Assembly (NCBI GenBank): GCA_029260935.1
Contig: JAJDCJ010000012.1
Location: 33,315-97,314 of the forward strand
From: Patescibacteria group bacterium
Lineage (GTDB): Bacteria > Patescibacteriota > Minisyncoccia > Phycocordibacterales > Phycocordibacteraceae
Direction: 5' to 3'
DNA: 64,000 bases
Shown here: piece after piece, positions 1 to 64,000 of the stretch
Position numbering within the stretch: the first letter of the stretch is position 1
How the letters are laid out: the number at the start of each line of letters is the position of its first letter
The notes under the pieces: generated by a model
What the model was told of the DNA's origin: nothing
The model's input: the letters and a program-made list of their open reading frames with translations, nothing else
The model's database searches: none
Position numbers and translations under genes: made by a program

Positions 1-583
1 AACAGGACACGGCAACAGTGGAGAGCTCGTATGGATGCGCGAGCAGGTAAAACCAAACTTCACAATGCCCGCCTATGGCTTTCACTCAATGCTTCGCTCA
101 CATGCACATGCTCATATTGAAAGCGGGTACCCCAAAGAGAATATTGTTCTTACCGACAACGGTATGGTTGTTGAAATTAAAAACGGCACCGAGATGAAAA
201 TCCTAAAAGAGCGCGTACCATCAGGGCCTATGATGGTTGACGGTTTTTCAATTGGCGATATGCAAGAGGTGGTGATACGCGACCGACAGTCGCTTGCCAA
301 AGATGGTATGTTTGTCATCATCGCAACAGTTAATATCCGCACTGGCCAATTAAAAAAATCACCTGATATTATCTCACGCGGATTCGTGTACCTACGAGAG
401 TCGCAAGGACTCCTATCTGAAACACGTTTACTGATCAAAAAATCAATTGAAGATATGACCCAAGGTATGAATCCTATTGATCTTGAGTATGTAAAATCAA
501 ACCTCACCGATACAGTGGAGAGATACCTACTTCAAAAAACGAGTAAGCGCCCGATGGTTATTCCCGTCCTCATTGGGGTCTGA
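1..583 (+). CDS. rnj: Ribonuclease J, C-terminal portion (5' end cut by window edge)
   Basis: Translation ...VVIRDRQSLAKDGMFVIIATVNIRTGQLKKSPDIISRGFVYLRES... matches the conserved C-terminal domain of RNase J; frame is open to position 1. Confidence 0.75.
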   Translation, partial: TGHGNSGELVWMREQVKPNFTMPAYGFHSMLRSHAHAHIESGYPKENIVLTDNGMVVEIKNGTEMKILKERVPSGPMMVDGFSIGDMQEVVIRDRQSLAKDGMFVIIATVNIRTGQLKKSPDIISRGFVYLRESQGLLSETRLLIKKSIEDMTQGMNPIDLEYVKSNLTDTVERYLLQKTSKRPMVIPVLIGV

Positions 584-705
584 TAACACATTCCCGAACA
601 AGTTGAGAAGTATTTCATACCACGTCTCGTCCGTGCACAAAAATACACATCTTAAAGATGTGTATTTTTGTGAGAGTTTGACACGGTATACTAGTATAGA
701 AATAT

Positions 706-1896
706 ATGCAGATAAATCATGTTGCACGGCACCCAAGGAAGTTTCTAAGCGCCTTTACGACACTTCTTTTATTGAACTTCATCCTCGCACTTCACCACGC
801 CTCAATTACCTACACCAACTCATCCCTTCTTGGACAATTTATGTCTCCTGAAGGAGTCAGTCTCCTCTATGTCATTGCATCCATAATTGTAGTTGGAGTA
901 TTGGCGCTCGGACCTCAGCTGGTGCACACCGTCGGAGTGTTACGGCTTTTTATTCTGAGTATCATCATTTTACAGATCTCTATATTTTTCCTTGGTTTTT
1001 CAAAAAATATCTGGAGCGCTGCAGCATTTTTTATACTCCAGGCAGTATTCATGTTTATTTTACGCTACCTCCTTGACCTCTACCTAGAGTCACTTTCAAA
1101 AGATGAGTCAAAAACTGGCAACACCAGAAGCCTCTTTATCACCGGGGGAAGTTTAGGGTGGCTTTTGGGTCCCGTTATTGCCTCTGTCCTTATCGTCGGT
1201 AGTTTTTTTGGTCCTCTCTATGCATTTTCAGCTTTGATCCTTACTCCGGCATTTTTAATCGCCATGACCACTCTAAAGCGGTTTACTCCTTCTATTCCAA
1301 AAACACCACGTATTATTGACGGATTCAAAAAGATTCTCTACTACAGGAAAAACGTGCGTGCAGTCATGTTTGTACATCTTCTTATGCACTTGTTTAATGT
1401 AATTATTATCATTTATGCACCACTCTATCTTTTTGAAGTGGGCGGTTACTCGTGGCAAGCAATTGGAAGTTTAATAGCGCTTGCGATGTTGCCCTATTTA
1501 ATAATAGAGATCCCCCTTGGTTTTTTTGCAGACCACTCAATAGGAGAAAAAGAAATTATGGTAGGAGGACTTGCTATATTAGGCATAACGACCGCACTCC
1601 TGTCATTCGTGCCACTCACACTCTTTTTCACATGGAGTCTACTATTTATCGCAACACGTATTGGTGGGGCAATGTTAGAAATTGGTACTGAAAGTTATTT
1701 CTTTAAACAAGTCAACGAACAGGATACTGAGATTATTAGTATCTTTCGTATACTGTGGCCCTTAGGTGGTGTCATAGCGCCATTAATTGCACTTTTAGTG
1801 CTTCCTCTAGTGGGGCTTGGAAATATCTTTGCGGTCTTCGGTGTAATTTTCCTTATGGGGATTCCTGTTGCACTCAAAATTGTGGACACCCGTTAG
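706..1896 (+). CDS. polytopic membrane transporter-like protein (MFS-like, about 12 predicted TM segments)
   Basis: 396-aa ORF, hydrophobic throughout with repeated TM-length segments; no recognisable catalytic motif. Confidence 0.45.
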   Translation: MQINHVARHPRKFLSAFTTLLLLNFILALHHASITYTNSSLLGQFMSPEGVSLLYVIASIIVVGVLALGPQLVHTVGVLRLFILSIIILQISIFFLGFSKNIWSAAAFFILQAVFMFILRYLLDLYLESLSKDESKTGNTRSLFITGGSLGWLLGPVIASVLIVGSFFGPLYAFSALILTPAFLIAMTTLKRFTPSIPKTPRIIDGFKKILYYRKNVRAVMFVHLLMHLFNVIIIIYAPLYLFEVGGYSWQAIGSLIALAMLPYLIIEIPLGFFADHSIGEKEIMVGGLAILGITTALLSFVPLTLFFTWSLLFIATRIGGAMLEIGTESYFFKQVNEQDTEIISIFRILWPLGGVIAPLIALLVLPLVGLGNIFAVFGVIFLMGIPVALKIVDTR

Positions 1897-1950
1897 ACTC
1901 CTCCGTCTACTGGATGATGTTAGGTCCTATGTTTTGGTATACTAAAACAT

Positions 1951-2463
1951 ATGTTAGAGGCCTGGATGAATTTTGCAATTGTTGTTTTTGTGCAGCTTCT
2001 CCTTTTCATTATCCATGCATATTATGAAAAAAAACTTTCTGAGGTACCTCGCATTCTCGGATATGGTGTTCTCAGCGGGATAGCGCTTGGCCTTCTCTTT
2101 GACCTTGTATTAGGAAAATTCTTTGGCTTATGGTCGTATACGCTTGGATTTGGTGCGTTCTTCTTAACCCTCAACGCTGCCCTTTTGTATGGACTCTTTG
2201 CAGCGAATACATTACTCATGAAACAGGTGCGTTTACTACACTTTTTTATCTGGACTATGGTAGTGGCATTAGTATTTGAAATCACCAATCTTCTCTTTCA
2301 TTCGTGGACATGGGAATTTGCATTGTCACCCACCAAACTCTTGTTCGTACTTTCAGCTGGTAATTTTGGAGGTGCAGTTCTTGTGGCAGTAGTCTGGCAC
2401 ATGTTTGGACATCGATTTTTGTTTATTGATAATTTGCTCAAAAATAATCAACTACTGGACTGA
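1951..2463 (+). CDS. small integral membrane protein, unknown function
   Basis: 170 aa with four or more hydrophobic helices. Confidence 0.4.
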   Translation: MLEAWMNFAIVVFVQLLLFIIHAYYEKKLSEVPRILGYGVLSGIALGLLFDLVLGKFFGLWSYTLGFGAFFLTLNAALLYGLFAANTLLMKQVRLLHFFIWTMVVALVFEITNLLFHSWTWEFALSPTKLLFVLSAGNFGGAVLVAVVWHMFGHRFLFIDNLLKNNQLLD

Positions 2464-2547
2464 GGTGCGGTAGTTTTGGTTCGTCCGATGAGGACGAACG
2501 ATTTGCTCACGGTGTGTACTTAAACCTCTTTGTGGTTATAACTTTTT

Positions 2548-2590
2548 CCACCATTACGGATGTCTGACATCCGTAATGGTGGGGCTTTTT
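2548..2590. terminator. perfect hairpin CCACCATTACGGATGTCTGACATCCGTAATGGTGG followed by a T-run
   Basis: Inverted repeat read directly; sits between convergent genes. Confidence 0.6.
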
Positions 2591-2618
2591 TGCTAAAAAT
2601 CTCACAGAATATTAAAGG

Positions 2619-3437
2619 TTACGGCAACCTATACCATCTTCCTTTCTTTTCTAACAAGCCCTCCTTAAGTAAAGCGTTGACTTGAGTTTTGGTCCGTTCT
2701 TTCTCAAACGGGAGTTTTTGAAGTTGGAGGATAGTTTGCGGATTGTCACTCACTGCGCGTAGTAGTGCCCCGCGGATTTCTCTATCTGAACCTTTGAACG
2801 ACTTTTGTTTTATGTGGTGGGTGCTTTTTCTTGATGGGTTAGGATGAGTTTTCTTGAGGTAAGAACCATAGTCCATCAAGGATGCATACCACGCACGTGG
2901 TTCAGTATTTTTAGGAATACCCGACTGTATCATATATGATACAATTTCTTTGTCAGAAATATTCTCTTTTTTTGTAAAAAAGTGATGAAGGAATACCGCG
3001 CGGATGTTGGTTTCAATCATCACTTCTGGTTTGTTATAGGCAAACACTCGTATTGCACGTGCGGTATATTCACCCACCCCCGACAGAGCAACCAATGCAT
3101 CATACTCTCGTGGCATCCGACCACTATGATTAATCATAGTGGTCTTTACTGCCTCATGAAGCATTTTTGCACGACGATTATACCCAAGGCCCTGCCACAC
3201 ACGGAGCACATCCCCCAGTGAAGCTTCAGCAAGCGCCTGTATAGTAGGAAACTTTTTAAGAAATGCTTTGTAATACGGAATGACTCTCTCAACTTGTGTT
3301 TGCTGCAACATCACCTCAGAAACTAAAATACGGTATGGGTTTTTAGTGGTCCGCCACGGCAGTGTGTGCCTTCCCTCTTTTCGGTAAAAAGTAAGTACCG
3401 TTTTTTGAAACTCCATTATTTTTTGGTGCGGGGCCAT
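2619..3437 (-). CDS. HhH-GPD superfamily DNA glycosylase (MutY/Nth-like, no 4-Cys Fe-S motif seen)
   Basis: LSGVGEYTARAI helix-hairpin-helix motif followed by a Gly/Pro-rich loop and Asp. Confidence 0.6.
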   Translation of the reverse strand: MAPHQKIMEFQKTVLTFYRKEGRHTLPWRTTKNPYRILVSEVMLQQTQVERVIPYYKAFLKKFPTIQALAEASLGDVLRVWQGLGYNRRAKMLHEAVKTTMINHSGRMPREYDALVALSGVGEYTARAIRVFAYNKPEVMIETNIRAVFLHHFFTKKENISDKEIVSYMIQSGIPKNTEPRAWYASLMDYGSYLKKTHPNPSRKSTHHIKQKSFKGSDREIRGALLRAVSDNPQTILQLQKLPFEKERTKTQVNALLKEGLLEKKGRWYRLP

Positions 3438-4153
3438 ATATTCACTGCCTTTGGGTATATTTTTGTTAATGCGTGTTCTTTACAATCGTGTGGACGAGCC
3501 GAACATACATAACGTCCATACAAAACGAGCCCATTATTTACGTACTGCCAGTCTTTTTTAGGAACCAGTGCCTCAAGTTCTTTTGAAATCTTCGTTAAAT
3601 CATTACTATCTGCTAAATCAAACCGCTTTGCAAAACGCTTCACATGAGTGTCAGTAGGAATACCCTCCCATATATTAAACAGCTCACCCAAAATAACATT
3701 CGCTGTCTTGTAGGCTACCCCAGGGAGACGTTCAAGCTCCTCTTTACTGCGCGGTATACGTCCACCAAAATCATCTATAATCATTTTTGCAGATCCAATA
3801 ATTGCCTTTGTTTTATTCCTATAAAACGGAATAGATGAAAGTTCCCGCTCCAGGACACTCGGTGTTGCTCCAGCAAAGTCTTTGGCTGTACGATATTTTT
3901 TAAAAAGAGTTTTCGTTGTGTTATTTACTGCTTTGTCAGTGCATTGCGCGCTCAACATCACCGCCACCGCAAACTGGAACTGCGTACGGTACCGAAGCTC
4001 GCTCTTGGGGCGAGGGTACATCTTTTTTAGTGCACCTACTATCGCCCGAGCGCGAGTACTTCTTTTATTCCGCGCCGAACTCCTTGAGGTCGTTGAGGAC
4101 TTCTTCTGCGTGGATTTCCGGTTTAACTTTTTCATAGATTTTGGCAACCTCAC
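3416..4153 (-). CDS. nth: endonuclease III-like HhH-GPD glycosylase; probable true start near 4021 (MYPRPKSEL)
   Basis: LPGVAYKTANVILGELF HhH motif. The annotated N-terminal basic extension overlaps bcp by 89 bp, so an internal start is likely. Confidence 0.65.
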   Translation of the reverse strand: MRLPKSMKKLNRKSTQKKSSTTSRSSARNKRSTRARAIVGALKKMYPRPKSELRYRTQFQFAVAVMLSAQCTDKAVNNTTKTLFKKYRTAKDFAGATPSVLERELSSIPFYRNKTKAIIGSAKMIIDDFGGRIPRSKEELERLPGVAYKTANVILGELFNIWEGIPTDTHVKRFAKRFDLADSNDLTKISKELEALVPKKDWQYVNNGLVLYGRYVCSARPHDCKEHALTKIYPKAVNIWPRTKK

Positions 4154-4535
4154 CTTCAGGGTTTATTAAAAATGACGTACGCACAATACCCATATACGCT
4201 TTACCCATCATCTTTTTTTCCTGCCATACGCCGTACTTGGTAACTGTCTCACCCGACTCATCGGCAAGTAAAGGGAATGGCAAACTATATTTTTCGGCAA
4301 AGCGTTTGTGGCTTGCCACTGAATCTTTAGAAATACCCAGCACGTCAGCGTGCATGTTCTCAAACTGCGGAAACGTGTCACGGAGCATGCATGCCTCTTT
4401 TGTGCACCCCGGAGTGTCGTCTTTTGGATAAAAATAGAGTAACGTCCAGCGCCCGCGGTACTTGGAAAGCGTATGAGACTTCCCCGCTTGGTCAGGCAGG
4501 GTAAAATCGGGAGCACTCTTCCCAACAGCAATCAT
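4065..4535 (-). CDS. bcp: thiol peroxidase / peroxiredoxin Bcp
   Basis: FYPKDDTPGCTKEAC peroxidatic Cys motif; 156 aa. Confidence 0.8.
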   Translation of the reverse strand: MIAVGKSAPDFTLPDQAGKSHTLSKYRGRWTLLYFYPKDDTPGCTKEACMLRDTFPQFENMHADVLGISKDSVASHKRFAEKYSLPFPLLADESGETVTKYGVWQEKKMMGKAYMGIVRTSFLINPEGEVAKIYEKVKPEIHAEEVLNDLKEFGAE

Positions 4536-4548
4536 ATCCTTGAGTATA

Positions 4549-5298
4549 TCACGAACCCTTTTCTTCTTTTTTGTTTTCTTTTTCTTTTTCGCTTATTTCT
4601 TTTATTTTTTCTGCTTCTTTTTCAACTTGTTTATCTGCGGTTCGTGCCGTTTTTTCAGCAATATTTCGTTTGACATAAAGGTTCATCAGTGAAAATACCA
4701 CCATACTGGCAAAAACAACACCAACAATGTTTACAAAAAGAAACACAGAAGCGCCAATTACTACATCCCAATTAAGTGCAGCAAGTCCTACACCCATTGA
4801 AGCAACCGGCGGAATAATAGCCACAGCAACGGCAATACCCGGCAATGTCGCACTCAACTCAGGTTTAATCAGTGTGTAGGCAACGGCAAAACCTGCAACT
4901 ATAGCGATTGCAACCGATACAAGTGTTGTGTGTGTGCGCAATAACACTTCGGGGGTAATAGTGTCACCAATTCCGAAAAATAGCGCCGCTAAAAATGAAG
5001 CGAGTAATCCAAGAATAAGCGCCTTTGCAAGTGTCCTGGTTGCGCGAGCAATAAGAACATAATCACTCATTACGACCGAAAGTGAGAGTGAGAGTATAGG
5101 AAATAAAATGGGAGCAATCAGCATACTGCCGATGACTACCGCGGGGCTATTTTCAAGCACACCGAATGTTGCCATAAGCACTGATAAAATAACAAGGAAA
5201 AAGAAATCAAAGTTCGGTGTTGATGCTTCAATTAACTTTTTTACTGCAACTGATTTGTCATGCTCTGATATTGCGCGAATGTGATTAAGAAAACCCAT
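4549..5298 (-). CDS. DUF389-like integral membrane protein with K/E-rich C-terminal tail
   Basis: Multiple TM helices and a charged tail EKEAEKIKEISEKEKENKKEEKGS. Confidence 0.4.
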   Translation of the reverse strand: MGFLNHIRAISEHDKSVAVKKLIEASTPNFDFFFLVILSVLMATFGVLENSPAVVIGSMLIAPILFPILSLSLSVVMSDYVLIARATRTLAKALILGLLASFLAALFFGIGDTITPEVLLRTHTTLVSVAIAIVAGFAVAYTLIKPELSATLPGIAVAVAIIPPVASMGVGLAALNWDVVIGASVFLFVNIVGVVFASMVVFSLMNLYVKRNIAEKTARTADKQVEKEAEKIKEISEKEKENKKEEKGS

Positions 5299-5328
5299 GT
5301 ATATCTGTAGTTATTTTAAAAAACTTTT

Positions 5329-5796
5329 CTATAGAGCATGATTTTCAACAACATCTTGGATACGGGTATTTTTTGTGCGCTCAAGGTAGAAAAGCCCTAT
5401 TGATAATAAGAATAGCATAGTTGAGAAAAGCAGTGAGAGGAGGCAATATTGACAGTACGCGTTGATAATAAATGCCTGAAGATAGAGGAAATATAGTGAG
5501 AGTATGAAGCCCGGAATGGTGAAAAAAAGGAAAAGTTGTGCCAGGTGAAGTTTTTTGTCTGAAAAACCCCATAGAGCAAAACCAAATATCGCTGAATAGA
5601 AAAAGACACCAAAAATGGCAAGAGGAATTCCAAAAACGCGCGAATAAGAACTTGCAGCAACCAAGTCGCATCCCTGAACAAAGTTACACACTGGAGAAAT
5701 ACCCGCAAGTGCGGTGTAGGCAAGGTACCCCGCGTCTATAATCCCAAGAAAACTAAAAAGGGTAAGGCCTGAGAAAATCCATATACGCGTATTCAT
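5329..5796 (-). CDS. vitamin K epoxide reductase (VKOR)-family membrane thiol oxidoreductase
   Basis: 4-TM protein with CNFVQGC and CQYC motif pairs typical of VKOR/DsbB-type proteins. Confidence 0.55.
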   Translation of the reverse strand: MNTRIWIFSGLTLFSFLGIIDAGYLAYTALAGISPVCNFVQGCDLVAASSYSRVFGIPLAIFGVFFYSAIFGFALWGFSDKKLHLAQLFLFFTIPGFILSLYFLYLQAFIINAYCQYCLLSLLFSTMLFLLSIGLFYLERTKNTRIQDVVENHAL

Positions 5797-5841
5797 GGGT
5801 TCAAGTATACTGTAAAAAAAATTTTATAAACTCCCCTTTTA

Positions 5842-6258
5842 ATGTTTTGTAGGTATACTATATGTATGGACAAAAAACCACCTAACGAAGAAGAATTAAA
5901 GGCAAAACTCACTGAGGAAGAGTATGCAGTACTTCGCGGTGGAGGAACAGAAGCGCCGTTTAGCGGAGCGCATCTTAATGTAGAAGGAGACGGTATTTTT
6001 CAGTGTAAAGTGTGCGACAACCAACTGTTTGCAACTGGTACAAAATTTGACTCCGGTACAGGGTGGCCAAGTTTTGATAGTGCTATTCCTGGCGCTGTTA
6101 CCATACTGAGAGATACGTCCCATGGCATGGAGCGCTCTGAGGTAGTATGTGCACAATGTAATTCACACCTCGGTCATGTGTTTGATGACGGCCCAACCAC
6201 GACCGGAAAACGTTATTGTATAAACTCAGTCTGTCTCAATGTAGAAGAGAAAAAATAA
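5842..6258 (+). CDS. msrB: peptide-methionine (R)-S-oxide reductase MsrB
   Basis: CxxC...CxxC zinc motif plus GTGWPSF and RYCINS catalytic-region motifs. Confidence 0.85.
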   Translation: MFCRYTICMDKKPPNEEELKAKLTEEEYAVLRGGGTEAPFSGAHLNVEGDGIFQCKVCDNQLFATGTKFDSGTGWPSFDSAIPGAVTILRDTSHGMERSEVVCAQCNSHLGHVFDDGPTTTGKRYCINSVCLNVEEKK

Positions 6259-6287
6259 CTTCTTTAGTTACGGTCTTTATATAGAGA

Positions 6288-8066
6288 TTATTTTCCTTTT
6301 GCACGTGATGATTCGTTGAGAACCTTTTTACGTAACCTAACGTTGTGTGGAGTAATTTCCAAATACTCATCTTCACTCATTATTTCCATACCACGCTCAA
6401 TGGTAAGTTCCCACGCAGGAGTCAGTTGTATAGCGTCATCATTTCCTGAGGATCGTACGTTGGTGAGGTTTTTTCCTTTAGTAGGATTGGCAACCATTTC
6501 TTCTCCTTTTGAAGTGTTCCCAATTACCTGACCTTCATACACTTCAGTTGCTGGAGGAATATAGATTACACCGCGGTCTTGTAAGTTCCACAAAGCATAG
6601 CCAAGTGCTTTTCCTGTTGCCATTGAGGTCATTGATCCCACTTGGCGCTTTTTAATTTCGCCCACAAACGGCTTAAATCCAATAACGCGACTTGAGAGTA
6701 TTCCATCTCCTTTCGTATCCACCACAAACTGGTTTTTATATCCTAAAAGACCTCGTGTTGGGCCTTCTAGCGTAATACGTACAGCATTGGTTCCTTCAGT
6801 GCGCATATCTTTCATTTGAAAACCACGTCTTCCTAATTTTTCAATAACCGTTCCCTGAAACTCAGCAGGCGTATCAATAATAACCTCTTCAAATGGCTCA
6901 GTTTTCTTTCCATCCTCTTCTCGTATAATCACGCGCGGTTGAGAAATCTGCATTTCATACCCTTCTCGGCGCATATTCTCCAAAAGTACTGCAATATGTA
7001 ATTCTCCACGACCTGAAACGTCAAACATATCGGGGCTTGTGAAATTAATTTTAAGTCCCACGTTTACTTCAAGTTCTTTCTCCAAACGCTCGCGTAGCTG
7101 GCGACTCGTTACAAATTTTCCATCACGCCCGGCAAGAGGAGAATTATTTACTAAAAAGTTTAATGTAATGGTAGGCTCATCAACGGCAATTGCAGGAAGC
7201 GCCTCTGTTGCCTGGTTAACACTCACCGTCTCACCAATAAAAATATCAGGGAGCCCTGCCAGCATGACAATGTCACCAGCTACTACTTCCTCAACTTCTA
7301 CTTTTTCAAGCCCTTTAAAGTTAAACATTTTTGTAACTTTTCCCTGTCTAATTTTTCCATCCATATCTTTTATAAAAACAGTAGATTGTGGAGAGAGCGT
7401 TCCGTCGTACACCCTACCAACTGCTAACCTACCAAGGAAATTGTCGTACCCGAGGTTAAACGGCTGGAAACGAAATGTCTTATCAACTGAACCAGACGCA
7501 GGAGGCACTTTTTCCAAAATCATATCCAAAAGAGGTGTGAGGTCTTTTGAGTCATCGCTCAAGTTTTTCTTTGCAACACCATCTCTCCCTATTGCATAGA
7601 TGACTGGAAAACTAGACTGCTCATTAGTCGCACCTAATTCCAAAAAGAGCTCTAGCACCTGTTCTTCTGCACGGTCAGGATCAGCAGCCGGTTTGTCAAT
7701 TTTATTTAAAATAACAATCGGTTTGAGCCCAAGCTCCAGTGATTTTTTTAATACAAAACGAGTCTGTGGCATCGGACCTTCTTGGGCATCAACAACGAGC
7801 AATACTGAGTCAATTGAACGTAAGACCCGCTCCACTTCACTACCAAAGTCGGCGTGCCCTGGTGTGTCAACGATATTGATCTTTGCGTCCTTATAGTTAA
7901 GTGAGCCGTTTTTTGCATAGATAGTAATACCGCGCTCTTTTTCAATAGAATCGGTGTCCATGGAAAAACCTTCTGCAACCATGCCGGTCTGGCGCATCAA
8001 AGCATCGGTAATAGTTGTTTTACCATGGTCAACGTGAGCAATAATTGCGATATTATACGTTTTCAT
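6288..8066 (-). CDS. typA: translational GTPase TypA/BipA
   Basis: NIAIIAHVDHGKTT G1 motif, DTPGHADF G3 motif, length 592 aa. Confidence 0.9.
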   Translation of the reverse strand: MKTYNIAIIAHVDHGKTTITDALMRQTGMVAEGFSMDTDSIEKERGITIYAKNGSLNYKDAKINIVDTPGHADFGSEVERVLRSIDSVLLVVDAQEGPMPQTRFVLKKSLELGLKPIVILNKIDKPAADPDRAEEQVLELFLELGATNEQSSFPVIYAIGRDGVAKKNLSDDSKDLTPLLDMILEKVPPASGSVDKTFRFQPFNLGYDNFLGRLAVGRVYDGTLSPQSTVFIKDMDGKIRQGKVTKMFNFKGLEKVEVEEVVAGDIVMLAGLPDIFIGETVSVNQATEALPAIAVDEPTITLNFLVNNSPLAGRDGKFVTSRQLRERLEKELEVNVGLKINFTSPDMFDVSGRGELHIAVLLENMRREGYEMQISQPRVIIREEDGKKTEPFEEVIIDTPAEFQGTVIEKLGRRGFQMKDMRTEGTNAVRITLEGPTRGLLGYKNQFVVDTKGDGILSSRVIGFKPFVGEIKKRQVGSMTSMATGKALGYALWNLQDRGVIYIPPATEVYEGQVIGNTSKGEEMVANPTKGKNLTNVRSSGNDDAIQLTPAWELTIERGMEIMSEDEYLEITPHNVRLRKKVLNESSRAKGK

Positions 8067-8155
8067 ATAAAAAGCGGCCTCGGGCCGTCAAGGCCATAAT
8101 AATAGCGCGTCTGAACCTTTTTTCCTAACTTATTCCTACAAACTAGTTCTTTTAT

Positions 8156-8443
8156 CTATTTATCTATTGTCCCACCGATAAAGTTTGCAATTTTAAATGC
8201 TGGCTTCGCCATCAAAGACGCAACCAACACAGGAATAAAGAGACGAGACGCACCTGCTAAAAGTTCATCCCAATCTTCTTCAGGAACAATCGGTGGTTGT
8301 ATCGTTTCAATGTCTGTGAGATAATCACCAGCTTCCCATACGCCCCATAAAGCCAATAAAGTGGGAATAAGCAAAGTTATTGCGCCAATTCCAAGTGCAA
8401 ATTTATCTCTAGCTTTTAGTTTTTCCGTATAATTTTCTGCCAT
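8156..8443 (-). CDS. small membrane protein, unknown
   Basis: 95 aa, one central TM segment. Confidence 0.3.
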   Translation of the reverse strand: MAENYTEKLKARDKFALGIGAITLLIPTLLALWGVWEAGDYLTDIETIQPPIVPEEDWDELLAGASRLFIPVLVASLMAKPAFKIANFIGGTIDK

Positions 8444-8755
8444 ATAAATTTAATAGTTAATTTAAAATAAATTATTAATCAAAGTATATCTACCAATGAC
8501 AGTATCTTACCACGATAAACGACTATTTGTCAAGTATTAAAATCGTGACTACCAGACCCAAAATAAGGGTAATGGGTTAAGTCGCTTACCTCCTTCTAGT
8601 ACTCTGCACACCGGAAACCTGGAGTAAACCATCCATATATTGCTAAACATCAGCAATATAGACAACCGCTTCTTTTTCAACCGTCCGAAACTCGCTCCAC
8701 ACATTCAGTATAGTCGCAAAAAGTGACAGACTGACAAAAACAAATAAGAATATCT

Positions 8756-8959
8756 CTAACCTTTACGCCTATGTTTTGCAAACTGAAAACCGCGAACTGC
8801 CAAGTATCCGGCAATCAATACTGCAACCCAGCTCACCCACACCGGAATAGCCACACCCGCAACAACCGCCTCCCATTGGTAGATACCGCGTACCGCGTGC
8901 AGTACCGCAATAATGCTAAAAATAACCGCAACGAGCTGATAGTATGTTTTTGTATTCAT
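8756..8959 (-). CDS. small 2-TM protein, unknown
   Basis: 67 aa, two hydrophobic helices. Confidence 0.3.
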   Translation of the reverse strand: MNTKTYYQLVAVIFSIIAVLHAVRGIYQWEAVVAGVAIPVWVSWVAVLIAGYLAVRGFQFAKHRRKG

Positions 8960-8987
8960 ATGAAAAAAGTATACCCCACCTTACTGT

Positions 8988-9776
8988 CTACCTGGCATTC
9001 AGCTGTGTATACTCCACAACACCCTCATTGGAAAAGTCTGGCCGGCTGTCGGGGATGACGGCGTCGTAAAATAGAGCCGGAATACCGATGTCTGCCACAT
9101 AGACCGTGCCGGACAGTGCTTTGCCCGCTTCGGTTTCAAAGAGCTTTTTTGGAACGGCAAGGGTGAGTGTTGCATCTGCATGCACACATACTCCGGTGCA
9201 CTCACCTGTGGTAGCGTCCGCACCCGACGGAAGGTCGTAGGAAATGACGCGGGCCTTGCTTTTTTGTATTACCTCAATGAGTGTTACAAAAACTCCGCGC
9301 GGAGCACCGAGAAGATGGTACCCAATAAGCGAGTCAATAATAACGTCCGCACCGGTTATTTTTTTCTGCATCTTTTCTTTCTCCTGTTCTTTGTAAACAG
9401 AAATTGGGATATTCATTTTTGTAAGGAGCGCACAGTGGTGTGCGGGGTCCGGTTTTATGTTTTCATCCGCAAGCACCACTGAAATGTTTTTCCATCCGTG
9501 GTTAAAGAGGTGTCGCACAGCGGAAAGCCCGTCGCCTCCTTTATTCCCCTTTCCGCACACCACCACAACCGCATCTTTTTTTGAGATTTTTTCTTTTTCA
9601 AACACACTCACCATATGGAACCCCGCCAGCTCCATCATTTGCCGTATCTCAAGACCGCCCGCAACCGCAACGCGGTCAAGCTCTTCTATTTCTTTTGTCG
9701 TGTAGTGCATAGTTTTAGCGTTTACTAGCCCCATTATACCCATCAAATCCACCCTATGATGGACGCCCAACGTCAA
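8988..9776 (-). CDS. NAD(P)H-hydrate epimerase (YjeF N-terminal domain)
   Basis: VVVCGKGNKGGDGLSAVRHL motif; likely start at the internal MGLVNAKT. Confidence 0.65.
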   Translation of the reverse strand: MTLGVHHRVDLMGIMGLVNAKTMHYTTKEIEELDRVAVAGGLEIRQMMELAGFHMVSVFEKEKISKKDAVVVVCGKGNKGGDGLSAVRHLFNHGWKNISVVLADENIKPDPAHHCALLTKMNIPISVYKEQEKEKMQKKITGADVIIDSLIGYHLLGAPRGVFVTLIEVIQKSKARVISYDLPSGADATTGECTGVCVHADATLTLAVPKKLFETEAGKALSGTVYVADIGIPALFYDAVIPDSRPDFSNEGVVEYTQLNAR

Positions 9777-9780
9777 TCAT

Positions 9781-10473
9781 TTATTGAGTGAGGGAAAAAC
9801 TCTGCGTGGCAAAGTGGCTCACCCACCCGTCAAAGTCAACCAAAAGGAGCTTCGCTGTGTATTTTTTCCCTGACTGTAATTCTGGCGTGCGCGCCGGTGG
9901 ACCAACAGAAAGAGACGCGCGTTGTGTATGCGGATAGGTCCACTGTGTCTCGCGAGTATAGAGCGCCGCGCAGGTCTCTCCCTCCTCATCTTCAACGGCT
10001 AGAAAATAAATAAGTGCGTCAAATTTTTGCGCGTCTTTCCATTTGAACGTTACCGTGCCGTTTGTATGCGGCAAAACACTGAGCACAGTGCGGTCATACA
10101 CGGTGCGTTCTTTAATCGTAATTTCGGGCGAAGCGAGTAGGCGCCCGTGGTGGTTTTTTGCGGTTATTTTGTAGTGCTCTCCAACCTGCGCGTCAGGTAC
10201 AGTAGCCCGTAGAACCACACTCCCTGAAAAATTCTGGGCAGGTATGGGTGTTCTAGGTTCCCATTGAGCGCTTCTTCGTGCCACGACCTGATACTCACTC
10301 CGCCCGGGCCACGGGGTATAAATCAGAGAAACACTGCCGTCTGTTTCCCTTAACCCGCAGGCAATGACTTCCTGATTGGCGTAGAGGCGGACAATAGGGC
10401 GAGCTAGAAAACCCACATACCGCGTCATCCAGCGCATGTTCCATACTAAAAAACGCAGAGCGACGCGCTTCAT
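9781..10473 (-). CDS. hypothetical protein
   Basis: 230-aa ORF tightly packed with its neighbours; no recognisable motif. Confidence 0.4.
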   Translation of the reverse strand: MKRVALRFLVWNMRWMTRYVGFLARPIVRLYANQEVIACGLRETDGSVSLIYTPWPGRSEYQVVARRSAQWEPRTPIPAQNFSGSVVLRATVPDAQVGEHYKITAKNHHGRLLASPEITIKERTVYDRTVLSVLPHTNGTVTFKWKDAQKFDALIYFLAVEDEEGETCAALYTRETQWTYPHTQRASLSVGPPARTPELQSGKKYTAKLLLVDFDGWVSHFATQSFSLTQ

Positions 10474-10474
10474 A

Positions 10475-10858
10475 TTATGTGGGGTTGTTTTCTAATTTTT
10501 CCAGAAGTATTTTTTTTAATCCTTCCATATCGCTTACTCCCTCAATCTCTTCCGCATTCACCAAAATGTTTAACCCGTCTTCAGATTCGGTCAAAATAAC
10601 CGGCAGAGCAGTGTCCGTATGGTGTGGATATTTTTTATGAAACTCATCTCGGTGGAGAAATGTCTTTTCATTCGGCAGTGAATCAAGAAAGTCCCGCCAC
10701 GGCGACTTCATAGCCACCGCACCATACGTCACCATACAGAGGTTGCAGGCATACTTGCTCGGTGTCACGATACGCGTAATAAAATCTTCTGCCGCAGCTT
10801 TCAGCGTTGCATCGGAATTATAAACAAAAATTATCTGAGGATTTTCTTTGTCACTCAT
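10475..10858 (-). CDS. hypothetical protein with a CNLC motif
   Basis: 127-aa ORF whose stop and start are adjacent to the neighbouring genes. Confidence 0.4.
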   Translation of the reverse strand: MSDKENPQIIFVYNSDATLKAAAEDFITRIVTPSKYACNLCMVTYGAVAMKSPWRDFLDSLPNEKTFLHRDEFHKKYPHHTDTALPVILTESEDGLNILVNAEEIEGVSDMEGLKKILLEKLENNPT

Positions 10859-11556
10859 CCGATAAGCATATCAGACTTTATATTCGGGATATCAAAAAAA
10901 TGTAATAATTCCTCAGGTGTATCAACTACTGCAACCGGGTTTCCTTGCTCTAAACGGGCGCGAGAGTGAAAGCCCCACGTTACAGCAACACTTTGTATAC
11001 CGGCACTATGCGCTTCGTGTATATCCCCAAGTGTATCCGTAATAAACCAGTAGTTTTCTTTTGGTAGCGCATACAGGGTAATCAATTCTTCTAGTTTTTC
11101 AATCTTACTGGTGCTTTTTTCCATCCCCCATACATGTTTGAAAAGTGAATGTATATTATTTTGCCGTAGGTACCCACAGAGCGCATCATCAAGACTAGAC
11201 GAAACAATAGAAAATGCAGAGTTTTTATGTAGTGTAGTAAGTGCTCGTTTCAAGGGTTTGCCGATAGACATTCTCTGTAGCCCTTCTGTATATTTTTTAT
11301 AAAAAATATACTTATCTACTGTGCTGATTTCCTTGGTGTGTATGGCGTTGTGAACATTACCATCAAACCAGCTACGATATTCTTCGCGAGTAAGCGTAGG
11401 TAACGGGTCCTTAAAAAGGTTAAAGGTTAACTCAAACGTGTCTTCAATAACCCCGTCAAAATCAAAAATAAGAAGCTTCTTCATAGTACAGTTTTGTTCA
11501 CGCTCTGAAATTATATATGCTTTATGAACGGCTCCTGCCGGTGGTGTGGCAGGCAT
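10855..11556 (-). CDS. HAD-superfamily hydrolase/phosphatase
   Basis: LLIFDFDGVIEDT motif I of the HAD fold. Confidence 0.7.
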   Translation of the reverse strand: MPATPPAGAVHKAYIISEREQNCTMKKLLIFDFDGVIEDTFELTFNLFKDPLPTLTREEYRSWFDGNVHNAIHTKEISTVDKYIFYKKYTEGLQRMSIGKPLKRALTTLHKNSAFSIVSSSLDDALCGYLRQNNIHSLFKHVWGMEKSTSKIEKLEELITLYALPKENYWFITDTLGDIHEAHSAGIQSVAVTWGFHSRARLEQGNPVAVVDTPEELLHFFDIPNIKSDMLIG

Positions 11557-11983
11557 GCAGGCGGTGCATATACCTGTTCACCACGAACACCGAAAGTGGG
11601 AGCAGGAGCGCCATTTGAAGCACGGGAGAGAGCCCGACATTCAGCCCCGGAATAATAGGCATGGTGTTCAGGTAAAACCAACGATCAAAAACAAAAGCTT
11701 TGTATTCCACAAACACGGCAATGAAGATACCTAAAATAAAGAGCCCTGCATAGTCGGTAATGCGAACGCTTTGAAACCACACCAAGCTCTTTTTAAACAA
11801 GGCAACAAGGAGCACCGCGCCGAACGTGTAGCGCACATCACCAAGGGTGGCCCATAGGGTAATAGGAACGCTCCCTGAAAGTCCCTCATATCCTCCGTAT
11901 AAAGAGAGGTGTGAAGATTCCCACACAAAGTGAAACACAAAAGAAACCACGGCAAGCAGACCATAAATATAGAGTGTTTTCAT
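11522..11983 (-). CDS. integral membrane protein, unknown
   Basis: 153 aa, four hydrophobic helices. Confidence 0.4.
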   Translation of the reverse strand: MKTLYIYGLLAVVSFVFHFVWESSHLSLYGGYEGLSGSVPITLWATLGDVRYTFGAVLLVALFKKSLVWFQSVRITDYAGLFILGIFIAVFVEYKAFVFDRWFYLNTMPIIPGLNVGLSPVLQMALLLPLSVFVVNRYMHRLHACHTTGRSRS

Positions 11984-12017
11984 GCACCTTCATAATACCT
12001 GAATTACTACAAAAAGC

Positions 12018-12269
12018 TCACAGTGATATTATTTTGAGTAAGTCTAACTTTTTATTACGAGACAACTTCTTGATTTGAGCTTCGCGTTTTTGTGCGGTGC
12101 CACGGCTAGGATGTTTCTCACTGTATACAATTTTCCGAGCGCCGTGTGAGCGAGTATAGTGCCCACCGTCGCCCTGTATATGTTCTTGTAAGCGTCGTGC
12201 TACGTCTGTAGTAATCCCCGTATAAAAAGAGTCGTCAGCGCATTCCAGTATATAGACGTAATAGTGCAT
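12018..12269 (-). CDS. GIY-YIG domain protein
   Basis: YVYILECADDSFYTGITTDVARRLQEH matches the GIY-YIG signature. Confidence 0.75.
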   Translation of the reverse strand: MHYYVYILECADDSFYTGITTDVARRLQEHIQGDGGHYTRSHGARKIVYSEKHPSRGTAQKREAQIKKLSRNKKLDLLKIISL

Positions 12270-12284
12270 TTCTTTAACTTTACA

Positions 12285-12827
12285 CTATCGCATCAAAGTA
12301 GACTTAAAAAGTTTTTCTTGTGTTGCTTTCTTTAAAACATCATCAAGTGAATGCCGAAACCAATATGTATAGTGCTCTTTGTGATTGTGTATATCTTCTT
12401 GTAGTGCTTTGAGTTCAATCCATTTCCAATCATCCGCCTCTTCAGGGTGTAGCACTGGAGGTTGGTCGGATATTCCAACAAGGACGTGGTCATATTCGTG
12501 TTCAATAAGACCATTAGGAAATTCTGTCTTATACACAAATGAATGCACCTCAGTAAGGTCGCAATCAAAGCCCATTTCCTCTTGAAGTCTGCGGTGGGCG
12601 GCATCTAAAGTACGTTCATTGGGCCGTGGGTGACTACAGCATGTATTTGTCCATAACCCACCTGAGTGGTATTTATCTTGCGCCCTTTTCTGAAGTAGCA
12701 TTCGCCCGTCAGGATGAAAAATAAATACTGAAATTGCGCGGTGCAGTTTCCCCTGCCTGTGAGCTGCAAGTTTTTCCATCGTTCCAATGTGTTCGTCGTT
12801 TTCGTTTACAAGAATGACCTCTTCCAT
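12285..12827 (-). CDS. idi: isopentenyl-diphosphate delta-isomerase, type 1 (Nudix)
   Basis: HRAISVFIF and WTNTCCSHP motifs plus a glutamate cluster. Confidence 0.85.
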   Translation of the reverse strand: MEEVILVNENDEHIGTMEKLAAHRQGKLHRAISVFIFHPDGRMLLQKRAQDKYHSGGLWTNTCCSHPRPNERTLDAAHRRLQEEMGFDCDLTEVHSFVYKTEFPNGLIEHEYDHVLVGISDQPPVLHPEEADDWKWIELKALQEDIHNHKEHYTYWFRHSLDDVLKKATQEKLFKSTLMR

Positions 12828-12966
12828 GCGTGTATTGTATCAAAATAGATATATAACCGAATTAACGACTGAACTAACGACAGAGTTATCTAAAGAGAAA
12901 GATTATCTTGAATAATCTGTTCATTTGGAAAACCGAGTAAATCATTTTTCCTATACCATTCTTGCC

Positions 12967-12995
12967 GACGCGATTTTTACGCTTCTGACTTCTTG
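12967..12995. repeat. 29-bp direct repeat GACGCGATTTTTACGCTTCTGACTTCTTG (copy 1)
   Basis: Exact match to the copy at 13657-13685; the two copies bracket the P-loop kinase gene. Confidence 0.9.
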
Positions 12996-13064
12996 ACGTA
13001 TGTGGTTTTACCAGATCCCGGCAAGCCACAGATGAGGTACGTGGTTGATTTTTCGTGCATATAT

Positions 13065-13613
13065 CTATAGTCCAGTGTCTTTTTTTATTAACGCTACAGT
13101 AGCTTCAAGCGTAAAATCGTCGGTGATGATTTTCTCGCCAGGAAAGCCGATTATGTCGTTTTCTTTGTACCATCGTGCCATTTGCTCCCCTGTAAACTCA
13201 TCTCGTTTTGGTTTTGTTTGATGGCGTTTTATTGTTTCCTCAAGAGAAATATTGAAGTAGTAATAGAACGTATTATTGGGGTGTTGCTTGTTTAATTTCA
13301 GGAAAAAGTCTTTATAGACATCAAACACAAAATTTCCCTCAAGAATTACATGAAAACCTCTTTCTAAGCAAAACATCACTGTTTGATAGATAAGGTCTGC
13401 GTTGTGTGTCCGGGGACGCCCTCTGCATTCTCGCAAGACTTCTCGACGAAGATAGTCTTGTTCAATAATCGCGATGTTTTCTTCTGACTGTTCGCGCAGC
13501 TTTTTGGCAACAGTACTTTTCCCACTCCCAGAACTGCCACGCAGGATGATAAGTTTGGTATCCATTGCTTTATCATAACAAAGGTTAATGGATGCAAACA
13601 TATCTAGTACCAC
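13065..13613 (-). CDS. P-loop nucleotide/nucleoside kinase-like protein
   Basis: LIILRGSSGSGKSTVAKKL Walker A motif; likely start at the internal MDTKL; size about 165-180 aa. Confidence 0.6.
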   Translation of the reverse strand: MVLDMFASINLCYDKAMDTKLIILRGSSGSGKSTVAKKLREQSEENIAIIEQDYLRREVLRECRGRPRTHNADLIYQTVMFCLERGFHVILEGNFVFDVYKDFFLKLNKQHPNNTFYYYFNISLEETIKRHQTKPKRDEFTGEQMARWYKENDIIGFPGEKIITDDFTLEATVALIKKDTGL

Positions 13614-13656
13614 ACTCAGCGGGTATGCAATTTCAGAATAGTCTTCGGAGGGTTTT

Positions 13657-13685
13657 GACGCGATTTTTACGCTTCTGACTTCTTG
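13657..13685. repeat. 29-bp direct repeat (copy 2)
   Basis: Identical to 12967-12995. Confidence 0.9.
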
Positions 13686-13707
13686 TGCCTAGGACGGCAC
13701 TGCGAAG

Positions 13708-13761
13708 CGAATTCGAGCTTTTTTAAAATCGAGCGTTTCACTTGTAAAAAACTCGAATTCG
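13708..13761. repeat. long inverted repeat with 21-nt loop
   Basis: Arms CGAATTCGAGCTTTTTT and AAAAAACTCGAATTCG give about 16 bp of pairing. Confidence 0.7.
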
Positions 13762-13770
13762 GCTGGCCGT

Positions 13771-13838
13771 CTCGAGCTAGAACCGCGGTCGGTTAAGCCC
13801 CACAAGGTTATTTTTAACTATTTTATTTTACCAATTCG
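13771..13838. repeat. conserved 3' flank of cassette locus A (about 80% identical to 42631-42700)
   Basis: CTCGAGCTAGAACCGCGGTCGGTTAAGCCCCACAAGGTTATTTTTAACTATT against CTCGGGCTGGAACTGTGGTCGGCTAAGCCCAGTAAGGTTATTTTTAACTATT. Confidence 0.8.
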
Positions 13839-13868
13839 ACGGGTCTCGAGCACCTTAATCTCATATAT

Positions 13869-15176
13869 TCAAAAAGATAAAACACTCAGCATGCTCTCAA
13901 TTGATTCTCGTAAGTCGCTTTCATTAAAATCAGGTCTAGCTGTTTCATCTGCATGATGAATTTTATTTCTTATGGATACAGGAAGAGACTCAATAACAAC
14001 ATCTCCGACTTTACATGTTGAGTGAGAAATAGTCGCAGTAAACTGACTTGCTTTTCTTACGTTCGAATCTCCATCTAATTTCCTTTTTAGTTGACTGTAG
14101 CCCCCTTCTTTTACCTCCAAAGCAGCGAAAAGCTCGATATGTAATAGTTCATCGACGATATCATAAACTTTATAGTTTATTAAATTTAAACTGGGACCGC
14201 CTCCAATCATGTTTTTATAAAACCCAATCTTTTCACCTATCTGCTCCTTATTTCTGTCAATCTTGTAACACACGCTTTTCCCGTCCCTCAATCCTTGCAG
14301 GATGTACGGAGAATGAGTTGCTATCACAAATTGAATATCTAAACCCGTAAACACATCCGTTAGAAACTGAATATATTTCTTCTGCCACTTAGGATGCAAA
14401 CTTGTCTCTGGTTCATCAATTAGTATTAAAGAACCGTCTAAATTTTCTAACTCTTTTAAAAGGTGACCGACTCTATAAATTATTTGTTTCTCTCCTGTGC
14501 TAAATGTACCCAAACCAACTTCGTTACTGTTTTCGTCTGTGAAGACAATCTTCAGTTCACCATCTTGAGGCTTAACAGTTTTGAATGTTTTTGTCCCATT
14601 AAACATTTTTTCAAATGCATTTGTAAATCTTTCAATTTTACGAGTATGTTGCTCTGGAATTTTTCCATGCTCTGCAATGTAGTCATCGATAAAAGTCGCA
14701 TCCTGGGTCTTAAGATTAACTAACAGTTGAGGAATTACCTCAGATAAATCCTCAGACTCTTCTCTTGGGTTCCTTTTCTCATCTATGGTTATTGCGGTTG
14801 CAGAAGTAACTTTAGGATTTTTAAAACCAACAGCAACCCTATCGTAAATAACTTTTAAATCTTTTGGGTGATTATCACTGCTAATTCGACTGTCCTCTAC
14901 ATTGATTTTCATTTCGGTGTACTCTTCGCCATCCAGGAGAGAAAGTACGGCTTTTATTTCATTACTGTCCACGTGTATTAAGTAACCCTCTTCTGTCTTT
15001 CCCAAGCTGTTATAAATCAAATCAAGAATGGACGTCTTTCCATATCCATTCTCACCAGCCAAAAAGAAGAAAGAGGGTATATTCTTTTTATCCTCAGACT
15101 TTTCAAAAAGTGTTAAAACTGAATCCCCTTTGAACGCAGGATGTGAAGTAAATTTGATTTGTTGAAGTTTTTTCAT
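13869..15176 (-). CDS. ABC/SMC-type P-loop ATPase (AAA_21/AAA_15-like), second gene of a two-gene operon
   Basis: Walker A LAGENGYGKTS, signature-like FSTGEKQ, Walker B LILIDEPETSLHP, H-loop ATHSP, and a 120-aa C-terminal extension with no TOPRIM or HNH motif. Confidence 0.75.
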   Translation of the reverse strand: MKKLQQIKFTSHPAFKGDSVLTLFEKSEDKKNIPSFFFLAGENGYGKTSILDLIYNSLGKTEEGYLIHVDSNEIKAVLSLLDGEEYTEMKINVEDSRISSDNHPKDLKVIYDRVAVGFKNPKVTSATAITIDEKRNPREESEDLSEVIPQLLVNLKTQDATFIDDYIAEHGKIPEQHTRKIERFTNAFEKMFNGTKTFKTVKPQDGELKIVFTDENSNEVGLGTFSTGEKQIIYRVGHLLKELENLDGSLILIDEPETSLHPKWQKKYIQFLTDVFTGLDIQFVIATHSPYILQGLRDGKSVCYKIDRNKEQIGEKIGFYKNMIGGGPSLNLINYKVYDIVDELLHIELFAALEVKEGGYSQLKRKLDGDSNVRKASQFTATISHSTCKVGDVVIESLPVSIRNKIHHADETARPDFNESDLRESIESMLSVLSF

Positions 15177-15679
15177 TTTTTATCATCAGTATTCCAAAAT
15201 CTCTCAACCTCTTCCTGTTTCTTTTTCCTTTCTGAATCCAACTCATTCCTAAATGACTGCCCCAATTCATTTGCAAATCTATTTTCAATTTCTTCAACTC
15301 TTAGGTATGCTTCACGACCTTCATTTTGGTGTTCTTTACTGCTTTCGTCATCTTCACTTTCTAATGATAGATAATGTGAAGAATTTTGTCTGCTGAGATT
15401 GTACGCGTAATCTTTCCAATCTTCAGCTAAACGAACCAATTTAGATTGATCATGTTTATGTTTTTCTTTCAATCGAATGTACCAGTCTTTCATTCTTACT
15501 ACTTCTGGTTCATCTTCTTCCAACCCATAGGCAACCTTAGCTGTTGTTCTGTATGAATTAAGCATTAAGTCTGCAAATTCCTCGTATTTTTCTATCTTTT
15601 TTGCAGGTGTCGAATCAAGCACTAGTTTTGCTATGTACCAAATTGCCACGATTATTAAAATTGTATAAATAAAACTCAT
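15173..15679 (-). CDS. membrane-anchored coiled-coil protein, first gene of the operon (start corrected to MSFIYTIL)
   Basis: N-terminal TM helix IYTILIIVAIWYIAKLVL followed by a highly charged E/K/D-rich region; overlaps the ATPase gene by 4 bp (ATGA). Confidence 0.55.
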   Translation of the reverse strand: MSFIYTILIIVAIWYIAKLVLDSTPAKKIEKYEEFADLMLNSYRTTAKVAYGLEEDEPEVVRMKDWYIRLKEKHKHDQSKLVRLAEDWKDYAYNLSRQNSSHYLSLESEDDESSKEHQNEGREAYLRVEEIENRFANELGQSFRNELDSERKKKQEEVERFWNTDDKK

Positions 15680-15780
15680 ATCTTTTATTCTATCGCAACC
15701 ACCATATTTATATAGTAAGTTGCCTGCAACGCTCTTCGAGCGCACGAGATCGCTATATTCCTCGAGCTAGCTCGATTTGG
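15680..15780 (-). promoter_or_regulatory. conserved 5' flank/promoter of cassette locus A (homologous to 43350-43447)
   Basis: Shares TTGCGATAG(A/T)ATAAAA(G/A)AT immediately before the ATG, plus CTCGTGCGCTCGA and GAGCTAGC blocks, with locus B. Confidence 0.7.
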
Positions 15781-15935
15781 CTGGGGGACAGGGACTCGAA
15801 CCCCGATTGATGGCACCAGAAACCATAGTCCTACCGACAAGCGAGTGAGGGTCACAGGAAAGTTTACTTTCATATGACCGAACGAGCGCAGTCGGAAAGC
15901 TTTGCTTACCACTGGACGATCCCCCAAGGCGTTAG
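15781..15935 (-). tRNA. tRNA-Gln(CUG) interrupted in the D-loop by an 81-nt insertion
   Basis: The exons fold into a canonical 74-nt tRNA with U1-A72, G73, D-arm GUCC/GGAC, anticodon loop UUCUGGU and T-loop UUCGAGU. The insert starts AGCAAAGCUU. Confidence 0.6.
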
Positions 15936-16044
15936 CAATACCTAACACTGGGCACACAATAGCCAAAAATGGGTATACTTTCAAGAGCGACGGTGCAGTG
16001 CGCTATACTGAATACATAAAAAATCTAATCCGTAATAAGAATAT

Positions 16045-16524
16045 ATGAAAGATGTAATTGTAATTGTAATCGTCCTTTTATTAGTGGCCGCTGGATATTA
16101 TTTCTTTTTCCAAAACCCACGACCAAACACGAGCGCTACAGAGCAACAATCAACCATACCTGAAGTGAGTTCACAAACCGCTGGAAATATTGACAGTGCC
16201 GAAGGTGAAGTTATAGACGATGGAGACGGACCGGTGAAAACCTTTACCATTGAAGGTCAGAACTTTTCTTTCTCTCCTTCTGTTATGAGCGTTGATCAGG
16301 GTGATACTGTACGCGTGGTATTTAAAAACGTTGGTGGTTTCCACGACTTCACACTGGACGAGTTTGGCGCAAAAACAAAACGCATCAACACTGGGGAAGA
16401 AGCCGTGGTTGAGTTTGTTGCCGACAAAACTGGTTCTTTTGAGTATTACTGTTCAGTGGGCACCCACCGACAATTCGGCATGAAAGGCACTATTACAGTA
16501 AATGAATTACCTGAAGAAAATTAA
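16045..16524 (+). CDS. membrane-anchored cupredoxin (plastocyanin/amicyanin-like type-1 copper protein)
   Basis: N-terminal TM anchor, then GGFHDF...YYCSVGTHRQFGM, which supplies His, Cys, His, Met copper ligands. Confidence 0.65.
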   Translation: MKDVIVIVIVLLLVAAGYYFFFQNPRPNTSATEQQSTIPEVSSQTAGNIDSAEGEVIDDGDGPVKTFTIEGQNFSFSPSVMSVDQGDTVRVVFKNVGGFHDFTLDEFGAKTKRINTGEEAVVEFVADKTGSFEYYCSVGTHRQFGMKGTITVNELPEEN

Positions 16525-16541
16525 ACCTTGTCACCATAACA

Positions 16542-18272
16542 CTACGATGTTCTTTTTCTTTTTCTTTTAAGGGACGCTTCTACGAAACCCGTAAACAGTG
16601 GGTGTGGATCAAGAGGGCGTGCTAAAAATTCAGGATGAAATTGTGTTGCTATAAAAAATGGATGATCGTTTTTAGGCAACTCTGCAATTTCCATCAACAC
16701 CCCGTCAGGTGATCTCCCTGAAAACACGAGACCCGCTGATTCAAGCTGTTCTACATACTCTGGATTTACTTCATAGCGGTGTCGGTGACGTTCCTGTATC
16801 GCATGTCTTTTATAAAGCGAGTGAGTATGACTTCCCTTTTTTAGTTTTGCAGGATAACTTCCCAGACGCATAGTGCCACCATATTGAGCCCTAGCAATTT
16901 TATCTTTCTGGTCATGCATAACATCAATAACCAAATGCTTCCCTTTCGGGTTTATTTCTCGTGTGGTTGCATCTTTTATTTTCAATACATTGCGTGCATA
17001 CTCAATCACCATCAACTGCATACCATAGCAAAGCCCCAAGTAAGGGATGTTATGTGTACGTAGATATTTAATAACATTGATCTTTCCTTCAATACCTGTT
17101 GAGCCAAAACCACCGGGTACAATAATTCCATCGTATGTTGCGAGTTTTTTAAGAGTTCCGGGTTTCTCAAAATCGCGAGCACTCAAATAGACGATCTCAG
17201 GTTGAGCGCCGTGGTGGTACGCAGAAAACTTAATCGCTTCAATAACAGAAATGTATACATCCGAGAGAACAAACTCGCCTGAGTTGAAATATTTTCCAAC
17301 TACACCGATAGTCACTTTCTTTTTTGAGGTTTTCCCTCTTTTTGCAAACGCTTCAAATTGAGAAAGATCTGTTTTTTGTCCATTTTTAAGATGGAGAACA
17401 TGTGAGAGAATTGACCCAAGATTATCTCTTTCAAAGTTAGTGGGAACGTCATAGATACTATGTACATTTGGAGCAGAAATAACGTGTTCTTTTTTTACAT
17501 TACAAAATGTTGCAATCTTTTCTTTTCTTTTATCATCAAGTGGAACCGAGGATCGCGCTAAAATTATATCGGCAAACACACCGGCACTGTTGAGTGTACG
17601 TGCCGCATGCTGTGTGGGTTTTGTTTTCATCTCACCGACTGAACTTGGCACTGGAAGATAGGACACCAGTACCACGGCAACATCGTCTGGATATTTTGTT
17701 TTCATCATGCGCGCTGCTTCTAAAAAGAGAATGTTTTGATACTCACCTACCGTACCTCCAATTTCAATAATAGTAATATCAGCGTCAGCATCTTCTGACG
17801 CCTGTTCAATGTTACGAATTGCTTCAAGTGGGATGTCGGGAACCACTTCAACATTTTTTCCTTTGTACTCTAAGTTGCGCTCCTTCTGAATTACGGAAAG
17901 ATACACACTGCCGGTGGTCATATAGTTTTTTCCTGAAAGTGTCGTGTTTAAAAAACGTTCATAGTTACCCATGTCCTGGTCGGTCTCAAGTCCACTGTCA
18001 AGAACAAACACCTCCCCATGCTCGGTTGGGTTCATCGTGCCCGCGTCTACGTTAATGTACGGGTCAATTTTAATGGCAGTGACTTTAAAACCGCGTGCTT
18101 TTAAAATAAGACCAATGGATGAGGAGGCAACACCTTTTCCAACACCGCTCATAACACCACCAACGACAAAAATATATTTGTGGTTGCGTACTTTTTTTTC
18201 TGTGGTCTTCTTTTTATTTTTTTGAGGGGTCTTTTTCTCGGGTTTGTTTTTAGTACCACGAGAATTATTCAT
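16542..18272 (-). CDS. pyrG: CTP synthase with Lys-rich N-terminal extension
   Basis: YIFVVGGVMSGVGKG and LCYGMQ glutamine amidotransferase motifs. Confidence 0.9.
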   Translation of the reverse strand: MNNSRGTKNKPEKKTPQKNKKKTTEKKVRNHKYIFVVGGVMSGVGKGVASSSIGLILKARGFKVTAIKIDPYINVDAGTMNPTEHGEVFVLDSGLETDQDMGNYERFLNTTLSGKNYMTTGSVYLSVIQKERNLEYKGKNVEVVPDIPLEAIRNIEQASEDADADITIIEIGGTVGEYQNILFLEAARMMKTKYPDDVAVVLVSYLPVPSSVGEMKTKPTQHAARTLNSAGVFADIILARSSVPLDDKRKEKIATFCNVKKEHVISAPNVHSIYDVPTNFERDNLGSILSHVLHLKNGQKTDLSQFEAFAKRGKTSKKKVTIGVVGKYFNSGEFVLSDVYISVIEAIKFSAYHHGAQPEIVYLSARDFEKPGTLKKLATYDGIIVPGGFGSTGIEGKINVIKYLRTHNIPYLGLCYGMQLMVIEYARNVLKIKDATTREINPKGKHLVIDVMHDQKDKIARAQYGGTMRLGSYPAKLKKGSHTHSLYKRHAIQERHRHRYEVNPEYVEQLESAGLVFSGRSPDGVLMEIAELPKNDHPFFIATQFHPEFLARPLDPHPLFTGFVEASLKRKRKRTS

Positions 18273-18324
18273 ACTGGTCTCTATTATACCTTAAACCTCA
18301 TCATACCCAAGGGTATTGTGTTTT

Positions 18325-19341
18325 CTAAACCGATAGATATTTCCTTACCGCAAGAAAGCTAGAAACAGCACCTAATAAAGCGCCCACCACTAACAGGGTG
18401 AGAAGAAATATGAAAAATTGACTGATATAAAACTCAAAGATATCCACATTAAATGCTGCCGATGTTGCCCCCTTCAGGAAATACGTTATTGGGAAAAAGA
18501 GAGTGAGTGCTATAACACCTGAGAAAAGGCCATAGAGTGTGCCCGCAACGATAAATGGCCCGCGAATATACCCATTTGATGCACCCACTAGGCGCATTAC
18601 CTTAATCTCCTCACGAGACGTATAAATAGCTAATCTGAGTGTATTAAAGGTAATAAGTATTGAAGCGAGCGCAAAAAGAATAATAATTGCGTAGCCAAAA
18701 CGCTTAACGTATGACGTTAGCGTTTGTAGTTGATCAATGACGGTTTTGTTTTGTGTGTAATTTACCGAGTCAATAAACGAACCACCCGAGTTATCAAATT
18801 GTTTATCCTGTAGGTACTGTGCAATACCTTCGTACTGCGAAGGTTCTTTTGCTTTTATTGAAAGTGTGGCGCCAAATGGATTTTCCGCAAGCTCATCAAG
18901 TGCTTGGAGTGTAAGTTGGTCATCTTGGTGACGGATGCGAAACTGAGAAAGCACTGTCTCTCGTGAATCAAGTTCAACGTAGGAAACTTCCGGAAAACTT
19001 TTAATCTCGTTTACAAAACTTTCAATTTCACTTTCGTCAGCACTGGGAACAAAATATACATTGACGTCCACTTTGTCCTGCACATACAAAACAAAGTCAC
19101 CAACAATGCCATTTAAGAACATGAGCGATCCTATAATAGTCAGTGTCATAGTCATTACAAACACCGCAGCAAGCGACACAAAGCTGTTTCTAAAGAAACT
19201 CATGAACCCGGAACGGAATATTCGTTTAATATTTACCCAAAACATAGTGTCATTATAATACGTATCTTCCCTCTTTATCGTCACGCACCACACGTCCATT
19301 ATCCATGGTGATAACACGCTTTCCAAGTGAATCAACCACAC
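18325..19341 (-). CDS. ftsX: cell division permease FtsX-like (likely start near 19240, MFWVNIK)
   Basis: 4-TM topology with a large periplasmic loop; directly downstream of ftsE. Confidence 0.7.
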   Translation of the reverse strand: MWLIHLESVLSPWIMDVWCVTIKREDTYYNDTMFWVNIKRIFRSGFMSFFRNSFVSLAAVFVMTMTLTIIGSLMFLNGIVGDFVLYVQDKVDVNVYFVPSADESEIESFVNEIKSFPEVSYVELDSRETVLSQFRIRHQDDQLTLQALDELAENPFGATLSIKAKEPSQYEGIAQYLQDKQFDNSGGSFIDSVNYTQNKTVIDQLQTLTSYVKRFGYAIIILFALASILITFNTLRLAIYTSREEIKVMRLVGASNGYIRGPFIVAGTLYGLFSGVIALTLFFPITYFLKGATSAAFNVDIFEFYISQFFIFLLTLLVVGALLGAVSSFLAVRKYLSV

Positions 19342-19933
19342 CTTTGTTGTGGCTCGTGAGCACTACCATGGTACCTAACTCATTAATGCGTTTTAAGATC
19401 TCAACAACTTGGTGTGTATTGATAGGGTCAAGGTTACCTGTTGGCTCGTCGGCTAACAGCACATCAGGCTGGTTCACGATGGCGCGGCCGATGGCGACCC
19501 GCTGACGCTCACCACCTGAAAGTTCTCGTGGAAAATTCCACGCTTTTTCAGTGAGATCAACTAACTCAAGAACGTGCGGCACGTCGGCTGCGATTTCCTC
19601 GTCGGTTCGCCCTGAAGCTTCCATTGCAAAGGCGATGTTTTCATACGCAGTCATGTTAGGAATAAGTCTAAAGTCTTGAAAAACCGTTCCTATTTTCCTA
19701 CGGAGCGTGTGCAACTGCGAGCGGGGTATTTTCTGAATTTCAGCGGACTCAAAATAGATTGCACCTGATGTTGGTTTCTCTTCAGCAAGAATCATTTTAA
19801 GGAGCGTGGTCTTACCAGCACCAGCATGTCCCACAACTGAAATAAACTCCTGTGGATCAATAGAAAGCGTCACTTTATCAAGCGCAATTGAATTGTCCGA
19901 ATATATTTTTGAAACATCGTCAAAGTAGATCAT
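19253..19933 (-). CDS. ftsE: cell division ATP-binding protein FtsE
   Basis: GHAGAGKTT Walker A, LSGGERQR signature, LLADEPT Walker B. Confidence 0.85.
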   Translation of the reverse strand: MIYFDDVSKIYSDNSIALDKVTLSIDPQEFISVVGHAGAGKTTLLKMILAEEKPTSGAIYFESAEIQKIPRSQLHTLRRKIGTVFQDFRLIPNMTAYENIAFAMEASGRTDEEIAADVPHVLELVDLTEKAWNFPRELSGGERQRVAIGRAIVNQPDVLLADEPTGNLDPINTHQVVEILKRINELGTMVVLTSHNKGVVDSLGKRVITMDNGRVVRDDKEGRYVL

Positions 19934-20019
19934 GACTGTGTTGAATACTAGGTGTTAGGTGCTGGGTGTTAGGTATGGGATGAAATATAAAATTTCATTT
20001 CTCTCTCGCGCAAACCTTT

Positions 20020-20931
20020 TTATTCTACCGCACTTTCTTTCATTGCGTCTATAAAGCTATCCAGAACCCCTTCAAAGACAGCATCAACATCGCTTTCTTC
20101 AACGCCGGTACGGTGATCTTTCACCATTTTATAGGGATGCTGGACATAGGAGCGTATTTGGCTCCCCCATTCAATTGGTGTGTGTGCGGCGATTGAAAGT
20201 CCTTGGCGTTCTTTTTCCTTCCGTTCCTCTTCTTTTTTAAAGAGCTTTGACTTTAAAAGCGCCAATGCTCGTTCGCGGTTTGCCTGCTGACTTCGCTCGT
20301 TTGACACATGCACTGAAAGTCCTGACGGCGTATGAGTAATACGCACCGCTGTTTCTCTTTTGTTTACATTCTGTCCGCCAGCGCCTCCTGATTTTGTAAA
20401 TTGAATTTCCAAATCATCTTCGTCCATTTCAATTTTATTTTGTGCACCAAGGTCAGGGAGGACTTCAACCAGCGCAAAAGAAGTCTGCCTCTTATCGTTT
20501 GCATTAAAAGGCGAGAGTCGCACCAGGCGATGCACCCCTGCTTCATGCTTTAAATTACCATATACACCCTTACCTTTAATTTCAAAAGTAACGTTTCGGT
20601 ACCCACCGTGATTATTTTCGTGGTCATGTAGAAAAGTGACGGTATAGCCCTTTTTGTCAGCATATCCTTGATACATTCTAAAAAGCATTCCTACGAAGTC
20701 CTCAGCATCATCACCTCCTGCGCCAGCTAAAATTGCAAGAGTAGCGGAACCTGCATCATGAGGCGAAACTCCTTCGGCTACAGAAGCAAGGTCTTTCATT
20801 TCTTTTATCAAAGACTGTGCCTTGTCTTTATCTACCCAAAAATCAGGTTGCCCCATAGCCGCTTCAATTTCAGCAATACGCATTTTTGCTTCTTTTTTGT
20901 CCATACACAGTACGCTACCATATTTTGGCAA
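20020..20931 (-). CDS. prfB: peptide chain release factor 2
   Basis: SPF tripeptide (RLSPFNAN) and GGQ motif (SGGAGGQNVN). Confidence 0.85.
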   Translation of the reverse strand: MPKYGSVLCMDKKEAKMRIAEIEAAMGQPDFWVDKDKAQSLIKEMKDLASVAEGVSPHDAGSATLAILAGAGGDDAEDFVGMLFRMYQGYADKKGYTVTFLHDHENNHGGYRNVTFEIKGKGVYGNLKHEAGVHRLVRLSPFNANDKRQTSFALVEVLPDLGAQNKIEMDEDDLEIQFTKSGGAGGQNVNKRETAVRITHTPSGLSVHVSNERSQQANRERALALLKSKLFKKEEERKEKERQGLSIAAHTPIEWGSQIRSYVQHPYKMVKDHRTGVEESDVDAVFEGVLDSFIDAMKESAVE

Positions 20932-21022
20932 AACAGACTTTTTTGGGTAAGATACTGAGGTGTTGGGGTACGTAAAACTTTCCTTGGCACTACTCAGACA
21001 AAGTCAGTAGTGTGCCGTTGTA

Positions 21023-21157
21023 AGCAAAGCTTGCACCGGCGGCGTTCTAACAAAATATACTCACGGGCGGTTTTGTTCTTTCAGAAAAATGTAAACGAGC
21101 TTTCATTTTTCTTCTATCACAAAACCACGCGCTTCGCGCAATTTCCGTGAGCAACTT
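21023..21157 (+). mobile_element. about 135-nt inserted element beginning AGCAAAGCTT, flanked by a 9-bp duplication of the tRNA-Thr 5' end
   Basis: GCCGTTGTA occurs at 21014-21022 and again as the first 9 nt of the tRNA at 21158-21166. Confidence 0.5.
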
Positions 21158-21233
21158 GCCGTTGTAGCTCAGCTGGTAGAGCGCATCCATGGTAAGGATG
21201 AGGTCCCCGGTTCAAACCCGGGCAACGGCTCCA
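21158..21233 (+). tRNA. tRNA-Thr(GGU)
   Basis: Cloverleaf with anticodon loop AUGGUAA, T-loop UUCAAAC, encoded CCA. Confidence 0.85.
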
Positions 21234-21272
21234 GACTAGTACTCTTGGCATTAGTGCCTAAAGTACTAGTGT

Positions 21273-21347
21273 GCCACCTTAGCTCAGTTGGTAGAGCATT
21301 TCACTCGTAACGAAAAGGTCCGCGGTTCAATCCCGCGAGGTGGCTCA
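21273..21347 (+). tRNA. tRNA-Thr(CGU)
   Basis: Acceptor GCCACCU/AGGUGGC, anticodon loop CUCGUAA, T-loop UUCAAUC. Confidence 0.8.
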
Positions 21348-21358
21348 TAAAACTAGAA

Positions 21359-21386
21359 AATAGTGACTTCGTAAGTCACTATTTTG
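21359..21386 (+). terminator. hairpin ATAGTGACTTCGTAAGTCACTAT followed by a T-run
   Basis: Immediately downstream of the tRNA pair. Confidence 0.6.
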
Positions 21387-21387
21387 C

Positions 21388-21762
21388 TCATATCTTTTTA
21401 GTGAAAAATTGTAATATCAATAATACAGCGAAAAAAAACGGTACAGTAACTAAAAATTGCTGGGCGTTATATTGCCTTTGCAAGACAGGCGAGTCCAATA
21501 TAACTTGAGCATGCTCCAGGTAATTATTTTTAATAATAAAATAACCGGAGTAAATACTCAAAGGTAAGTAATTAATACCTATCCCAATAAGCCAGAAGCC
21601 CATTGCGGTGGTTAGTAAGTGTGAATTCCCAAGAAGAAAATAACTTAATGCAAAAGAACCAAAACTCCCTACTAAAAACTCAGTGAAAATTAACCACTTA
21701 TTATTGACACTCATGTCGAAAGCAACGAGTTTACTTATGTTAAGTGAAGACATTAACATCAA
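21388..21762 (-). CDS. integral membrane protein, unknown
   Basis: 124 aa, three or four hydrophobic helices. Confidence 0.35.
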   Translation of the reverse strand: MMLMSSLNISKLVAFDMSVNNKWLIFTEFLVGSFGSFALSYFLLGNSHLLTTAMGFWLIGIGINYLPLSIYSGYFIIKNNYLEHAQVILDSPVLQRQYNAQQFLVTVPFFFAVLLILQFFTKKI

Positions 21763-21878
21763 CTATACCAATTCTACCGTCCCCCAGTATGTCCTATCGG
21801 GGGGGTGCTTTTTATTCTTATTTTCCACAATCATCTGTTACCCCCCCCTATAGACACTGGATGTCCATGGGGGATTCA

Positions 21879-21931
21879 GCCACGTAAAAGTAAATATGGA
21901 CACGCCGTGTCCATATTTACTTTTACGTGGC
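21879..21931. repeat. 53-bp perfect palindrome
   Basis: GCCACGTAAAAGTAAATATGGACACG / CGTGTCCATATTTACTTTTACGTGGC; its 27-bp core recurs at 44164-44196. Confidence 0.9.
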
Positions 21932-21932
21932 T

Positions 21933-22090
21933 CTCCGGCGAAGCCGGACCCAGCTCCGCCGGGCGGTCCGCATATGTAAGCAAAGCTTCCTCTCATCGAT
22001 CACTCGGAAGAGTAACCGCATTCACTCTTCCCTCGCTTCTCTCGATAGTAAAGAAAAACAGTACGCAGGTACTGTTTGTTCTTTCATATG
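21933..22090. repeat. repeat-family copy: GCTCCGCCGGGC motif, GTAAGCAAAGCTT, internal hairpins, ending at the tRNA-Asp 3' end
   Basis: Shares GCTCCGCCGGGC and GTAAGCAAAGC with the 48786-49225 array, and TTTGTTCTTTCA with 21023-21157. Confidence 0.6.
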
Positions 22091-22165
22091 CGCGGCCGAC
22101 CGGACTCGAACCGGCAACCTCCCGCGTGACAGGCGGGTGCTACTAACCAATTGAGCTACGGCCGC
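22091..22165 (-). tRNA. tRNA-Asp(GUC)
   Basis: Anticodon loop CUGUCAC, T-loop UUCGAGU, acceptor GCGGCCG/CGGCCGC. Confidence 0.8.
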
Positions 22166-22850
22166 ATTTCGGATACAGAGTATGTATTGCCTTCGAAAAT
22201 AGCTCGTATTTCCTTGGTAAATACAGTTCTGTATTAGGGCTAGTATGATACATCAGCTTGTAAAGTGCAAGACTATCGCGATGACTAAAAACAAGTTCAA
22301 AGCCTCGCTTCTTGTACTTTTCTAAAACAAATCCCCTATTCAGACCATTTTCTCTAAGAGTACTAAAGAGTGTTAGAAGAAATTTTTGAGATCCTGACGT
22401 GAATCTGCTTGTAAATACCCAACGTTTTTTGTTTCGATCTTTAGCAAAATATTTTTTAAAATGAACGCTGCCGTCGCCATCAAAATATCCCCTGACGAAA
22501 TGATGTAAATATCCTTGAGGGACTTTTGGGAAACAGATTGTTTTGCTTTTGTTTTGAGTGAAACCAAGTTTTATCAAATCAGAGAACCATTCTCTACTTC
22601 CAAACTGCACGCGATACTGTTGCTTCCATTTTTCGTTCCTTTGAGGACGTTCCGAAATTTTCTGAGTTCCTCCGACAATCTTCCGTAATTTTTGAAGCAA
22701 AATTTTGTCTGTAGATGTAAATTCAATATAGTGTCCTCCTCTTTTATTCTCAATCATTGAACCGTCTGCGGCAAAATACCCCAATACATACGCCATGTCT
22801 GATGTCCACGTTTTGAAAAAGTCTTGGTTTAGCTTCTTTTTTATTGGCAC
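22143..22850 (-). CDS. double-motif LAGLIDADG homing-endonuclease-family protein, free-standing, directly 5' of tRNA-Asp
   Basis: Two motifs, VLGYFAADGSM and VRGYFDGDGSV, spaced about 100 aa apart; the 3' end overlaps the tRNA 5' region by about 23 nt. Confidence 0.7.
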   Translation of the reverse strand: MPIKKKLNQDFFKTWTSDMAYVLGYFAADGSMIENKRGGHYIEFTSTDKILLQKLRKIVGGTQKISERPQRNEKWKQQYRVQFGSREWFSDLIKLGFTQNKSKTICFPKVPQGYLHHFVRGYFDGDGSVHFKKYFAKDRNKKRWVFTSRFTSGSQKFLLTLFSTLRENGLNRGFVLEKYKKRGFELVFSHRDSLALYKLMYHTSPNTELYLPRKYELFSKAIHTLYPKCGRSSIG

Positions 22851-22888
22851 TTTATAAGTATACCGTGACAGGATATCTATCTAACCAC

Positions 22889-23833
22889 TTATACCAACCC
22901 AAACAACTTGGCGCTGAACAAAAGATAGGCAAGCAGGTAGAAGGCGCCTTCCCAGGTATGAATTTTCTTTGATATGCCGGAAATTATGAAAAAGAATGTA
23001 GTTGCAAGAAGCATAGGAAGCGCTATTGTCACCGTTGCGGTGTCTAGTGTTTGAGTGCCAAACAAACCAGAAATTCCAACAACCAAAAGAAGGTTGAAAA
23101 TGTTTGAGCCAAATATGTTACCGATGGCAACTTCTGCATTATGATTCAGTGCGGCTTTTACCGAAACAATCAACTCCGGAAGTGACGTACCGACTGCAAC
23201 TGCAAGAATAGTCATCACACCCACTGAAATACCAACCATTGCCGAAAGCCCAAGTACTGAATCAATCAAATAATTAGCACCTCCAATGAGTGCAATAAAC
23301 CCAACGATAAGTATTGCCCAATCCAAGAGAGCCACTTTAGGCCGTTTTTCTAGTGGTTCAAGCGCTTTAGTACTTCCTTCTCTATGAAAGAGCGAGTAGA
23401 GAACATAGACAACAACACCTGCCAAAAGAAAGAACGACTCAGGGGTGGTAATAACACCGTCATATGCGGTGCCAAAAAAATAGAGCGTTGCCAGTGTCAA
23501 CAGTGGAAGCTCTAAGTCAATGAGGTTCCGTGTTACAGCCAGCGTTCCTTTTGCAACAATCGCGGCAATACCGATAACTAGCAAGATGTTGGCGATGTTT
23601 GAACCAATAGCGTTTGCCGCAGGAATTTCGGTGACTCCCTGCAACATACCAACAATTGACGACGCCAACTCCGGCGCACTGGTGCCGAGTCCGACAATTA
23701 AAACACCGACTACAAACGGTGACATGCCGAGCGAAAGCCCTATTTTCTCTGCACTATCAAGCACCCAGTCAGCACCCTTAACGAGAGCTACGAGTGAGAA
23801 CACGAAAATACCTACCAGAATCAAAAGTTCCAT
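22889..23833 (-). CDS. Ca2+/cation antiporter (CaCA family, YrbG-like)
   Basis: Two alpha-repeat motifs, GLGTSAPELASS and GTSLPELIVS. Confidence 0.8.
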   Translation of the reverse strand: MELLILVGIFVFSLVALVKGADWVLDSAEKIGLSLGMSPFVVGVLIVGLGTSAPELASSIVGMLQGVTEIPAANAIGSNIANILLVIGIAAIVAKGTLAVTRNLIDLELPLLTLATLYFFGTAYDGVITTPESFFLLAGVVVYVLYSLFHREGSTKALEPLEKRPKVALLDWAILIVGFIALIGGANYLIDSVLGLSAMVGISVGVMTILAVAVGTSLPELIVSVKAALNHNAEVAIGNIFGSNIFNLLLVVGISGLFGTQTLDTATVTIALPMLLATTFFFIISGISKKIHTWEGAFYLLAYLLFSAKLFGLV

Positions 23834-23853
23834 ATGAAGACCAGTTTAACATG

Positions 23854-24123
23854 CTAACCGGAACGTTTTGAAAAATAGATAATGACATCTCTGAAGGAAA
23901 AGAGGAACCATATGGCGTTGAGGATGAGGAACGGGACACTATCCAAAAGATACGCGTAAACAATAAGCACTCCGCTTCCGAGGGCATTTCCCGAGTCATA
24001 CCAAATGTTATCAATGGAAACCACCTTAAATTGGTTGAGCAGGAAAAAAATCAAAATAATCGCTGCGCCTAAAGTGCCGATTATTGTTATGATGTCCATA
24101 TAACCGTTAGTATACCCCCACAC
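23854..24123 (-). CDS. small membrane protein, unknown
   Basis: 89 aa, two TM helices. Confidence 0.3.
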   Translation of the reverse strand: MWGYTNGYMDIITIIGTLGAAIILIFFLLNQFKVVSIDNIWYDSGNALGSGVLIVYAYLLDSVPFLILNAIWFLFSFRDVIIYFSKRSG

Positions 24124-24161
24124 TCACTTTTTAATAAAAATGGGTGTGGGTGGTCTAGCAT

Positions 24162-24401
24162 TTATTTGGTAGGTCCCTTGGTACTGCCATGCCCACGACA
24201 CCCTTCGCATTTTTTAAATAGGTCTTCTACGAACCAACCGCCACGATTTCCGCAATGTTGACACCCTCCACCTTCACACTTCCTACATATATGCCACGAT
24301 TTTCCATACCCAGACCCCTTACATTTTGTACAAATAGTAGGATCAAAATCTTTTTTGTATTGAGTTTCAAACATATGGTGCCGACGGCAGGAATTGGTCA
24401 C
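24162..24401 (-). CDS. small DnaJ-type zinc-finger protein (four CxxCxGxG repeats); likely start MFETQYKK
   Basis: CTKCKGSG, CRKCEGGG, CQHCGNRG, CEGCRGHG; the annotated N-terminus overlaps the tRNA-Met-derived repeat. Confidence 0.55.
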   Translation of the reverse strand: MTNSCRRHHMFETQYKKDFDPTICTKCKGSGYGKSWHICRKCEGGGCQHCGNRGGWFVEDLFKKCEGCRGHGSTKGPTK

Positions 24402-24768
24402 CCGTCGCTAACCATTTTACTTCATAAACTCGTAAAATGCTAATCGCGCTCCACCCCGACTCGGCAACGTGTGCTCCGCCACGGCTTCGCACCCTCTGTC
24501 TTTCAATTCCTTCCGTCTTGTTCAAATTGTAAAAAATACTATGCATGCGCATAGTATTTAACAATTTGTGCCGACGGCAGGAATTGGTCAGGAGTCCATG
24601 AAAATTAGAGTCACTGCCGTTCCTTAATTTTCTATGGCTCACGACCCTGGCTCGGCGACAAGCACTCGTCGTACCTCCTCGTCTTGTATACCGCCTCCGC
24701 CTTTCAATTCCTGTCAATCAGGCACATTGTAAAAAACACCATACTCAAACGTATGATGTTTTACAATG
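24367..24768. repeat. two tandem about-200-bp units, each ending with a copy of the tRNA-Met 3' end (GTGCCGACGGCAGGAATTG)
   Basis: The 19-mer occurs at 24367, 24568 and 24768 (the last is the tRNA itself). The units share CTCGGC, CTTTCAATTCCT and TTGTAAAAAA blocks. Confidence 0.8.
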
Positions 24769-24844
24769 TGTGCCGACGGCAGGAATTGAACCTGCGACCT
24801 TAGCTTTATGAGTGCTACGCTCTAACCAACTGAGCTACGCCGGC
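24769..24844 (-). tRNA. tRNA-Met(CAU) elongator-type (could be the k2C Ile2 species)
   Basis: Acceptor GCCGGCG/CGUCGGC, anticodon loop CUCAUAA, T-loop UUCAAUU. Confidence 0.75.
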
Positions 24845-24896
24845 AAACGAGGAAGATAATGGAAGTGCGGAGCAATTACATTATTTCCGAGTGCAG

Positions 24897-25070
24897 CCGA
24901 CGCAAGCTCCGCTTACGCCGGCAAACTGCTTACGAGGATAGCGCGAAGCGCGTGTTTTTGCGAGTGAAGAAAAACAGAAGCTTGTTTATGTTTTTCTGAG
25001 AGAGCAAAAAAACTCGAAAGCGTATTCTGTCAGAGTGGGCCCGACGCAAGCTCCGCTTACGCCGGCAAAC
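24897..25070. repeat. two copies of a 30-nt acceptor-stem minihelix repeat CCGACGCAAGCTCCGCTTACGCCGGCAAAC
   Basis: Copies at 24897-24926 and 25041-25070. Read on the minus strand they give GCCGGCG-UAAGCGGAGCUUG-CGUCGGC, reproducing the tRNA-Met acceptor stem. Confidence 0.75.
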
Positions 25071-25121
25071 TCTTTCAGTTCTCAAAAAATACCATTTTTT
25101 GATGGAAAAAGAAATAAAAAA

Positions 25122-25450
25122 TGTTGCGGGGCCCAGAATCGAACTGGGGTCTGGAGGTTCTTTTACACTCAATGTTTCCAAAGAGAATGGACTATACCAT
25201 GGTCCACGTGGGACCCTCCCATTATAGTCTCTGAACCTTCCGAGCTATATCAAACGATATGGCTTGGCTTGGCTGCTGATTACCGAATCAACTTGCTTTT
25301 TAAACCATCGCACTCACCCTCTCAGGTCATGCTGTGGTGCAAGAAGCTCTAACGGCTTTCCAGCAATTTAGAGAGTTTTCCACCGTCTGTTGCCAAACGG
25401 GGTCACGTTCTTCACATGAGCCTCCCGAGGTACCTCTCCTCTACCCCGCG
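25122..25450 (-). ncRNA. about 330-nt structured RNA with tRNA-like T-arm and acceptor end; possible tmRNA (ssrA), unconfirmed
   Basis: 3' end CCCAGUUCGAUUCUGGG-CCCCGCA-A-CA pairs with 5' CGCGGGG. The region has no ORF and smpB is present in the window. There is no G3-U70 pair and no classic tag. Confidence 0.35.
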
Positions 25451-25537
25451 CTATCAGCATATGACATTAAGCTCTACTCGTCAACAAAGTAGCGAGATTA
25501 ACGTGACGCGCTCGTATTCTTGAGTCAATAACCACTA

Positions 25538-26233
25538 TTAAATATACTGATGTTCTTCAAACACCTGCTCGTAAAGCTTCATAGTGCGAAATGCTTCACG
25601 CTGGGTCAAAATAAAATCTGATTTACCATCTGAAATAATATTACGCACACGATGTGCCTCCCACGCCTGAGGCACCGTTAAAAATGCTTCTTCAGGGAGC
25701 GCCTTCATTCTGTCACTGGTCGTCGTACCTGAAACACCTAACAGTTCTAACAAATCACCCAACATTCTGTCTGCTGCCAATACACTTTCCTTCCACTGCT
25801 TAGGGTCTGACGAAAGAGCGCTTTCAAGCAACTCGTCCCACCGGTGACGCATGACAAGTTCTTCCTCTGTTTTTGCCGGCAACGTGCCGTAGGTCTTAAG
25901 CTCGCGAAGTCGTATAAACAAAAGAAGCCCGAGTGAGGTAAGAATAGTGAGGAATAGAAAGCTGGAAACACTCCAGGCAACTGCGCTATATACTCCCCAT
26001 AAAAAGGACACAACTCCAGAAATCGTATCCCCTACAACGCTCCATACACTGATAAAAAAATCTAGGAACTGTTCAAAAATACCTCCATTAGTAGGTAGAG
26101 TACCTGGTACTTCCGTTGGTACTTCAGGAAGAACGGGGTTACCCGCCTTATCAACAAACCTACACGACCCGCCAAAAGCAGAGAAGAAGAGGCAGTACCA
26201 GTATTGGAGATTTAAAAAATGGAGGAAATCCAT
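25538..26233 (-). CDS. membrane protein, unknown
   Basis: 231 aa with hydrophobic segments in the N-terminal half. Confidence 0.4.
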   Translation of the reverse strand: MDFLHFLNLQYWYCLFFSAFGGSCRFVDKAGNPVLPEVPTEVPGTLPTNGGIFEQFLDFFISVWSVVGDTISGVVSFLWGVYSAVAWSVSSFLFLTILTSLGLLLFIRLRELKTYGTLPAKTEEELVMRHRWDELLESALSSDPKQWKESVLAADRMLGDLLELLGVSGTTTSDRMKALPEEAFLTVPQAWEAHRVRNIISDGKSDFILTQREAFRTMKLYEQVFEEHQYI

Positions 26234-26255
26234 TGTCTATATAGTAACAAAGAAA

Positions 26256-27674
26256 TTAGTTCTTATTTTCATTCATAAGGTCGCGCGCAATGGCAAACAG
26301 TGCTTTTTCTGAGTTTTTTGGAGACATAAACTGAATACCAACGGGAAGTAATACTCCGTCTTTTTCTACGGTGCCATACGGCACTGAGAGCGCTGGATCA
26401 CCAGTGAGGTTTGCAGATACCGTAAAAATATCTTCTAAGTAAAGCGAGAGTGGGTCTAATTTCTCTCCTAGTTTGAACGCGGGACCAGGCGCAGTGGGAG
26501 TTGCGACAAAAGAGACGTTTTCAAACACTGCATCAAATTCCTTAACAAGTGCAGCACGAAGTGCGATAGCTCGTTTATAATAGGCATCGGCATATCCTGA
26601 GGAGAGTACATGTGTACCCAAAACAACCCTTCGTCTTGTTTCTGCACCGAAACCTTTGGTTCGCGAAAGCGTGTAGTCCTGAAGAAGAGACTCTCCTTCA
26701 ACGTGAAGTCCGTAACGCATACCATCATACCTGGCAAGATTCGTTGAAACTTCAGCCGGCATAATAATATAGTAGGCAGCAAGCGCATGTGGTGCAGTAG
26801 GAAGGTCAATATCAACAATGTCATACCCCTGTGACGCCATCGTATTGAGCGCTCGCTCAAACTCAGCAACCGCATCAGGTTGTGCATCTTTTACAAAACT
26901 TCTTGGTACACCAATGCGTTTGTGTGTGTTCGGTGCTGGCCTCGCGGGTAATGTCGTACTATCGTTTTTATCAAGCCCACGTACAGTATCAAAAACAGTC
27001 TCAATATCATCTACCTTTCTAGCTAAAACACCGAGCTGGTCTAAAGAGGAACCCATTGCAACGAGTCCATAGCGCGAAATACCTCCATAGGTTGGTTTGA
27101 AACCATACACACCACATATGCTTGCCGGCTGACGTACTGAGCCCCCTGTGTCCGTACCAAGGGCAATAGGAGCAAGGTGTGCAGCAACTGAAGCGGCTGA
27201 ACCACCGGAAGAACCACCGGGTGAGCGCGTCGGATCAATTGGATGTTTAGTGGGTCCGAACGCTGAATTTTCAGTACTTGAGCCCATTGCAAACTCGTCC
27301 ATATTGGTGCGCCCTAAGAAAACTGCATTCGCGCCCTTGAGACGCTCAACAACAGTAGCGTCATACGTTGCCGTATGATTCTCTAAAATTTTTGATGCAG
27401 CACTCGCGGTTTTTCCTTTAATTAAAATGTTATCCTTGGTGGCGATAGGAACGCCGGTGAGTGGATGGGTGCTTTCAGGAGATGTTTGAAACAGTTCATC
27501 TGCTTTTTTTGCAGAAGCAACAGCGTCCGAAAATGCTTCTAAATAAATATTGAGCGCGCTGTTTTCTTTGTCTATTTTTTTTAAATAAGCTTCAGTCACT
27601 TCAACTGCAGAAAATTTCTTTTCCCTATATCCACGTGCAAGCTCTCCTGCTGAATATGTAGTCAACTCATCCAT
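26256..27674 (-). CDS. gatA: Glu-tRNA(Gln)/Asp-tRNA(Asn) amidotransferase subunit A
   Basis: Amidase signature GGSSGGSAASVAA; adjacent to gatC. Confidence 0.9.
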   Translation of the reverse strand: MDELTTYSAGELARGYREKKFSAVEVTEAYLKKIDKENSALNIYLEAFSDAVASAKKADELFQTSPESTHPLTGVPIATKDNILIKGKTASAASKILENHTATYDATVVERLKGANAVFLGRTNMDEFAMGSSTENSAFGPTKHPIDPTRSPGGSSGGSAASVAAHLAPIALGTDTGGSVRQPASICGVYGFKPTYGGISRYGLVAMGSSLDQLGVLARKVDDIETVFDTVRGLDKNDSTTLPARPAPNTHKRIGVPRSFVKDAQPDAVAEFERALNTMASQGYDIVDIDLPTAPHALAAYYIIMPAEVSTNLARYDGMRYGLHVEGESLLQDYTLSRTKGFGAETRRRVVLGTHVLSSGYADAYYKRAIALRAALVKEFDAVFENVSFVATPTAPGPAFKLGEKLDPLSLYLEDIFTVSANLTGDPALSVPYGTVEKDGVLLPVGIQFMSPKNSEKALFAIARDLMNENKN

Positions 27675-27676
27675 AC

Positions 27677-27970
27677 TTATCCAAGAATTTTTTTAACCGT
27701 TACAAAACGACCGTCGCGAGATGGCGCTTGCGCAAGTAACTCATCGGTAAAAGCGTCTGCCTCATAAGGATCTTCGTCTTCCCGAAAGACATTCACAACG
27801 TCCAGGTGCGGTGACTGATTGTCAGAATCGCTCAACTCAATTTTCTGTACCACATCAACGTAGGCGAGAATATTCTCAATATCCTCCTGCATTTTCTCAA
27901 GCTCAGTTTCAGTAAGCTCAATCCGAGAAAGTTCCGCGAGTTTTTTTACGTGATCTTTAGAAACGGCCAT
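27677..27970 (-). CDS. gatC: amidotransferase subunit C
   Basis: 97 aa, VKKLAELSRIELTETELEK. Confidence 0.8.
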   Translation of the reverse strand: MAVSKDHVKKLAELSRIELTETELEKMQEDIENILAYVDVVQKIELSDSDNQSPHLDVVNVFREDEDPYEADAFTDELLAQAPSRDGRFVTVKKILG

Positions 27971-28005
27971 ATAGAAGGCATCATAGCAAGATTAGACGAT
28001 TGGTT

Positions 28006-30054
<2,049 letters not shown>

Positions 30055-30089
30055 TCAAAGTCAAACATCACCGAGCCCCGAGGGAACTC

Positions 30090-30680
30090 TTAAAACTGTA
30101 CACGAATGGCACGCTCAATACGGCGGGGGTTTGTGGTAACACATGTATTATGACCTGAGGAAACTACAGTGGTGCGTGTTGGATTTTCAGTTCTCTTCAC
30201 TTCAACATTTGAACACGCCTCTGATATAGCGTTCCCGAGTGAAAAAGAGAACGTAGTGGTATACGTTTGTGAAACCGGTTCAAATACACGAGTCAAAGGA
30301 ACAGTACTGCTTGGTAAGTCTCCGGTGCCACACGCTATTTCGGTTAACGGTGATGAGGTAGAGAAAGCATCTTGTTTACTATCCCAATAAAGGGCGCACT
30401 CTATTCCTGAGTCGGCTGCATAAAATGCAAACTGCGACTCCCTTCCTGATGAGGAAAGAATGACGTCTTTCACCGCGATATTAAAAATTGCGAAGCCAAG
30501 CGCCAGCAGTACGCTGGAAATCAAAACCGAGAGTAATAATGTGAACCCACGCAGTGGTTTTGTAGTGTGAGCGCTCAGTAGTAATGAGCGGTCAGTTTTT
30601 TCCTGACTGCTGAGCGCTGGATACTGATTGCTCATTGCTGATTGCTCATTGCTGATTGTTAGTTTTTTTATCATAGCCAA
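30090..30680 (-). CDS. pseudopilin / minor type IV pilin with long N-terminal leader
   Basis: Prepilin motif RG|FTLLLSVLISS; the leader contains SNEQSAMSNQ...KTDRSLL. Confidence 0.6.
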   Translation of the reverse strand: MAMIKKLTISNEQSAMSNQYPALSSQEKTDRSLLLSAHTTKPLRGFTLLLSVLISSVLLALGFAIFNIAVKDVILSSSGRESQFAFYAADSGIECALYWDSKQDAFSTSSPLTEIACGTGDLPSSTVPLTRVFEPVSQTYTTTFSFSLGNAISEACSNVEVKRTENPTRTTVVSSGHNTCVTTNPRRIERAIRVQF

Positions 30681-31270
30681 TCAAAAAGTTGTTCTCTTAC
30701 TTCAAACGAGCGCTCTAGACGTCCACTTTGCCAAGAGACCGTAACGCTCACCGTCACTTCGTCAGGGTTCAATGTAGACGGATCAACACGAAGGGTACGG
30801 GTATATATACTTGGAATGCCGGCAACTAAATTAAAAAACCCTGTAGTTTCTCCTATTAAGACAGTTGGACATTGTCCCGAACATGATTGATGAGAGAAGT
30901 TTGGAAAATCAATAGCACAATCCAAGCCAACACACTCTGAAAGTCCATTGAGCCACCCACTTCCTACAAGATAATTTTGATCACGGACTGCACGCACATA
31001 CTCCACTGCTTCTTGCGCAAGATAAAATGCTGTAATTTGATCGCGTGCATAGAACGCAGACTGAAGTGATTGCGATGCAATTGAAAGTGGGCCTGCAAGT
31101 GAGACAAGAAGCACTGAAATTGCAACGAGAGTTTCAATCAACGTAAAACCACCTCGCAACTTCACACGATGAATAGTGAACAGCGAGCGGTCAGTTTTCT
31201 GCTGATTGCTGAGCGCTGATTGCTCATTGCTGTTTACTGTTTGCTGGATGCTGGATGCTATTTTCATCAT
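30671..31270 (-). CDS. pseudopilin / minor type IV pilin
   Basis: GG|FTLIETLVAISV; same conserved leader; possible GTG or TTG start just before KLRGG. Confidence 0.6.
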   Translation of the reverse strand: MMKIASSIQQTVNSNEQSALSNQQKTDRSLFTIHRVKLRGGFTLIETLVAISVLLVSLAGPLSIASQSLQSAFYARDQITAFYLAQEAVEYVRAVRDQNYLVGSGWLNGLSECVGLDCAIDFPNFSHQSCSGQCPTVLIGETTGFFNLVAGIPSIYTRTLRVDPSTLNPDEVTVSVTVSWQSGRLERSFEVREQLFDWL

Positions 31271-31929
31271 ATATCAATTATACGTTGCGTAACGGATGCC
31301 TGAACAGAGAAATTTGTAGTTCCTCCAGGAACAGGGGCCGACCCTTGTATTTTCATTAACACGCGCGGTTGAATAGAATCGCCTTTCACTGCACCCACCA
31401 CAAAAAACTCAAAAGAATCAATAGAGACTTCGGGTGCCGTGAGTGCAACCCACGAACCGTTAATGCCTGCCTGTACGGAGCGCTCAAGTTGTGTACCGTT
31501 AATGCGATAAACGATCTGATCATTGACGTCTGCAGTCTCTCCATTTGCCGCTTCAAAGGCAAATAACTGTCCACCACCAACCGGACAGTCCTGTGGGGTG
31601 CTGAGCTGGCCAGGGAAAGGTGCGGCTGATGAGATACGGCAATGATACGTAGTCCCGACGCGAATAGACCGCGACATACCTTCAAGCGCTGCATTCATAT
31701 TATTTACCACTGAGTTGATGGCCTGCGCCCGGCGGTTTGCGTCAATAAGTGACAAAAGTGCGCCTACCCCAATAAGCATAACCACTGAGAACAGCGTCAC
31801 CGCAACCATCATTTCAATCAATGTGAAGCCGGCTCTGGGCTTCATGCGGTGAGCAGTGAGCAGTGAGCGATCAGTTTTCTGCTGATTGCTGATTGCTGGA
31901 TGCTGGATGCTGATTGCTGTTTTACTCAT
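31267..31929 (-). CDS. pseudopilin / minor type IV pilin
   Basis: AG|FTLIEMMVAVTLF; an internal MKPRAG would give a conventional short leader. Confidence 0.6.
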   Translation of the reverse strand: MSKTAISIQHPAISNQQKTDRSLLTAHRMKPRAGFTLIEMMVAVTLFSVVMLIGVGALLSLIDANRRAQAINSVVNNMNAALEGMSRSIRVGTTYHCRISSAAPFPGQLSTPQDCPVGGGQLFAFEAANGETADVNDQIVYRINGTQLERSVQAGINGSWVALTAPEVSIDSFEFFVVGAVKGDSIQPRVLMKIQGSAPVPGGTTNFSVQASVTQRIIDI

Positions 31930-32516
31930 AGGTTTTGTACGGAAATCTGCCCTGTTGAAGCAATGTTAATAGTGCGTGTTTCTCCTCCCTGGGAAGCAAC
32001 AGTGATAATGCCACGCGAGTAAATACCTGGTTCATTTGAACTTATAAGAGCATCAGGGTTTGGACGAAGGAACACTACATCAAGGTGACTAATAGGAGTG
32101 CTTGAGTTAGAGCATCGCTCAGTGCCACCTACGGTGACTCCACAGAAGCTCTGTATGGTATGTCCACGACTTAAAGAGAACGTATCTATGACCGCATCAG
32201 TGCCAACATCATATGTTTGGTTTGTATTAGTGTCCACGAAAAAAAGGTATGTACTGTTTGGAAGAAAACGCACCCCATAGCCGACTTGAAAATTATCTGA
32301 GAATTGCCGTACCGAAAGACCAAACACCTGTGCCTCACGAACCGAGAGTGCAATATCGTAGGCGAGCGAACCAAGGAGCACTGAGCTATTAAATTTATTA
32401 TTGTTCGCCAAAACAACCGTTGATATAAATGCAAAAATACTTACCGCAACGATAAGCTCTATAAGAGAAAAACCTCGTGACTGTTTAGTTAAGACATTCA
32501 TATGGCGAGCGCCCAC
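31926..32516 (-). CDS. pseudopilin / minor type IV pilin
   Basis: RG|FSLIELIVAVSIFAF. Confidence 0.6.
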   Translation of the reverse strand: MGARHMNVLTKQSRGFSLIELIVAVSIFAFISTVVLANNNKFNSSVLLGSLAYDIALSVREAQVFGLSVRQFSDNFQVGYGVRFLPNSTYLFFVDTNTNQTYDVGTDAVIDTFSLSRGHTIQSFCGVTVGGTERCSNSSTPISHLDVVFLRPNPDALISSNEPGIYSRGIITVASQGGETRTINIASTGQISVQNL

Positions 32517-33409
32517 TGCGCAATAATAAAAGGAGAAATAGTGGTAAACATGCCGACTAAGGCTGCTATAAACAGAAAGGGCACGAATGCTATTTCACTC
32601 TTCATCTTAAACCAGAAATTGCCTTCTGTTTGAGAAACACCTCGCCTGTGTGGTGATAAAGAAAATACCATTTTTCTAATGAAAAACGCTATCCGCGGTG
32701 CAAGGATAAGAGACACTCCAATAAGTGCCCCTATCCAAAAAGCAATTGTTATCACTTCAATACCGCGCCCCACTCCAAACAACACACCGAGGGCACTTGC
32801 GATATAAATATCCCCCACTCCCATTCCTTTTCCATGGGAAAGAAACACAATTGCAGTAAAAAACCCACCCAACACAAGCGCGCCCAAAAATGCATCAAGA
32901 AGTGGTGTAACACTGTTCATTGAAAAAGCTTCAAACACACGGACCAGAATAACTGAACCCAACACTACCCACGCAAACAAAGACGGCACCAATGTGTGGC
33001 GTATGTCGTACACCACTAATACAAGAAAACTTGACCAAAACACCAGGAGTACAACAAAAGAAAAGAGATGCCATATCGAGATAAAAGGAAACGCACCATA
33101 TGCAACACCAAGGAACAGTAATCCTGTTGCGAGTTCAACTAATGGGTACTGCAAGGAAAGTCGGCTCCCGCAGTAACGACATGTCCCCAAAAGGAAAAAG
33201 TACGAAAGTAGCGGAATGAGTTCATACCACACAAGCGTGTGCTGACATGACTGACACTGCGAGCGGGGTCTTTTTGACTCATAAAATCCAAAGCGAAAAA
33301 TAACAACATTGAGAAAACTCCCTACAATGAGACCTAACAAAAACATGCTTATTAAAAATATATCCATAACGGTTTCTCCATTGAGTATGCCATATAAAAA
33401 AACCGACAT
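32498..33409 (-). CDS. pilD: prepilin peptidase PilD (likely start at MDIFLIS, about 33367)
   Basis: Zinc-finger cysteines CQSC...CRYC, DIRHTLVP and multiple TM segments. Confidence 0.8.
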   Translation of the reverse strand: MSVFLYGILNGETVMDIFLISMFLLGLIVGSFLNVVIFRFGFYESKRPRSQCQSCQHTLVWYELIPLLSYFFLLGTCRYCGSRLSLQYPLVELATGLLFLGVAYGAFPFISIWHLFSFVVLLVFWSSFLVLVVYDIRHTLVPSLFAWVVLGSVILVRVFEAFSMNSVTPLLDAFLGALVLGGFFTAIVFLSHGKGMGVGDIYIASALGVLFGVGRGIEVITIAFWIGALIGVSLILAPRIAFFIRKMVFSLSPHRRGVSQTEGNFWFKMKSEIAFVPFLFIAALVGMFTTISPFIIAQWALAI

Positions 33410-33424
33410 GTGTCGGTTTTTTTA
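33396..33424 (-). terminator. hairpin AAAAAAACCGACATGTGTCGGTTTTTTT 25 nt after the pilA stop
   Basis: Perfect stem with flanking A and T runs; overlaps the first candidate pilD ATG. Confidence 0.65.
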
Positions 33425-33448
33425 TTAACTAAAATATCTTTAGTTATA

Positions 33449-33916
33449 CTACGGAGAAATGTCGTAGATTGCATCAGTACTTACACTGGTGAAATCAGCG
33501 GCGCTACCGGTACAAATGTTAAGAGTAGCAGCATCGTCATTGTCAGCACCAAGTGCTTGATGAGTTGTGTTCTCGAGCGTTGCACCAATGTGGTAGCTCG
33601 TACATACTGTAGCTCCAACTGAAGTGCCAATACCTGCATATGAGTAGGTCTCACCAGATAACGGTCCTGTGGGAACAACAGCAAGGAACCCTCCAGTTGA
33701 AAGAGGAGTGAGTGTTGGCGGGTAAGACCCGTTTGAATCAAAGTACAACTCTAGTGCTAACTGAACCTGACGAATATCTGCAATTCGTTTCGCGTCACGT
33801 GATTTCTGACGAGCATCGTTTAGAGACGCAAGCACCACTGACGAAAGAATACCGATGATCGCAATAACGACGAGAAGTTCAATCAACGTAAAGCCTCGCA
33901 TTGAGCGTTTGAACAT
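33449..33916 (-). CDS. pilA: major type IV pilin PilA
   Basis: MFKRSMRG|FTLIELLVVIAIIGIL class III signal plus N-methyl-Phe motif. Confidence 0.85.
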   Translation of the reverse strand: MFKRSMRGFTLIELLVVIAIIGILSSVVLASLNDARQKSRDAKRIADIRQVQLALELYFDSNGSYPPTLTPLSTGGFLAVVPTGPLSGETYSYAGIGTSVGATVCTSYHIGATLENTTHQALGADNDDAATLNICTGSAADFTSVSTDAIYDISP

Positions 33917-34018
33917 AAATGTTACTTGTTGTAATCAGTTAATAAAGACCGTTTTCTAAATTCAAGGTCCTCTCCATTGTAACGAGAGTATTTGCCTATC
34001 GCCAAGGGTGATGTGGAT

Positions 34019-34255
34019 AAGAGACGCTCCGTAATACGGGTATTTTGGAGAGCGCTCCGGGCCGCGAGATTAAGTCTTACTCTCCAAAATACCCGTATTA
34101 CTTCGCTGAGGTTGAGGAACCGAACGCTTACCCAAGTCTTACGCTCTCAAATACTCATTTTGCTCCGCTAAAGTATAAGAACCAGGGCCGCGAGATTAAG
34201 TCTTACGCTCCAAAATACCCGTATTACTTCGCTGAGGTTGAGGAACCGAACGCTA
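34019..34255. repeat. pilA upstream region: 22-nt inverted repeat plus two copies of a 72-nt direct repeat (period 132)
   Basis: GGCCGCGAGATTAAGTCTTAC...GAACCGAACGCT at 34052-34124 and 34184-34255; GTAATACGGGTATTTTGGAGAG is inverted against CTCTCCAAAATACCCGTATTAC. Confidence 0.8.
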
Positions 34256-34300
34256 GGCAAAGTCTAAGTCTGCAACAGTACCGTTTTACTGAGCGACCTT

Positions 34301-35503
34301 TTAAATTGCCGAGGAAATATTATAAATAGGAATCAACACTGAAGCCAGAAGCACACCAACCCCTAAACCAAGCGACACAATCATAAGCGGTTCAATCAGG
34401 TCAACGAGAGTATCAACTGCGTTATTCACTTCGCGACTATAGAAACGAGAGAGAGTCTTTAAAATACTACCGAGCTCTCCTGTTTCCTCTCCTACCTTTA
34501 TCATCGCAGTAACTATGCCAGGTATCTCTTCATATTTACTCAACGCTTCTGAAATAGATCCACCACCCTTAACGGCAGTTGATGTTTCGTTCAAGATTTT
34601 TGCGTATACCTCGTTTCCCACAACGGTTGCCGTTATTTCAGTTGCCTGAAGCACTGAGATACCACTGCCAAGCATAGTTGATAGGTTGTCAGAAATTCGT
34701 GAGAGATATAGTTTTTTATATAACGACCCGACATAGGGAATAGAGAGTTGTATCCTATCAAATTGCGCCTTTCCTTTTCCAGTAAGCGCGTACTGAACAA
34801 GAAAATATCCACCGACGACAATTAAAATAAGCAGGAAGACTCCGTAGTTAACGAAAAAAGCAGATAAGCTCACCACAATTTGAGTATAAAAAGGAATCTC
34901 CTGCCCTGAATCAATCAAAATAGTTGAAATGCGAGGAATGACCATCGTCATCATTAAAATCATAACGATAACAAATGTGGAGATAACGAACGCAGGATAA
35001 ATCAAAGCATTCCGTGCTTTTGAAACAATGTCATAGGTTCTGTCCAAGTAGTCAGCAAGGAACAAAAAAGTCTCATCAAGTTTTCCTGACTCCTCACCGG
35101 CGCGCACCATATTGACATAAAACGTAGAAAAGACTTTTGGATGTTTTGAAAGTGACTTGGAAATAGGGCTTCCGGCCTGTAGCTCGTCGGCGACTTCAGT
35201 GAGCACTCTTTGTAACATAGGACCTTCCGACTCTGATGCCAGTAGTCTGAAAATACGAAGCGCTGAAACTTGTGCTTCAAACAATGTCGCAATTTGTCGA
35301 CTGAGAAGCACCACGTCTTTGTTTGACACTGATTCAAACAACGTAATGTTGAGTCCTCCCCTTTTTGTTTGCGTTGGCTCAACGTTCGTTATTGAAAAAC
35401 CTCGGCGCTGTAATGAACTGATGGCAACGTCACGCGACACTGCATCAATAGTGCCTGATTGTTTTGCGCCATTTTCATCAAGTGCTTCGTAGGAAAATAA
35501 CAT
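34301..35503 (-). CDS. pilC: type IV pilus platform protein PilC (GspF family)
   Basis: Two GspF-type repeats, three TM segments, 400 aa. Confidence 0.85.
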   Translation of the reverse strand: MLFSYEALDENGAKQSGTIDAVSRDVAISSLQRRGFSITNVEPTQTKRGGLNITLFESVSNKDVVLLSRQIATLFEAQVSALRIFRLLASESEGPMLQRVLTEVADELQAGSPISKSLSKHPKVFSTFYVNMVRAGEESGKLDETFLFLADYLDRTYDIVSKARNALIYPAFVISTFVIVMILMMTMVIPRISTILIDSGQEIPFYTQIVVSLSAFFVNYGVFLLILIVVGGYFLVQYALTGKGKAQFDRIQLSIPYVGSLYKKLYLSRISDNLSTMLGSGISVLQATEITATVVGNEVYAKILNETSTAVKGGGSISEALSKYEEIPGIVTAMIKVGEETGELGSILKTLSRFYSREVNNAVDTLVDLIEPLMIVSLGLGVGVLLASVLIPIYNISSAI

Positions 35504-35506
35504 ACG

Positions 35507-36589
35507 CTAAATAAGACGAGAAAATGATTTTGGATTAAGTGAACGGGATAAGCCCATTTCAGGAGTAATATCACCTTTACGAACCAACTCGGCAAGAGAT
35601 CGGTTCATGTCAATCATACCGCTTTCCATTCCGGTCTCAATAACCGCATTAATTTCGTGCGTCCTTTTTTCACGGATGAGGTTTGCAATCGCTTCATTAT
35701 TTATAAGAAGCTCATACGCGGGAATGAGTCCACCTGAAATGCGCGGTATGAGTCGTTGCGAAAAGATACCCGCAAGAGACGCTGCTAATTGCAGGCGGAT
35801 TTGATCTTGCTGACCCGCTGGAAATGAGTCAATAATACGGTCAATGGTTTGTGCAGCGTTGTTGGTGTGTAGTGTTGAAAGAACCAAATGACCAGTTTCA
35901 GCGGCCGTCACCGCCGCACTCATGGTGTCAGGGCCACGCATCTCACCAACCATAATGACGTCAATGTCTTGCCTGAACGAAGACTTCAAGGCACTATGGA
36001 AACTTTTGGTATCAACGCGCACTTCACGCTGATTGATAATTGACTTCTTTGGGGTAAATAAATACTCAATAGGATCCTCAATAGTGACAATATGTTCAGT
36101 ACGGCTCTGATTAATACGCTCAATCATTGAAGCAAGTGTGGTTGATTTCCCCTGTCCCACCGGGCCTACGACGAGAAAGAACCCTTGCTCAAGATTAGCG
36201 AAAGTATCAAGAATACTGGGAAGATTAAGCTCCTCAAACGATTTAATGACACTCGGGATAGCGCGGAGCGCAATTGATATTGACCCCTTTTCAAAAAATG
36301 CGTTACCGCGAAAACGAGCTTGGTCTTTATACTGGAATGAAAAATCTAATTCCTGTGTATCTACAAAACTCTGCTTCTCCCCTGGAGTTACCAGCACCTC
36401 CAAAAGACCCATGATATCTTCGGCTGAATATTCTTGGCGCTTCACCAAAGGAATAAGAGAGCCCGATACACGGATAATAGGGTGTAGTTTGTCCGTGAGG
36501 TGTAAATCAGAGGCACCTTCTGCGATAACCGTTTCTATAAGAGAGTTTAATTCGTCAGAGTAATTCATAATTAAAAATTTGTGCCACAC
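35507..36589 (-). CDS. pilT: twitching-motility retraction ATPase PilT
   Basis: GPVGQGKSTT Walker A and the histidine-box region. Confidence 0.8.
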   Translation of the reverse strand: MWHKFLIMNYSDELNSLIETVIAEGASDLHLTDKLHPIIRVSGSLIPLVKRQEYSAEDIMGLLEVLVTPGEKQSFVDTQELDFSFQYKDQARFRGNAFFEKGSISIALRAIPSVIKSFEELNLPSILDTFANLEQGFFLVVGPVGQGKSTTLASMIERINQSRTEHIVTIEDPIEYLFTPKKSIINQREVRVDTKSFHSALKSSFRQDIDVIMVGEMRGPDTMSAAVTAAETGHLVLSTLHTNNAAQTIDRIIDSFPAGQQDQIRLQLAASLAGIFSQRLIPRISGGLIPAYELLINNEAIANLIREKRTHEINAVIETGMESGMIDMNRSLAELVRKGDITPEMGLSRSLNPKSFSRLI

Positions 36590-36679
36590 AGAACGTGTGC
36601 TACTAATTGTAAGTATACCCTCAAAAACAATCAGCAGTTGACCTCTGTGTGTATTACAAAATACCCGACACTCATTTTA

Positions 36680-37078
36680 TTATTTTTTAGCGGCAAGCTC
36701 AATTGTTTTTTCCAGAACCTCAGAAGGTATGGCACTTGCTTTTATGATGTAGCCAACAGCGCCAAGATCCATTGCTTTTTTTAAGTCCTCATCCTGTCCT
36801 TGGTTTGAAAGCACAATAAGTGTTGTTTTTTTTGCTAACTTTTCTTTTTTAATAGCCTCCATGAAATCAAACCCATCAAGGGTGGGCATAATGATATCCA
36901 AAAGGATAATGTCAGGATTAAAATCTTCGCGAAGTAGGCCAAGTGCTTTTGTAGAATCTGCCTCAGCGGTAATGTTAAAACCACGTTCCCTGAATTTTAG
37001 AGAGTAGATATCAAGAAGAAATCTATCATCATCAACGAGGAGTACGGAACGACCATCTTTTTGTTTTGAATCTGCCAT
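36680..37078 (-). CDS. single-domain response regulator (CheY/PilH-like)
   Basis: LLVDDD...D(54-like)...K receiver motifs, 132 aa. Confidence 0.75.
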   Translation of the reverse strand: MADSKQKDGRSVLLVDDDRFLLDIYSLKFRERGFNITAEADSTKALGLLREDFNPDIILLDIIMPTLDGFDFMEAIKKEKLAKKTTLIVLSNQGQDEDLKKAMDLGAVGYIIKASAIPSEVLEKTIELAAKK

Positions 37079-37091
37079 ACGTCTTTATATA

Positions 37092-38849
37092 TTAGTTTTG
37101 AGGCGCTACATCTATTCCTAGAGTGGTCACCTCTTCAAAGGGGATTGCGCCCTCAAGCATTTTAATAATAGCATCCTCCTTCATGGTCACCATTCCCTGT
37201 TCTCGAGCAACTTTAAATATAGAGTCTTCAACAGGGTTATTTAGAATTTCCCGCTCTAGCTCTTTTGAGGTAGGGAGTAGTTCAAAAACACCAATACGTC
37301 CACGTGTTCCGTTAGGACACTCAGGTGTCGGCTCAATACTATATACTTCTTTCGGAAGAACAATATCTTTTCGCACAACCTGAGGCAACTCTGCGAACTC
37401 TTTATGCACCATTGCCTCTACACTTCCTTCAAAGGGAATCTTTTTTCCAGCGTCAGGACAGCGTTTCCTTACAAGACGCTGTGCCACAGACAAAATAAGT
37501 GTTGGTGCAATCAGGTATGGGTCAACACCCATATCAACAAGACGTGGTACCACGCCAATGGCGTTGTTGGTGTGTAGTGTTGAAAGAACCAAGTGGCCAG
37601 TAAGCGCTGCCTGAATGGCAAGTTGTGCTGTTTCCTTATCGCGAATTTCTCCCACCATAATAATGTCTGGATCCTGACGCAAAATTGAACGGAGACCACT
37701 TGCAAACGTATAGCCAATTTCCGGACGAACCTGAGACTGTGCAACTCCAGGAATGTCATACTCAACTGGATCCTCAAGTGACACGACGTTGACCGAGTCA
37801 CGGTCAAGTTCCTGCAACATGCCGTACAGTGTTGTTGACTTACCACTTCCTGTAGGTCCTGAAATAACCACCAAACCAAATGGGCGTTTTATTGCACGTA
37901 GGATTGTTTCCATATTCCTTTGCGATAACCCTAAACTTTCCAATGTTAGTTTTTCTTGCTCGCGGTCCAAAATACGCATCACTACTTTCTCACCATGCGA
38001 CGTTGGGAATGAAGATACACGAAAATCAATCCGTTTATTATCAATAGTTGCAGAGAATCTGCCGTCTTGTGGTTTTCTCTTTTCATCAAGTTTAAGGGAT
38101 GCGAGCACTTTAATACGCGCTACAACCGCACGCTCAACATTTTTAGGAAGCACGAGTGACTGATGCATAATACCGTCAACACGGAACCTGACCTTGAGTT
38201 CAGTGCGTGTTGGCTCCACATGGATGTCGGATGCTTTGCCGTCAACTGCATAACGCAACATTGTCGCTACAATTTTTGTTACTGGTGCATCTTCTTTAAT
38301 AGGTCCGGGAGCACCACCGGGAATACTTTTTTCAACGGCGTCCACTGCTCCGGCACTGTCCTCTGGTATGTCGTCTGTACTAATGGTTGTCTGCAGTTCA
38401 GTCAATGCCTTCCCCACCTCACCTGAGAGACCTTTGTATGTTGCGATAACTTCGTTAAAATCTTCATCTGAAATAAGAAACAACTTATACGGAATGTTAG
38501 TTCGCGCGGTTATGAAATTAAGCGCCTCAACGGCCTCTAGGTTGTCCGGGTCCGTTGTCCCCACCTCAAGTACGCCATCAATAATACTGATCGGCACAAA
38601 ATGGTAGTGACGCGCAGACTCTTCAGGAATATATTTTAAAACCTCATACGCTACCTTTTGCCCTTCAAGGCTTTTAGTAGGTGTTTGAAAGTACTCACCC
38701 CTTGCATTTAAAATATCTTCAGATGAAACACCGCGGTCAAGAAGTGCCTGCTCAAGTGTGACAGAACCGCCACTGGTGTGCTCTTTAATTGAAGCAACGG
38801 CGCTCTCGTCAATGAGGTTTTTGTCTTTTAATAAACTAAGTACGTCCAT
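37092..38849 (-). CDS. pilB: type IV pilus assembly ATPase PilB (GspE family)
   Basis: GPTGSGKSTT Walker A with an N-terminal GSPII domain, 585 aa. Confidence 0.85.
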   Translation of the reverse strand: MDVLSLLKDKNLIDESAVASIKEHTSGGSVTLEQALLDRGVSSEDILNARGEYFQTPTKSLEGQKVAYEVLKYIPEESARHYHFVPISIIDGVLEVGTTDPDNLEAVEALNFITARTNIPYKLFLISDEDFNEVIATYKGLSGEVGKALTELQTTISTDDIPEDSAGAVDAVEKSIPGGAPGPIKEDAPVTKIVATMLRYAVDGKASDIHVEPTRTELKVRFRVDGIMHQSLVLPKNVERAVVARIKVLASLKLDEKRKPQDGRFSATIDNKRIDFRVSSFPTSHGEKVVMRILDREQEKLTLESLGLSQRNMETILRAIKRPFGLVVISGPTGSGKSTTLYGMLQELDRDSVNVVSLEDPVEYDIPGVAQSQVRPEIGYTFASGLRSILRQDPDIIMVGEIRDKETAQLAIQAALTGHLVLSTLHTNNAIGVVPRLVDMGVDPYLIAPTLILSVAQRLVRKRCPDAGKKIPFEGSVEAMVHKEFAELPQVVRKDIVLPKEVYSIEPTPECPNGTRGRIGVFELLPTSKELEREILNNPVEDSIFKVAREQGMVTMKEDAIIKMLEGAIPFEEVTTLGIDVAPQN

Positions 38850-38885
38850 GGTTTTTATGAGCTGTTGGCTCAGTTTTGAGTATTC

Positions 38886-39206
38886 CTACTGGCCAATAGG
38901 TGCAAAGGGGTTTTCTCGTCCTACTGGTTCTGCAACAATTTGCTGACTGAAGTCCTCTAAGCTTCTGAAACGCGCGTCGTCAAACACATCAGTATCAAGA
39001 GTTATTGAGCGAAGCTCAAGAAGAAGCCCAATTAATTCCTGCTCTACTGCCGACTGACCTGCACGTACCGTTCTTTCTACAGTGAGTGGATTTGAACGGT
39101 CAGGAGTGAAGAAAATTCCATATACTACAAACGCTACAAGTACCACTGCGACAACTATAAGACTATTTTTATATCGTTTAATAATGTTTATCATGGTTTT
39201 AGCCAA
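38886..39206 (-). CDS. pilus-cluster-associated small membrane protein (PilP-like position)
   Basis: Single TM helix; located between pilO and pilB. Confidence 0.35.
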   Translation of the reverse strand: MAKTMINIIKRYKNSLIVVAVVLVAFVVYGIFFTPDRSNPLTVERTVRAGQSAVEQELIGLLLELRSITLDTDVFDDARFRSLEDFSQQIVAEPVGRENPFAPIGQ

Positions 39207-39736
39207 TACGTTTTAAGGGCAATTGAGTAATCGTAAATACCGCTTTGGTTTGAAGTGAATGAAACTGACATAACGTCAACGAGACGCAGACTTCGCTCCA
39301 GGTCAGTAAGAAATGAAAGGAACGAAGCATACGAACCACTAACACTAAAAGAAACAATAAGTGAGTCGTATTTATTTTCATCCGATATTCCAACTTGACC
39401 ACGTTGAGTGCGCGACTCATCTTTTAGAAGCGCTACATTTCTGATACGCATTCCATACCGTGAGGCAGTAGAGTCAAGGTCTAAAATAAGACGGACGTTA
39501 TCTACATTGTCTGGTATTAACTTTTCTAACCGGTCAACATCACCCTGTGGAAATGTGTTGTACTTGCTCAACAGCTGGTCACGCACCTGCTGTAATTCTT
39601 TTGAACGGTTAAGTGCTTCATCAAATTTTGCTTGTTCTGCACGCAGTTCTTTTACTTGTGCGAGCGTTGGGTCAATAAAGCCAAGGAAGATACCGCCGGC
39701 AATGAGAATAAAAAGGATAGGGAGTAGAATTCTCAT
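39191..39736 (-). CDS. PilO-like protein
   Basis: N-terminal TM helix plus coiled-coil, in the pilMNO gene order. Confidence 0.55.
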   Translation of the reverse strand: MRILLPILFILIAGGIFLGFIDPTLAQVKELRAEQAKFDEALNRSKELQQVRDQLLSKYNTFPQGDVDRLEKLIPDNVDNVRLILDLDSTASRYGMRIRNVALLKDESRTQRGQVGISDENKYDSLIVSFSVSGSYASFLSFLTDLERSLRLVDVMSVSFTSNQSGIYDYSIALKTYWLKP

Positions 39737-40353
39737 AGATCCACTTCATTGGTGACTTCACTCTGCACACCAGCGTTGGTGCGATAGCGAATACTATTTT
39801 CAGTAACTATCCCCGTAAAACTGAATACTACATTTCCAGATTCATTAATATTTAAATTATCAAAAATTGGTTCGCTGAAAAAGTCGCTGTCGCCAAATGC
39901 GTCTGACTGAAGCGCGAGTGCATTAAAGCTGAGTGCCTCGCCACTCATTGCAACCACAAGAACCCCTGGTGCTGACTCTGAAATAGAGAAGTTTTCAAAC
40001 CTCACAGAGTCAAGAGTTATTTTTTCTATTTCCGAGAAGAGTTGCGACTGGGAAACATGAATACCGAGAAGCGACTCAGCTGCAACAAGGCGCGTGTTAA
40101 GACGAGATAATTCCTTGATGGTTGCCGGTTCAAATGCAGCACGTGCACGGTCAAGCGAGACACGTTTTCTCTCAATGTTTTGGATAGTAAATTTTTCAAA
40201 CAAAAAGAGACCTCCTGCACCAACTATTGCCAATAGCAAAATGAGGCTTGCAATGACATTTACAATACCAATAGATCCTTTTGATACGGCTGTATGACGC
40301 TCAACTTTAAGCGACTGCTTAGGTATAAATGATGTTTTTACTCTGTCCGGCAT
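39733..40353 (-). CDS. PilN-like protein
   Basis: TM anchor plus periplasmic domain; follows pilM. Confidence 0.55.
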   Translation of the reverse strand: MPDRVKTSFIPKQSLKVERHTAVSKGSIGIVNVIASLILLLAIVGAGGLFLFEKFTIQNIERKRVSLDRARAAFEPATIKELSRLNTRLVAAESLLGIHVSQSQLFSEIEKITLDSVRFENFSISESAPGVLVVAMSGEALSFNALALQSDAFGDSDFFSEPIFDNLNINESGNVVFSFTGIVTENSIRYRTNAGVQSEVTNEVDL

Positions 40354-40454
40354 GTGTATAAAAAGTGTACCTTACCCGAAGCGTTTGTATAGTGCTTTTG
40401 CAAGACCGCTGTGTATTTTGCAAAAAATACACACAACACACTCATTCTGCATTT

Positions 40455-41561
40455 TTATTTGAGCGCACGGAGTGCCAAACCAATTGCCGTTGAAAAAGAA
40501 GGACCAGCCGATTGCAATACGTCGTCAATAAACGCAGGTGTGTGCACTCGCCCAAACGCAGAACTGAATATAATTGGCGCGTCAAAATATTGACCTGCAA
40601 TATTTTCTAGCCCCGTAAGCTGTGCCCCACCACCGACAAGCACTACTTTTGAAATAATCTTTCCTTCTTGTCTTTGGTAGGTGAGGAAAATACGCCGTGC
40701 CTCGGAAAAAATATAATCAAGCGCTGATTTTCCTACCTCGGTATTTTCTAGTCCCTCTGTTCGTTTTAGTTTCTCGGCTTCGGTAAACGTAAGCCCCTGT
40801 GAGCGAGAAATAGCATGGGTGATTTCTTGCCCTCCACGGTTTATGGTGTGCGACACATCAATGATTCCGAATTCAATAACATACACACGGGTACCTGAGG
40901 CACCTAAATCAATCACCATGACTGGCGCCGTGTCATGTTCATAGGCGGCACGGCTCATACTGAATGGTTCAATTTCATAGAAACGTGGAGTTACCGATGC
41001 GGTATTTACTATCGTATTCAATCTATTCAGCGTGGCATTATGGATTGCAACAAGAAGAACATCAGTTGAGTTTGGTTTTTTTGTTCTGCCGGCGGCACTG
41101 AGAAATTCTGATTCCGATTCAGGAATGACAAACCAATCCAGAGTGACTTCTCCAACAGGAACAGGAATATATTTTCGTGCCTCAATAGGTATCATGGCAG
41201 CTAAGTCGTTTTCATCTTTTGTGGGGAGTGTGATCAAATTGATAAGACTTGCCGAGAGTGACACTGCAATTCCCCCAACACGGCTCGTCACGTTTGCCTC
41301 GCGCATCAGGTCGCCGAGCGCTTCGGCAACTTTTTCAGGAGGTGGGTTTACTGCCTGCCCCACCTCAGCATCGCCATAAGGACCCAGGGCAATTTCCCCA
41401 TACGTTTCCAAAACTGCGGCACCTTTTTTTTCAGCAAGTTGTACGATTTTTATTGACGACGTACCGATATCAATGCCCACCACGCTTTCACCGTCCCTTT
41501 TTTGAAAAGAGTCAATAAGAGTACTGAACGTTTTTGAAAAATCCTTCAGGGAAAATGCCAT
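40455..41561 (-). CDS. pilM: PilM (actin-like ATPase fold)
   Basis: VVGIDIGTSSIKIV phosphate-1 motif and VLVGGGAQL adenosine motif. Confidence 0.75.
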   Translation of the reverse strand: MAFSLKDFSKTFSTLIDSFQKRDGESVVGIDIGTSSIKIVQLAEKKGAAVLETYGEIALGPYGDAEVGQAVNPPPEKVAEALGDLMREANVTSRVGGIAVSLSASLINLITLPTKDENDLAAMIPIEARKYIPVPVGEVTLDWFVIPESESEFLSAAGRTKKPNSTDVLLVAIHNATLNRLNTIVNTASVTPRFYEIEPFSMSRAAYEHDTAPVMVIDLGASGTRVYVIEFGIIDVSHTINRGGQEITHAISRSQGLTFTEAEKLKRTEGLENTEVGKSALDYIFSEARRIFLTYQRQEGKIISKVVLVGGGAQLTGLENIAGQYFDAPIIFSSAFGRVHTPAFIDDVLQSAGPSFSTAIGLALRALK

Positions 41562-41589
41562 ATTCGTACTAGAATAATAGCAGAGTATT

Positions 41590-42234
41590 ATGGCACACGA
41601 CCTTTTTAAGAGAATACTGGATATACTGTTTCCTCCTCACCCGGATAGCCAAAGTGTGGCGACACTTTCCTTGGAAGAGCTTTTTTCTGTAGTATCTCTC
41701 AACTATAGGACCCCGTTCAAGACCTATACCGTGCTTCCTTATAAAGATATACGTGTCCGCGCGCTTATGCGCGCCAATAAATACCATCACGACACCTATG
41801 CGGCGTCGCTTTTAGGAGCGGTGCTTGCCGAAGCACTTATTGATATTTCAGAAGAGTACGCGCTTGATTCCGGATGGAAACACCCTCTTTTGGTACCCAC
41901 ACCAACCAGCCCGAGCCGTGTGCGAGAACGTGGCTACCATCAGGTAAAGCAGATTATAGAGCGCCTTCCCTCTCACCTGTACAGCGCATATACGTATGCC
42001 GATGTATTGGCGCGTAAAAATAGAGAAAGCCAGGCGCGCATTGGGAACAATGACCGCATACAAAACATCGCTGGTGCGTTTTACGTACCGGAAAAACACC
42101 AAAAAGACGTTCTTGGAAAAAGGATTCTGCTCGTTGACGACGTTATTGAAAGTGGCGCTACCATGGGCGATATGCACCGTGCACTCTATGAAGCTGGCGC
42201 CGAATCAGTAATCGGAATAGCCCTGGCAACGTAG
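41590..42234 (+). CDS. comF: ComF-family phosphoribosyltransferase-domain protein
   Basis: PRTase motif ILLVDDVIESGATM. Confidence 0.7.
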   Translation: MAHDLFKRILDILFPPHPDSQSVATLSLEELFSVVSLNYRTPFKTYTVLPYKDIRVRALMRANKYHHDTYAASLLGAVLAEALIDISEEYALDSGWKHPLLVPTPTSPSRVRERGYHQVKQIIERLPSHLYSAYTYADVLARKNRESQARIGNNDRIQNIAGAFYVPEKHQKDVLGKRILLVDDVIESGATMGDMHRALYEAGAESVIGIALAT

Positions 42235-42236
42235 TG

Positions 42237-42545
42237 TTATTCCTTGATGCGCGTAACTTTAGAAATCGCATCCACGGGAATTCTTTGTTCGGTATTAAGA
42301 TTTACATAAGTTCTCCAACTGCACCCTTCGCACTCCGTCTGACGATAGACACTGACGATTTTTCCTTTAAATATTTGTTTCGGAATCGTGTCGGTTGGAC
42401 TATCAGGAAGTACTATACGTACCTTTTCATGGATTTTGTACGTTGAGAAGCCCTTTTTAAAGGAATCCAATTGAATAGTTTTAGGATATGTTTCTTGAGA
42501 ACCTGCATCTCCCTCAAACTTTTGTGAAATATCTTCTCCAGCCAT
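42237..42545 (-). CDS. hypothetical protein
   Basis: 102-aa ORF; no recognisable motifs. Confidence 0.35.
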   Translation of the reverse strand: MAGEDISQKFEGDAGSQETYPKTIQLDSFKKGFSTYKIHEKVRIVLPDSPTDTIPKQIFKGKIVSVYRQTECEGCSWRTYVNLNTEQRIPVDAISKVTRIKE

Positions 42546-42630
42546 AATATTTTTGATTAGTTATTACCTGGTTTCAAAGTAGTCTTTCTATTTTGGTCTG
42601 TCAACCGTTTCAGGTAAAAGTGAAAATTGG

Positions 42631-42700
42631 CGGGCTACCTCGGGCTGGAACTGTGGTCGGCTAAGCCCAGTAAGGTTATTTTTAACTATTTCAGTTTATC
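42631..42700. repeat. conserved 3' flank of cassette locus B (homologous to 13771-13838)
   Basis: See the 13771-13838 entry. Confidence 0.8.
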
Positions 42701-42728
42701 AACATTAAGGTCCTCAAGCTCTTTTGTA

Positions 42729-43349
42729 TTATTTGTCTAAATTTGAAAGTTTTTTTAACTTAATACCAGCACTTGACGTTGTGATTTTTTCAATCTTTTG
42801 TAAAAGGATCTTAATTCTATCGACAGTAACCTTTGGAGAGTAGGGGGTATTATACAGATCCATACCATTTCCATACTCAGTTAACCTATCTTTTACATAC
42901 TTATTAGGGTCGGCATTCTCAAACGAACCAGTCACAAATTTTGCTATTGTTTGTACTGTAGTTCTTGCTCGCTCTTCTGTTGTGATCCAAAAATAATTAG
43001 CATTTCTTCTCGCAAAATTCTCTATTAATTCTCCATGATCATAAAAAGAGTTGATGAGCTTTAGTTCATCTTGATCAAAATCGCTTATAAATAAATGTGC
43101 GTATTTTTTCCAATTACCTGACTTAATAACTGATGTTGGTAAGTCGCTCAGATTTCCACTAGAAATTTTGTCGTCGATAATCGCAATTTGTTCTTCAGCG
43201 GTCCTAATTTCTGTGAGCAGAACTCTTGCCGCTTGTATTTTGTTACTCTTCTTTTGCGAGAAATAAGTAAGAATAGCAACACTCCCTGTCAAAATGGTGG
43301 CGAATCCAGCAAATCCATTTGAATTAAGAATTGAAATTAAAATTTCCAT
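42729..43349 (-). CDS. cargo gene of cassette locus B: membrane-anchored protein of unknown function
   Basis: N-terminal TM helix GFAGFATILTGSVAILTYF followed by a 180-aa soluble domain. Its ATG is preceded by TTGCGATAGTATAAAAAT, the same element found upstream of the locus A operon. Confidence 0.55.
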   Translation of the reverse strand: MEILISILNSNGFAGFATILTGSVAILTYFSQKKSNKIQAARVLLTEIRTAEEQIAIIDDKISSGNLSDLPTSVIKSGNWKKYAHLFISDFDQDELKLINSFYDHGELIENFARRNANYFWITTEERARTTVQTIAKFVTGSFENADPNKYVKDRLTEYGNGMDLYNTPYSPKVTVDRIKILLQKIEKITTSSAGIKLKKLSNLDK

Positions 43350-43447
43350 ATTTTTATACTATCGCAATTAATAAATTTGTATAGCGAACTGCCTACAAAC
43401 TGCCTCGAGCGCACGAGGAATATAGCTTCTTCGTGCTAGCTCTAAAC
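43350..43447 (-). promoter_or_regulatory. conserved 5' flank/promoter of cassette locus B
   Basis: Homologous to 15680-15780; the overlapping ORF 43368-43622 is probably spurious. Confidence 0.65.
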
Positions 43448-43468
43448 GGCGGAGACGCAGGGATTCGG
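43448..43468. repeat. partial copy of the tRNA-Ser 3' end (GCGGAGACGCAGGGATTCGG)
   Basis: Matches 43641-43661, the tRNA T-arm and acceptor, at 20 of 21 positions. Confidence 0.75.
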
Positions 43469-43639
43469 TCACCTTTACTAAGTATTTTACTCCTCTCGTT
43501 CGTAAAACACTAAGTGACGCGACCCCGTCGGCTACTACTGCGTATTCTCGCAGGCTTCGCAGTAGCCTCTTTTCGAATCCCTCATCGTCCGTAGAATGTA
43601 CAAGCCAAAATGCTATTCGCATCAGGGCTTACCATTTTA

Positions 43640-43728
43640 TGCGGAGACGGAGGGATTCGAACCCTCGAGGGGTATTACCCCCTGGCACATTAGCAGCGTG
43701 CTGGTTTCAACCACTCACCCACGTCTCC
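43640..43728 (-). tRNA. tRNA-Ser(GCU), class II with long variable arm
   Basis: Acceptor GGAGACG/CGUCUCC, D-arm GGU/ACC with loop GAGUGGUUGAA, anticodon loop CUGCUAA, variable arm CAGGGGGUAAUACCCCUCG, T-loop UUCGAAU. Confidence 0.8.
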
Positions 43729-43772
43729 AATCAGTTCACTAGTTTTACATCGTTACGGATGAGAGACGAAGG

Positions 43773-43791
43773 ACCACTCACCCACGTCTCC
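43773..43791. repeat. partial copy of the tRNA-Ser 5' end (CCACTCACCCACGTCTCC)
   Basis: Duplicates 43711-43728, about 45 nt beyond the tRNA 5' end. Confidence 0.75.
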
Positions 43792-43895
43792 TCAACAAGT
43801 AGTATAGTGCCTTATTGTGTGTATCTTTTCAAATTCTTTGAGAAAAAGGTATCTAACACCATTTAATCCCTAAATATTAAGATATACAAGGACCT

Positions 43896-44075
43896 TTATT
43901 TCTCCCAGTCCTCAATAATCAGTTTCTTCCCTGACTTCCGTATGACAAGTTTCTGATGTTCTTGCCACCTCAGTGCCCGCACATACTCAATAGGGAGCGT
44001 AACGCCATAGCTGGTACCTCCTGCCATTTTGCTGAGTTTGCGAATGTTATGATCTTCAATTCTATTTCTAGACAT
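43896..44075 (-). CDS. unannotated 59-aa AbrB/MazE (swapped-hairpin) family DNA-binding protein
   Basis: Translation MSRNRIEDHNIRKLSKMAGGTSYGVTLPIEYVRALRWQEHQKLVIRKSGKKLIIEDWEK is not in the ORF track because it is under 60 aa. It matches the AbrB/MazE pattern (S.gvtiPke....lg...gd.l.i...g..i.i.p). Confidence 0.55.
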   Translation of the reverse strand: MSRNRIEDHNIRKLSKMAGGTSYGVTLPIEYVRALRWQEHQKLVIRKSGKKLIIEDWEK

Positions 44076-44085
44076 AACGGTATAG

Positions 44086-44196
44086 TAGCACAGTACCTAC
44101 GTATATAAATACGTATTTATATACGTAGGTGTTGTAAGAAACAAAAACCCTTTCACACACTAGTTGAAATATGGACACGGCGTGTCCATATTTCAA
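44086..44196. promoter_or_regulatory. divergent intergenic region with two perfect palindromes
   Basis: Palindrome 1 (44086-44119): CCTACGTATATAAATACG/CGTATTTATATACGTAGG. Palindrome 2 (44164-44196): TTGAAATATGGACACG/CGTGTCCATATTTCAA. Both lie between the AbrB-like gene and zwf. Confidence 0.7.
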
Positions 44197-44281
44197 CATA
44201 AGTGAACCGTGCGTGTGTATTGTGTGAATATAATCTTGTGTAGAATAAACGCCGTTCACTCGTCTGCTACTATGGAAAGAT

Positions 44282-45628
44282 ATGTCTTCTATTCCAAAAG
44301 CAAAAAACCCCACCACTTTTATTGTGTTCGGCGCAACGGGTGACCTTTTTTCGCGAAAAATTATCCCCTCGCTCTATTTTCTGTACTGTTCAAAAAAATT
44401 ACCTGATGTATTCCTTGTTGTTGGGTTTGCCCGAAAAAAACACTCAACTGAAAGTTACCGCGCTTTTGTTTTTGAAAACCTAAAGAACGTTGCACCAACC
44501 ATTTCTGAAAAAGAAGCTACGCCATTTTTAGAACTTTTTGAATATCAGCAAGGCGACTTTGATGACCAAGATACCTTTACTGCACTGGGTGACACACTTC
44601 GCGCGCGCGACGCAACCTGTGGATGCGAGACTATTAAAAGTTTTTACTTAGCAGTACCACCCGCGCTCGTACCCGCGCTCGTCTCATGCATTTCAAAAGC
44701 AATACCGAGAGACGAAAGCCCTCGCCGACTTATCGTTGAAAAACCGTTTGGCAGTGATGAGTCAAGCGCGCGCGAACTTAACGAGCATATACACGCGTAC
44801 TTTAAAGAGGAAGAAGTCTATCGCGTAGACCACTACCTCACCAAGCCTGCGCTTGATACGCTTCTGAATGCCCGCACACAGCACGATGTATATGAGGCAC
44901 TGATAGCGAAAGAAACCATACGAGGCATTGAAGTCACGTTGTTTGAAACACTCGGCGTTGAAAAACGTGGTGCCTTCTACGACAGTGTGGGCACCTTAAA
45001 GGACGTCGGGCAGAACCACCTTCTTGAAATGCTCGCGCTTGCCATTATGAATATACCGGAGCCAACGCCAGCACAAATCTGCCGTGCACGCGCTGAGTTT
45101 ATCGGCGCACTTCCACAACTGAGCCCTGCACACATTACAAAACACACTATTCGTGCGCAGTACGAAGGATACCGAGACATTAAAGGGGTTACACCAACCT
45201 CCCACACAGAAACATATTTCCGCGTGCCGTTTACCTTAACTACAGGAAAACATAAAGACGTTGCAGTGGTCATTCAGTCAGGAAAAAGAATGCATATGGT
45301 ACAGAAAGATATTGTTATTTACTTTAACTGCGACCACACCGACTCGCTCCATATTGAACTTGAGCCAAATCCACGCATCTATACCAAAAAAGGAGAGACT
45401 CTCACTGAAATTGCAAAATATGAAGACCCGGAGCCAACAATTCAGTATGCAAACGAATATGCCTCACTGTTTGCGCACGCATGGGACGGCAATCCAACGC
45501 ACTTCCCTACCGCAAAAGAAGTGGAGCACGCCTGGCGGTTTATTGATCCGGTTATTGCCACATGGAAAGGGGGCACCCCCGAGTTAAAAACATACACACC
45601 TGACGTGGTGGTACCATGGAGTATATGA
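44282..45628 (+). CDS. zwf: glucose-6-phosphate 1-dehydrogenase
   Basis: FIVFGATGDLFSRKIIPSLY NADP-binding motif; 448 aa. Confidence 0.8.
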   Translation: MSSIPKAKNPTTFIVFGATGDLFSRKIIPSLYFLYCSKKLPDVFLVVGFARKKHSTESYRAFVFENLKNVAPTISEKEATPFLELFEYQQGDFDDQDTFTALGDTLRARDATCGCETIKSFYLAVPPALVPALVSCISKAIPRDESPRRLIVEKPFGSDESSARELNEHIHAYFKEEEVYRVDHYLTKPALDTLLNARTQHDVYEALIAKETIRGIEVTLFETLGVEKRGAFYDSVGTLKDVGQNHLLEMLALAIMNIPEPTPAQICRARAEFIGALPQLSPAHITKHTIRAQYEGYRDIKGVTPTSHTETYFRVPFTLTTGKHKDVAVVIQSGKRMHMVQKDIVIYFNCDHTDSLHIELEPNPRIYTKKGETLTEIAKYEDPEPTIQYANEYASLFAHAWDGNPTHFPTAKEVEHAWRFIDPVIATWKGGTPELKTYTPDVVVPWSI

Positions 45629-46533
45629 ACAAAGAGATTGCAGTAATCGGATTAGGGAAAATGGGTATGGGTATTGCACTTTCCGCGCGCGAACACGGCT
45701 GGCGTGTCGTTGGGTACGATATTGGAGAGGAAGCACGCACGCAATTTGAAAAAGAAGGCGGTGAAGTAGCGTCTTCCATTGATGACCTGCTGAATACAGT
45801 CACGGCACCAAGAGTGGTGTGGGCTATGTTGCCGTCGGGTGACATTAGTGAAAATCTTTTTCTCACAGGCGAAGGTCTTTTTTCTAAACTTTCAGAAGGC
45901 GACACTATAATTGACGCGGCAAACGCATTTTATGAAGATACAACTCGTAGAAATACCATTGCTCAAGAAAAAGGTATCCATTTTATAGACGTAGGGTACT
46001 CAGGTGGTCCCAGTGGGGCGCGAAATGGTGGCAGTATTATGGTGGGCGGTGAAAAAGAGCATGTGAACGCTCTTGCCCCTCTTTTTGATGCGCTCTCAGC
46101 AAAAGATGCATGGATACACACAGGGCCCAGTGGCTCGGGACACTTTGTAAAAATGGTACACAACGGCATTGAGTACGGCATGATGCAATCGCTCGCCGAA
46201 GGTTTTGCTGTGTTGAAAAAAGCACCGTTTCCACTTGATTTAAAAAACGTCGCGCATGTGTATAACCACAGTAGCGTTATTGAGTCACGCCTTGTCGGCT
46301 GGCTTCAGAGTGGTATTGAAAAACACGGCGCTGAACTAGAGGAAATTTCAGGAACAGTGGCGCACACTGGTGAAGGAAAGTGGACGGTAGACACCGCAAA
46401 AAAACTACAAGTACCCACGCCGTCAATTGAGCTTGCCTACAATTTTCGCGTAGACTCAGAAAAGAACCCTTCCTACACTGGCAAGATACTTTCAATGCTT
46501 CGCAACCAGTTTGGCGGGCACAGCGCACAATAA
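45616..46533 (+). CDS. gnd: 6-phosphogluconate dehydrogenase, short (about 300 aa) decarboxylating form
   Basis: IAVIGLGKMGMGIAL Rossmann motif; translationally coupled to zwf. Confidence 0.8.
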   Translation: MEYMNKEIAVIGLGKMGMGIALSAREHGWRVVGYDIGEEARTQFEKEGGEVASSIDDLLNTVTAPRVVWAMLPSGDISENLFLTGEGLFSKLSEGDTIIDAANAFYEDTTRRNTIAQEKGIHFIDVGYSGGPSGARNGGSIMVGGEKEHVNALAPLFDALSAKDAWIHTGPSGSGHFVKMVHNGIEYGMMQSLAEGFAVLKKAPFPLDLKNVAHVYNHSSVIESRLVGWLQSGIEKHGAELEEISGTVAHTGEGKWTVDTAKKLQVPTPSIELAYNFRVDSEKNPSYTGKILSMLRNQFGGHSAQ

Positions 46534-46568
46534 CCACGCTTCCATTTTTCGGTATACTGAAGGGGTCT

Positions 46569-48713
46569 ATGGTACTTGACGACCTTTTGGGCACCCATAC
46601 CCGTCTTACAAAACACCACACCCCCGGGCTTGAAAAGCTCGGGATTACAACGGTGCGCGACCTCCTCTATCACCTGCCAAGCCGGTATGAATCTTCAGCT
46701 GATATTAGACAAGTTAAAAATGTTACCTCAGGAGAAACGGTAGTGCTGTATGGACAATTTTCAAAACTAGAAACAAAGCGTTCATTTAAAACGCGCGTGC
46801 CTATAGCGGAAGGAACATTCAGCGACGATACTGGCTCAGTAAAAGTAACGTGGTTTCATCAGCCATACCTTGCAAAAATGATTCCTACGGGACAGTTAGT
46901 GCGACTCCGCGGTAAAGTAACGGAACGCTCGGGAAGAAAATATATCGCAAACCCCACTGTTGAAAAAACAGACGGCATTCCTTTACTGGAGGGACGTGAC
47001 GGGCTCTTTCCGGTCTACCCCGAGTCGCTTGGACTTTCGTCCCTGTGGGTGTATCACACGGTGCAGAAGTTATTGCGCGACATTGACTGGGACACTGTTG
47101 TTGATCCTCTTCCTGAGGCAATCCGCAAAAAATACCATTTACCCGATATTAAATCAGCGCTCATCTTTGCACACGAGCCAAAAAAAGAAAAAGACGCTGA
47201 GGCCGCGCGCAAGCGTTTTGCGTTTGAAGAAGTGTTCCTTATCCAAATAGCACGCGCGCTTCAAAGAGAAGCACACACCCAGGAACACTCCTATGAGGTT
47301 TCGGTTGAACCTGACCTCATTCAAGAGTTTATTGACTCGTTCCCTTTTACACCGACTTTAGGACAAACAACATCTATTAATGAAATCCTTGAGGACTTTA
47401 AAAAACCGGCACCTATGTATCGCCTTCTTGAGGGCGATGTCGGCAGTGGAAAAACAGCAGTTGCTGCGGCAACCGCATACGCAGTTGCCACGAGCAGGCC
47501 AAAAAACTCAAACGGGGAAAAGCAGTCTTTCGGACGATTGCAGGTTGCCTACATGGTACCGACTGAAATACTTGCCAAACAACACTTTAAAACATTCACT
47601 GATTTTTTTATTGACCACCCATTGAACATTGGGTTGATTACCGGTAGCGGATGTTACAAGTTTCCCTCTAAAGTAAAACCAACAGAGGCAACACCGCTTT
47701 CACGTGCGCAGTTTTTAAAGCTGGTTAAAAACGGCGAGATACCTATTGTTATCGGCACTCATGCACTCATTCAAAAAACAATTGAATTTAAACACCTCGC
47801 CTACGCCATTATTGATGAACAACATCGCTTTGGAACAGTACAGAGAAAGAAAATTACTACGAAAAACGATACGCAACCACACCTGCTTTCAATGACCGCA
47901 ACCCCCATTCCCCGCACACTAGCGCTCACCCTGTATGGCGACCTGGATTTAACAGTACTTGAACACATGCCGCAAGGTAGAAAAGAAATACAAACCGAAA
48001 TAATAACTCCCGCACACCGCGCTCGCGCATATGAGCACATACGAGCCCTTATAAAAGAAGGTCGGCAAGCGTATGTTATTTGCCCCCGCATTGATGAACC
48101 GGACCCCACCAAACACATGGCGCTCCAGACACGTTCAGTTGCAAGTGAAGTAAAAAAATTGTGCACTGACGTGTTTCCTGAATACTCAATTGGAAAACTT
48201 CACAGCCGCATGACACCGAAGGAAAAAACAGAAGCTATGGAAGCTTTTGAAAAAGGAGAAACTGATATTTTGGTTTCAACAAGTGTGGTTGAAGTGGGGG
48301 TGAATGTGCCGAATGCAACGGTTATTATGATTGAAGGAGCAGAGCGTTTTGGGCTGGCACAACTTCATCAACTCCGCGGTCGGGTGATGCGTTCCAGTCA
48401 CCAGCCCTACTCATATTTAATGGTTGAATCAAATGCAAAAGCAGAATCAGCACGCCTCAAGGCAATTGTAAAAGCAAAAAACGGCTTTGAGTTAGCAGAG
48501 AAAGATTTAGAAATACGTGGCGCCGGCGAGCTGTACGGAGCGCGACAGTCCGGCCTCTCCGACATCGGCATGGAGGCGCTGAAAAACTTGAAACTGGTAG
48601 AAGCGGCGCGAAGCGAAGCCAGCCTCCTAGTAAAAAAAGACCCGACCCTTAAAAAACATCCAGTTCTTTTGGAACGGGCCCAAAAAACCGTGAAGGCGTT
48701 GCATTTTGAATAA
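46569..48713 (+). CDS. recG: ATP-dependent DNA helicase RecG
   Basis: Wedge domain followed by a DEQH helicase core with GDVGSGKT Walker A; 714 aa. Confidence 0.85.
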   Translation: MVLDDLLGTHTRLTKHHTPGLEKLGITTVRDLLYHLPSRYESSADIRQVKNVTSGETVVLYGQFSKLETKRSFKTRVPIAEGTFSDDTGSVKVTWFHQPYLAKMIPTGQLVRLRGKVTERSGRKYIANPTVEKTDGIPLLEGRDGLFPVYPESLGLSSLWVYHTVQKLLRDIDWDTVVDPLPEAIRKKYHLPDIKSALIFAHEPKKEKDAEAARKRFAFEEVFLIQIARALQREAHTQEHSYEVSVEPDLIQEFIDSFPFTPTLGQTTSINEILEDFKKPAPMYRLLEGDVGSGKTAVAAATAYAVATSRPKNSNGEKQSFGRLQVAYMVPTEILAKQHFKTFTDFFIDHPLNIGLITGSGCYKFPSKVKPTEATPLSRAQFLKLVKNGEIPIVIGTHALIQKTIEFKHLAYAIIDEQHRFGTVQRKKITTKNDTQPHLLSMTATPIPRTLALTLYGDLDLTVLEHMPQGRKEIQTEIITPAHRARAYEHIRALIKEGRQAYVICPRIDEPDPTKHMALQTRSVASEVKKLCTDVFPEYSIGKLHSRMTPKEKTEAMEAFEKGETDILVSTSVVEVGVNVPNATVIMIEGAERFGLAQLHQLRGRVMRSSHQPYSYLMVESNAKAESARLKAIVKAKNGFELAEKDLEIRGAGELYGARQSGLSDIGMEALKNLKLVEAARSEASLLVKKDPTLKKHPVLLERAQKTVKALHFE

Positions 48714-48742
48714 ACGGCTCAACCTTGATTGAGCCGTTTATT
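48712..48742 (+). terminator. hairpin AAACGGCTCAACCTTGATTGAGCCGTTT after recG
   Basis: Inverted repeat followed by a T-rich tail. Confidence 0.6.
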
Positions 48743-48785
48743 CATACCAACTGACCCTTCTGCAAGATGGCAGTGTGTAGGCTTG

Positions 48786-49225
48786 TTTGTCGTCACAAGT
48801 AATTTTCCTGACGGAAAATTTTCGCGCGACCAATTTCTCTTATGAGTCAGACGAATTAGAGAAATGGAAGTACTCCTGTGGTGACCCCGGCTCGCCCGGC
48901 TCCGCCGGGCTGCGCCTCTCGGACATGTACGCGAAAACGCCAAGCAGTTGGCTTACGTGTCGTCACAGATAATCCTTCGTCGCCACTCAGGATTTCCGCG
49001 ACCCCGGCTCGTGGTTTTTCCTGCTGGAAAAACATCACTGCGCCTCGGACAAACGCACAAAAACCTGCCGCAGGGCAGGTCTTTGTGTACTTGTCGTCAC
49101 AAGTTGCTAAGTATTTTAGAGCGCTTCGCTTCTAGAATACTAAGCACTCGCGACCCCGGCTCGCCCGGCTCCGCCGGGCTGCGCCTCTCGAACCAGCGCC
49201 GTAAGCAAAGCAGTTTGCTTACTAA
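48786..49225. repeat. tandem array of three composite repeat units (130-170 nt each)
   Basis: Each unit is TGTCGTCACARRT, a unit-specific palindromic hairpin, CGCGACCCCGGCTCG, a second hairpin (CCCGGCTCCGCCGGG in units 1 and 3), CTGCGCCTC(T)CG, then a variable tail. Unit 3 ends with GTAAGCAAAGCAGTTTGCTTAC. Confidence 0.8.
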
Positions 49226-49260
49226 TAAAAAACATCCCTCTATAACTGGGGATGTTTTTT
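49226..49260. terminator. hairpin AAAAAACATCCC...GGGGATGTTTTTT, bidirectional
   Basis: Perfect stem flanked by A and T runs, immediately 3' of tRNA-Ile. Confidence 0.6.
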
Positions 49261-49267
49261 ATTACGC

Positions 49268-49345
49268 TGGTCCGCCCTCTTGGACTCGAACCAAGAAACC
49301 TTCTAGGTATAAGCTAGATGCTCTAACCAATTGAGCTAAGGGCGG
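49268..49345 (-). tRNA. tRNA-Ile(UAU)
   Basis: Acceptor CCGCCCU/AGGGCGG, D-arm GCUC/GAGC, anticodon stem UCUAG/CUAGA with loop CUUAUAC, T-loop UUCGAGU, encoded CCA. Confidence 0.75.
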
Positions 49346-49352
49346 ACTTAAA

Positions 49353-50063
49353 CTATAGCGCTTTTGTGGGGTCAAACGCAACACCACCATACACCTCTCT
49401 CAATCTCGCAATACCTGCCGCAATTTTCTCGCGCAGATCTCTGTTCCTGAAATATATATTGCATGTTCCGTAACCAAAGCGTCCTTTATAGTTTTTCTGC
49501 TTCTTCGTGGTCGTTTTTTTGATATATGGTTTTCTAAAGGAAGATTTTGCAATACCCAACTCCTCTGACCAAAAAGAAATCGCTGAAGCAATGTTCATAT
49601 CTTCGTAAAGGTGTAAATAAACTTTTAGTTCGTCTTTTTTAACACCCAAAAATTCAATCCATTTAATAAAACTTTTTATCATAGCTGGGTCAGTGTTGGT
49701 GAACATGACCGTATACGGATCTGCTTTAAGCCCTTCACCCCAATAGAGGAAAAAGCCAGCGATGTATAATTCGCGCTTTGAGATTCTCCCAATATCTCTC
49801 ACTGCTAATGTATAAACATTTTGCAAGCGGGCAAGTTTTTTCTTCCGTTTTGTCTCTCTTGTTTTCTCTATGCGCTTTTCTGAATGATCACGAAGCTCTC
49901 TGATGCGTTTTTCTGACAATGGCATATCACGAAGCCATAGACTCAATGTACTTTTACTCACATTAAGTTTTTCTTTAATCTGACCATAACTCATCCCCTT
50001 TTTACGTAAGGATACTGCCTGTTCTCTGTCTTTATGTCGCGCCATAATCAAACCTTTAAACAA
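49353..50063 (-). CDS. HTH-domain protein with a single degenerate LAGLIDADG-like motif, directly 5' of tRNA-Ile
   Basis: N-terminal HTH (MSYGQIKEKLNVSKSTLSLWLRD) and LAGLIDADG-like IAGFFLYWGEGL with Glu in place of Asp. Confidence 0.45.
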   Translation of the reverse strand: MFKGLIMARHKDREQAVSLRKKGMSYGQIKEKLNVSKSTLSLWLRDMPLSEKRIRELRDHSEKRIEKTRETKRKKKLARLQNVYTLAVRDIGRISKRELYIAGFFLYWGEGLKADPYTVMFTNTDPAMIKSFIKWIEFLGVKKDELKVYLHLYEDMNIASAISFWSEELGIAKSSFRKPYIKKTTTKKQKNYKGRFGYGTCNIYFRNRDLREKIAAGIARLREVYGGVAFDPTKAL

Positions 50064-50167
50064 AAATATCGGTATTATAGTTCACAGGTACATAATAACA
50101 CCTTTATATTTCTAACACTAAAACAAACCCACACACCTTTAGGTGTGTGGGTTTGTGTACGAGAAGT

Positions 50168-50659
50168 TTAGACTGATGGCATTTCACTTGGGCCAGACAT
50201 AGAATGCGCAGACCCTTCTTCTTTTACGAAGTAGCCAATGTAAAGAATTACAAGAGCAGACAGAAGATGGAAGTAATTGTCAGCGGTGTTTACGTCCACA
50301 AGTCCAAGTATTGTGTCACCTTGAGCAAAGCCAATTACAGCAACAATTGCCGCAATAATTCCTACCACTTTAAATGTCAGTACTGCAATCTTTTCTGATG
50401 CGTATGCGGCATAGACAAATATAAGTCCTGTTACTAAGTGAATAATGTTGTGTACAGTATCAACTTCAAGAAAACCGAAAAGTTGTCCATTCGGAGCTAC
50501 TGCTGGAATAAATCCCAGAACGCCAACCAGCAATAAAATGATCGCAATGATCCATGCTAATTTTTTAATCATACTTTTATAATTAGGGGTTTGATAAGTG
50601 TGTGCGCTTTTATTGTACAAAGCGCATCTGTAAGCTGCCCTATTAAGTAAGGGAAGCAA
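50168..50659 (-). CDS. integral membrane protein, unknown
   Basis: 163 aa, four TM helices. Confidence 0.35.
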   Translation of the reverse strand: MLPLLNRAAYRCALYNKSAHTYQTPNYKSMIKKLAWIIAIILLLVGVLGFIPAVAPNGQLFGFLEVDTVHNIIHLVTGLIFVYAAYASEKIAVLTFKVVGIIAAIVAVIGFAQGDTILGLVDVNTADNYFHLLSALVILYIGYFVKEEGSAHSMSGPSEMPSV

Positions 50660-50766
50660 CCAACCTACAATAATAAGTGTAGAACACCCTGCCTCTAGTC
50701 AAACACCCCCTGTGTAAAACCCCCACGTTTTGGCGTGAGGGTTTTGTTTTTTCAGTCTTCAAGTGT

Positions 50767-52767
50767 TTAGTCTTGGTGCTCTATGTCTGCTTTCTTTTTT
50801 AAAGCAATACCGTGCGCAGTAAGGAGTTTTTCAAGTTCATCACGTTCAATTGTTTCCTCCTCAACAAGTTTCAACGCAATAGCGTCAAGCGCTTTTCGGT
50901 GTGTGGTTAATACTTCCTCTGCTTGTGCACGCGCTTCTTCAATAATTTTCTTCACTTCCTTGTCAATTTGTGCCGATACATCGTTTGAGTACTCTTTATC
51001 ATTCACCCCTCTTCCAAACATGGCGCGACCACCGGCACCTTCAAGTGCAATAGGACCCAGCGGGCTCATACCATATTTGGTAACCATATCGCGGGCAAGC
51101 GCCGTTAACACCTGCAAGTCATTTGATGGACCGGTCGTAAGGTCGTCAAAGATCATCTGCTCTGCCAAGTATCCACCGAGTGAAACTGAAATATCATCAA
51201 CAAACTCTTTCTTGGATTGCATTTTTTTATCATCAAGAGGTAATTTCAAAGTGTAGCCAGCGGCACGTCCACGTGAGATCACTGAAATTTTATGTACCGG
51301 GTCTGAGTAGGGCAAGACACTGGCAATAAGCGCGTGCCCTGCTTCGTGGTACGCAGTTATTTCTTTTTCTTTTTTGTTCAATAGGTGTGACTTTCGCTCA
51401 GGGCCTAGCATTACTTTTTCAATAGAACGAATGAGATCAAACTGTGCAATTTTCTTTCTGTCTTCGCGGGCTGCCAAAATTGCACCTTCGTTCATCAAGC
51501 TCTGCAAGTCAGCTCCTGAAAAACCAGGGGTACGCTCGGCAATAACGCGCAAGTCTACGTCTTCTCCAAAAGGTTTTTTACGTGAGTGTATTATTAGAAT
51601 TTCCTCGCGGCCGTCACGGTCAGGAAGGTCAATGGTTACTCTACGATCAAAGCGTCCGGGGCGCAAAAGTGCAGGGTCCAACACGTCAGGGCGGTTGGTT
51701 GCGGCCATTACGATAACTTTTTGGGAGGGTTCAAACCCATCCATTTCAACTAGAATTTGATTCAGGGTTTGTTCACGCTCATCATTCCCCCCACCAACAC
51801 CAGTACCACGTACACGTCCTACTGCATCAATTTCATCAACAAAAATAATAGCTGGCGCTGTGTTTTTTGCTATTTTAAATAAGTCACGTACACGACTAGC
51901 ACCAACACCAACAAACATTTCAACAAACTCACTTCCTGAAATTGAGAAAAATGGTACCCCTGCCTCACCTGCAACGGCACGCGCAAGCAGTGTCTTTCCA
52001 GTTCCGGGTGAGCCCATTAGTAGAACACCTTTTGGAATCTGCGCACCAATGTCTAGAAACTTTTTAGGGTTCTTAAGAAAATCAACAATTTCAGTGAGTT
52101 CCTCTTTTGCTTCTTTTGCTCCTGCAACATCAGAAAACGTGATACGAGTTACTTTATCTTTCGGGTCAGTCATGCGCGCCTTTGACTGTCCAAACGTAAA
52201 CGCTTGCATACCAGCACCTTTTACTTGGCGTGAAAAATACCAGATAAGCAAAAGAATAAGAAGGAGCGGTACAAAAATCGGAGCGAGTGCAAAGAACCAA
52301 AATCGTAAACCACCTTCATTTTCAACCTCAATTGAAACAGCAGCTATTTCGTCGGCGGTCAGTCCATAGTTCACCAGCGTCTCTGAAAACGCAGCGTCTA
52401 CTTCTTTTCGTCCGCGACGCTCTGTTTCATCTGTATACGTAACCGTGAGACGGTCACCGGCAACGACAATACCTTCAACTTCACCCGAGCGAATACTGGT
52501 AGCAATATCAGAAAGTGAAACCTGTTCGGGGGTATTTCCGCCTGAAATTAAAGAATATGTAGCGCTCACCAGAAGCAAAATGATAAGGAATGTAGTGATG
52601 CTGTTCCATGGATTATTCTTTGGTATCCCTGTTTTGGCTAACTGGTGGAGTTGCTTTGGTAATACTGGTTTTTTCCCACGACCTACCCCTTTTCCTTTTG
52701 GGGTATCTTTTGCCGTTTTCTTTTTTGAGCCTTTGTCCATGCAGGGTATTATACAGGTATATGGCAT
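50767..52767 (-). CDS. ftsH: ATP-dependent zinc metalloprotease FtsH
   Basis: AAA module [11 protein letters not shown] region, HEAGHAL zinc site. Confidence 0.9.
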
Positions 52768-53204
52768 ATATAGAAAATAAAAAGGCCCGATTTGATTTTG
52801 AAATCCTTACAACACTGGAAGCAGGTGTTGAGTTGTTTGGTTTTGAGGTTAAAGCAGTACAAAAAAACGCCGGCTCACTTGAAGGCGCACGCGTCGTAGT
52901 GCGAGGAGGTGAAGCGTTTCTTATTGGCGCCACTATTTCCCCCTACCAAGTTAAAAACACACCGAAGTCGTACGATCGTGAACGATCTCGGCGGTTGCTT
53001 CTCAATAAAAAAGAACTCTTTGAACTTGCGGAAAATGAGAGCCAGAAGGGATTGACAATTATCCCACTAAAGTGGTATAATAAGGGTCGGAAAGTAAAGC
53101 TAGAAATTGCTGTCGCTCGTCGAAAAAAGAAGTATGATAAAAGGGCAACGCTTAAAGAGCGTGACAGTAAAAGACAGATAGACCGTACCTTGAAAAATCA
53201 ATAA
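52761..53204 (+). CDS. smpB: SsrA-binding protein SmpB (start corrected to MAYIENKK)
   Basis: ARFDFEIL...GFEVKA...LLLNKKE core plus a basic C-terminal tail; the upstream part of the annotated ORF overlaps ftsH. Confidence 0.8.
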   Translation: MAYIENKKARFDFEILTTLEAGVELFGFEVKAVQKNAGSLEGARVVVRGGEAFLIGATISPYQVKNTPKSYDRERSRRLLLNKKELFELAENESQKGLTIIPLKWYNKGRKVKLEIAVARRKKKYDKRATLKERDSKRQIDRTLKNQ

Positions 53205-53240
53205 ATATCGGAACAAACTATAATGTTCTGGCTGGTGATT

Positions 53241-53293
53241 CCCCGAAATTGTCCGAATTGTCCGAAGTCTAGACTTCGGACAATTTCGGGGGG
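53241..53293 (+). terminator. nested palindrome CCCCGAAATTGTCCGAA[TTGTCCGAAGTCTAGACTTCGGACAA]TTTCGGGG after smpB
   Basis: 26-nt perfect inner palindrome inside an outer 8-bp stem. Confidence 0.55.
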
Positions 53294-54120
53294 TGATCGG
53301 CTTCGACAATAAGTTTTTGTTTTCTACGTGCAAAACGGTGAATGCTGGAGAACACCTTAAACCTCGAGTAAATACAACGTGCAAACGCTGTAAAGAGTCC
53401 GTACCAAGCCCTTTTGGGTCTTGGTCAACTCGTTCCTGTTCGCGCGTAAGCGTAGAACGGCATCACATTCTCTGACTCCTGATATGGGAGTGCTGGTGTA
53501 ATACCATCAGGATAAGGAAGCGACGTGCTCGTTCGCTTCTCAAAAATTAAGAGCTCGATACCACATGCTTTTGTTTACTTTTTATATGTGTTATTTAAAA
53601 CCCTAAAGTAAACTACGTTTTGTAGAATCGTCTTAAACTTTCTTGTTGCATCCGGGTTCGATTCCCGGCATCTCCACAGCTGAACGAACCGCCTTTCGAG
53701 GCGGTTTTCGTTTTGCTGAGAGATGGAGCGAGTGAACTGCTTCACTCGCGTTGGGAATTGAAAGCCGGAATGCCACACCTCGCGAGGTGTGGCATGCGTC
53801 GGGTCGCGGAATTTCCGAGTGGCTGACGAGGAAATATCTGTGACCGATGCGTGCGAGCGCCAGCGAAGACACTTCTCGGCATCTCCACCAGTGAAATAAA
53901 ATACCGCCCAGCTCGGGTGGTATTTATTTTTCCTTACAAACTACAAAAACAAGTTATCTCCCCTTTCCAATTATGAGAACACGCGTAGCACCCACCCGAT
54001 TTTCCTTTACATCTATTGCAGAGCACCGTCCCCGTACCACAACAAGCGCTACACCACTTCGTCTCTTTTAGAGCTCTTTTCTCAGACATACCTACTTACT
54101 ATTAATAGTATACTAGCCAT
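53294..54120. other. about 830-bp ORF-poor region with two tRNA-3'-end-like fragments, palindromes and two hairpin-plus-T-run terminators
   Basis: T-arm plus acceptor-like TTGCATCCGGGTTCGATTCCCGGCATCTCCACA at 53646-53678 and a CGGCATCTCCACCA copy at 53887-53900. Perfect palindrome GCCACACCTCGCGAGGTGTGGC. Only short overlapping ORFs. Confidence 0.5.
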
Positions 54121-54435
54121 ATGGAAACACAAAATAATCACCCTGTGCAAGTTGTTGCACCCCACCTTGAAAGGCCGTCACGGTGGCTCGCTCTGGGAAC
54201 ATTACTCTTTATGGTGCCGAAATTAATTCTTCTTGTACCACACATAATACTCCTCTATTTCTTAGGTATTGTTGCTATCGTGGTCGCTGCGATTGCCCAA
54301 ATAGTGGTGCTCTTTACTGGGAAATACCCCCATAATCTATTTGATATGGTCAGAGGGGTTTTCCAGTTACAACTACGGGTTAATTTCTATCTCCTCGGCC
54401 TGACGGACACCTACCCACCATTTTCACTCAAATAA
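54121..54435 (+). CDS. small integral membrane protein, unknown
   Basis: 104 aa, two long hydrophobic helices. Confidence 0.35.
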   Translation: METQNNHPVQVVAPHLERPSRWLALGTLLFMVPKLILLVPHIILLYFLGIVAIVVAAIAQIVVLFTGKYPHNLFDMVRGVFQLQLRVNFYLLGLTDTYPPFSLK

Positions 54436-54489
54436 CCGCAAATACGCAGAGGGTGCTTGCTAAAAACGTATAAAGCCGTAGAATAGTGA

Positions 54490-55155
54490 GATATAGCTAT
54501 CCGATCTAAAAAAAAGAATAGAAAAGCTTTCGTACAGAAAGACCGAACACGTATTAATTCGCAGATTCGGGCTCCAGAGCTACGAATTCTTGATCAAGAG
54601 GGAGAGAACCTTGGTGTTAAAACGCTTGAGGAGGCCCTGAAGGCAGCCAAAGAAGCAGAGCTGGATCTCATTGAAATATCGCCAAATGCCAAGCCACCGA
54701 TTGCAAAAATCATGGATTATGGTAAATTTCAATACGACCAGCAAAAAAAGGCGCGGGAGGCAAAAACCAAGGCGCACGTCACTGAAACCAAGTCTATACA
54801 GGTTGAAGTGGTTACCGGAGAGCATGACCTTACCCGGAAAGCTCGACAGGCGGCCAGCTGGCTGAGAGAAGGTCATCGGGTAAAAATAGAGCTGTTTTTA
54901 AAAGGGCGCTACAAGTACATGGAACCCTCCTTTCTTAAGGAGAAACTCCACCGTTTCGTCCTCCTCGTCCCCGAAGAGTACAAGATAGCCGCAGACGTAG
55001 TGCGTGGACCAAAAGGATTCTTTATAATCCTGGAGCGCGTGTCGTCAAAGAAAAAGAAAGACCCAACAGAGACAGAGGACACAACTCTTCCGTCTAATAT
55101 CCCTGAAGAAAAAAGTAAACCTGAGGCGGAGGAGAAGAAACAAACAAGCACATGA
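54490..55155 (+). CDS. infC: translation initiation factor IF-3 with non-AUG start (AUA at 54490 or AUC at 54496)
   Basis: The in-frame upstream extension DRTRINSQIRAPELRILDQEGENLGV is the IF3 N-domain. It begins right after a TAG stop with no ATG, the classic infC arrangement. Confidence 0.75.
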   Translation, partial: DIAIRSKKKNRKAFVQKDRTRINSQIRAPELRILDQEGENLGVKTLEEALKAAKEAELDLIEISPNAKPPIAKIMDYGKFQYDQQKKAREAKTKAHVTETKSIQVEVVTGEHDLTRKARQAASWLREGHRVKIELFLKGRYKYMEPSFLKEKLHRFVLLVPEEYKIAADVVRGPKGFFIILERVSSKKKKDPTETEDTTLPSNIPEEKSKPEAEEKKQTST

Positions 55156-55343
55156 AAACTAACAAATCATTTACCAAAAGAATACGCGTAACCAAAAACG
55201 GTAAGCTTGTTGCACGAAAAGTCGGACAAAACCACTTTAATGCAAAAGAAAATGCAAGCACCAAGGGCAGGAAACGCCGAACGGTAACTATACAGCTTAG
55301 CAACAAAGTAAAAGCGCGCTTCCTCCCAGGAAGTGGTGCATAA
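55152..55343 (+). CDS. rpmI: 50S ribosomal protein L35
   Basis: 63 aa, basic; infC-rpmI-rplT gene order. Confidence 0.8.
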   Translation: MKTNKSFTKRIRVTKNGKLVARKVGQNHFNAKENASTKGRKRRTVTIQLSNKVKARFLPGSGA

Positions 55344-55393
55344 ATATTATTTCAATTTTTTTCTAGCGCCTAGTAACCTAGAACCTACATTAT

Positions 55394-55744
55394 ATGTCAC
55401 GAGTAAAAAGAGGAACCATTAAGAACAAAACCAGAAGGAACGTCCTGAAGGCGGTCAAGGGTTTTCGTTTTGCACGGAGTAAGAAAAAGAAGGCGGCTAA
55501 GGAAGCGCTTCTTCACGCAGGAACATATGCGTTCCGTGACCGAAAAAACAAGAAACGAACCATGCGTGCACTTTCCATCACTAAAGTAAATGCCGGCGTT
55601 CGTGCATTAGGATTTAAAAGCTACAGCACCTTTATAGCGCTCATGAAAAAAAGAGGTGTAGAACTCAATCGTACCGTCTTAGGGCAACTTGCCGAAAATG
55701 AACCAAAGGTGTTTGAGAGAACTCTCGCAGAAATCACCAAGTAA
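55394..55744 (+). CDS. rplT: 50S ribosomal protein L20
   Basis: MSRVKRGTIKNKTRRNVLKAVKGFRF N-terminus. Confidence 0.9.
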   Translation: MSRVKRGTIKNKTRRNVLKAVKGFRFARSKKKKAAKEALLHAGTYAFRDRKNKKRTMRALSITKVNAGVRALGFKSYSTFIALMKKRGVELNRTVLGQLAENEPKVFERTLAEITK

Positions 55745-55765
55745 GCTACGTGGCTCTAGATAATA

Positions 55766-55797
55766 AAGAAACCCCCGCGTTCGCGGGGGTTTCTTTA
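55766..55797 (+). terminator. hairpin AAAGAAACCCCCGCG-TTCG-CGGGGGTTTCTTT
   Basis: GC-rich stem with a T-run, after rplT. Confidence 0.75.
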
Positions 55798-56078
55798 TTT
55801 ACAAACCAATTTAAACTTTCCACCTTCATTGCTATATCTCCATTTTCCAAGAGTCCCATCGGACATAATACAAGACTCGCCTTCCCTTTTAATAAAACAT
55901 CTAATATATTCCCTACCTCCAGAGCCGAAGCCACTAGATGAACCCATAAAAAAAATTAAATTAAATAATAACGCCTTAAAGTATATAGGAAAATATCTTT
56001 TTGTTGAACACAGAAGTGAACAGTCTCTAGTTGGAGAGACTAAGACTAGGACACGCGCCCCGAAGGGGTCTTTTCAAC

Positions 56079-57551
56079 TTAAGACATAAGTGGTAATTCA
56101 AACCGTTCTCCTTTCTGGGGCACAGTGGTTTTAATACCCAAAAAACCACTAATGCGCTGTGCTAGAAATGCCGACGCTTCAGTTTCACCAAGCGCTACAA
56201 AAACTTCCAAAGGATTTTCCCCAGAGTGTGCTCTGCCTTTAGTGGCGACCTCTTCTGCAAAAGCAACGAGGTCATCACGGTCAGCGTGTGCCGAAAAGCC
56301 TCCCGTTTTTGAAATAGTGGCACGCACTTTCACTTTCTTTCTATCAATAACTACAGTCTTGTTTCCGTCTTGTAAGCGCCTTCCTAAACTCCCTGGCACC
56401 TGATAGCCGACAAGCAGTAATGAGGCGTTGGGATCAGGAAGATAGGTTTTTTCGTGGCTTCTAATTCTTCCACCGTGGCTCATACCGGCGCCGGCAATAA
56501 TTATTTTTGTACCAACCGTTTCATCTATTTCTTTTGAATCTTCTCTGGTATAGGTAACCTTAAGGCGGGGGAAAGAAAAAGGATCGTCGCCACGTGCAAA
56601 CTGTTCTTTCAGGTTCTCTCTCATGTAGTGTGTGTTGAGCTTGTATATTTCAGTGACTTTGGTGGCAAGAGGTGAATCAAGGAAGACCGGTACTGGTTCA
56701 ATAAGACCCTCTCTAATGAAGCGATCAAATGCTTCCAAAATTATTTGGGTGCGCTCCAGCGAAAATGATGGGATAAGGAGCGTGCCTTTTCTTTCCGTCG
56801 TGTGCCTGACACTTTTGAGTAACGCTTCTTCGCTTTCGCTTACCTCTTCATGTTTTCGGTTGCCATACACGCTTTCAGTGATAAGGTAGTCAATACCACC
56901 TTCAACTTCAGGAACTTCAGGATCAGGTAATAAAATTGCCGGGGTGCGTCCTAAGTCGCCAGTAAACAGAATTTTAGTTCCCCACACCTCAACTAACACC
57001 AGCGCTGAGCCCAAAATATGCCCCGCGTTATAGAATGTCACCGAAAAAGTGTCATGTACGACTACTGTTTTTTTATATTCAAGTGGCTGGAGTAGTGCCA
57101 TTGCCTGCTCAATATGTTCGCGTGTATACGGTGGCTCTTGGGAGCATTTAGCTGCCTCTCTCCCGATAATTGAAACGGAGTCGGCAAGCATAACCGGAAT
57201 AAGGGCACTAGTCGGTGGAGTGGCGTAGGCGGTACCGGTAAAACCTTCTTTTGCTAGTTTTGGAAACAGTCCGATGTGGTCGGCGTGCGCATGGGTGAAG
57301 AATACTGCGTCAACGGTATGTGCGTCATAAGTAAACGGTTTGTTATTTGAAGACTCACAAAACTGCTGTCCTTGCTTGAGTCCTACGTCTATTAAAATCC
57401 GCACCACTTTTTCTTTTTTGCCCGTTGTATCGGTTGCCTCCAAAAGAAAATTTGCCCCGGTTACCGAGCGGGCACCTTCTGCGAAAGTAAGCGAGAGTGA
57501 TTTACCTTTGACTTCATTGGTTGGCGGTGTTGATTCTGTTCTGTTGTTCAT
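56079..57551 (-). CDS. beta-CASP family MBL-fold RNA-metabolising hydrolase (RNase J / CPSF73-like)
   Basis: THAHADHIG zinc motif and TESVYG beta-CASP motifs; 490 aa. Confidence 0.6.
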   Translation of the reverse strand: MNNRTESTPPTNEVKGKSLSLTFAEGARSVTGANFLLEATDTTGKKEKVVRILIDVGLKQGQQFCESSNNKPFTYDAHTVDAVFFTHAHADHIGLFPKLAKEGFTGTAYATPPTSALIPVMLADSVSIIGREAAKCSQEPPYTREHIEQAMALLQPLEYKKTVVVHDTFSVTFYNAGHILGSALVLVEVWGTKILFTGDLGRTPAILLPDPEVPEVEGGIDYLITESVYGNRKHEEVSESEEALLKSVRHTTERKGTLLIPSFSLERTQIILEAFDRFIREGLIEPVPVFLDSPLATKVTEIYKLNTHYMRENLKEQFARGDDPFSFPRLKVTYTREDSKEIDETVGTKIIIAGAGMSHGGRIRSHEKTYLPDPNASLLLVGYQVPGSLGRRLQDGNKTVVIDRKKVKVRATISKTGGFSAHADRDDLVAFAEEVATKGRAHSGENPLEVFVALGETEASAFLAQRISGFLGIKTTVPQKGERFELPLMS

Positions 57552-57597
57552 ACAATAGCTTTATAGTATCTCTCTAGTATACAGCCATCAAGAATGC

Positions 57598-58029
57598 CTA
57601 TTGTTTAGTATTCGTAGTGTGTTTTGTAAACCGGCTGAATAGTACATAGGCACTGAGTGCCCCCACTATGTCCATTGCAAGATCAAATACAGTATCTCGT
57701 GTGTAGTTAAGTGCTGTGTGCAGGCCAGTAAGGTATTCAAAAAGTTCCCATACGAGACCTACAAAAAACACACCAAGCACCACCGTTAAAAACTGCGGAA
57801 TAAAAGGCCTGATACCAATGGGAACCTCGTAGGCAACCAACCATAATATACTCAGTCCAACAAAGAGCCCTCCTAAAAAATGCATGAAAATATCAAACCA
57901 CCACCATGCCCAATAGAGAAAAAACATGTTTGCCAAAAAATGAAGAAGTGCAATGAGTAGCCCAAGCACGGCAATTGCTATTCCTGACTGTGACCTGGGG
58001 TGCATATAGGACCTATTGTACCTCACCAA
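57598..58029 (-). CDS. integral membrane protein, unknown
   Basis: 143 aa, four TM helices. Confidence 0.35.
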   Translation of the reverse strand: MVRYNRSYMHPRSQSGIAIAVLGLLIALLHFLANMFFLYWAWWWFDIFMHFLGGLFVGLSILWLVAYEVPIGIRPFIPQFLTVVLGVFFVGLVWELFEYLTGLHTALNYTRDTVFDLAMDIVGALSAYVLFSRFTKHTTNTKQ

Positions 58030-58037
58030 TAAAAACC

Positions 58038-58072
58038 CGATGCAAGAAATTGCATCGGGTTTTTATTGAGGG
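58038..58072. terminator. hairpin AAAAACCCGATGCAAGAAATTGCATCGGGTTTTT
   Basis: Perfect stem flanked by A and T runs; bidirectional. Confidence 0.7.
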
Positions 58073-58239
58073 TCATCGGAATCCACATTAACCTAAAAAA
58101 TATAGGTGGGTGCTCGCAACAATCATCTGTCGGTAACGTTCCCCAAAATGAAGTGATATAAAGCTCCCGAGGATTTTCAATTCAGTGGTTAATGTTCAAC
58201 CAATAACCCTACTTTTAGTATACACCCAAGAAAATCCCA

Positions 58240-58839
58240 CTACTCTAAAATACCGTCCAAATTTACATCATAAAGAATTTGTTCAGTGACTAAACGATAG
58301 TCAATAATCTCATCAGGTGAGAACCACACCCCAATTTCCCGCTGTGCTTCGCTTACTTCGTCAGAACAGTGCACTAAGTTACGTACTGCACGCCCCGTAA
58401 AACCGGCAAGTTCATATGAGTCAACGGTGTAGTCGCCACGTAGTGTGCCCACGTCAGACGTGGTTGGTTCGGTACTGCCCACGAGTTTTTTCACAATAGG
58501 AACGACATCATTGCCCTGCACAACCATCGCTACCACGGGCCCCGACGTCATAAACGCCACATTCTGGCGCATAATGTCTTTACCGTACTCAATAGGTTCT
58601 TTTTCAATCGGAAGATCATTTTTTTCACGTGTCTCAACAATGTTTTTTCCTTTCTTTAGAAACCAGTCGTCATCTTTATTGTAGTGTGTAATGATTTGAT
58701 CCTCATTCGGAATAACCATCTTCATGGCAACTATTTTAAAACCAGCTCGTTCAACACGTGAGATAACATCACCGATGAACGACCGTTGGACTCCGTCAGG
58801 TTTCACTATTAAAAGTGTGCGTTGTTTATCAAATTTCAT
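58240..58839 (-). CDS. ndk: nucleoside diphosphate kinase (long form with insertions)
   Basis: LLIVKPDGVQRSFIGDVISRVERAGFKIVAMK and the catalytic-His region NLVHCSD. Confidence 0.75.
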   Translation of the reverse strand: MKFDKQRTLLIVKPDGVQRSFIGDVISRVERAGFKIVAMKMVIPNEDQIITHYNKDDDWFLKKGKNIVETREKNDLPIEKEPIEYGKDIMRQNVAFMTSGPVVAMVVQGNDVVPIVKKLVGSTEPTTSDVGTLRGDYTVDSYELAGFTGRAVRNLVHCSDEVSEAQREIGVWFSPDEIIDYRLVTEQILYDVNLDGILE

Positions 58840-59025
58840 ATAGCGAGTGTACCCCGTTATCAGACTTTTGTCATTATGGGTTTCGTGCGTTTTTATGTAC
58901 GTGTTTCAAAATGTACGCAGGAAGTATGGTTTAGGTTTGGCGCGTACCCAATGACTTTACAATGACAAAAGCTCGATACGGGGTGTATCATGAATACACT
59001 AAAAAAGCGAGTCAATAAGCCATAT

Positions 59026-61881
59026 CTAGACACTGCGCATTCCTTTATACTTTTCTTTAATTTCATCTTCAATGGCAGCACGTTCTTTTCCGTAACGCTG
59101 ATATGACATTTGTTTTAATGCTTCAATTTGTGCGGGATCACCGGAACGGAATGCGATTGTTTCCATTGAAAACGGCGTAAGTGGTTTTCCATGGGCAAGC
59201 ATTTTGATATATGCATTGTAGTTATCAATATGAAGCATATCTTTTGAATTAAATGTAGGGACAAACTGTTTTTCCAAAAATGATGCGTCATCTGATCCAA
59301 CACGGAAGATAGCCATTGACCCAACGTTACCGAACACTGCGTCTGAGATTGATGGCTGTAGTTGTTTGATAAACTGGTGCGCCATAGTGAGTGACAGTTT
59401 GTATTTACGAGCCTCAGAAAGAATTGTGGCAATGGTGTTGGTGGTGATGTTTTGGAACTCATCCATATAAAGGAAAAACGGTGGAGGGTTAAGGTGTAAC
59501 GAATCACTTCTACTGAGTGCCGACATTAAAATCTTTCCAACGATGATAAGACCGAGAAGGTTTGCATTAACATCTCCCAAGCGCCCCTTTGAAAGATTCA
59601 CTAAGAGGATCTTCTTGTTATTCATAATGTCTTGGAAGTTGAATGCACTCCTTTGTTGCCCAATAATCGGGCGCATAATTTCGTTTGCAATAAAGATATC
59701 AAACTTACTGGTGATGTATGGCACCACATTGCGTAGGTCACCTTCTCCACGCACCTGTTCTGCAACTTCCTCCCAGAAGTGATTGACGATTGGGTTTCTT
59801 GAACGTGAGAGCTTAAGATGTCTGAAGTCTTCATCTGAGAGCACACGTGAAATATCCATCAACGTAGAGCCGGTTTCCGGATCTTCCAACACGAGCAAGG
59901 TGGCATTTCTAAAGTACTGCTCAAAGATAGGACCGAACGCTTCAGGAGTATCACCATACAACTTTTTAAATATCTGAAACATTTCATCCACCACGAACGT
60001 CTTCTGCTCTGGGAAGCGTGGGTCATATTCCAACATATTGAGACCCATAGGGCGGTCAGTATGGGCCGGGTCAAAATAAATGAGGTCATCATAACGCTCC
60101 GGTGGAATACGTCCCAAAATATCCTGAACATCAACGCCATGCGGGTCAATAAAAGCGACACCTTCACCCCGCTCAATATCCTGGATAATCATTTGCTTTA
60201 GGAAGTTTGTTTTACCGGTACCGGTTTGCCCCACAGTGTAAAAGTGGCGCATACGGTCTTCGTTTGAGAAATGAATATCCGTTTCGACATTGGCGTGGCG
60301 ATTTTTGCCCAAAAGAATACCTTCAGTGGGCATGCCCGTCGGTGCCGGAGCAAATCTTGCATTTGAACTCTTTACTTCACGTGAGCTTGTTCCTCCACAA
60401 ATAGTTAAGTGAAAAAGCGTTGCAAGTTCAGTGAGGTTCATAGGCATGGCGGGAGTTGAATACACAAGAAGTGATTTTACCTTGAACCCACTAAACTCAA
60501 ACCTGAAAGCACGCCAAAAAGACTCAATAGGCCCTTTATCAAAGGTTCGGAAAATAAAGGAACGCAACAGAGCTTGTTTTGCTTTTTTATCTTTCGGGCG
60601 CCTGAATTTAAAGCGGTTACCGTCTGCTTCTTCATATTGTCCGAATGCCAACTCTAATTCTTCAAGCATGGCGTCTGCCCTATCGCCAGTACGTGCTGAC
60701 GTTACAATTCTGATATTCACCCCAGAAAGAATGCTTTTCATTTTCGCAATTAATTTTTCAGTTCTCTGTCCGTCAACAGTTTTTTCTCCTTCTTTTTTTT
60801 CTGAAGTATTAAAAATATTTTTAGTTCCTTTGACAAGCGAGGGAAAGAGACGACGCATAAAAGAGTACCGAGGTAAATATTTATGATCTTGAAAAATTTT
60901 TCCCGACTTTGCAGTACCAAGTTTATTTATTTCATCAAGAACACTACGGAAGCGTTTTATATGATACTCGCCGGCTCCGGCAACAGAAATCTGGATAGCG
61001 GCACCTTCTCCTTCTTTGGTGATCTTTGAAAGTGCTGACAGAAGAAGGTTCAGTGGGTCGTAAGCAAACCCCTGTGCAGTCCTAATAGGTAATAATGCTG
61101 GACGAAACAGTGTTCCATACGCAATAGAGGATTCGCCAAATTGGTTAAAGATATTATAATCATCTTTCTTTTCAACAATTCTCGTGCGGGGGAAATTTGC
61201 GAAAATTTGTTTTTCAAAAATGTCGCGACGCATACGTGGCATTGCTATATAAAAGACAGCTTCTTCACTTTCCTGTGACACCGCAATTTCCATTGAAAAA
61301 TGTTCATTATGGATTCCTTTTCTTCTTCTCCAATCTTTCAAGAAAATAGGGTCGGGAACACTCACAAACGGAATTACGCTCTGATACAGCTGTTCCATTT
61401 TTGTTACAACGTCTGCAAGCGAACTACCCTCTGCTCCAGACTCTGCCACAGGCACCGCAATTTCAAGGAGAACAAAATCAAGTGCGCGCACCAGAGGATC
61501 ATCTTTTTCCGCGCCAACAATAGCGTGTCCTCCACCCTTAAACTGCACCAATAATCTATGAAAGTCATCTTCTATATGCGGATTATCAATCTTATCAAGC
61601 TCTGCGAGTACCGCCTTAAGCCCTTTTTGATTAAGAATACCGAGCAACTCTTCCATATCCTTATCGTTATGGTCGGGACGCAACTCAAGTGAAATTTCTG
61701 GTTCATCAAGTACTGGCTGTGGCGCTGGTTGTCCTATTGGTTCAAACTCAAGCGACGGTGCCTCATCAGTGCCCCCAAAATTTGAACTTCCACCACCGGC
61801 ACCACCCGTACGCGTTTGTTCACGTAATTTAACCATTTGGTGCTCTGGTGATTGGTTTGTTTCTCCTCCGGGAGTTTTCAT
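59026..61881 (-). CDS. large HerA/FtsK/TraG-superfamily P-loop ATPase with a 570-aa N-terminal domain of unknown function
   Basis: C-terminal Walker A GQTGTGKT followed by FIDPHGVD (HerA/DUF87-like DPHGE motif), FDPAHTDRPMGLNML, Walker B FFLYMDEFQ, then AHQ. Confidence 0.55.
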   Translation of the reverse strand: MKTPGGETNQSPEHQMVKLREQTRTGGAGGGSSNFGGTDEAPSLEFEPIGQPAPQPVLDEPEISLELRPDHNDKDMEELLGILNQKGLKAVLAELDKIDNPHIEDDFHRLLVQFKGGGHAIVGAEKDDPLVRALDFVLLEIAVPVAESGAEGSSLADVVTKMEQLYQSVIPFVSVPDPIFLKDWRRRKGIHNEHFSMEIAVSQESEEAVFYIAMPRMRRDIFEKQIFANFPRTRIVEKKDDYNIFNQFGESSIAYGTLFRPALLPIRTAQGFAYDPLNLLLSALSKITKEGEGAAIQISVAGAGEYHIKRFRSVLDEINKLGTAKSGKIFQDHKYLPRYSFMRRLFPSLVKGTKNIFNTSEKKEGEKTVDGQRTEKLIAKMKSILSGVNIRIVTSARTGDRADAMLEELELAFGQYEEADGNRFKFRRPKDKKAKQALLRSFIFRTFDKGPIESFWRAFRFEFSGFKVKSLLVYSTPAMPMNLTELATLFHLTICGGTSSREVKSSNARFAPAPTGMPTEGILLGKNRHANVETDIHFSNEDRMRHFYTVGQTGTGKTNFLKQMIIQDIERGEGVAFIDPHGVDVQDILGRIPPERYDDLIYFDPAHTDRPMGLNMLEYDPRFPEQKTFVVDEMFQIFKKLYGDTPEAFGPIFEQYFRNATLLVLEDPETGSTLMDISRVLSDEDFRHLKLSRSRNPIVNHFWEEVAEQVRGEGDLRNVVPYITSKFDIFIANEIMRPIIGQQRSAFNFQDIMNNKKILLVNLSKGRLGDVNANLLGLIIVGKILMSALSRSDSLHLNPPPFFLYMDEFQNITTNTIATILSEARKYKLSLTMAHQFIKQLQPSISDAVFGNVGSMAIFRVGSDDASFLEKQFVPTFNSKDMLHIDNYNAYIKMLAHGKPLTPFSMETIAFRSGDPAQIEALKQMSYQRYGKERAAIEDEIKEKYKGMRSV

Positions 61882-61981
61882 AGTTAATAGCCGTACCTTG
61901 ATAGTATAGCAATAATCATGCCTATAGTGGCGCGCCTATTATATTCTGGTCTGAAAATTAGTAGGACGTTCCCTTAAAAAA

Positions 61982-62758
61982 CTACGGTAATTTTGTCAAA
62001 ATTTCGGGAGCTCCGTCAGTAATAAGAATAGTATGTTCAAAATGTGCAGAGCGTGAACTGTCACGTGTCACGTACGTGTAGTCGTCAGGGAGGAGTCTTA
62101 TATGTGCAGTGCCTTCAGTTAACATCGGCTCAATGGCAATCACCATACCGGGTACTAACTCTTCGCCCTCGCCCTTTTCTCCTTCGTTCATAATGTATGG
62201 TTCCTCGTGAACGACGTACCCCACACCGTGACCACCAAGATCAATAACATTGCCGTAGTTGTACGAACGTGCAACCTTTGAAATAGCATCACCGATGTCG
62301 CCAACGTGGTTACCGCCACGAGAGGCCCTTATACCTGCCTCCAACGCTTCTTTTGTAGCACGTAGAAGTCTATCTGTTTCAGGATTAGAAGCACCCGCCA
62401 CCACACTGACCGCGTGGTCTGTGATAAGCCCTTGGTGAGTGAGCCCACAGTCAAGAGAGACAATATCCCCTTCTTTAACATCATGAGGACTTTCATTGGG
62501 GATACCATGCACTATCTCGTCGTTTACTGAAATACAAATACTCGCTGGATATTCACGGTGTGCACCTTCTGGTTTGTATCCTAAGAAAGATGGTATGTCT
62601 CCTGTTTCGCGTATAAGATCATCTGCTTTTTGGTTCAACGCCAGAAGAGAAACACCAGGGACTACTAAAGCGGCAGTTGTAGCCACTACGCGCGCCAAAC
62701 GTTCTCCTCCGATACGGAGTAGTATAATATCTTCTGGTTTTTTTATAGAAGGACTCAT
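61982..62758 (-). CDS. map: methionine aminopeptidase type I
   Basis: Conserved metal ligands: D in SLDCG, then HGVGY and IEPM. Confidence 0.85.
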   Translation of the reverse strand: MSPSIKKPEDIILLRIGGERLARVVATTAALVVPGVSLLALNQKADDLIRETGDIPSFLGYKPEGAHREYPASICISVNDEIVHGIPNESPHDVKEGDIVSLDCGLTHQGLITDHAVSVVAGASNPETDRLLRATKEALEAGIRASRGGNHVGDIGDAISKVARSYNYGNVIDLGGHGVGYVVHEEPYIMNEGEKGEGEELVPGMVIAIEPMLTEGTAHIRLLPDDYTYVTRDSSRSAHFEHTILITDGAPEILTKLP

Positions 62759-62767
62759 AAAAACAGT

Positions 62768-63361
62768 TTAGAGAACATGCTCTGCTACTATACGCTCTAT
62801 TTCCTCAACTGGTAGTTGTCCATCAACATCAACAACCTTGCCCAGCGAACGGAAGTAGTCAATAGCAGGAACAGTATTTTTTTGATATTCGGCAAGACGT
62901 GTCTTTACCGACTCTGCTTTGTCTGCGCCATCACGCGCACGACCGAGAGAGCGTTCCATAACAGTTTCTTCAGAAACCTCTAAATTAAACACTGTATATG
63001 GTCTCCCAAGCCATTGAGTTACTTTTTCAAACGTTTCAGCTTCTTCTTTCGCGCGGCCAGTCCCCTCAAATACCGCGTGCTGGTCGTCAGGTAATTCAAA
63101 AAGAAAATCTTGAAAAAGATACACCGCAACCCATGCGGGCATCAAAAGCCCAGTGCCGTATTCTTTCTCAATACGCTTACCTAAATAGGAGCCAGAAGCA
63201 ATAATTTCGCGGAACCGCGCACCCGTCATAAAAAGAGGAGCACCAAGTTTTTCCGCAAGTAATTTGCCCTGCGTCTCCTTACCTGAGGCAGGTCTTCCTA
63301 CAAAAAGAAAAAGTTGTGTTGATGTGGACATACTAGGAGGTAAGAATAACAAAAAAACCAC
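62768..63361 (-). CDS. adk: adenylate kinase-like nucleoside monophosphate kinase (likely start MSTSTQ)
   Basis: P-loop FVGRPASGKETQG and an NMP-binding region. Confidence 0.55.
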   Translation of the reverse strand: MVFLLFLPPSMSTSTQLFLFVGRPASGKETQGKLLAEKLGAPLFMTGARFREIIASGSYLGKRIEKEYGTGLLMPAWVAVYLFQDFLFELPDDQHAVFEGTGRAKEEAETFEKVTQWLGRPYTVFNLEVSEETVMERSLGRARDGADKAESVKTRLAEYQKNTVPAIDYFRSLGKVVDVDGQLPVEEIERIVAEHVL

Positions 63362-63394
63362 TAAAAACCTAACGCTCTCAGAATATGATTCTAT

Positions 63395-63438
63395 CCCCTA
63401 CACTAACCCTGACCGTACGGTCAGGGTTAGTGTAGGGG
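63395..63438. terminator. 44-nt perfect palindrome CCCCTACACTAACCCTGACCGTACGGTCAGGGTTAGTGTAGGGG
   Basis: Between convergent adk and cmk; bidirectional. Confidence 0.7.
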
Positions 63439-63521
63439 AAGATTGGAATGAGGTGCTTCAAGGAAATTGTCCATACAATGCCCGGTGGCACGCTAGTATC
63501 ATTACGTATATAATACCTCGT

Positions 63522-64000
63522 ATGAGAAAGAAAATAATCACCATCACAGGAATGCCGGGGAGCGGAAAGTCATCAACAGCAAAACTTGTTGCTCCTTCGT
63601 TGGGATTTTCCCATTTTTCTTCTGGAGACTTTATGCGGGAAATTGCAGAACAACGAGGGGTTTCTATAGATGAACTAAACACCACAATGGAGCGGGAACC
63701 GATGCTTGATTATGAGGTTGACGCTGTCGTGCGTAGTAAAGAGACTGAGCATGATATTGTACTTGACTCGCGCCTTGCATGGCACTGGATACCCGACTCT
63801 TTTAAGGTGTTCCTTCGTCTTGATCAGAAAATGGCAGCGCAGAGAATTTTCAAACAAATACAAGAAGAGGGGCGTACGAGTGAAAAATTTGATACCGAGG
63901 AAGAAGTGCTTACATCAATCACTGGTCGTCTCACAAGTGAGCAGTCGCGTTACCAAGAGCTGTACGGTATCAACTACCTTGATGAGTCCCACTACGACAT
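63522..64000 (+). CDS. cmk: cytidylate kinase (3' end beyond the window)
   Basis: Translation MRKKIITITGMPGSGKSSTAKLVAPSLGFSHFSSGDFMREIA; open to the window end and not in the ORF track. Confidence 0.75.
   Translation, partial: MRKKIITITGMPGSGKSSTAKLVAPSLGFSHFSSGDFMREIAEQRGVSIDELNTTMEREPMLDYEVDAVVRSKETEHDIVLDSRLAWHWIPDSFKVFLRLDQKMAAQRIFKQIQEEGRTSEKFDTEEEVLTSITGRLTSEQSRYQELYGINYLDESHYD

Follow-up and report, generated by a model that had tools for sequence, protein, structure and literature searches.

Small structured inserts in Parcubacteria tRNA genes carry a strand that pairs with a displaced copy of the tRNA 5′ end

Bacterial MITEs and IS derivatives that generate 9-bp target duplications include elements of the IS4/Tn5/Tn10 and IS903 types, and to our knowledge none of the MITEs described so far has a strand that would pair with the target duplication it makes. 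In tRNA genes, the usual targets of bacterial integrases are the anticodon loop or the T loop, with duplication of the 3′ part of the gene, as Williams is said to have concluded in 2002, while Egan and Landy reportedly described in 1978 a set of 178-bp repeats distal to E. coli tyrT, each containing the last 19 nt of tRNA-Tyr. Fragments of the 5′ part of a tRNA have been described in archaea, where a tRNA-Thr(GGU) 5′ fragment of Caldiarchaeum is parted from its gene by a 1.8-kb recombinase element (PMC3293823). REP/RAYT sequences and IS200-IS605 derivatives have an unpaired GTAG tag 5′ of a palindrome, are associated with a Y1 transposase and produce no target duplication (PMC3733652), and group I introns are known from tRNA genes of Patescibacteria (PMC13011429). 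Here we describe a tRNA-Thr(GGU) locus that recalls several of these systems, located in a 64,000-nt stretch of Patescibacteria DNA, from a member of the Parcubacteria (Paceibacterota), that was analysed as a whole (hereafter the window). It belongs to a family of small structured tRNA-gene inserts found across Parcubacteria, so far undescribed, for which our literature searches returned no description.

The repeat unit at tRNA-Thr(GGU)

The first nine nucleotides of tRNA-Thr(GGU), GCCGTTGTA, occur exactly twice in the window (0.43 copies expected), at 21014-21022 and at 21158-21166, the second copy being nt 1-9 of the intact gene itself (21158-21233, forward strand). Between them lies a 135-nt insert opening with AGCAAAGCTTGCACCG, which together with the displaced 9-nt copy (F) makes up a repeat unit of 144 nt. 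A first-pass annotation of the DNA had already described this bracketing of an insert by the tRNA start, and it is borne out by two exact copies and by contig L001, which was separately assembled and is identical to the window across the whole tRNA-Thr region, indicating that repeat and insert are not an assembly artefact. Chance and artefact are ruled out by this identity in combination with the rarity of the repeat, controls at tRNA loci and shuffles of a second motif, GTAAGCAAAGC, the last two of which are given below.

The sole promoter-like site within 20850-21450 (TTGGCA-17-TAAGAT, 20925-20953, forward strand; a consensus match only) lies upstream of the first 9-mer and none was found inside the units, so the unit would be part of the transcribed pre-tRNA leader. 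The ancestral leader of the gene, with its original hairpin (20990-21010, forward strand) followed by GUGU, abuts the first 9-mer copy and not the second, and the tRNA-Thr(CGU) gene at 21273 has the same leader layout. Just past a conserved cap, an element-borne strand pairs with the displaced tRNA 5′ fragment as a ~12-bp hairpin, P1 (21014-21040, forward strand; seen in folds and in covariation), which is made up of F (21014-21022, forward strand), the cap AAGC-AAA-GCUUG with a U8.G wobble, and the complement of F (rcF, CACCGGC), the latter being complementary to the acceptor 5′ strand. The remainder of the unit, all on the forward strand, consists of a single-stranded junction of the long type (GGCGTTCTAACAAAATATA, 21041-21059; kept as NYTCTRACANAAT in homologues), a long imperfect hairpin (21060-21151; fold z-score -5.1) with compensatory changes in the alignment of long units, a conserved apex TGTAAACGAGCTTTCA (21090-21105) and a side hairpin GCGCTTCGCGC (21129-21139), and the tail CAACTT (21152-21157), which abuts tRNA nt 1.

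The motif GTAAGCAAAGC had been taken as the hallmark of the family. Its recurrence is genuine, with four exact copies (21020, 21976 and 49201, forward strand; 15909-15899, reverse strand) and four one-mismatch copies against 1.48 expected, a count reached in 0 of 100 shuffles, although the positions assigned to it at tRNA-Gln and tRNA-Asp were off by 3-18 nt. However, P1 includes GTAAGCAAAGC, which is thus just the P1 tip; the family is defined instead by the strand complementary to the duplicated tRNA segment, as evidenced by covariation, and by conserved junction and tail motifs. The copy at 49201 forms a hairpin in the tRNA-Ile array, which had been grouped with the units but belongs to a separate family located at the 3′ flanks of tRNAs. 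Two further proposals changed on inspection. The shared motif TTTGTTCTTTCA, placed at 21090 and 22070, is in fact located at 21072 and 22075 and was rejected as a family motif because the latter copy is the tRNA-Asp terminator stem on the other strand. A GGAARAGU..ACUYUUCC hairpin is present at 22006-22031, but this is its single occurrence, and other copies have an equivalent hairpin that differs in sequence. The first-pass annotation had overlooked the complementary strand and merged in the separate 3′-flank family.

Further units in the window and across Parcubacteria

A repeat search found 21009-21166 to be 73% complementary to 24914-25071 (158 nt), a match that covers a second long-type unit, MetA (24923-25066, reverse strand; 144 nt), homologous to the Thr unit and starting with tRNA-Met nt 1-9 (GCCGGCGTA). 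Adjoining it is a short-type unit, MetB (24845-24922, reverse strand; 78 nt), composed of F, P1, the junction UGCACUCGG, a second hairpin (P2) and the tail CCUCGUUU, which ends at nt 1 (24844) of the elongator tRNA-Met (24844-24770, reverse strand) and is the top match of the covariance model introduced below (75.8 bits). The sequence TTTGCCGGCGTA appears three times here, at the start of MetA, at the start of MetB and in the tRNA itself; in each Thr and Met unit the 9-mer equals nt 1-9 of that same tRNA.

Less regular units occur at three other places. In tRNA-Gln(CUG) (15926-15778 including the insert, reverse strand; not called by ARAGORN) a 75-nt unit (15832-15906, reverse strand) follows GGTA in the D loop, confirming an insert noted on the first reading, which is absent from the uninterrupted orthologues of three relatives. 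Apart from the insert this gene is undecayed, with intact acceptor, D, anticodon and T stems, and the insert folds as a closed domain, so the insertion either happened very recently or yields an RNA that is, by some route, matured or tolerated all the same. A separately assembled Logan contig (L082) breaks inside the insert, its start corresponding to window position 15881, a break to be anticipated if the assembly ran into a repeated motif or a variant. An orphan short-type unit with no tRNA after it (21976-22038, forward strand; a weak covariance-model match of 13.3 bits) lies beside the tRNA-Asp terminator in the opposite orientation, and a variant unit upstream of tRNA-Ser(GCU) (43729-43791, reverse strand) comprises a copy of tRNA nt 1-19, 63 nt upstream, followed by CGUCUCU, which pairs with the acceptor 5′ strand.

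The distribution of the family was assessed in ~100 Parcubacteria loci (1.13 Mb, 247 unique tRNA loci), all of them the neighbourhood of one release-factor gene. At 19 of the 247 loci, the tRNA's own nt 1-9 were found again upstream as an exact copy that does not belong to a paralogous tRNA, compared with a single locus in the downstream control and none with reversed sequences; cyanobacterial control loci contained 3 tRNAs only. A covariance model, R1, built from 11 short units, produced 40 matches in the 1.13 Mb (~29 with E<0.01), and with seeds that had been chosen upstream of tRNAs, 17 of its 18 best matches terminate precisely at the first nucleotide of a called tRNA (Met, Asp, Thr-GGU or Thr-CGU); the remaining one precedes a tRNA-Thr(GGU) that ARAGORN missed because of a group I intron (L030). 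Five genomes yielded matches of the Gln type, which lie in the D loop of a copy of tRNA-Gln. The closest relative (L002) has a long-type unit at the orthologous tRNA-Thr(GGU) in the same arrangement; its tRNA-Met has a short unit and its tRNA-Asp two long ones. Within the collection, the genome nearest to the window belongs to a Candidatus Kaiserbacteria MAG, whose release factor is 72% identical. Unit-bearing genomes are scattered over the release-factor tree and patchy at the same tRNA among close relatives, and overall ~18% of tRNA loci in the sampled regions have a 5′ and ~12% a 3′ partial copy. Searches of Rfam 15 (gathering thresholds and E<=10) left the units unmatched, returning only tRNA, tmRNA, group I intron and chance-level matches.

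Read as RNA in the tRNA sense, the units share the order tRNA nt 1-9 copy, cap, complement, single-stranded motif, P2, tail and intact tRNA. P1 combines the 9-nt F, a cap that is often AAGC-NNN-GCUUG with the U8.G wobble, and a 7-9-nt complement of F; in short units it is followed by the single-stranded junction UGCRCUCGG, a P2 hairpin that frequently has a GUAARC..GCUU tip motif, and a 6-nt tail (CCUCACUU or CCUCGUUU) abutting tRNA nt 1, whereas long units have NYTCTRACANAAT and a 92-nt hairpin with a conserved apex in place of the short junction and P2. Among the 11 short units, 89% of P1 and P2 cells are paired compared with 72.5% after shuffling (none of 500 shuffles equalled the real alignment), double-sided changes affect 12 of 16 pairs, and sliding the partner by 1-3 columns reduces pairing to 35-43%. 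P1 covaries with the local tRNA, as illustrated by the pairings GCCGUUG/CAACGG, GCCGAUG/CAUCGG, GCCAAUG/CAUUGGC and GUCGAUG/CAUCGAC, and its mismatches cluster where tRNAs differ from one another, at nt 5 and 6 of the acceptor. A self-complementary "anti-target" strand of this kind appears undescribed. In an alignment fitted to the model, non-Watson-Crick cells on the tRNA-sense strand comprise 34 G.U versus 12 A.C, an excess suggestive of RNA-level selection. In the Thr unit, the complement CACCGGC needs a single step to become perfect for Met and likewise a single step to become perfect for Thr, an intermediate state to be expected if a unit had been transferred within the genome between tRNA-Met and tRNA-Thr and then partially re-adapted. 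The alternative source of the complement, a copy of the tRNA's own 3′ acceptor strand, fits two informative cases and does not fit two others.

A second family, which includes the tRNA-Ile array, flanks tRNA 3′ ends and is distinct from the 5′ units. Its layout is the tRNA, a terminator, the reverse complement of the last 16-22 nt (sometimes split by a hairpin), a core, and a directly repeated tRNA 3′ end that begins with the T loop. The core is structured, with an invariant GGGGUCG...GUGACC and compensatory changes in 17 of 27 predicted pairs, and a second core type ends in ...GUACUGAAACUGUAAGU. A 16-nt copy of the 3′ end is found downstream at 14 of 247 loci versus 1 upstream, and Rfam contains no match to this family. 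Members are present in the window at 24769-24378, 43640-43449, ~49222-48790 and ~21975-21850 (all reverse strand) and at many of the fetched loci, for example L025 14790-14985. The co-occurrence of 5′ and 3′ partial copies as products of a single event was considered and rejected, as no association was observed (odds ratio 1.7, p = 0.29).

The copy-complement-copy pattern on both tRNA flanks, and the existence of tandem arrays, would also be produced by local replication errors, in which template switching or tandem inversion duplication at tRNA hairpins yields direct-inverted-direct copies of the gene ends with no mobile element involved. We regard this as very unlikely, because the sequence between the copies is a conserved family common to different tRNAs and genomes and not locally derived, and because the complement stays at 7-9 nt regardless of the length of the copy.

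The window contains several other notable features. The initiator tRNA-fMet (25450-25122, reverse strand; exons 25450-25416 and 25159-25122) has a 256-nt group I intron after its CAU anticodon; ARAGORN misses the gene and Rfam reports the intron only. This intron and that of the L030 tRNA-Thr(GGU) fit the published occurrence of tRNA group I introns in Patescibacteria (PMC13011429). The only relevant mobility-type gene among the 50 window ORFs is a free-standing LAGLIDADG homing-endonuclease-like ORF (22143-22850, reverse strand) that ends inside tRNA-Asp, its stop codon coinciding with tRNA nt 21-23, and there is no tRNA fragment upstream of it. Located 3′ of the same tRNA is a perfect palindrome with 27-bp arms (AGCCACGTAAAAGTAAATATGGACACG and its complement, 21878-21932), the central 27 nt of which recur at 44167-44193. 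A tRNA-Ile with the anticodon UAU is encoded at 49268-49345 (reverse strand); such a tRNA is uncommon in bacteria, where AUA is usually read by a modified CAU tRNA. The repeat search additionally identified short direct repeats with a 62-64-nt period and internal inverted repeats next to type IV pilus genes (34059-34265), and ~600-680-nt repeats with CTGATTGCTG-type tracts over three adjacent short ORFs (30586-31944).

Insertion points, leader folding and possible origins

The 78 junctions of upstream partial copies include 22 at tRNA nt 9, eight at nt 18-21 and three at nt 37-38, while many of the remainder (nt 25-28) merely reflect neighbouring paralogous tRNAs. The junctions prefer GTA^G, with 25 of 78 ending in GTA against a 5.5% background, in agreement with a GTA preference suggested on first reading. 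In the nt-9 class, identity does not extend 5′ of the repeat at all in 9 repeat pairs and extends by only 1-2 nt in 9 others (18 of 24 in total), and is longer only where the tail of an older unit or a tandem array sits upstream; judged from these sequences, the limited 5′ identity fits a 9-bp duplication. The expected 9-bp length applies to this main class only, since the internal copies in the Gln D loop and the Thr anticodon loop cleanly repeat no more than GTA or GGTA. These internal copies either interrupt a gene, as in the tRNA-Gln of the window, or sit in a truncated copy before an intact tRNA. The combination of GTA and a 9-bp duplication proposed by the first-pass annotation is therefore largely borne out for the main class. 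Within arrays, F copies are more decayed in distal than in proximal units, which along with the scattered distribution points to repeated gain and loss. At one locus (L180 2300-1990, reverse strand), an older tRNA-Thr(CGU) is split after CGTA in the anticodon loop by a unit and a complete, differently sequenced tRNA-Thr(CGU), with the older 3′ half and a further unit downstream, which suggests that whole unit-plus-tRNA cassettes can replace resident genes.

The earlier reading of the units as mobile elements agrees with their recurrent, insert-like architecture but lacks the support of a transposase, terminal inverted repeats or empty-site polymorphism. No transposase, integrase, recombinase or reverse transcriptase was identified among the 50 window ORFs, no larger partner element within 12 kb at ~100 loci or between distant repeats, and no convincing terminal inverted repeats by inspection, the self-complementarity of the units coming from internal hairpins. 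A near-identical strain with an empty site was not found, exact-protein look-ups leading to the same sample only and two scans of the collection for close strains giving a best relative at <=72% protein identity; we thus infer the mobility of the units from their arrangement and have not observed it. The tRNA segment repeated directly at both ends is the signature of site-specific integration, and the units could accordingly be scars or miniature satellites of an element with a tyrosine or serine recombinase that used tRNA nt 1-9 as its attachment site and was later mostly deleted, leaving fused arms between the core copies. The parted tRNA-Thr(GGU) fragment of Caldiarchaeum offers a precedent and the 3′ flanks described above display the classical repeat, which spans the tRNA from T loop to 3′ end. 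We nonetheless consider this origin improbable: no integrase or recombinase domain was found in the window and the elements are just 65-135 nt long, no large element lies between distant repeats at the ~100 loci, the single uniform small architecture is unlike random deletion remnants, and bacterial integrases normally duplicate the 3′ part of a tRNA and not nt 1-9. BLAST searches of viral contigs, phage records and plasmid records returned no match to the units, and all 41 viral matches to GTAAGCAAAGCTTGC are unrelated coding sequence; a phage or plasmid origin was rejected on these grounds. Integration scars and template-switch errors both fit the data less well than insertion of a miniature element.

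It is quite possible, and we tentatively propose, that the tRNA-Thr unit is a long-type member of a Parcubacteria-wide set of miniature tRNA-gene elements characterised by insertion at GTA^G, a ~9-bp duplication, neutralisation through P1 and removal by RNase P. According to this proposal, a MITE-like element would insert at GTA^G and duplicate ~9 bp. As G7-U8-A9 end the first 9 nt of the tRNA, insertion at nt 9/10 would duplicate exactly nt 1-9, and a complete tRNA gene would be rebuilt on the 3′ side only at this position, so that such insertions would survive. Insertion at the other GTA sites (nt 21, nt 37) would break the gene, and copies there are seen only in the interrupted tRNA-Gln or beside an intact replacement. 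The enrichment at nt 9/10 could then be due to survivorship, and the mechanism need not recognise the start of the tRNA. An empty tRNA-Thr site would be predicted to read ...AGTAGTGT joined directly to GCCGTTGTAGCTCAG.

In the predicted fold of the full precursor, a normal cloverleaf follows the leader hairpin, P1 and the long hairpin. Of 6 precursors folded in silico, 5 showed invasion of the real tRNA 5′ strand by the complement once F was deleted. When the complement was shuffled instead, every one of the 6 had its 3′ acceptor strand captured by the upstream 9-mer, in 16-20 folds out of 20. These folds are thermodynamic only and ignore co-transcriptional folding and tRNA tertiary structure. 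P1 may therefore be a device of mutual neutralisation, keeping the spare 5′ strand off the 3′ acceptor strand and the complement off the real 5′ strand. RNase P would cut at tRNA nt 1 and remove the whole leader, and since P1 resembles an acceptor/T-stem minihelix in the original leader context, it probably also cuts 5′ of P1 and hence on both sides of the unit. On this model the units are likely freed by RNase P as discrete structured RNAs, which makes them new small RNA candidates.

The same folds bear on a different reading, in which the units are a conserved cis-acting leader RNA, with F, the complement and the tRNA 5′ strand forming an attenuator-like three-part switch that tunes or checks tRNA maturation, or else a small RNA that RNase P sets free and that has a function of its own. 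The energies of the two alternative pairings are competitive, the unit is co-transcribed with the tRNA to judge by the consensus promoter match, structure is kept while sequence turns over, and the pairing bias suits the sense strand. Single-stranded motifs (UGCRCUCGG; CCUCACUU) are moreover kept across genomes with release factors 55-72% identical, and this conservation makes a host function plausible. However, units are patchy at the same tRNA among close relatives, orphan and gene-interrupting copies exist, arrays contain decaying distal copies, and Rfam offers no match. In addition, F is transcribed first and adjoins its complement, so P1 should always form and the switch would have no obvious input signal. 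Taken together, we find a leader RNA of this kind somewhat unlikely.

If insertion of a miniature element at GTA^G is correct, the units show how an essential gene can naturally receive an insert without harm: the tRNA is rebuilt by the duplication, and the fragment left over is disarmed by an antisense strand that the element itself brings. The units and their neighbours also account for tRNA genes of these genomes being overlooked or mis-called by tRNA finders, examples being the tRNA-Gln with its insert, the tRNA-fMet with its intron, and the fragments of 5′ and 3′ ends, and the frequency of 5′ and 3′ partial copies indicates that non-coding sequence concentrates around tRNA genes despite extreme genome reduction. 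The covariation of complement and target also raises the possibility of guide-directed insertion. The complement might act as the guide, 7-9 nt of the element's own end pairing with a single-stranded segment of a tRNA gene and thereby choosing the insertion point, with a duplication as long as the annealed stretch and the sister family doing likewise at tRNA 3′ ends. We think this distinctly unlikely, but if true it would constitute a new, enzyme-light and sequence-guided mode of insertion for tRNA termini in ultra-small genomes.

Comparison with known systems

Like MITEs, the units are small, non-coding, strongly structured and multi-copy, form arrays by what would be repeated insertion, and in their main class have a 9-bp direct repeat and a sequence preference at the junction. 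They differ in having no identified terminal inverted repeats or partner transposase and in that essentially all copies are in tRNA genes. A REP/RAYT or IS200/IS605 derivative was rejected as the duplication is present, no Y1 transposase was found in the window, and the GTA is paired within P1, away from G10. The Caldiarchaeum element shares with the units an upstream tRNA 5′ fragment, restoration of an intact tRNA downstream and even the tRNA species, whereas the units are 65-135 nt, lack a recombinase, repeat only nt 1-9 and have a uniform P1 architecture. The E. coli tyrT repeats more closely resemble the 3′-flank family, as both have units downstream of a tRNA that each end in a copy of its 3′ end, but the tyrT repeats are confined to one locus in one species, to the 3′ side, and have no structured core conserved across genomes.

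Two RNA systems offer parallels to P1. Plant mitochondrial t-elements and RNase P minihelix substrates (PMC1920247) likewise place an acceptor-stem-like helix in a precursor as a possible RNase P signal, and the ~12 bp of P1 equal an acceptor stem stacked on a T stem in length; t-elements, in contrast, are found beside mRNAs and do not repeat the 5′ end of a neighbouring tRNA. In the P1 and internal guide sequence of group I introns, host sequence ending in U is paired through U.G to an element-borne guide strand, and the U8.G pair is present in 12 of 28 units. Unlike group I introns, the units have no catalytic core or Rfam match, are only 65-135 nt and require no splicing, and they end in U (tails CUU or UUU) and not in the terminal G of these introns. 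A group I intron remnant was rejected given the absence of an RF00028 core and a terminal G, and the sole group I intron found in the window by Rfam (gathering thresholds and E<=10) is the true intron at 25168-25500. Thus, while falling outside what defines either of the two, the units work like a 9-bp-duplicating MITE combined with a tRNA-restoring integrative element.

Follow-up and report, generated by a model that had tools for sequence, protein, structure and literature searches.

LAGLIDADG endonucleases are characterized by the Mg2+-dependent cut of a site of about 20 bp, which leaves 4-nt 3' overhangs. A PD-(D/E)XK homing endonuclease, which is encoded within the group I intron of a bacterial tRNA gene, targets the anticodon region of that tRNA. 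Collaborative or trans homing has been described for F-CphI and the psbA intron of cyanophage S-PM2, for T7-like DNA-polymerase intron systems and for mobE and the nrdB intron of T4 (PMC3984707, PMC2988022, PMC2790892). The operator by which I-TevI represses its own gene is similar to the homing site and overlaps with the endonuclease promoter (PMC2988022). Both an operator resembling a homing site and a free-standing endonuclease combined with an ORF-less intron have precedents (PMC2988022, PMC3984707). In CPR bacteria, LAGLIDADG endonucleases are known from rRNA insertion sequences (PMC11270868), and the literature searched describes, within Patescibacteria, only LAGLIDADG genes of rRNA introns.

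Here, we analyzed a window of 64,000 nucleotides from a Patescibacteria genome, in which an ORF with two LAGLIDADG motifs is located next to tRNA-Asp. With moderate confidence, and mainly on comparative sequence patterns, we read this ORF as a free-standing, mobile and autoregulated homing-endonuclease gene targeting tRNA-Asp, the carriers of which would be protected by a group I intron or by a change in the D-arm. Like in collaborative homing, the free-standing endonuclease gene adjoins a gene with an endonuclease-less group I intron (here in relatives), the candidate recognition sequence of the family would include the intron insertion site, and the intron would protect its carrier and hitch-hike with the endonuclease gene. 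Unlike in the phage systems, the family resides in a bacterial chromosome and its host gene is a tRNA gene instead of a protein-coding one. The enzyme is of the LAGLIDADG type, with cleavage predicted from sequences, in contrast to the Endo VII-like or HNH enzymes of phages; its gene abuts the target (17 nt to the D-loop block, 37 nt to the intron site), and many carriers, including the window, use a point-type target variant instead of an intron. As for I-TevI, a partial copy of the candidate target is found across the gene's own promoter. This putative operator is unlike the target in its central region, so that the protein would be able to bind there and not cut. I-TevI belongs to the GIY-YIG type and has its gene within the td intron, whereas the window enzyme is a free-standing LAGLIDADG protein, for which conservation alone suggests the operator.

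With the LAGLIDADG enzymes of CPR rRNA insertions the window protein has in common the phylum, the superfamily (Pfam LAGLIDADG_3) and the monomeric double-motif fold, but its gene is located outside introns and rRNA genes and belongs to a separate sequence family. The intron-encoded PD-(D/E)XK enzyme is similar in its target, as the anticodon region of a bacterial tRNA gene hosting a group I intron is also the predicted target here; it differs in that the window gene lies outside an intron, encodes a LAGLIDADG protein and concerns another tRNA. I-AniI (1p8k) and the bI3 maturase (2ab5), which rank among the structural neighbours 2 to 4, are likewise linked to group I introns. Unlike these two, which are encoded inside the intron they assist, the window family has introns that persist without the gene in some genomes.

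The endonuclease ORF and its transcription unit

The first-pass annotation described a 235-aa double-LAGLIDADG ORF overlapping tRNA-Asp by 23 nt, and this was borne out by the ORF coordinates, the motifs (VLGYFAADGS and VRGYFDGDGS) and a match to Pfam LAGLIDADG_3 at 1.3e-13 (Table 1). The N-terminal extension of the protein (LNQDFFKxW) is conserved. The start was set at 22850 because residues 2-18 are conserved among homologues; the full-length product has no database record because gene callers took an internal ATG. An AF2 model (pLDDT 88.8) shows the order H-E-E-H-E-E-H twice, corresponding to two alpha-beta-beta-alpha-beta-beta-alpha halves. The best PDB matches of this model in Foldseek were I-Tsp061I (2dch), the bI3 maturase, I-AniI and I-DmoI, with E-values of 1e-10 to 1e-7 against I-Tsp061I, I-AniI and I-DmoI, and the archaeal rRNA-intron enzyme I-Tsp061I was the closest. 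By sequence, PDB matches were marginal only. Both catalytic Asp residues are kept, D29 in 93/93 and D126 in 95/95 aligned homologous sequences, and the Gly neighbouring each of them is also invariant in all intact copies. Judged by sequence and model, the ORF is a genuine monomeric two-domain member of the LAGLIDADG superfamily with fold and acidic residues present, and cleavage is predicted. An intron or intein location is excluded, as the ORF has the Na/Ca-exchanger gene on one side (tRNA-Met in relatives) and tRNA-Asp on the other; around the ORF, Rfam matched no intron model, even when the threshold was permissive.

Table 1 Features of the tRNA-Asp locus and related elements in the window
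Feature	Position	Strand	Basis
Imperfect second inverted-repeat copy, TAGACA-N5-TGTCCA	21851..21867		Motif search, 2 mismatches
55-bp perfect palindrome, core TGGACA-N5-TGTCCA	21878..21932		Arms 100% complementary
Highly structured spacer with several perfect hairpins	21933..22055	-	Fold computation, motif comparison
Intrinsic-terminator-like hairpin and T-run, directly after tRNA-Asp	22056..22077	-	Terminator scan
tRNA-Asp(GTC), intronless, directly 3' of the endonuclease ORF (23-nt overlap)	22090..22165	-	ARAGORN; Rfam 62.2 bits
Altered motif copy of tRNA-Asp itself, GGTTAG-N10-CTGTCAC	22126..22148	-	Sequence comparison
Double-motif LAGLIDADG endonuclease gene, free-standing, GTG start, 235 aa	22143..22850	-	ORF and motifs, Pfam
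-10 box TATACT, 6 nt ahead of the GTG start	22857..22862	-	Likeness to homologous loci
Putative operator GGTTAG-ATAGATATC-CTGTCAC	22865..22886	-	Sequence reading and conservation upstream of homologues
tRNA-Met(CAT)	24770..24844	-	tRNA and ORF calls, synteny in relatives
Initiator-like tRNA-Met with a group I intron of 256 nt that has no ORF (25160-25415)	25123..25450	-	Rfam Intron_gpI 55-57 bits; ARAGORN intron mode
Second perfect palindrome with the same 27-nt core	44164..44196		Sequence search

The last 23 nt of the ORF, including its TAG stop, lie inside tRNA-Asp, and the stop codon is the TAG of GGTTAG in the D-loop. Since the ORF runs into tRNA-Asp and a terminator follows the tRNA, both genes form one compact transcription unit. 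Cleavage by RNase P would separate the mRNA from its stop codon. Equivalent hairpins were found after tRNA-Met, after tRNA-Ile and after the tRNA-Asp of a related locus (L004). The -10 box was missing from a generic promoter scan because it has no -35 match. Homologous loci have a hexamer similar to TATAAT, often in the form TGnTATAAT, with its end 6-8 nt ahead of the start codon, and the mRNA would be leaderless or near-leaderless. Just upstream of the -10 box is the putative operator, a copy of the canonical tRNA-Asp segment from the D-loop to the anticodon loop with the canonical 9-nt spacing. The sequence CCTGTCAC occurs twice in the window, in the putative operator and in the anticodon loop of tRNA-Asp. 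CTGTCA as a generic promoter element was rejected: three such sites exist in the window, one of which (8502) has a different architecture. The promoter of an ORF beside tRNA-Ile resembles the CTGTCA promoter but is not conserved in the relatives of that ORF.

In tRNA-Asp of the window the motif reads GGTTAGTAGC, compared to GGTTAGAGC in the canonical form. Its N10 spacing is 1 nt longer than the canonical N9 and one D-stem pair is lost, so that the D-stem is down to 3 pairs (C13 x T22).

The family and the tRNA-Asp intron in related genomes

Homologues of the ORF are present in at least 511 species-representative genomes of Patescibacteria, for which the general statement that free-standing LAGLIDADG genes are rare in bacteria is not true. 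More than 1,100 homologues show 53-68% identity to the window protein, and the family is set apart, with about 500 clusters (50% identity) below 1e-30 compared to about 26,000 LAGLIDADG_3-type matches overall. The link to a tRNA locus is kept in relatives: in 75 of 76 assessable species-representative loci, tRNA-Asp(GTC) follows directly 3' of the gene; the two overlap by 10, 15 or 23 nt or are separated by up to 75 nt. Phage relatives (27-37% identity) show no tRNA linkage. On the other side, most relatives have tRNA-Met as the immediate 5' neighbour of the endonuclease gene; in the window, three genes (23854-24401; Na/Ca exchanger 22889-23833) separate the two.

Identity to the window protein falls along with prfB identity and local synteny is kept; therefore, much of the inheritance is vertical. 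With the more than 1,100 homologues, these findings had first led to the reading of a universal or domesticated gene, which was dropped after a sample of 120 metagenome loci, chosen by a tRNA-Asp 3'-exon pattern and thus blind to the endonuclease gene, gave many empty sites and remnants. In this sample the spacers between tRNA-Met and tRNA-Asp are bimodal, either empty with 3-200 nt or 709-1380 nt long with the gene, and C-terminal remnants of the gene adjoin tRNA-Asp in L103/L120, L144 and L207. Three loci with about 79% flank identity (L183, L155 and L093) are different in all states; near-identical loci differing by the gene alone were not found, the best pair having about 80% flank identity. 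By these sequence comparisons, presence/absence polymorphism together with decayed remnants at one fixed site is the signature of a selfish insert, and the suggested domesticated tRNA-associated factor does not agree with the empty sites and decayed remnants in related genomes.

An intron-containing allele was indeed found, as many relatives carry a group I intron in the adjacent tRNA-Asp. It has 190-266 nt and interrupts the anticodon at position 35/36, which corresponds in the window to the junction between 22129 and 22128. Rfam confirmed it in 15/15 tested loci (33 to 82 bits). The adjacent tRNA-Asp is intron-bearing in 25 of about 76 species loci and in 17-19 of 25-28 metagenome carriers. 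After dereplication, 17 carriers had the intron and 8 did not, compared to 4 and 60 of the non-carriers, respectively, which gives an odds ratio of 32 (p=5e-9, dereplicated loci, with phylogeny not fully corrected for). The window itself lacks this pair of gene and ORF-less intron, its tRNA-Asp being intronless also in the intron mode of ARAGORN. The proposal that the ORF is a remnant of an excised intron came close but was wrong: in all relatives the gene is located outside the intron, which, where present, lies downstream inside tRNA-Asp. From the comparison, the window appears to be the intron-free, variant-protected state of a family that elsewhere pairs with the intron. The interrupted initiator-like tRNA-Met is evidence that a tRNA group I intron is spliced in the window genome.

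LAGLIDADG group I intron maturases are proteins on which an intron depends and which are normally encoded in that intron. The ORF might accordingly be a domesticated splicing factor, kept by the host because it aids small ORF-less group I introns in tRNA-Asp, initiator tRNA-Met, tRNA-Arg and others. We consider this improbable, even if it has the best standing among the alternatives. In its favour are the strong association between the gene and the tRNA-Asp intron, the presence of the bI3 maturase and of I-AniI among the closest structural neighbours, the position in a tRNA operon whose members are often intron-bearing, the intron in the initiator-like tRNA-Met of the window and the fact that nearly all copies of the gene are intact. 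However, tRNA-Asp introns without the gene upstream (L135, L155, L166) or with a remnant only (L103/L120) must splice without its help, and the non-carriers L093, L166 and L177 hold other intron-bearing tRNAs. Furthermore, tRNA-Asp is intronless in about two thirds of the species-set carriers, the gene lies outside the intron, and a pure maturase would not need the two invariant catalytic Asp residues. The motif copy in the promoter and the D-arm variants of intronless carriers would also be left unexplained. A bifunctional enzyme like I-AniI would unite splicing aid with the homing explanation.

Candidate target motif in tRNA-Asp and in the promoter

The tRNA and the promoter of the gene have a motif in common. 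To our knowledge, TGGTTAG and CCTGT/CACG (the slash marks the intron position), 9 nt apart, are canonical and nearly universal in bacterial tRNA-Asp, and all three tRNA-Asp genes of E. coli carry GGTTAG-N9-CTGTCACG. This tRNA-Asp motif is conserved as a copy in the promoter of the endonuclease gene: about half of the loci have TGGTTAG-N9-CCTGTCACG ahead of the gene, spaced as it is in the tRNA, and this extends to proteins with about 44% identity. The promoter copy includes CCTGT/CACG, i.e., the intron insertion site and 4 further nt.

The state of the motif in tRNA-Asp varies with the gene and the intron. Among intronless alleles of non-carriers it is canonical in 73/76 and altered in 3/76, whereas it is altered in 15/15 intronless carriers with the operator, by D-arm or C32 variants. 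A 1-nt insertion, GGTTAA, CGGTAG, GGTGG, GGTTTAG and CTTGTCAC were among the variants of these carriers. Intron-bearing exons have the canonical motif in 9/10 cases. In the gene-blind sample this self-protection pattern reached p = 1e-4 to 1.5e-5, with phylogeny not fully corrected for, and the variant and intron states are interspersed over the protein tree with at least 10 contrasts. At the remnant loci L144 and L207, tRNA-Asp is canonical and intronless, either reverted or kept so. Exceptions are 8-10 intronless carriers with a canonical motif (L028, L032, L035, L048, L055, L071, L080, L157 and L170). L207, which is counted among them, has a decayed remnant only; in L028 and L032 the operator is diverged, and the remaining ones are distant lineages. 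Both the introns and the odd D-arms of tRNA-Asp complicate tRNA annotation in Patescibacteria.

Intron-bearing and intronless alleles have identical anticodon stem-loops, which spoke against classical collaborative homing with the intron as the sole protection. This contradiction disappeared once the D-loop block was included. Since the intron is placed at the 3' edge of the candidate 22-bp motif, the true site must extend further or the protection by the intron is partial. Of the two places suggested to contain the cleavage site, the comparative pattern points to the tRNA-Asp gene as the probable recognition site of the protein; the palindrome next to it does not contain the candidate motif.

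Proteins of the WhiA type have lost the catalytic residues, have a C-terminal HTH domain and are encoded by a universal single-copy gene in their clade. A similar domesticated regulator, which would control its own promoter and the tRNA operon by binding GGTTAG-N9-CTGTCAC without cleaving it, is slightly less probable still than the splicing factor. The change in the tRNA would then avoid a transcriptional roadblock instead of a double-strand break. A conserved operator-like motif does overlap the promoter, tight binding alone would lead to avoidance of the motif in the tRNA, and inheritance looks largely vertical. However, no intact copy deviates at the catalytic Asp of either motif or at the Gly next to it, and presence/absence with decayed remnants at a fixed site fits a selfish insert and not a core regulator. 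Moreover, neither the Pfam search nor the AF2 model revealed an additional HTH domain as in WhiA, and WhiA models match the protein below their cut-offs only.

Neighbouring elements and a model for the locus

The palindrome beside tRNA-Asp, annotated before as 53 bp, is indeed perfect but has 55 bp, with arms of 27 nt each (21878-21904 and 21906-21932) around 1 central base. Its 27-nt core AAATATGGACACGnCGTGTCCATATTT recurs at 44167-44193 within the second palindrome, which is flanked by a MazE/AbrB-like 59-aa ORF (43896-44075, -) and the glucose-6-phosphate dehydrogenase gene. The imperfect copy lies 46 bp from the palindrome centre, upstream of ORF 21388-21762(-). Most likely, the palindrome is an element of the hairpin or operator type, with a repeat at the second site.

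Between the palindrome and tRNA-Asp, region 21933-22089 is highly structured (fold z = -11.9) and starts with the terminator hairpin after the tRNA. Its description as a repeat-family segment ending at the tRNA is weakly supported: it has in common with other tRNA flanks only the 12-14-nt motifs GCTCCGCCGGGC and TGTAAGCAAAGCTT, and BLASTN found no similarity elsewhere in the window. The repeat family of the tRNA flanks is defined by the core motif CGAGYCGGGGTYG between two hairpins, and its units are delimited by sequences that copy the T-loop or the 3' end of the tRNA. This core is missing from the region even at 2 mismatches; it occurs beside tRNA-Met, tRNA-Ile and tRNA-Ser, where no LAGLIDADG gene is found. 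At a permissive threshold, Rfam gave nothing for palindrome, spacer or repeat units.

A matching arrangement had also been claimed at tRNA-Ile(TAT). An ORF (49353-50063) does end 7 nt ahead of this tRNA, likewise in 4/4 relatives, but its protein is not detectably of the LAGLIDADG type. The hhalign probability is 0.4%, Foldseek gave no significant PDB match, and no PDB, Pfam or NCBIfam family was found beyond an N-terminal HTH; the ORF was rejected as a second LAGLIDADG gene.

The palindrome was likewise rejected as a nuclease target, as it lacks the conserved motif (neither the GGTTAG nor the CTGTCAC block occurs in it), is absent from every gene-carrying relative compared and from viral contigs, and the count of the 17-mer inverted repeat at 2 mismatches is by itself not above chance. 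That the nuclease mobilises the palindrome and repeats, with its cleavage site in these, is largely refuted and very unlikely: proximity in the window and the clustering of repeats at other tRNA genes are set against the missing recognition motif in both elements, the absence of the palindrome from gene-carrying relatives, the asymmetric recognition sites of monomeric two-domain LAGLIDADG enzymes, the distribution of the repeat core and the unrelated tRNA-Ile ORF. For none of the three, i.e., palindrome, repeats and tRNA-Ile ORF, is there evidence of a link to the endonuclease.

For the homing endonuclease, which remains the preferred reading, we propose the following model. In Patescibacteria, the gene would have entered the tRNA-Met/tRNA-Asp spacer by insertion. 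Its protein would recognize tRNA-Asp DNA from the D-loop block to the anticodon-loop block. In a gene-free genome this site would be cut, and repair from the allele of a carrier would copy both the gene and the 5' half of tRNA-Asp adjoining it. That a chromosomal endonuclease meets an empty allele via DNA uptake is a guess. From the comparison, a carrier would make its own single tRNA-Asp gene unrecognizable in one of two ways, by the intron or by a D-arm or C32 change, and the window may represent the second solution. The canonical motif copy, located between the -35 region and the extended -10 box, would serve as an operator for repression of the leaderless transcript by its own protein, as described for I-TevI.

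More tentatively, the nuclease and the tRNA-Asp changes could act together as a gene drive of the toxin-antidote kind on a tRNA gene that is essential and single-copy, which we regard as possible but rather doubtful. Each genome acquiring the nuclease would then have to immunise its only tRNA-Asp, either by a self-splicing intron as antidote or by a costly D-stem change. The tRNA-Asp group I intron of Patescibacteria would be a selected immunity element and not a passive parasite, and the enzyme might also cut tRNA-Asp genes of incoming or foreign DNA.

According to the homing model, the protein should cut tRNA-Asp genes of the canonical form, E. coli included, and spare the allele of the window, and it would offer a compact meganuclease scaffold of 235 aa with a predicted target and a predicted operator. 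If the model is correct, it would account for the group I introns or odd D-arms in some tRNA-Asp genes of Patescibacteria. It would describe a system on a chromosomal bacterial tRNA gene with a LAGLIDADG enzyme encoded outside the intron, and all stages of the homing cycle, i.e., empty site, invasion, intron partnership, target-site escape and decay, would be found across hundreds of uncultured genomes.

A double-LAGLIDADG gene at tRNA-Asp(GTC)

The nearest named relatives of the proteins encoded in the window belong to Candidatus Kaiserbacteria and Paceibacterota, and the genome is that of a member of the Patescibacteria (CPR). Directly 5' of its tRNA-Asp gene lies the endonuclease ORF, and the overlap between the two described in the first-pass annotation was borne out: the ORF extends 23 nt into the tRNA and takes its TAG stop codon from the D-loop sequence GGTTAG. 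The protein matches Pfam LAGLIDADG_3 (1.3e-13) and is covered by none of the curated NCBIfam models. An AlphaFold2 model from 32 homologues (pLDDT 88.8) has two alpha-beta-beta-alpha-beta-beta-alpha halves, with I-Tsp061I, the bI3 maturase, I-AniI and I-DmoI as top solved-structure matches; by sequence, the relation to any solved structure is marginal only. The motif-closing residues D29 and D126 are invariant (32 of 32 sequences; 93-95 of 95 in a larger alignment). Since N-terminal residues 2-18 (LNQDFFKxW) are conserved among homologues, the true start is the GTG and not the internal ATG of gene callers.

Clustering at 90% identity gives the family more than 1,100 clusters, of which the 120 best show 53-68% identity; at a 50% cut-off, about 500 clusters have E < 1e-30. 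Its members occur in at least 511 species-representative genomes, every one a Patescibacteria-type MAG. The arrangement was inspected in 80 species loci, of which 76 were assessable; tRNA-Asp(GTC) follows the gene immediately in 75 of these (sole exception L074), with an overlap of 10, 15 or 23 nt or a gap of at most 75 nt. The usual order is one or two tRNA-Met(CAT), the gene, tRNA-Asp and often two tRNA-Thr and prfB-ftsE-ftsX. In some divergent lineages (L042, L048, L055, L069, L077, L084, L086) the ORF begins 2-20 nt past tRNA-Met, ends in or at tRNA-Asp and has no promoter of its own. The endonuclease mRNA would there be punctuated by tRNAs and its release would need tRNA processing; if its stop codon falls within the tRNA, it would become a non-stop mRNA on cleavage by RNase P. 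Phage relatives (27-37% identity) showed no tRNA linkage.

Identities to the window run in parallel for the endonuclease and prfB (65/68, 54/67, 53/66, 55/56, 53/59, 50/65, 46/55, 46/55 and 42/59), and the gene was first read as a conserved, vertically inherited universal gene. This reading was dropped because of empty sites and remnants in a blind sample of 120 loci, picked out of metagenome contigs by a tRNA-Asp 3'-exon pattern. Since this pattern takes no account of gene or intron, the sample is free of the bias that protein-based selection brings. These loci have the same tRNA cluster. Their tRNA-Met to tRNA-Asp spacer is bimodal, with 3-200 nt and no trace of the gene versus 709-1380 nt and the gene; at a few intermediate spacers C-terminal gene remnants abut the tRNA (L103/L120, residues 190-224; L144; L207). 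Relatives with about 79-80% flank identity also differ, L183 having gene and intron, L155 the intron only and L093 neither. Together, the bimodal spacers, the remnants and the differing relatives indicate a site-specific selfish insert in invasion and decay rather than a core gene. Inheritance appears largely vertical, and the search turned up no pairs of strain-level loci in which the gene was the sole difference. In the Kaiserbacteria relative L002, the same tRNA-Asp is followed directly on its 3' side by a large serine recombinase gene (4732-6393) with an adjoining restriction-modification module, which points to use of this tRNA by an integrated element as well.

Features of the window (coordinates in nt; empty cells, nothing reported)
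Feature	Position	Strand	Remark
tRNA-like gene	15778-15926	-	about 150 nt; acceptor GGGGGAT...GTCCCCCAGCCA, T-arm GGGGTTCGAGTCCCT
Imperfect palindrome copy	21851-21867		TAGACA-N5-TGTCCA
55-bp palindrome, arms	21878-21904, 21906-21932		perfect
Intrinsic-terminator-like hairpin	22056-22077		directly 3' of tRNA-Asp
tRNA-Asp(GTC)	22090-22165	-	
Endonuclease ORF	22143-22850	-	235 aa; VLGYFAADGS, VRGYFDGDGS; GTG start at 22850
-10 box	22862-22857	-	TATACT
Putative operator	22886-22865	-	tRNA-Asp motif copy
Initiator-like tRNA-Met(CAT)	25123-25450	-	C1 x A72; split after U36
Group I intron in this tRNA-Met	25160-25415	-	256 nt, ORF-less
Palindrome, 23-nt arms, no spacer	44090-44135		91% complementary; directly upstream of MazE/AbrB-like ORF 43896-44075
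Second perfect palindrome	44164-44196		same 27-nt core; next to MazE/AbrB-like ORF
tRNA-Ile(TAT); adjoining ORF	49268-49345; 49353-50063	-	
Palindrome, 23-nt arms, no spacer	63394-63439		100% complementary
Structured repeat units	24400-24760, 43460-43640, 48740-49200		
Minihelix-like hairpins	21010-21050, 21975-21990, 24880-24927, 25024-25071, 49200-49225		

Introns, promoter copy and altered motifs of tRNA-Asp

For a third of the loci, ARAGORN initially gave no tRNA-Asp call. Repeating the search in intron mode revealed an insert of 190-266 nt in the tRNA-Asp gene of each of these loci. All inserts share the same junctions (...CCTGT/AGACGTGCAGC...GTG/CACG...) and so interrupt the anticodon between nucleotides 35 and 36, with U as the last nucleotide of the 5' exon and G as that of the intron. 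The Rfam group I intron model matched the inserts in 16 of 16 tested loci at the relevant threshold (33-82 bits), and the introns are ORF-less. In the blind sample, dereplicated at 95% identity and restricted to loci with enough upstream sequence, 17 carriers of the gene had the intron and 8 had none, compared with 4 and 60 non-carriers (odds ratio 32, Fisher p = 5e-9; raw counts, p = 7e-10; phylogeny is not fully corrected for in either). Intron-bearing tRNA-Asp genes occur without the gene (L135, L155, L166) or with a remnant only (L103/L120). These introns therefore do not need the protein, which counts against an obligatory maturase role, and it is unlikely that the protein is a splicing factor only.

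Neighbouring tRNA-Met, tRNA-Arg(GCG), tRNA-Thr(GGT), tRNA-Leu and tRNA-Cys genes also hold group I introns. The split tRNA-Met of the window was missed by standard tRNA scans. Among relatives, group I-sized introns of 179-306 nt were called in tRNA-Arg(GCG), -Thr(GGT), -Leu(CAA/AAG), -Cys(GCA) and -Met (L007, L008, L014, L023, L025, L029, L031, L039, L060, L079, L084, L155, L159, L166, L169, L177, L178), and tRNA introns appear widespread in the clade.

An element upstream of the start codon is common to about half of the loci, including ones with as little as about 44% protein identity. It consists of TGGTTAG, 9 variable AT-rich nt and (C)CTGTCAC(G), followed by a -10 box, often extended (TGnTATAAT), that ends 6-8 nt before the start codon and thus implies a leaderless mRNA. 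In the tRNA-Asp gene the same two blocks, also 9 nt apart, span the D-loop (G18 G19 U U A G) to the anticodon loop; they take in the intron insertion site plus 4 nt (CCTGT/CACG). A window-wide check found CCTGTCAC in two places only, the promoter element and tRNA-Asp, and promoters of this genome do not generally carry the motif. I-TevI represses itself through a partial homing-site copy that overlaps its own promoter (PMC2988022).

The segment GGTTAG-N9-CTGTCAC, the general bacterial state also found in E. coli tRNA-Asp genes, is intact in 73 of 76 intronless tRNA-Asp genes of non-carriers versus 10 of 63 of carriers. With a strict promoter motif it is intact in none of 15 intronless carriers (a match in L170 is an artefact) and in 9 of 10 exons of intron-bearing alleles. 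The blind sample alone gives p = 1.5e-5 raw and 1e-4 dereplicated, with phylogeny not fully corrected for. A 1-nt insertion, GGTTAG[T/C]AGC, occurs in the window, where the C13-G22 D-stem pair is lost, and in L002, L016, L058, L076, L116, L129, L153 and L167; other variants are GGTTAA, CGGTAG, GGTGG, GGTTTAG and C32 to T (CTTGTCAC). On the protein tree, loci with a variant and loci with the intron are intermingled, giving at least 10 contrasts in the expected direction. The eight to ten intronless carriers that keep the canonical motif are mostly distant lineages or have a diverged promoter motif. In L144 and L207, where the gene has decayed, tRNA-Asp is canonical and intronless.

Palindromes and other tRNA-linked features

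Beyond the terminator-like hairpin 3' of tRNA-Asp lies a run of perfect hairpins (fold z-score -11.9 for 21780-22095). The palindrome first annotated here as 53 bp is indeed perfect, its length being 55 bp with 27-nt arms. No connection to the nuclease was established, the tRNA-Asp motif being absent from it, and it was found neither in relatives nor in viral contigs. Its 27-nt core recurs once in the window, inside the second perfect palindrome; the outer arms of the two copies differ in sequence but pair perfectly in each, a sign that a hairpin or cruciform may be under selection. Tentatively, the 55-bp palindrome may be an operator or REP-like hairpin element upstream of ORF 21388-21762. 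Two more long palindromes are listed in the table.

The repeat-family label given to 21933-22089 is weak: the segment shares only the motifs GCTCCGCCGGGC and TGTAAGCAAAGCTT with other tRNA flanks, and BLASTN found no similarity to the rest of the window. The core motif of the true tRNA-flanking family, CGAGYCGGGGTYG (7 window matches versus 1.7 expected), is present beside tRNA-Met and tRNA-Ile and absent here. On their 3' side, past their own terminators, tRNA-Met, tRNA-Ile and tRNA-Ser are followed by structured repeat units of about 110-270 nt; a copy is also present 3' of tRNA-Asp in a relative (L004, 4720-4960). Several units are bounded by copies of the neighbouring tRNA's T-loop or 3' end, and the 3' end of tRNA-Met is repeated three times (spacing 190 and 202 nt). 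Rfam has no family for these units, whose appearance is that of miniature inserts targeted to tRNAs or of an undescribed RNA. Short hairpins combining the neighbouring tRNA's acceptor-stem strands with a common loop motif (GTAAGCRRAGCTTGC) resemble acceptor-stem minihelices. The tRNA-like gene has a large internal insert with a GTAAGCAAAGCTT motif, and its ARAGORN intron-mode call as tRNA-Asp with a 51-nt intron is doubtful.

The matching arrangement at tRNA-Ile held in four of four relatives, where the homologous ORF ends 5-7 nt before tRNA-Ile(TAT), between ftsH and recG. No relationship of this ORF to LAGLIDADG proteins was demonstrable. Its family, also large and from Patescibacteria, numbers 1,611 homologues. 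An HTH domain at the N-terminus is followed by a domain of unknown fold that bears the motif LAGLFLYWGEGTK; LxGLFLYWxEGxK in this C-terminal domain is invariant in the family, which may be another tRNA-linked element or factor.

A probable homing endonuclease directed at tRNA-Asp

In CPR bacteria, the LAGLIDADG genes described to date lie within rRNA insertions (PMC11270868, PMC11809585, PMC11608272), and group I introns of CPR tRNAs are mentioned only in passing (PMC8172020). The literature searched, which is incomplete, describes neither a tRNA-Asp-linked free-standing LAGLIDADG gene nor the tRNA-Asp group I intron or D-arm target-site escape. The nearest known systems are phage collaborative or trans homing (PMC3984707, PMC2988022, PMC2790892) and I-TevI autorepression.

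What the data show is the fold with its conserved active site, the fixed gene position, the presence/absence polymorphism with remnants, where the intron lies and what type it is, the statistical associations and the promoter motif. On these comparative data, the simplest reading, which we consider probable, is that the protein is a free-standing homing endonuclease targeting tRNA-Asp. It would bind the tRNA-Asp gene segment and, because its active site is invariant, would probably cut it; a regulator that does not cleave is slightly less likely still than a mere splicing factor. Weak points of the homing model are the intronless carriers that keep the canonical motif, the failure to find strain-level pairs distinguished by the gene alone, the mainly vertical inheritance, the incomplete correction of the statistics for phylogeny and the position of the intron, which sits at the edge of the inferred recognition motif. 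The model also supposes an extent of the recognition site, gene conversion and a route by which carrier and empty alleles meet. The endonuclease gene would be lodged beside its own target, the promoter copy of the motif would serve autorepression, and the carrier would shield its only tRNA-Asp gene, either by a self-splicing intron at the recognition sequence or by a small change in that sequence.

Follow-up and report, generated by a model that had tools for sequence, protein, structure and literature searches.

The question raised by this locus is whether the partial copies of a tRNA-Met gene found on both sides of it are the traces of repeated site-specific integration, as the first-pass annotation proposed, or belong to sequences of another kind. 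The window analysed here is the whole stretch of 64,000 nucleotides of Patescibacteria DNA, and the features identified at the tRNA gene and on its 3' side are the following, where R2 is the covariance model described below.

24844..24770, minus strand: tRNA-Met(CAT), called by ARAGORN and matched by the Rfam tRNA model (71 bits), with its last 19 nt (24770-24788) forming the repeated 19-mer
24724..24769, minus strand: terminator-like hairpin T1, directly 3' of tRNA-Met, an inverted repeat (ACAUUGUAAAACAUCAUAC...GUAUGGUGUUUUUUACAAUGU)
24568..24719, minus strand: unit MetU1, R2 match at 24575-24716(-), 55.9 bits, E=2.7e-15
24524..24567, minus strand: terminator-like hairpin T2, which separates MetU1 from MetU2 and has 32/46 identity to T1
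24378..24519, minus strand: unit MetU2, R2 match at 24385-24515(-), 35.3 bits, E=9.3e-9

The 19-mer (GTGCCGACGGCAGGAATTG in plus-strand letters) lies at 24378-24396, 24568-24586, and 24770-24788, and corresponds to positions 56-74 of the tRNA-Met, that is, from C56 of the T-loop to the discriminator plus one, in a gene that does not encode the CCA. No further matches were found at up to two mismatches, and none in 100 shuffles. The three copies in a row are real, with 0 expected by chance, although the copies are spaced at 190 and 202 bp, and not at the 200-201 bp first reported. The units had also been described as being free of genes. An Arg-rich ORF of 116 aa with a TTG start (24367-24717) spans both of them, but there is no support for this ORF as a gene.

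Each unit has the same layout, in which the terminator-like hairpin is followed by an antisense 5' arm, a conserved core, and, from C56 onward, a copy of the tRNA as the 3' arm. The 5' arm of MetU1 (24719..24705, GAUUGAC-AGGAAUUG) is antisense to the T-arm and the 3' strand of the acceptor, the core reads AAAG-GGC-GGAG-[hairpin]-CGAG-CC-AGG-GUCGUG..[hairpin]..CCUGAC, and the 3' arm (24586..24568) matches tRNA-Met 56-74 at 19/19 positions. In MetU2, the 5' arm (24519..24504, AAGACGGAAGGAAUUG) leads into the core, while the 3' arm (24396..24378), also a 19/19 copy of the tRNA, runs on as ...GGCACCA, and the ATG of the next ORF (24162-24374) lies 3 nt past the end of the unit. Inverted repeats and folding both indicate that the two arms of the Met units pair with one another, and each unit alone folds with this closing helix, MetU1 at -54.1 kcal/mol (z=-3.7) and MetU2 at -49.1 kcal/mol (z=-3.4). 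The three 19-mers in a row are thus the product of two such elements arranged in tandem after the tRNA-Met. T1 is a putative terminator, at which the consensus terminator scan made no call.

Similar elements are found at three other loci of the window, as follows.

43449..43592, minus strand: unit SerU, 3' of tRNA-Ser(GCT) (43728..43641), R2 match at 43456-43585(-), 27.1 bits, E=3.8e-6
43762..43791, minus strand: 5' copy of tRNA-Ser, composed of tRNA-Ser 1-19, then CCUU, then the acceptor 3' strand
48780..49200, minus strand: three tandem units (49200..49086, 49059..48950, and 48933..48780), 3' of tRNA-Ile(UAU) (49345..49268)
53749..53889, plus strand: unit after the tmRNA (53289-53679), R2 match at 53749-53855(+), 46.6 bits, E=2.5e-12

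The like pattern noticed earlier at tRNA-Ser(GCT) was confirmed, with the 3' copy (CGAATCCCTGCGTCTCCGC) at 43449-43467 (18/19) and the 5' copy at 43762-43791, the latter forming only a weak hairpin (fold z=-1.2). The arms of SerU are GACGAUGAGGGAUUCG on the 5' side and CGAAUCCCUGCGUCUCCGC on the 3' side, which matches tRNA-Ser 56-74 at 18/19 positions, and the unit folds at -62.7 kcal/mol (z=-6.6). The tRNA-Ile(UAU) units score 50.1, 70.5, and 25.9 (+15.4) bits with R2, the third being broken by an insert, and their arms are not copies of the T-arm (3' arm GACAAG...), but correspond to the bases of the long hairpins on either side. At the tmRNA, the 5' flank (GAGAUGGAG...GGGAAUUGAAAG) and the 3' arm (CGAU, a 28-nt insert, and CGGCAUCUCCACC) both mirror the 3' end of the tmRNA itself, CGAUUCCCGGCAUCUCCAC. 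All seven units of the window (7/7) lie on the same strand as, and just 3' of, a tRNA or tmRNA gene, and 4 of the ~10 tRNA/tmRNA genes carry one to three units of 110-200 nt each, which represents a large investment for the very small genomes of the Patescibacteria.

The model R2 was built from 97 other sequences, and it recovers MetU1, MetU2, and SerU as members of the family at the E-values listed above. Among the matches listed, there were ~70 further members from metagenomes and three from named Paceibacterota/Nomurabacteria genomes (MAGs), while ~60 loci from other phyla, among the matches listed for named genomes, were without any family match. A search of the contigs of named genomes with the GatA of the window gave a best match of 56% identity among the matches listed, and served as a negative control, besides giving three family matches in MAGs of named Patescibacteria. 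An exact look-up of this GatA in public contigs returned no record. The fold is a three-way junction, formed by a closing helix (P1), a second helix (P2), a GGG linker, and a third helix (P3). P2 has a helix of 3 bp (G-N-C/G-N'-C), an internal loop (GGA/GA), and a variable hairpin. P3, which contains a bulged A along with a G.U pair that is nearly invariant, starts with GUCGCG and ends with UGUGAC.

In the 97 sequences, 87.6% of the cells were paired, compared with 62.6% in the shuffled and 34-44% in the slid controls, and double changes were found at 33 of the 34 pairs, although these counts are inflated, given that the alignment (A3) is model-fitted. The middle pair of P2 is C-G in 49 sequences, G-C in 35, A-U in three, and U-A in three, while the fourth pair of P3 is G.U in 91/96 sequences. 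A second alignment (A2), of 16 hand-checked sequences aligned by MAFFT and with a hand-assigned structure rather than a model-fitted one, gave 84.7% paired cells versus ~40% in the slid controls. The family ranges from 31 to 58% GC, with compensatory changes. In Rfam searches at the gathering threshold and at E<=10, the loci of tRNA-Met and tRNA-Ile and one canonical member gave only tRNA and chance matches, with no RtT, T-box, ribozyme, or Y-RNA-like family in these three sequences, and no described tRNA-trailer RNA of the CPR was found in the literature. A pattern scan of viral contigs recovered one true locus, with bacterial-looking genes (L090), and four high-GC chance matches, and a blastn search against phages matched only the tRNA itself.

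Under the preferred explanation, both ~200-bp units belong to a conserved family of structured RNAs that is absent from Rfam, of which they are old and diverged members. An alternative is that they are passive, functionless relics of a tandem duplication of the tRNA-Met and its spacer, followed by the loss of most of the extra tRNA copies, unequal crossover being the classical view of the repeats of Escherichia coli tyrT. In favor of this view are the head-to-tail arrangement with a period of ~200 bp, the homology of the T1 and T2 hairpins, and two metagenomic loci (L097 and L099) where a stretch of 60 nt or more, trailer included, has been recently duplicated. The cores of the two Met units are, however, only 57% identical, with the arms matching at 19/19. 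Deletion would also leave the antisense arm unaccounted for, and would explain neither the GUGAC|C56 junction, which is identical in unrelated tRNAs and genomes, nor the compensatory changes and the conservation of the family across 31-58% GC. The relic view, which is highly improbable, is already contradicted by the covariation and the distribution of the family across tRNAs.

This distribution is closely tied to the tRNA genes. In the 55 units with at least 500 nt of sequence on each side, a same-strand tRNA ends within 450 nt upstream in 37 cases (37/55), and an opposite-strand tRNA lies upstream in two (2/55), whereas the downstream tRNAs of the same units are on the same strand in eight cases and on the opposite strand in five. 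The median gap between the end of the tRNA and P2 is 55 nt. Units are found after nearly every kind of tRNA, and additional members follow the tmRNA. A 3' arm whose match to the tRNA begins at exactly C56, and usually continues to position 73-76, is found in 20 informative units, located after the tRNAs for Arg, Leu, Val, Ser, Pro, Phe, Met, Gln, Cys, and Ile, so the left boundary of the copied block lies at 55/56 in 20/20. Around a shared core, the arms differ according to the adjoining gene (tRNA-Met, tRNA-Ser, the tmRNA, and the tRNAs of more than 10 other isoacceptors), and a single core subtype is found with different arms after the Met, Asp, Ser, and Val tRNAs. The CCA is not enriched after the 3' arm (5/22 units, compared with 3/22 tRNA genes), and few sites are informative on whether the 5' arm is complementary to the 3' arm or to the tRNA, with one favoring P1. 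In approximately half of the members, such as those after the Lys, Ile(UAU), Glu, and some Arg tRNAs, the arms are not copies of the T-arm, and a few members are preceded by a protein gene, with a hairpin in between (L171 and L212), which indicates that the mimicry of the tRNA is not obligatory for the family.

The reading of these copies as the result of repeated integration is supported in part by the evidence. The block that extends from the T-loop to the 3' end is the one carried by elements that integrate at tRNA T-loops, and the tyrosine-integrase islands and prophages that insert in these loops leave a direct repeat of this segment, which keeps the tRNA intact. As at integrase att sites, a T-loop-to-3'-end direct repeat flanks an insert, tandem copies are possible, and occupancy appears to vary among relatives. 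In relatives that are only ~72-74% identical in GatA, the number of units is variable, rather than invariant, with 0 units at the orthologous tRNA-Met in L001, one (with a different core) in L085, and two here, and with three units at tRNA-Ile(UAU) here and one in the roughly syntenic L187. The units differ from att sites, however, in having neither an integrase nor cargo, in an insert of only 190-202 bp, in the addition of an inverted copy of the same segment and a conserved structure of the RNA type, and in the absence of constant ends, given that the arms change with each tRNA around a shared core. The earlier observation that there is no integrase nearby held in a Pfam scan of 20 ORFs of the window, including all the neighbors. 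No recombinase recurs within 3 kb of the units at 83 loci, and no recurrent cis partner protein was found across these loci. The antisense copy, the covarying structured family, the nearly invariant G.U pair, the co-orientation with the tRNA, and the presence of the same design in the RtT RNA of E. coli all count against integration, and the units are probably not scars left by an integrase. Partial copies of a tRNA beside its gene are thus not automatically integration scars, which is relevant to the callers of genomic-island and prophage boundaries, given that they depend on this signal.

A related but unlikely possibility is that the units are a non-autonomous mobile DNA element, in the form of a mini integrative circle or of a hairpin element like a REPIN or a folded attC, which targets the tRNA T-loop or the base of the terminator. 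The direct 19-nt repeat would then be the att core, the element would be moved by an enzyme encoded elsewhere in the genome, and the target duplex would be imitated, in folded form, by the long hairpin that combines the antisense arm with the terminator and the tRNA 3' end. The sharp 55/56 boundary of the block in the 20 informative units and the variation in unit number at orthologous tRNAs (Met 0/1/2 and Ile 1/3) fit this view, as do the arrays found in several genomes, including the L018 array, which contains an assembly gap, and the single core subtype that follows four different tRNAs. The two Met units are not mutual closest relatives, given that MetU1 is nearer to a unit found after a tRNA-Ser in another organism (L140; 0.75 identity), and MetU2 to SerU (0.64), than they are to one another (0.57), yet both have perfect tRNA-Met arms, as if the units had been acquired on two occasions and the arms specified anew on each, and the matching of the arms to each new tRNA is easier to picture here. 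Fixed ends, on the other hand, cannot account for tRNA-specific arms, and integrase, transposase, HUH, and RT domains are absent from the 20 scanned ORFs of the window, with no recurrent non-housekeeping neighbor at the 83 loci. Units are also kept at orthologous sites (tmRNA and tRNA-Ile(UAU)) where the flanking genes are only 65-70% identical. The nearly invariant G.U pair, which would be a G.T in DNA, and the strict co-orientation with the tRNA agree better with a transcript than with a DNA site.

These features are best explained if the units are structured RNA elements, located on the same strand and directly 3' of tRNA and tmRNA genes in the Patescibacteria (CPR), which would be processed as mimics of tRNA 3' ends, a reading to which a probability of approximately 0.6 is assigned. 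P1 is formed by the 5' arm, antisense to the T-loop, the T-stem, and the acceptor 3' strand, and the 3' arm, which copies the tRNA from C56 to the discriminator, and thereby recreates the T-stem/acceptor stack of the tRNA, leaving a tRNA-like single-stranded 3' tail. The element would probably be made by read-through from the tRNA promoter, beyond the terminator-like hairpin, and its tRNA-like end may allow its release and stabilization by RNase P, RNase Z, and CCA addition, as reported for the RtT RNA of E. coli. The RNA released in this way would present a mimic of the 3' end of the neighboring tRNA. Selection or short-tract conversion may preserve the identity of the arms to the tRNA, with the cores free to drift, in agreement with the three identical 19-mers of the window, next to cores of 57% identity and hairpins that match at 32/46 positions. 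The hairpin that precedes each unit counts against this explanation, in that it would limit read-through if it is a working intrinsic terminator. In many members, in addition, P1 pairs only the T-loop/T-stem part, with the acceptor strand left unpaired, which means that a canonical substrate of RNase P or RNase Z is not formed. The lack of CCA enrichment, the members with arms that do not copy the T-arm, and the alternative pairing predicted for the whole read-through transcript (see below) also count against this explanation.

The closest known counterpart is the RtT RNA of E. coli (Rfam RF00391), encoded by the 178-bp rttR/tpr repeats of the tyrT-tyrV operon, where the tyrT locus has six copies of ATCCTTCCCCCACCA with a period of 178 bp. 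This RNA has been described as being processed from the tyrT transcript (bioRxiv 10.1101/2024.07.17.603846). Both systems consist of tandem non-coding units of ~180-200 bp, on the same strand and directly 3' of a tRNA gene, which end in a copy of a 3' segment of the tRNA (ATCCTTCCCCCACCA(CCA) in E. coli, with 15-18 nt plus CCA, and 19/19 in the Met units). In the Rfam consensus of RtT, the closing helix GGGGAAGGAU:AUCCUUCCCC is followed by the tail CACCACCA, so that an antisense arm (GGGGAAGGAU) and a tRNA copy form a closing helix that leaves an acceptor-strand/CCA tail, as in the present family. Even the Arg-rich pseudo-ORF that runs through the repeats is shared, being tpr in E. coli and 24367-24717 here. 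The two families nevertheless differ in their architecture, with nested helices that enclose two small hairpins in RtT and a simple three-way junction in the Patescibacteria, in the start of the copied block, which is at about position 59 in RtT and at C56 here, and in their range, given that RtT is tied to enterobacterial tRNA operons, whereas the Patescibacteria family follows almost every species of tRNA, as well as the tmRNA, with arms to match. Homology between the two families is not detectable. The RF00391 model had no match at E<=10 on 24300-25130, 48650-49300, or the canonical member L198, and, reciprocally, no match of R2 to the tyrT locus was better than E>=0.1. The long-unexplained RtT/tyrT repeats thus gain a counterpart that is much larger, more diverse, and designed by the same rule, in which an antisense arm is combined with a copied tRNA 3' end, which makes the function of tRNA-trailer RNAs approachable by comparison.

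Modules of tRNA-like processing are found in the plant tRNA-snoRNA dicistrons, which are cleaved by RNase Z, in MALAT1-mascRNA, and in the minihelices that serve as substrates of RNase P, RNase Z, and the CCA enzyme. The units resemble these modules in having a helix that mimics the acceptor/T-stem and a discriminator-type 3' tail on a non-tRNA RNA that adjoins a tRNA gene, but differ from them in that the acceptor strand is often unpaired, which leaves the mimic incomplete, and in that a core of ~100 nt replaces the T-loop. A number of other identities were considered and rejected. The hammerhead, twister, HDV, and hairpin ribozymes and the 5S rRNA had no Rfam support, nor did the k-turn C/D guides, the TnpB/IscB omega RNA, or the IS110 bridge RNA, for which there was also no matching partner gene nearby. 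The TIGR arrays have dual-spacer repeats of ~36 nt beside a Nop-domain Tas gene (PMC12045711), and TIGR-Tas or CRISPR-like guide arrays were rejected on the basis of the length of the units (140-200 nt), and because no Nop-domain Tas gene or Cas gene adjoins them.

When the whole read-through transcript is folded by minimum free energy, the 3' half of the tRNA pairs with the next 5' arm, breaking the cloverleaf, whereas the Met and Ser units of the window all form P1 when folded alone (z = -3.4 to -6.6). These two predicted pairings, which are mutually exclusive, are one of the reasons to consider the units as cis-acting insulators or switches of read-through, in which the 5' arm pairs either with the 3' half of the tRNA, across the terminator, or with the downstream copy (P1). 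Such an insulator would set the fate of the transcripts that escape the terminator, through cleavage, decay, or the correct folding of the tRNA, and would shield the downstream genes from the strong tRNA/tmRNA promoter, with no need for a free RNA product. The position of the units agrees with this, since a terminator-like hairpin always lies close upstream of them and the next ORF often starts directly behind them (3 nt in MetU2), as does the second class of arms, formed by the bases of flanking hairpins, and the few members that follow protein genes after a hairpin. This possibility is nonetheless quite doubtful, given that it offers no reason for the high conservation of the core (the GGA/GA loop, the GGG linker, and the invariant G.U), that the downstream genes are mutually unrelated, and that the pairing with the tRNA is possible only once the RNA polymerase is past the terminator.

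The way in which the arms track each tRNA represents a mechanistic puzzle, with selection, conversion, and templated copying as the candidate processes. A bolder version of the mimic reading, which is rather unlikely, is that the arms are actively rewritten from the adjacent tRNA or tmRNA, as a self-retargeting class, and/or that the released RNAs constitute an isoacceptor-specific set of 3'-end mimics. The rewriting could proceed through hairpin-templated DNA synthesis over the palindrome that runs from the tRNA 3' end through the terminator to the antisense arm, or through an RNA-templated step. The mimics would act as decoys or sensors for the readers of tRNA ends, such as end-processing or quality-control enzymes, tRNA-targeting toxins, or stringent-type signaling, which was once proposed for RtT.

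The copies on the 5' side of the tRNA-Met are of a different type, and comprise the following features, together with their counterpart at tRNA-Thr(GGT).

24896..24922, minus strand: proximal acceptor minihelix, 51 nt 5' of tRNA-Met, GCCGGCG-U-AAGC-GGA-GCUU-G-CGUCGGC
25040..25066, minus strand: distal acceptor minihelix of tRNA-Met, equivalent to the proximal hairpin with the last stem base changed from C to G
24914..25071, minus strand: 158-nt upstream module, from the distal minihelix to GUUUGCCGGCGUA, the start of the proximal minihelix
21014..21040, plus strand: acceptor minihelix of tRNA-Thr(GGT), 117 nt 5' of the tRNA, GCCGUUG-U-AAGC-AAA-GCUU-G-CACCGGC

A 26-nt hairpin, GCCGGCGTAAGCGGAGCTTGCGTCGG, occurs twice upstream of the tRNA-Met (25066..25041 and 24922..24897, minus strand), with 0 occurrences expected by chance, and forms a stem of 12 bp, composed of the 7-bp acceptor stem of tRNA-Met, a U.G pair, and AAGC/GCUU, closed by a triloop. 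This stem has the length of an acceptor plus a T stem, in a further likeness to the processing modules. The two Met minihelices have free energies of -18 and -22 kcal/mol (z = -2.3 and -3.8), and the proximal one shares a GUUU leader with the tRNA-Met. A search for sigma-70 promoters within the units or the minihelix, by promoter scan and manual inspection, gave no convincing support, and a promoter role of the minihelix is excluded in L001, where it lies ~20 nt from the tRNA. Under the preferred reading of the units as mimics of tRNA ends, these minihelices are a second, clade-restricted class of mimic, located in the leader. The 158-nt module has a homolog upstream of tRNA-Thr(GGT), with which it forms an inverted repeat of 73% identity (21009-21166 against 24914-25071). 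The designation of the 5' hairpins as acceptor minihelices, made originally from the window alone, is structurally supported, and they recur in relatives, with matching changes in the stem.

The window encodes GatCAB, LigA, type IV pilins, FtsEX, PrfB, and a tmRNA, and, judged by its sequence, looks like a Patescibacteria (CPR) chromosome; the nearest relatives of its GatA, at 70–74% identity, are named Patescibacteria, Parcubacteria, or Kaiserbacteria. The 3′-terminal 19 nt of its tRNA-Met(CAT) (GTGCCGACGGCAGGAATTG on the + strand, tRNA positions 56–74) recur twice downstream of the gene, as the first-pass annotation had reported. The exact positions confirm these three copies, with no match in 100 shuffles and no additional match when up to two mismatches are allowed, and correct their spacing to 202 and 190 bp, from a period of 200–201 bp. 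The copies named at tRNA-Ser(GCT) are also present. The features concerned are:

25066..25041, − strand: hairpin upstream of tRNA-Met
24922..24897, − strand: second copy of this hairpin
24844..24770, − strand: tRNA-Met(CAT)
24719..24568, − strand: first trailer unit behind tRNA-Met (MetU1)
24568–24586: further copy of the 19-mer
24519..24378, − strand: second trailer unit (MetU2)
24378–24396: further copy of the 19-mer
43592..43449, − strand: trailer unit behind tRNA-Ser(GCT) (SerU)

On the tRNA strand, a unit runs from a terminator-like hairpin through a 5′ arm, which is the antisense of tRNA positions ~54–69, and a core of ~105–120 nt, to GUGAC or CUGAC and the sense 19-mer. The 5′ and 3′ arms pair to form the closing helix, P1; in MetU2, the 5′ arm is GACGGAAGGAAUUGAA, against an exact antisense of GACGGCAGGAAUUGAA. 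The core of SerU is homologous to those of the Met units, with arms that match tRNA-Ser instead. Three more homologous cores lie downstream of tRNA-Ile(UAU), and one downstream of the tmRNA, where both arms mirror the tmRNA 3′ end. The family consensus is 5′ arm – AAA – G-N-C – G(G/C)A – variable hairpin – GA – G-N′-C – GGG – GUCGCG(A/G)...bulged A...(C/U)UUGUGAC – 3′ arm. In several members (L179 9440–9480; L094, L130, L142, and L105, all loci from other genomes or metagenomes), a small insert, (A)AGCGUACUCGC(G/U)G, interrupts the tRNA-derived sequence of the 3′ arm, and may be an optional structural module.

A scan of metagenome contigs with the core pattern returned 120 loci. Of these, ~70 are genuine members, in which the GC content is below 0.6 and every motif is present, and the remainder are chance matches in high-GC DNA. 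Sixteen minimal members were aligned with MAFFT, and the structure was assigned by hand. In this alignment, 84.7% of the cells are paired, compared with 68% in shuffles and 36–43% in slid controls, and helices P2 and P3 are 97–100% paired, with numerous double changes. A covariance model derived from it (R1) retrieved 97 matches, in which 87.6% of the cells are paired (shuffles 62.6%, slid controls 34–44%); the fitting of these matches to the model biases the counts towards the structure, and the small independent alignment is in agreement. At the centre of the 3-bp P2 helix, the pair is C-G in 49 of these matches, G-C in 35, A-U in three, and U-A in three, while one P3 pair is G·U in 91 of 96 sequences. 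Conserved G·U pairs exist on the tRNA strand only, which argues for a structure at the RNA level on that strand. The Met and Ser units were withheld from a second covariance model (R2), which gives a score of 55.9 bits for MetU1 (E = 2.7e-15), 35.3 bits for MetU2 (E = 9e-9), and 27.1 bits for SerU (E = 4e-6); these scores identify all three as divergent members of the family. Among named genomes, matches were found only in Paceibacterota and Nomurabacteria MAGs, including an array behind tRNA-Asp (L018) with arms that copy tRNA-Asp; ~60 control loci of other phyla gave no match, and Rfam 15 holds no family for the element.

The units are closely tied to tRNA genes. For 55 units, the flanking sequence extends at least 500 nt in each direction. 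A tRNA ends within 450 nt upstream on the same strand in 37 of these, and on the opposite strand in two; a tRNA lies downstream on the same strand in eight and on the opposite strand in five. The hairpin and 5′ arm fill essentially the whole gap between the tRNA end and P2 (median 55 nt). Several units with no called tRNA follow a tmRNA or lie deeper inside an array, and a few follow protein genes. In 20 units, located behind tRNAs of a dozen isoacceptors, the match between 3′ arm and tRNA begins exactly at C56 and usually ends at position 73–76, sometimes a few nucleotides beyond; two recent duplications reach at least 60 nt. A second class of arms, found after the Lys, Ile(UAU), Glu, and some Arg tRNAs, comprises the last 3–4 nt of the tRNA and the base of the terminator stem.

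The first-pass annotation had proposed a comparison of strains for changes in unit number. Occupancy differs among the relatives compared here, those used for tRNA-Met and tRNA-Ile(UAU) being ~72–74% identical in GatA. The tRNA-Met trailer is empty in one relative (L001), and contains a single unit in another (L085), with a different, "type B" core and arms matching that species' own, different tRNA-Met. Behind tRNA-Asp, there are two type-A units in L085, an array in L018, and none in the window, while tRNA-Ile(UAU) has three units in the window and one in L187. Units 3′ of tmRNA are recurrent in at least four lineages. The cores of MetU1 and MetU2 are 57% identical, and their hairpins share 32 of 46 positions, with 19-mers identical to each other and to tRNA-Met. 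The MetU1 core is closer to units of other organisms, behind tRNA-Ser in L140 (0.75) and tRNA-Asp in L018 (0.66), than to MetU2, which is itself nearer to SerU (0.64). These patterns indicate that the cores are old and partly exchangeable among loci, with arms that stay matched to the neighbouring tRNA. This matching could be maintained by selection, acting on P1 and on the mimic at the 3′ end, or by short-tract conversion; we infer that template switching across two nested palindromes could also produce it. The type B element (L085 12480–12616; L001 ~12590–12730), with its core GGGGGUCGGGGAA...GUGAGAU, follows the same rule: its 5′ arm is the antisense of the T-arm, and its 3′ arm repeats the 3′ end of the species' own tRNA.

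The pattern had been read as the att-core signature of repeated integration at a tRNA 3′ end, in units that carry no genes. It is real and non-random, and something directed at tRNAs was rightly suspected. No integrase, transposase, or reverse transcriptase was found by Pfam in 20 ORFs of the window, and the commonest neighbours over 83 loci are housekeeping genes (L19, RluA, PilM, FtsH, SmpB, an ABC transporter, SpoU, RuvX, and a tRNA-binding protein). An origin as a targeted mobile element is unlikely. TIGR arrays, which are also present in CPR (PMC12045711), are ruled out by unit size and by their requirement for a Nop-domain protein. On this evidence, the pattern is better read as an uncurated, RtT-like family of RNA elements that trail tRNA genes in Patescibacteria than as integration scars without genes.

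The tyrT locus of E. coli K-12 has six copies of ATCCTTCCCCCACCA, of which two lie in the tRNA-Tyr genes, one in the spacer, and three downstream at a period of 178 bp; Rfam recognizes four RtT RNAs at this locus, and the annotation has rttR and a protamine-like tpr ORF. In the closing helix of the RtT consensus, GGGGAAGGAU pairs with AUCCUUCCCC, followed by the tail CACCACCA, so that an antisense arm and a copy of the tRNA 3′ end form a design common to the RtT and the trailer units. The RtT RNA is described as being processed out of the tyrT transcript, with a possible link to the stringent response (bioRxiv 10.1101/2024.07.17.603846). No homology between RtT and the trailer family is detectable in either search direction, and the latter is thus filed as RtT-like in its working, not as a member of RF00391. 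An Arg-rich, TTG-start ORF of 116 aa (24367–24717, −) spans both Met units, recalling the tpr ORF within the RtT repeats, and is probably a by-product of composition.

A conserved three-way-junction fold, adjacency to and co-orientation with tRNA or tmRNA genes, and tRNA-derived arms are established here, with no linked protein across the 83 loci. Because the hairpin and 5′ arm leave no space for a promoter between them, the element would be transcribed by read-through. P1 would mimic the stacked T stem and acceptor, with the 5′ arm as the 5′ strand of the T stem and part of that of the acceptor, and the core in place of the T-loop. The 3′ boundary falls at the discriminator, which suggests that it is set by tRNA end-processing enzymes, as has been reported for RtT. 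Against this mechanism, the hairpins resemble genuine terminators, the acceptor strand often stays outside the P1 pairing, a search for CCA enrichment after the 3′ arm found none, and about half of the family has no T-arm mimicry. In the minimum free energy fold of the complete read-through transcript (24370–24850, −; −187 kcal/mol, z = −8.4), the cloverleaf is lost, the 3′ half of tRNA-Met pairs with the 5′ arm of MetU1, the 3′ arm of MetU1 with the 5′ arm of MetU2, and the 5′ acceptor strand with the last 19-mer. This predicted pairing leaves room for a role of the units as a switch or insulator.

The acceptor minihelices on the 5′ side are a separate and narrower phenomenon than the trailer units. 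The two hairpins upstream of tRNA-Met (GCCGGCG-U-AAGC-GGA-GCUU-G-CGUCGG) are preceded by GUUU, as is tRNA-Met itself, and fold into a 12-bp stem, the length of the acceptor plus T stem. Hairpins of the 5′ and 3′ acceptor strands are found upstream of seven of 134 tRNAs (permuted controls: mean 1.75, maximum 5), and are essentially confined to the clade of the window, occurring at Met (two copies), Thr(GGT), and Ser in the window, at Thr (two) in L085, and at Met in L001. The tip, AAGC-NNN-GCUU, is conserved, the stems track the tRNA of each species, and a 158-nt leader module is common to the Thr and Met loci. In L001, the hairpin lies ~20 nt from the tRNA, which rules out a promoter and places it in the precursor leader, where it could be a look-alike for RNase P or the CCA enzyme. 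The tip motif (G)UAAGCAAAGCUU is also present in the window at 21977–21988 (+) and 15897–15908 (−), joined to other truncated 5′ portions of tRNAs, and in another organism (L179 3879–3990), where it lies within a tandem repeat of 77 bp upstream of a tRNA-Arg; it may mark a second tRNA-associated element.

An initiator-like tRNA-Met(CAT) of the window (25126–25449, −), not called by ARAGORN, carries a group I intron in the anticodon loop (Rfam RF00028, 55 bits), which is present in the ortholog of L001 (12229–12534) and absent from that of L085 (12138–12209). A tRNA-Gln(CUG)-like gene (15778–15926, −), called by neither ARAGORN nor Rfam, has U1-A72, G73, an encoded CCA, and a D-loop insert of ~73 nt, which begins with AGCAAAGCUU and contains a GGUCA...UGACC hairpin resembling the P3 helix of the trailer elements; the gene could be functional, could be a pseudogene, or could require an extra processing step. 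Downstream of tRNA-Asp is a perfect 27+27-nt palindrome (21878–21932), with its central 27 nt recurring 22 kb away (44167–44193), and the 5′ end of this tRNA is overlapped by the 3′ end of a free-standing LAGLIDADG homing-endonuclease ORF (22143–22850, −), an arrangement shared by L085 (14661–15299, tRNA-Asp 15285–15359). The intergenic region upstream of the pilus gene cluster contains ~3 tandem copies of a 62–64-bp repeat (34031–34265), together with a 22-nt partner in inverted orientation. The release factor 2 gene (20020–20990, −) appears as two overlapping frames, which fit the usual programmed +1 frameshift.
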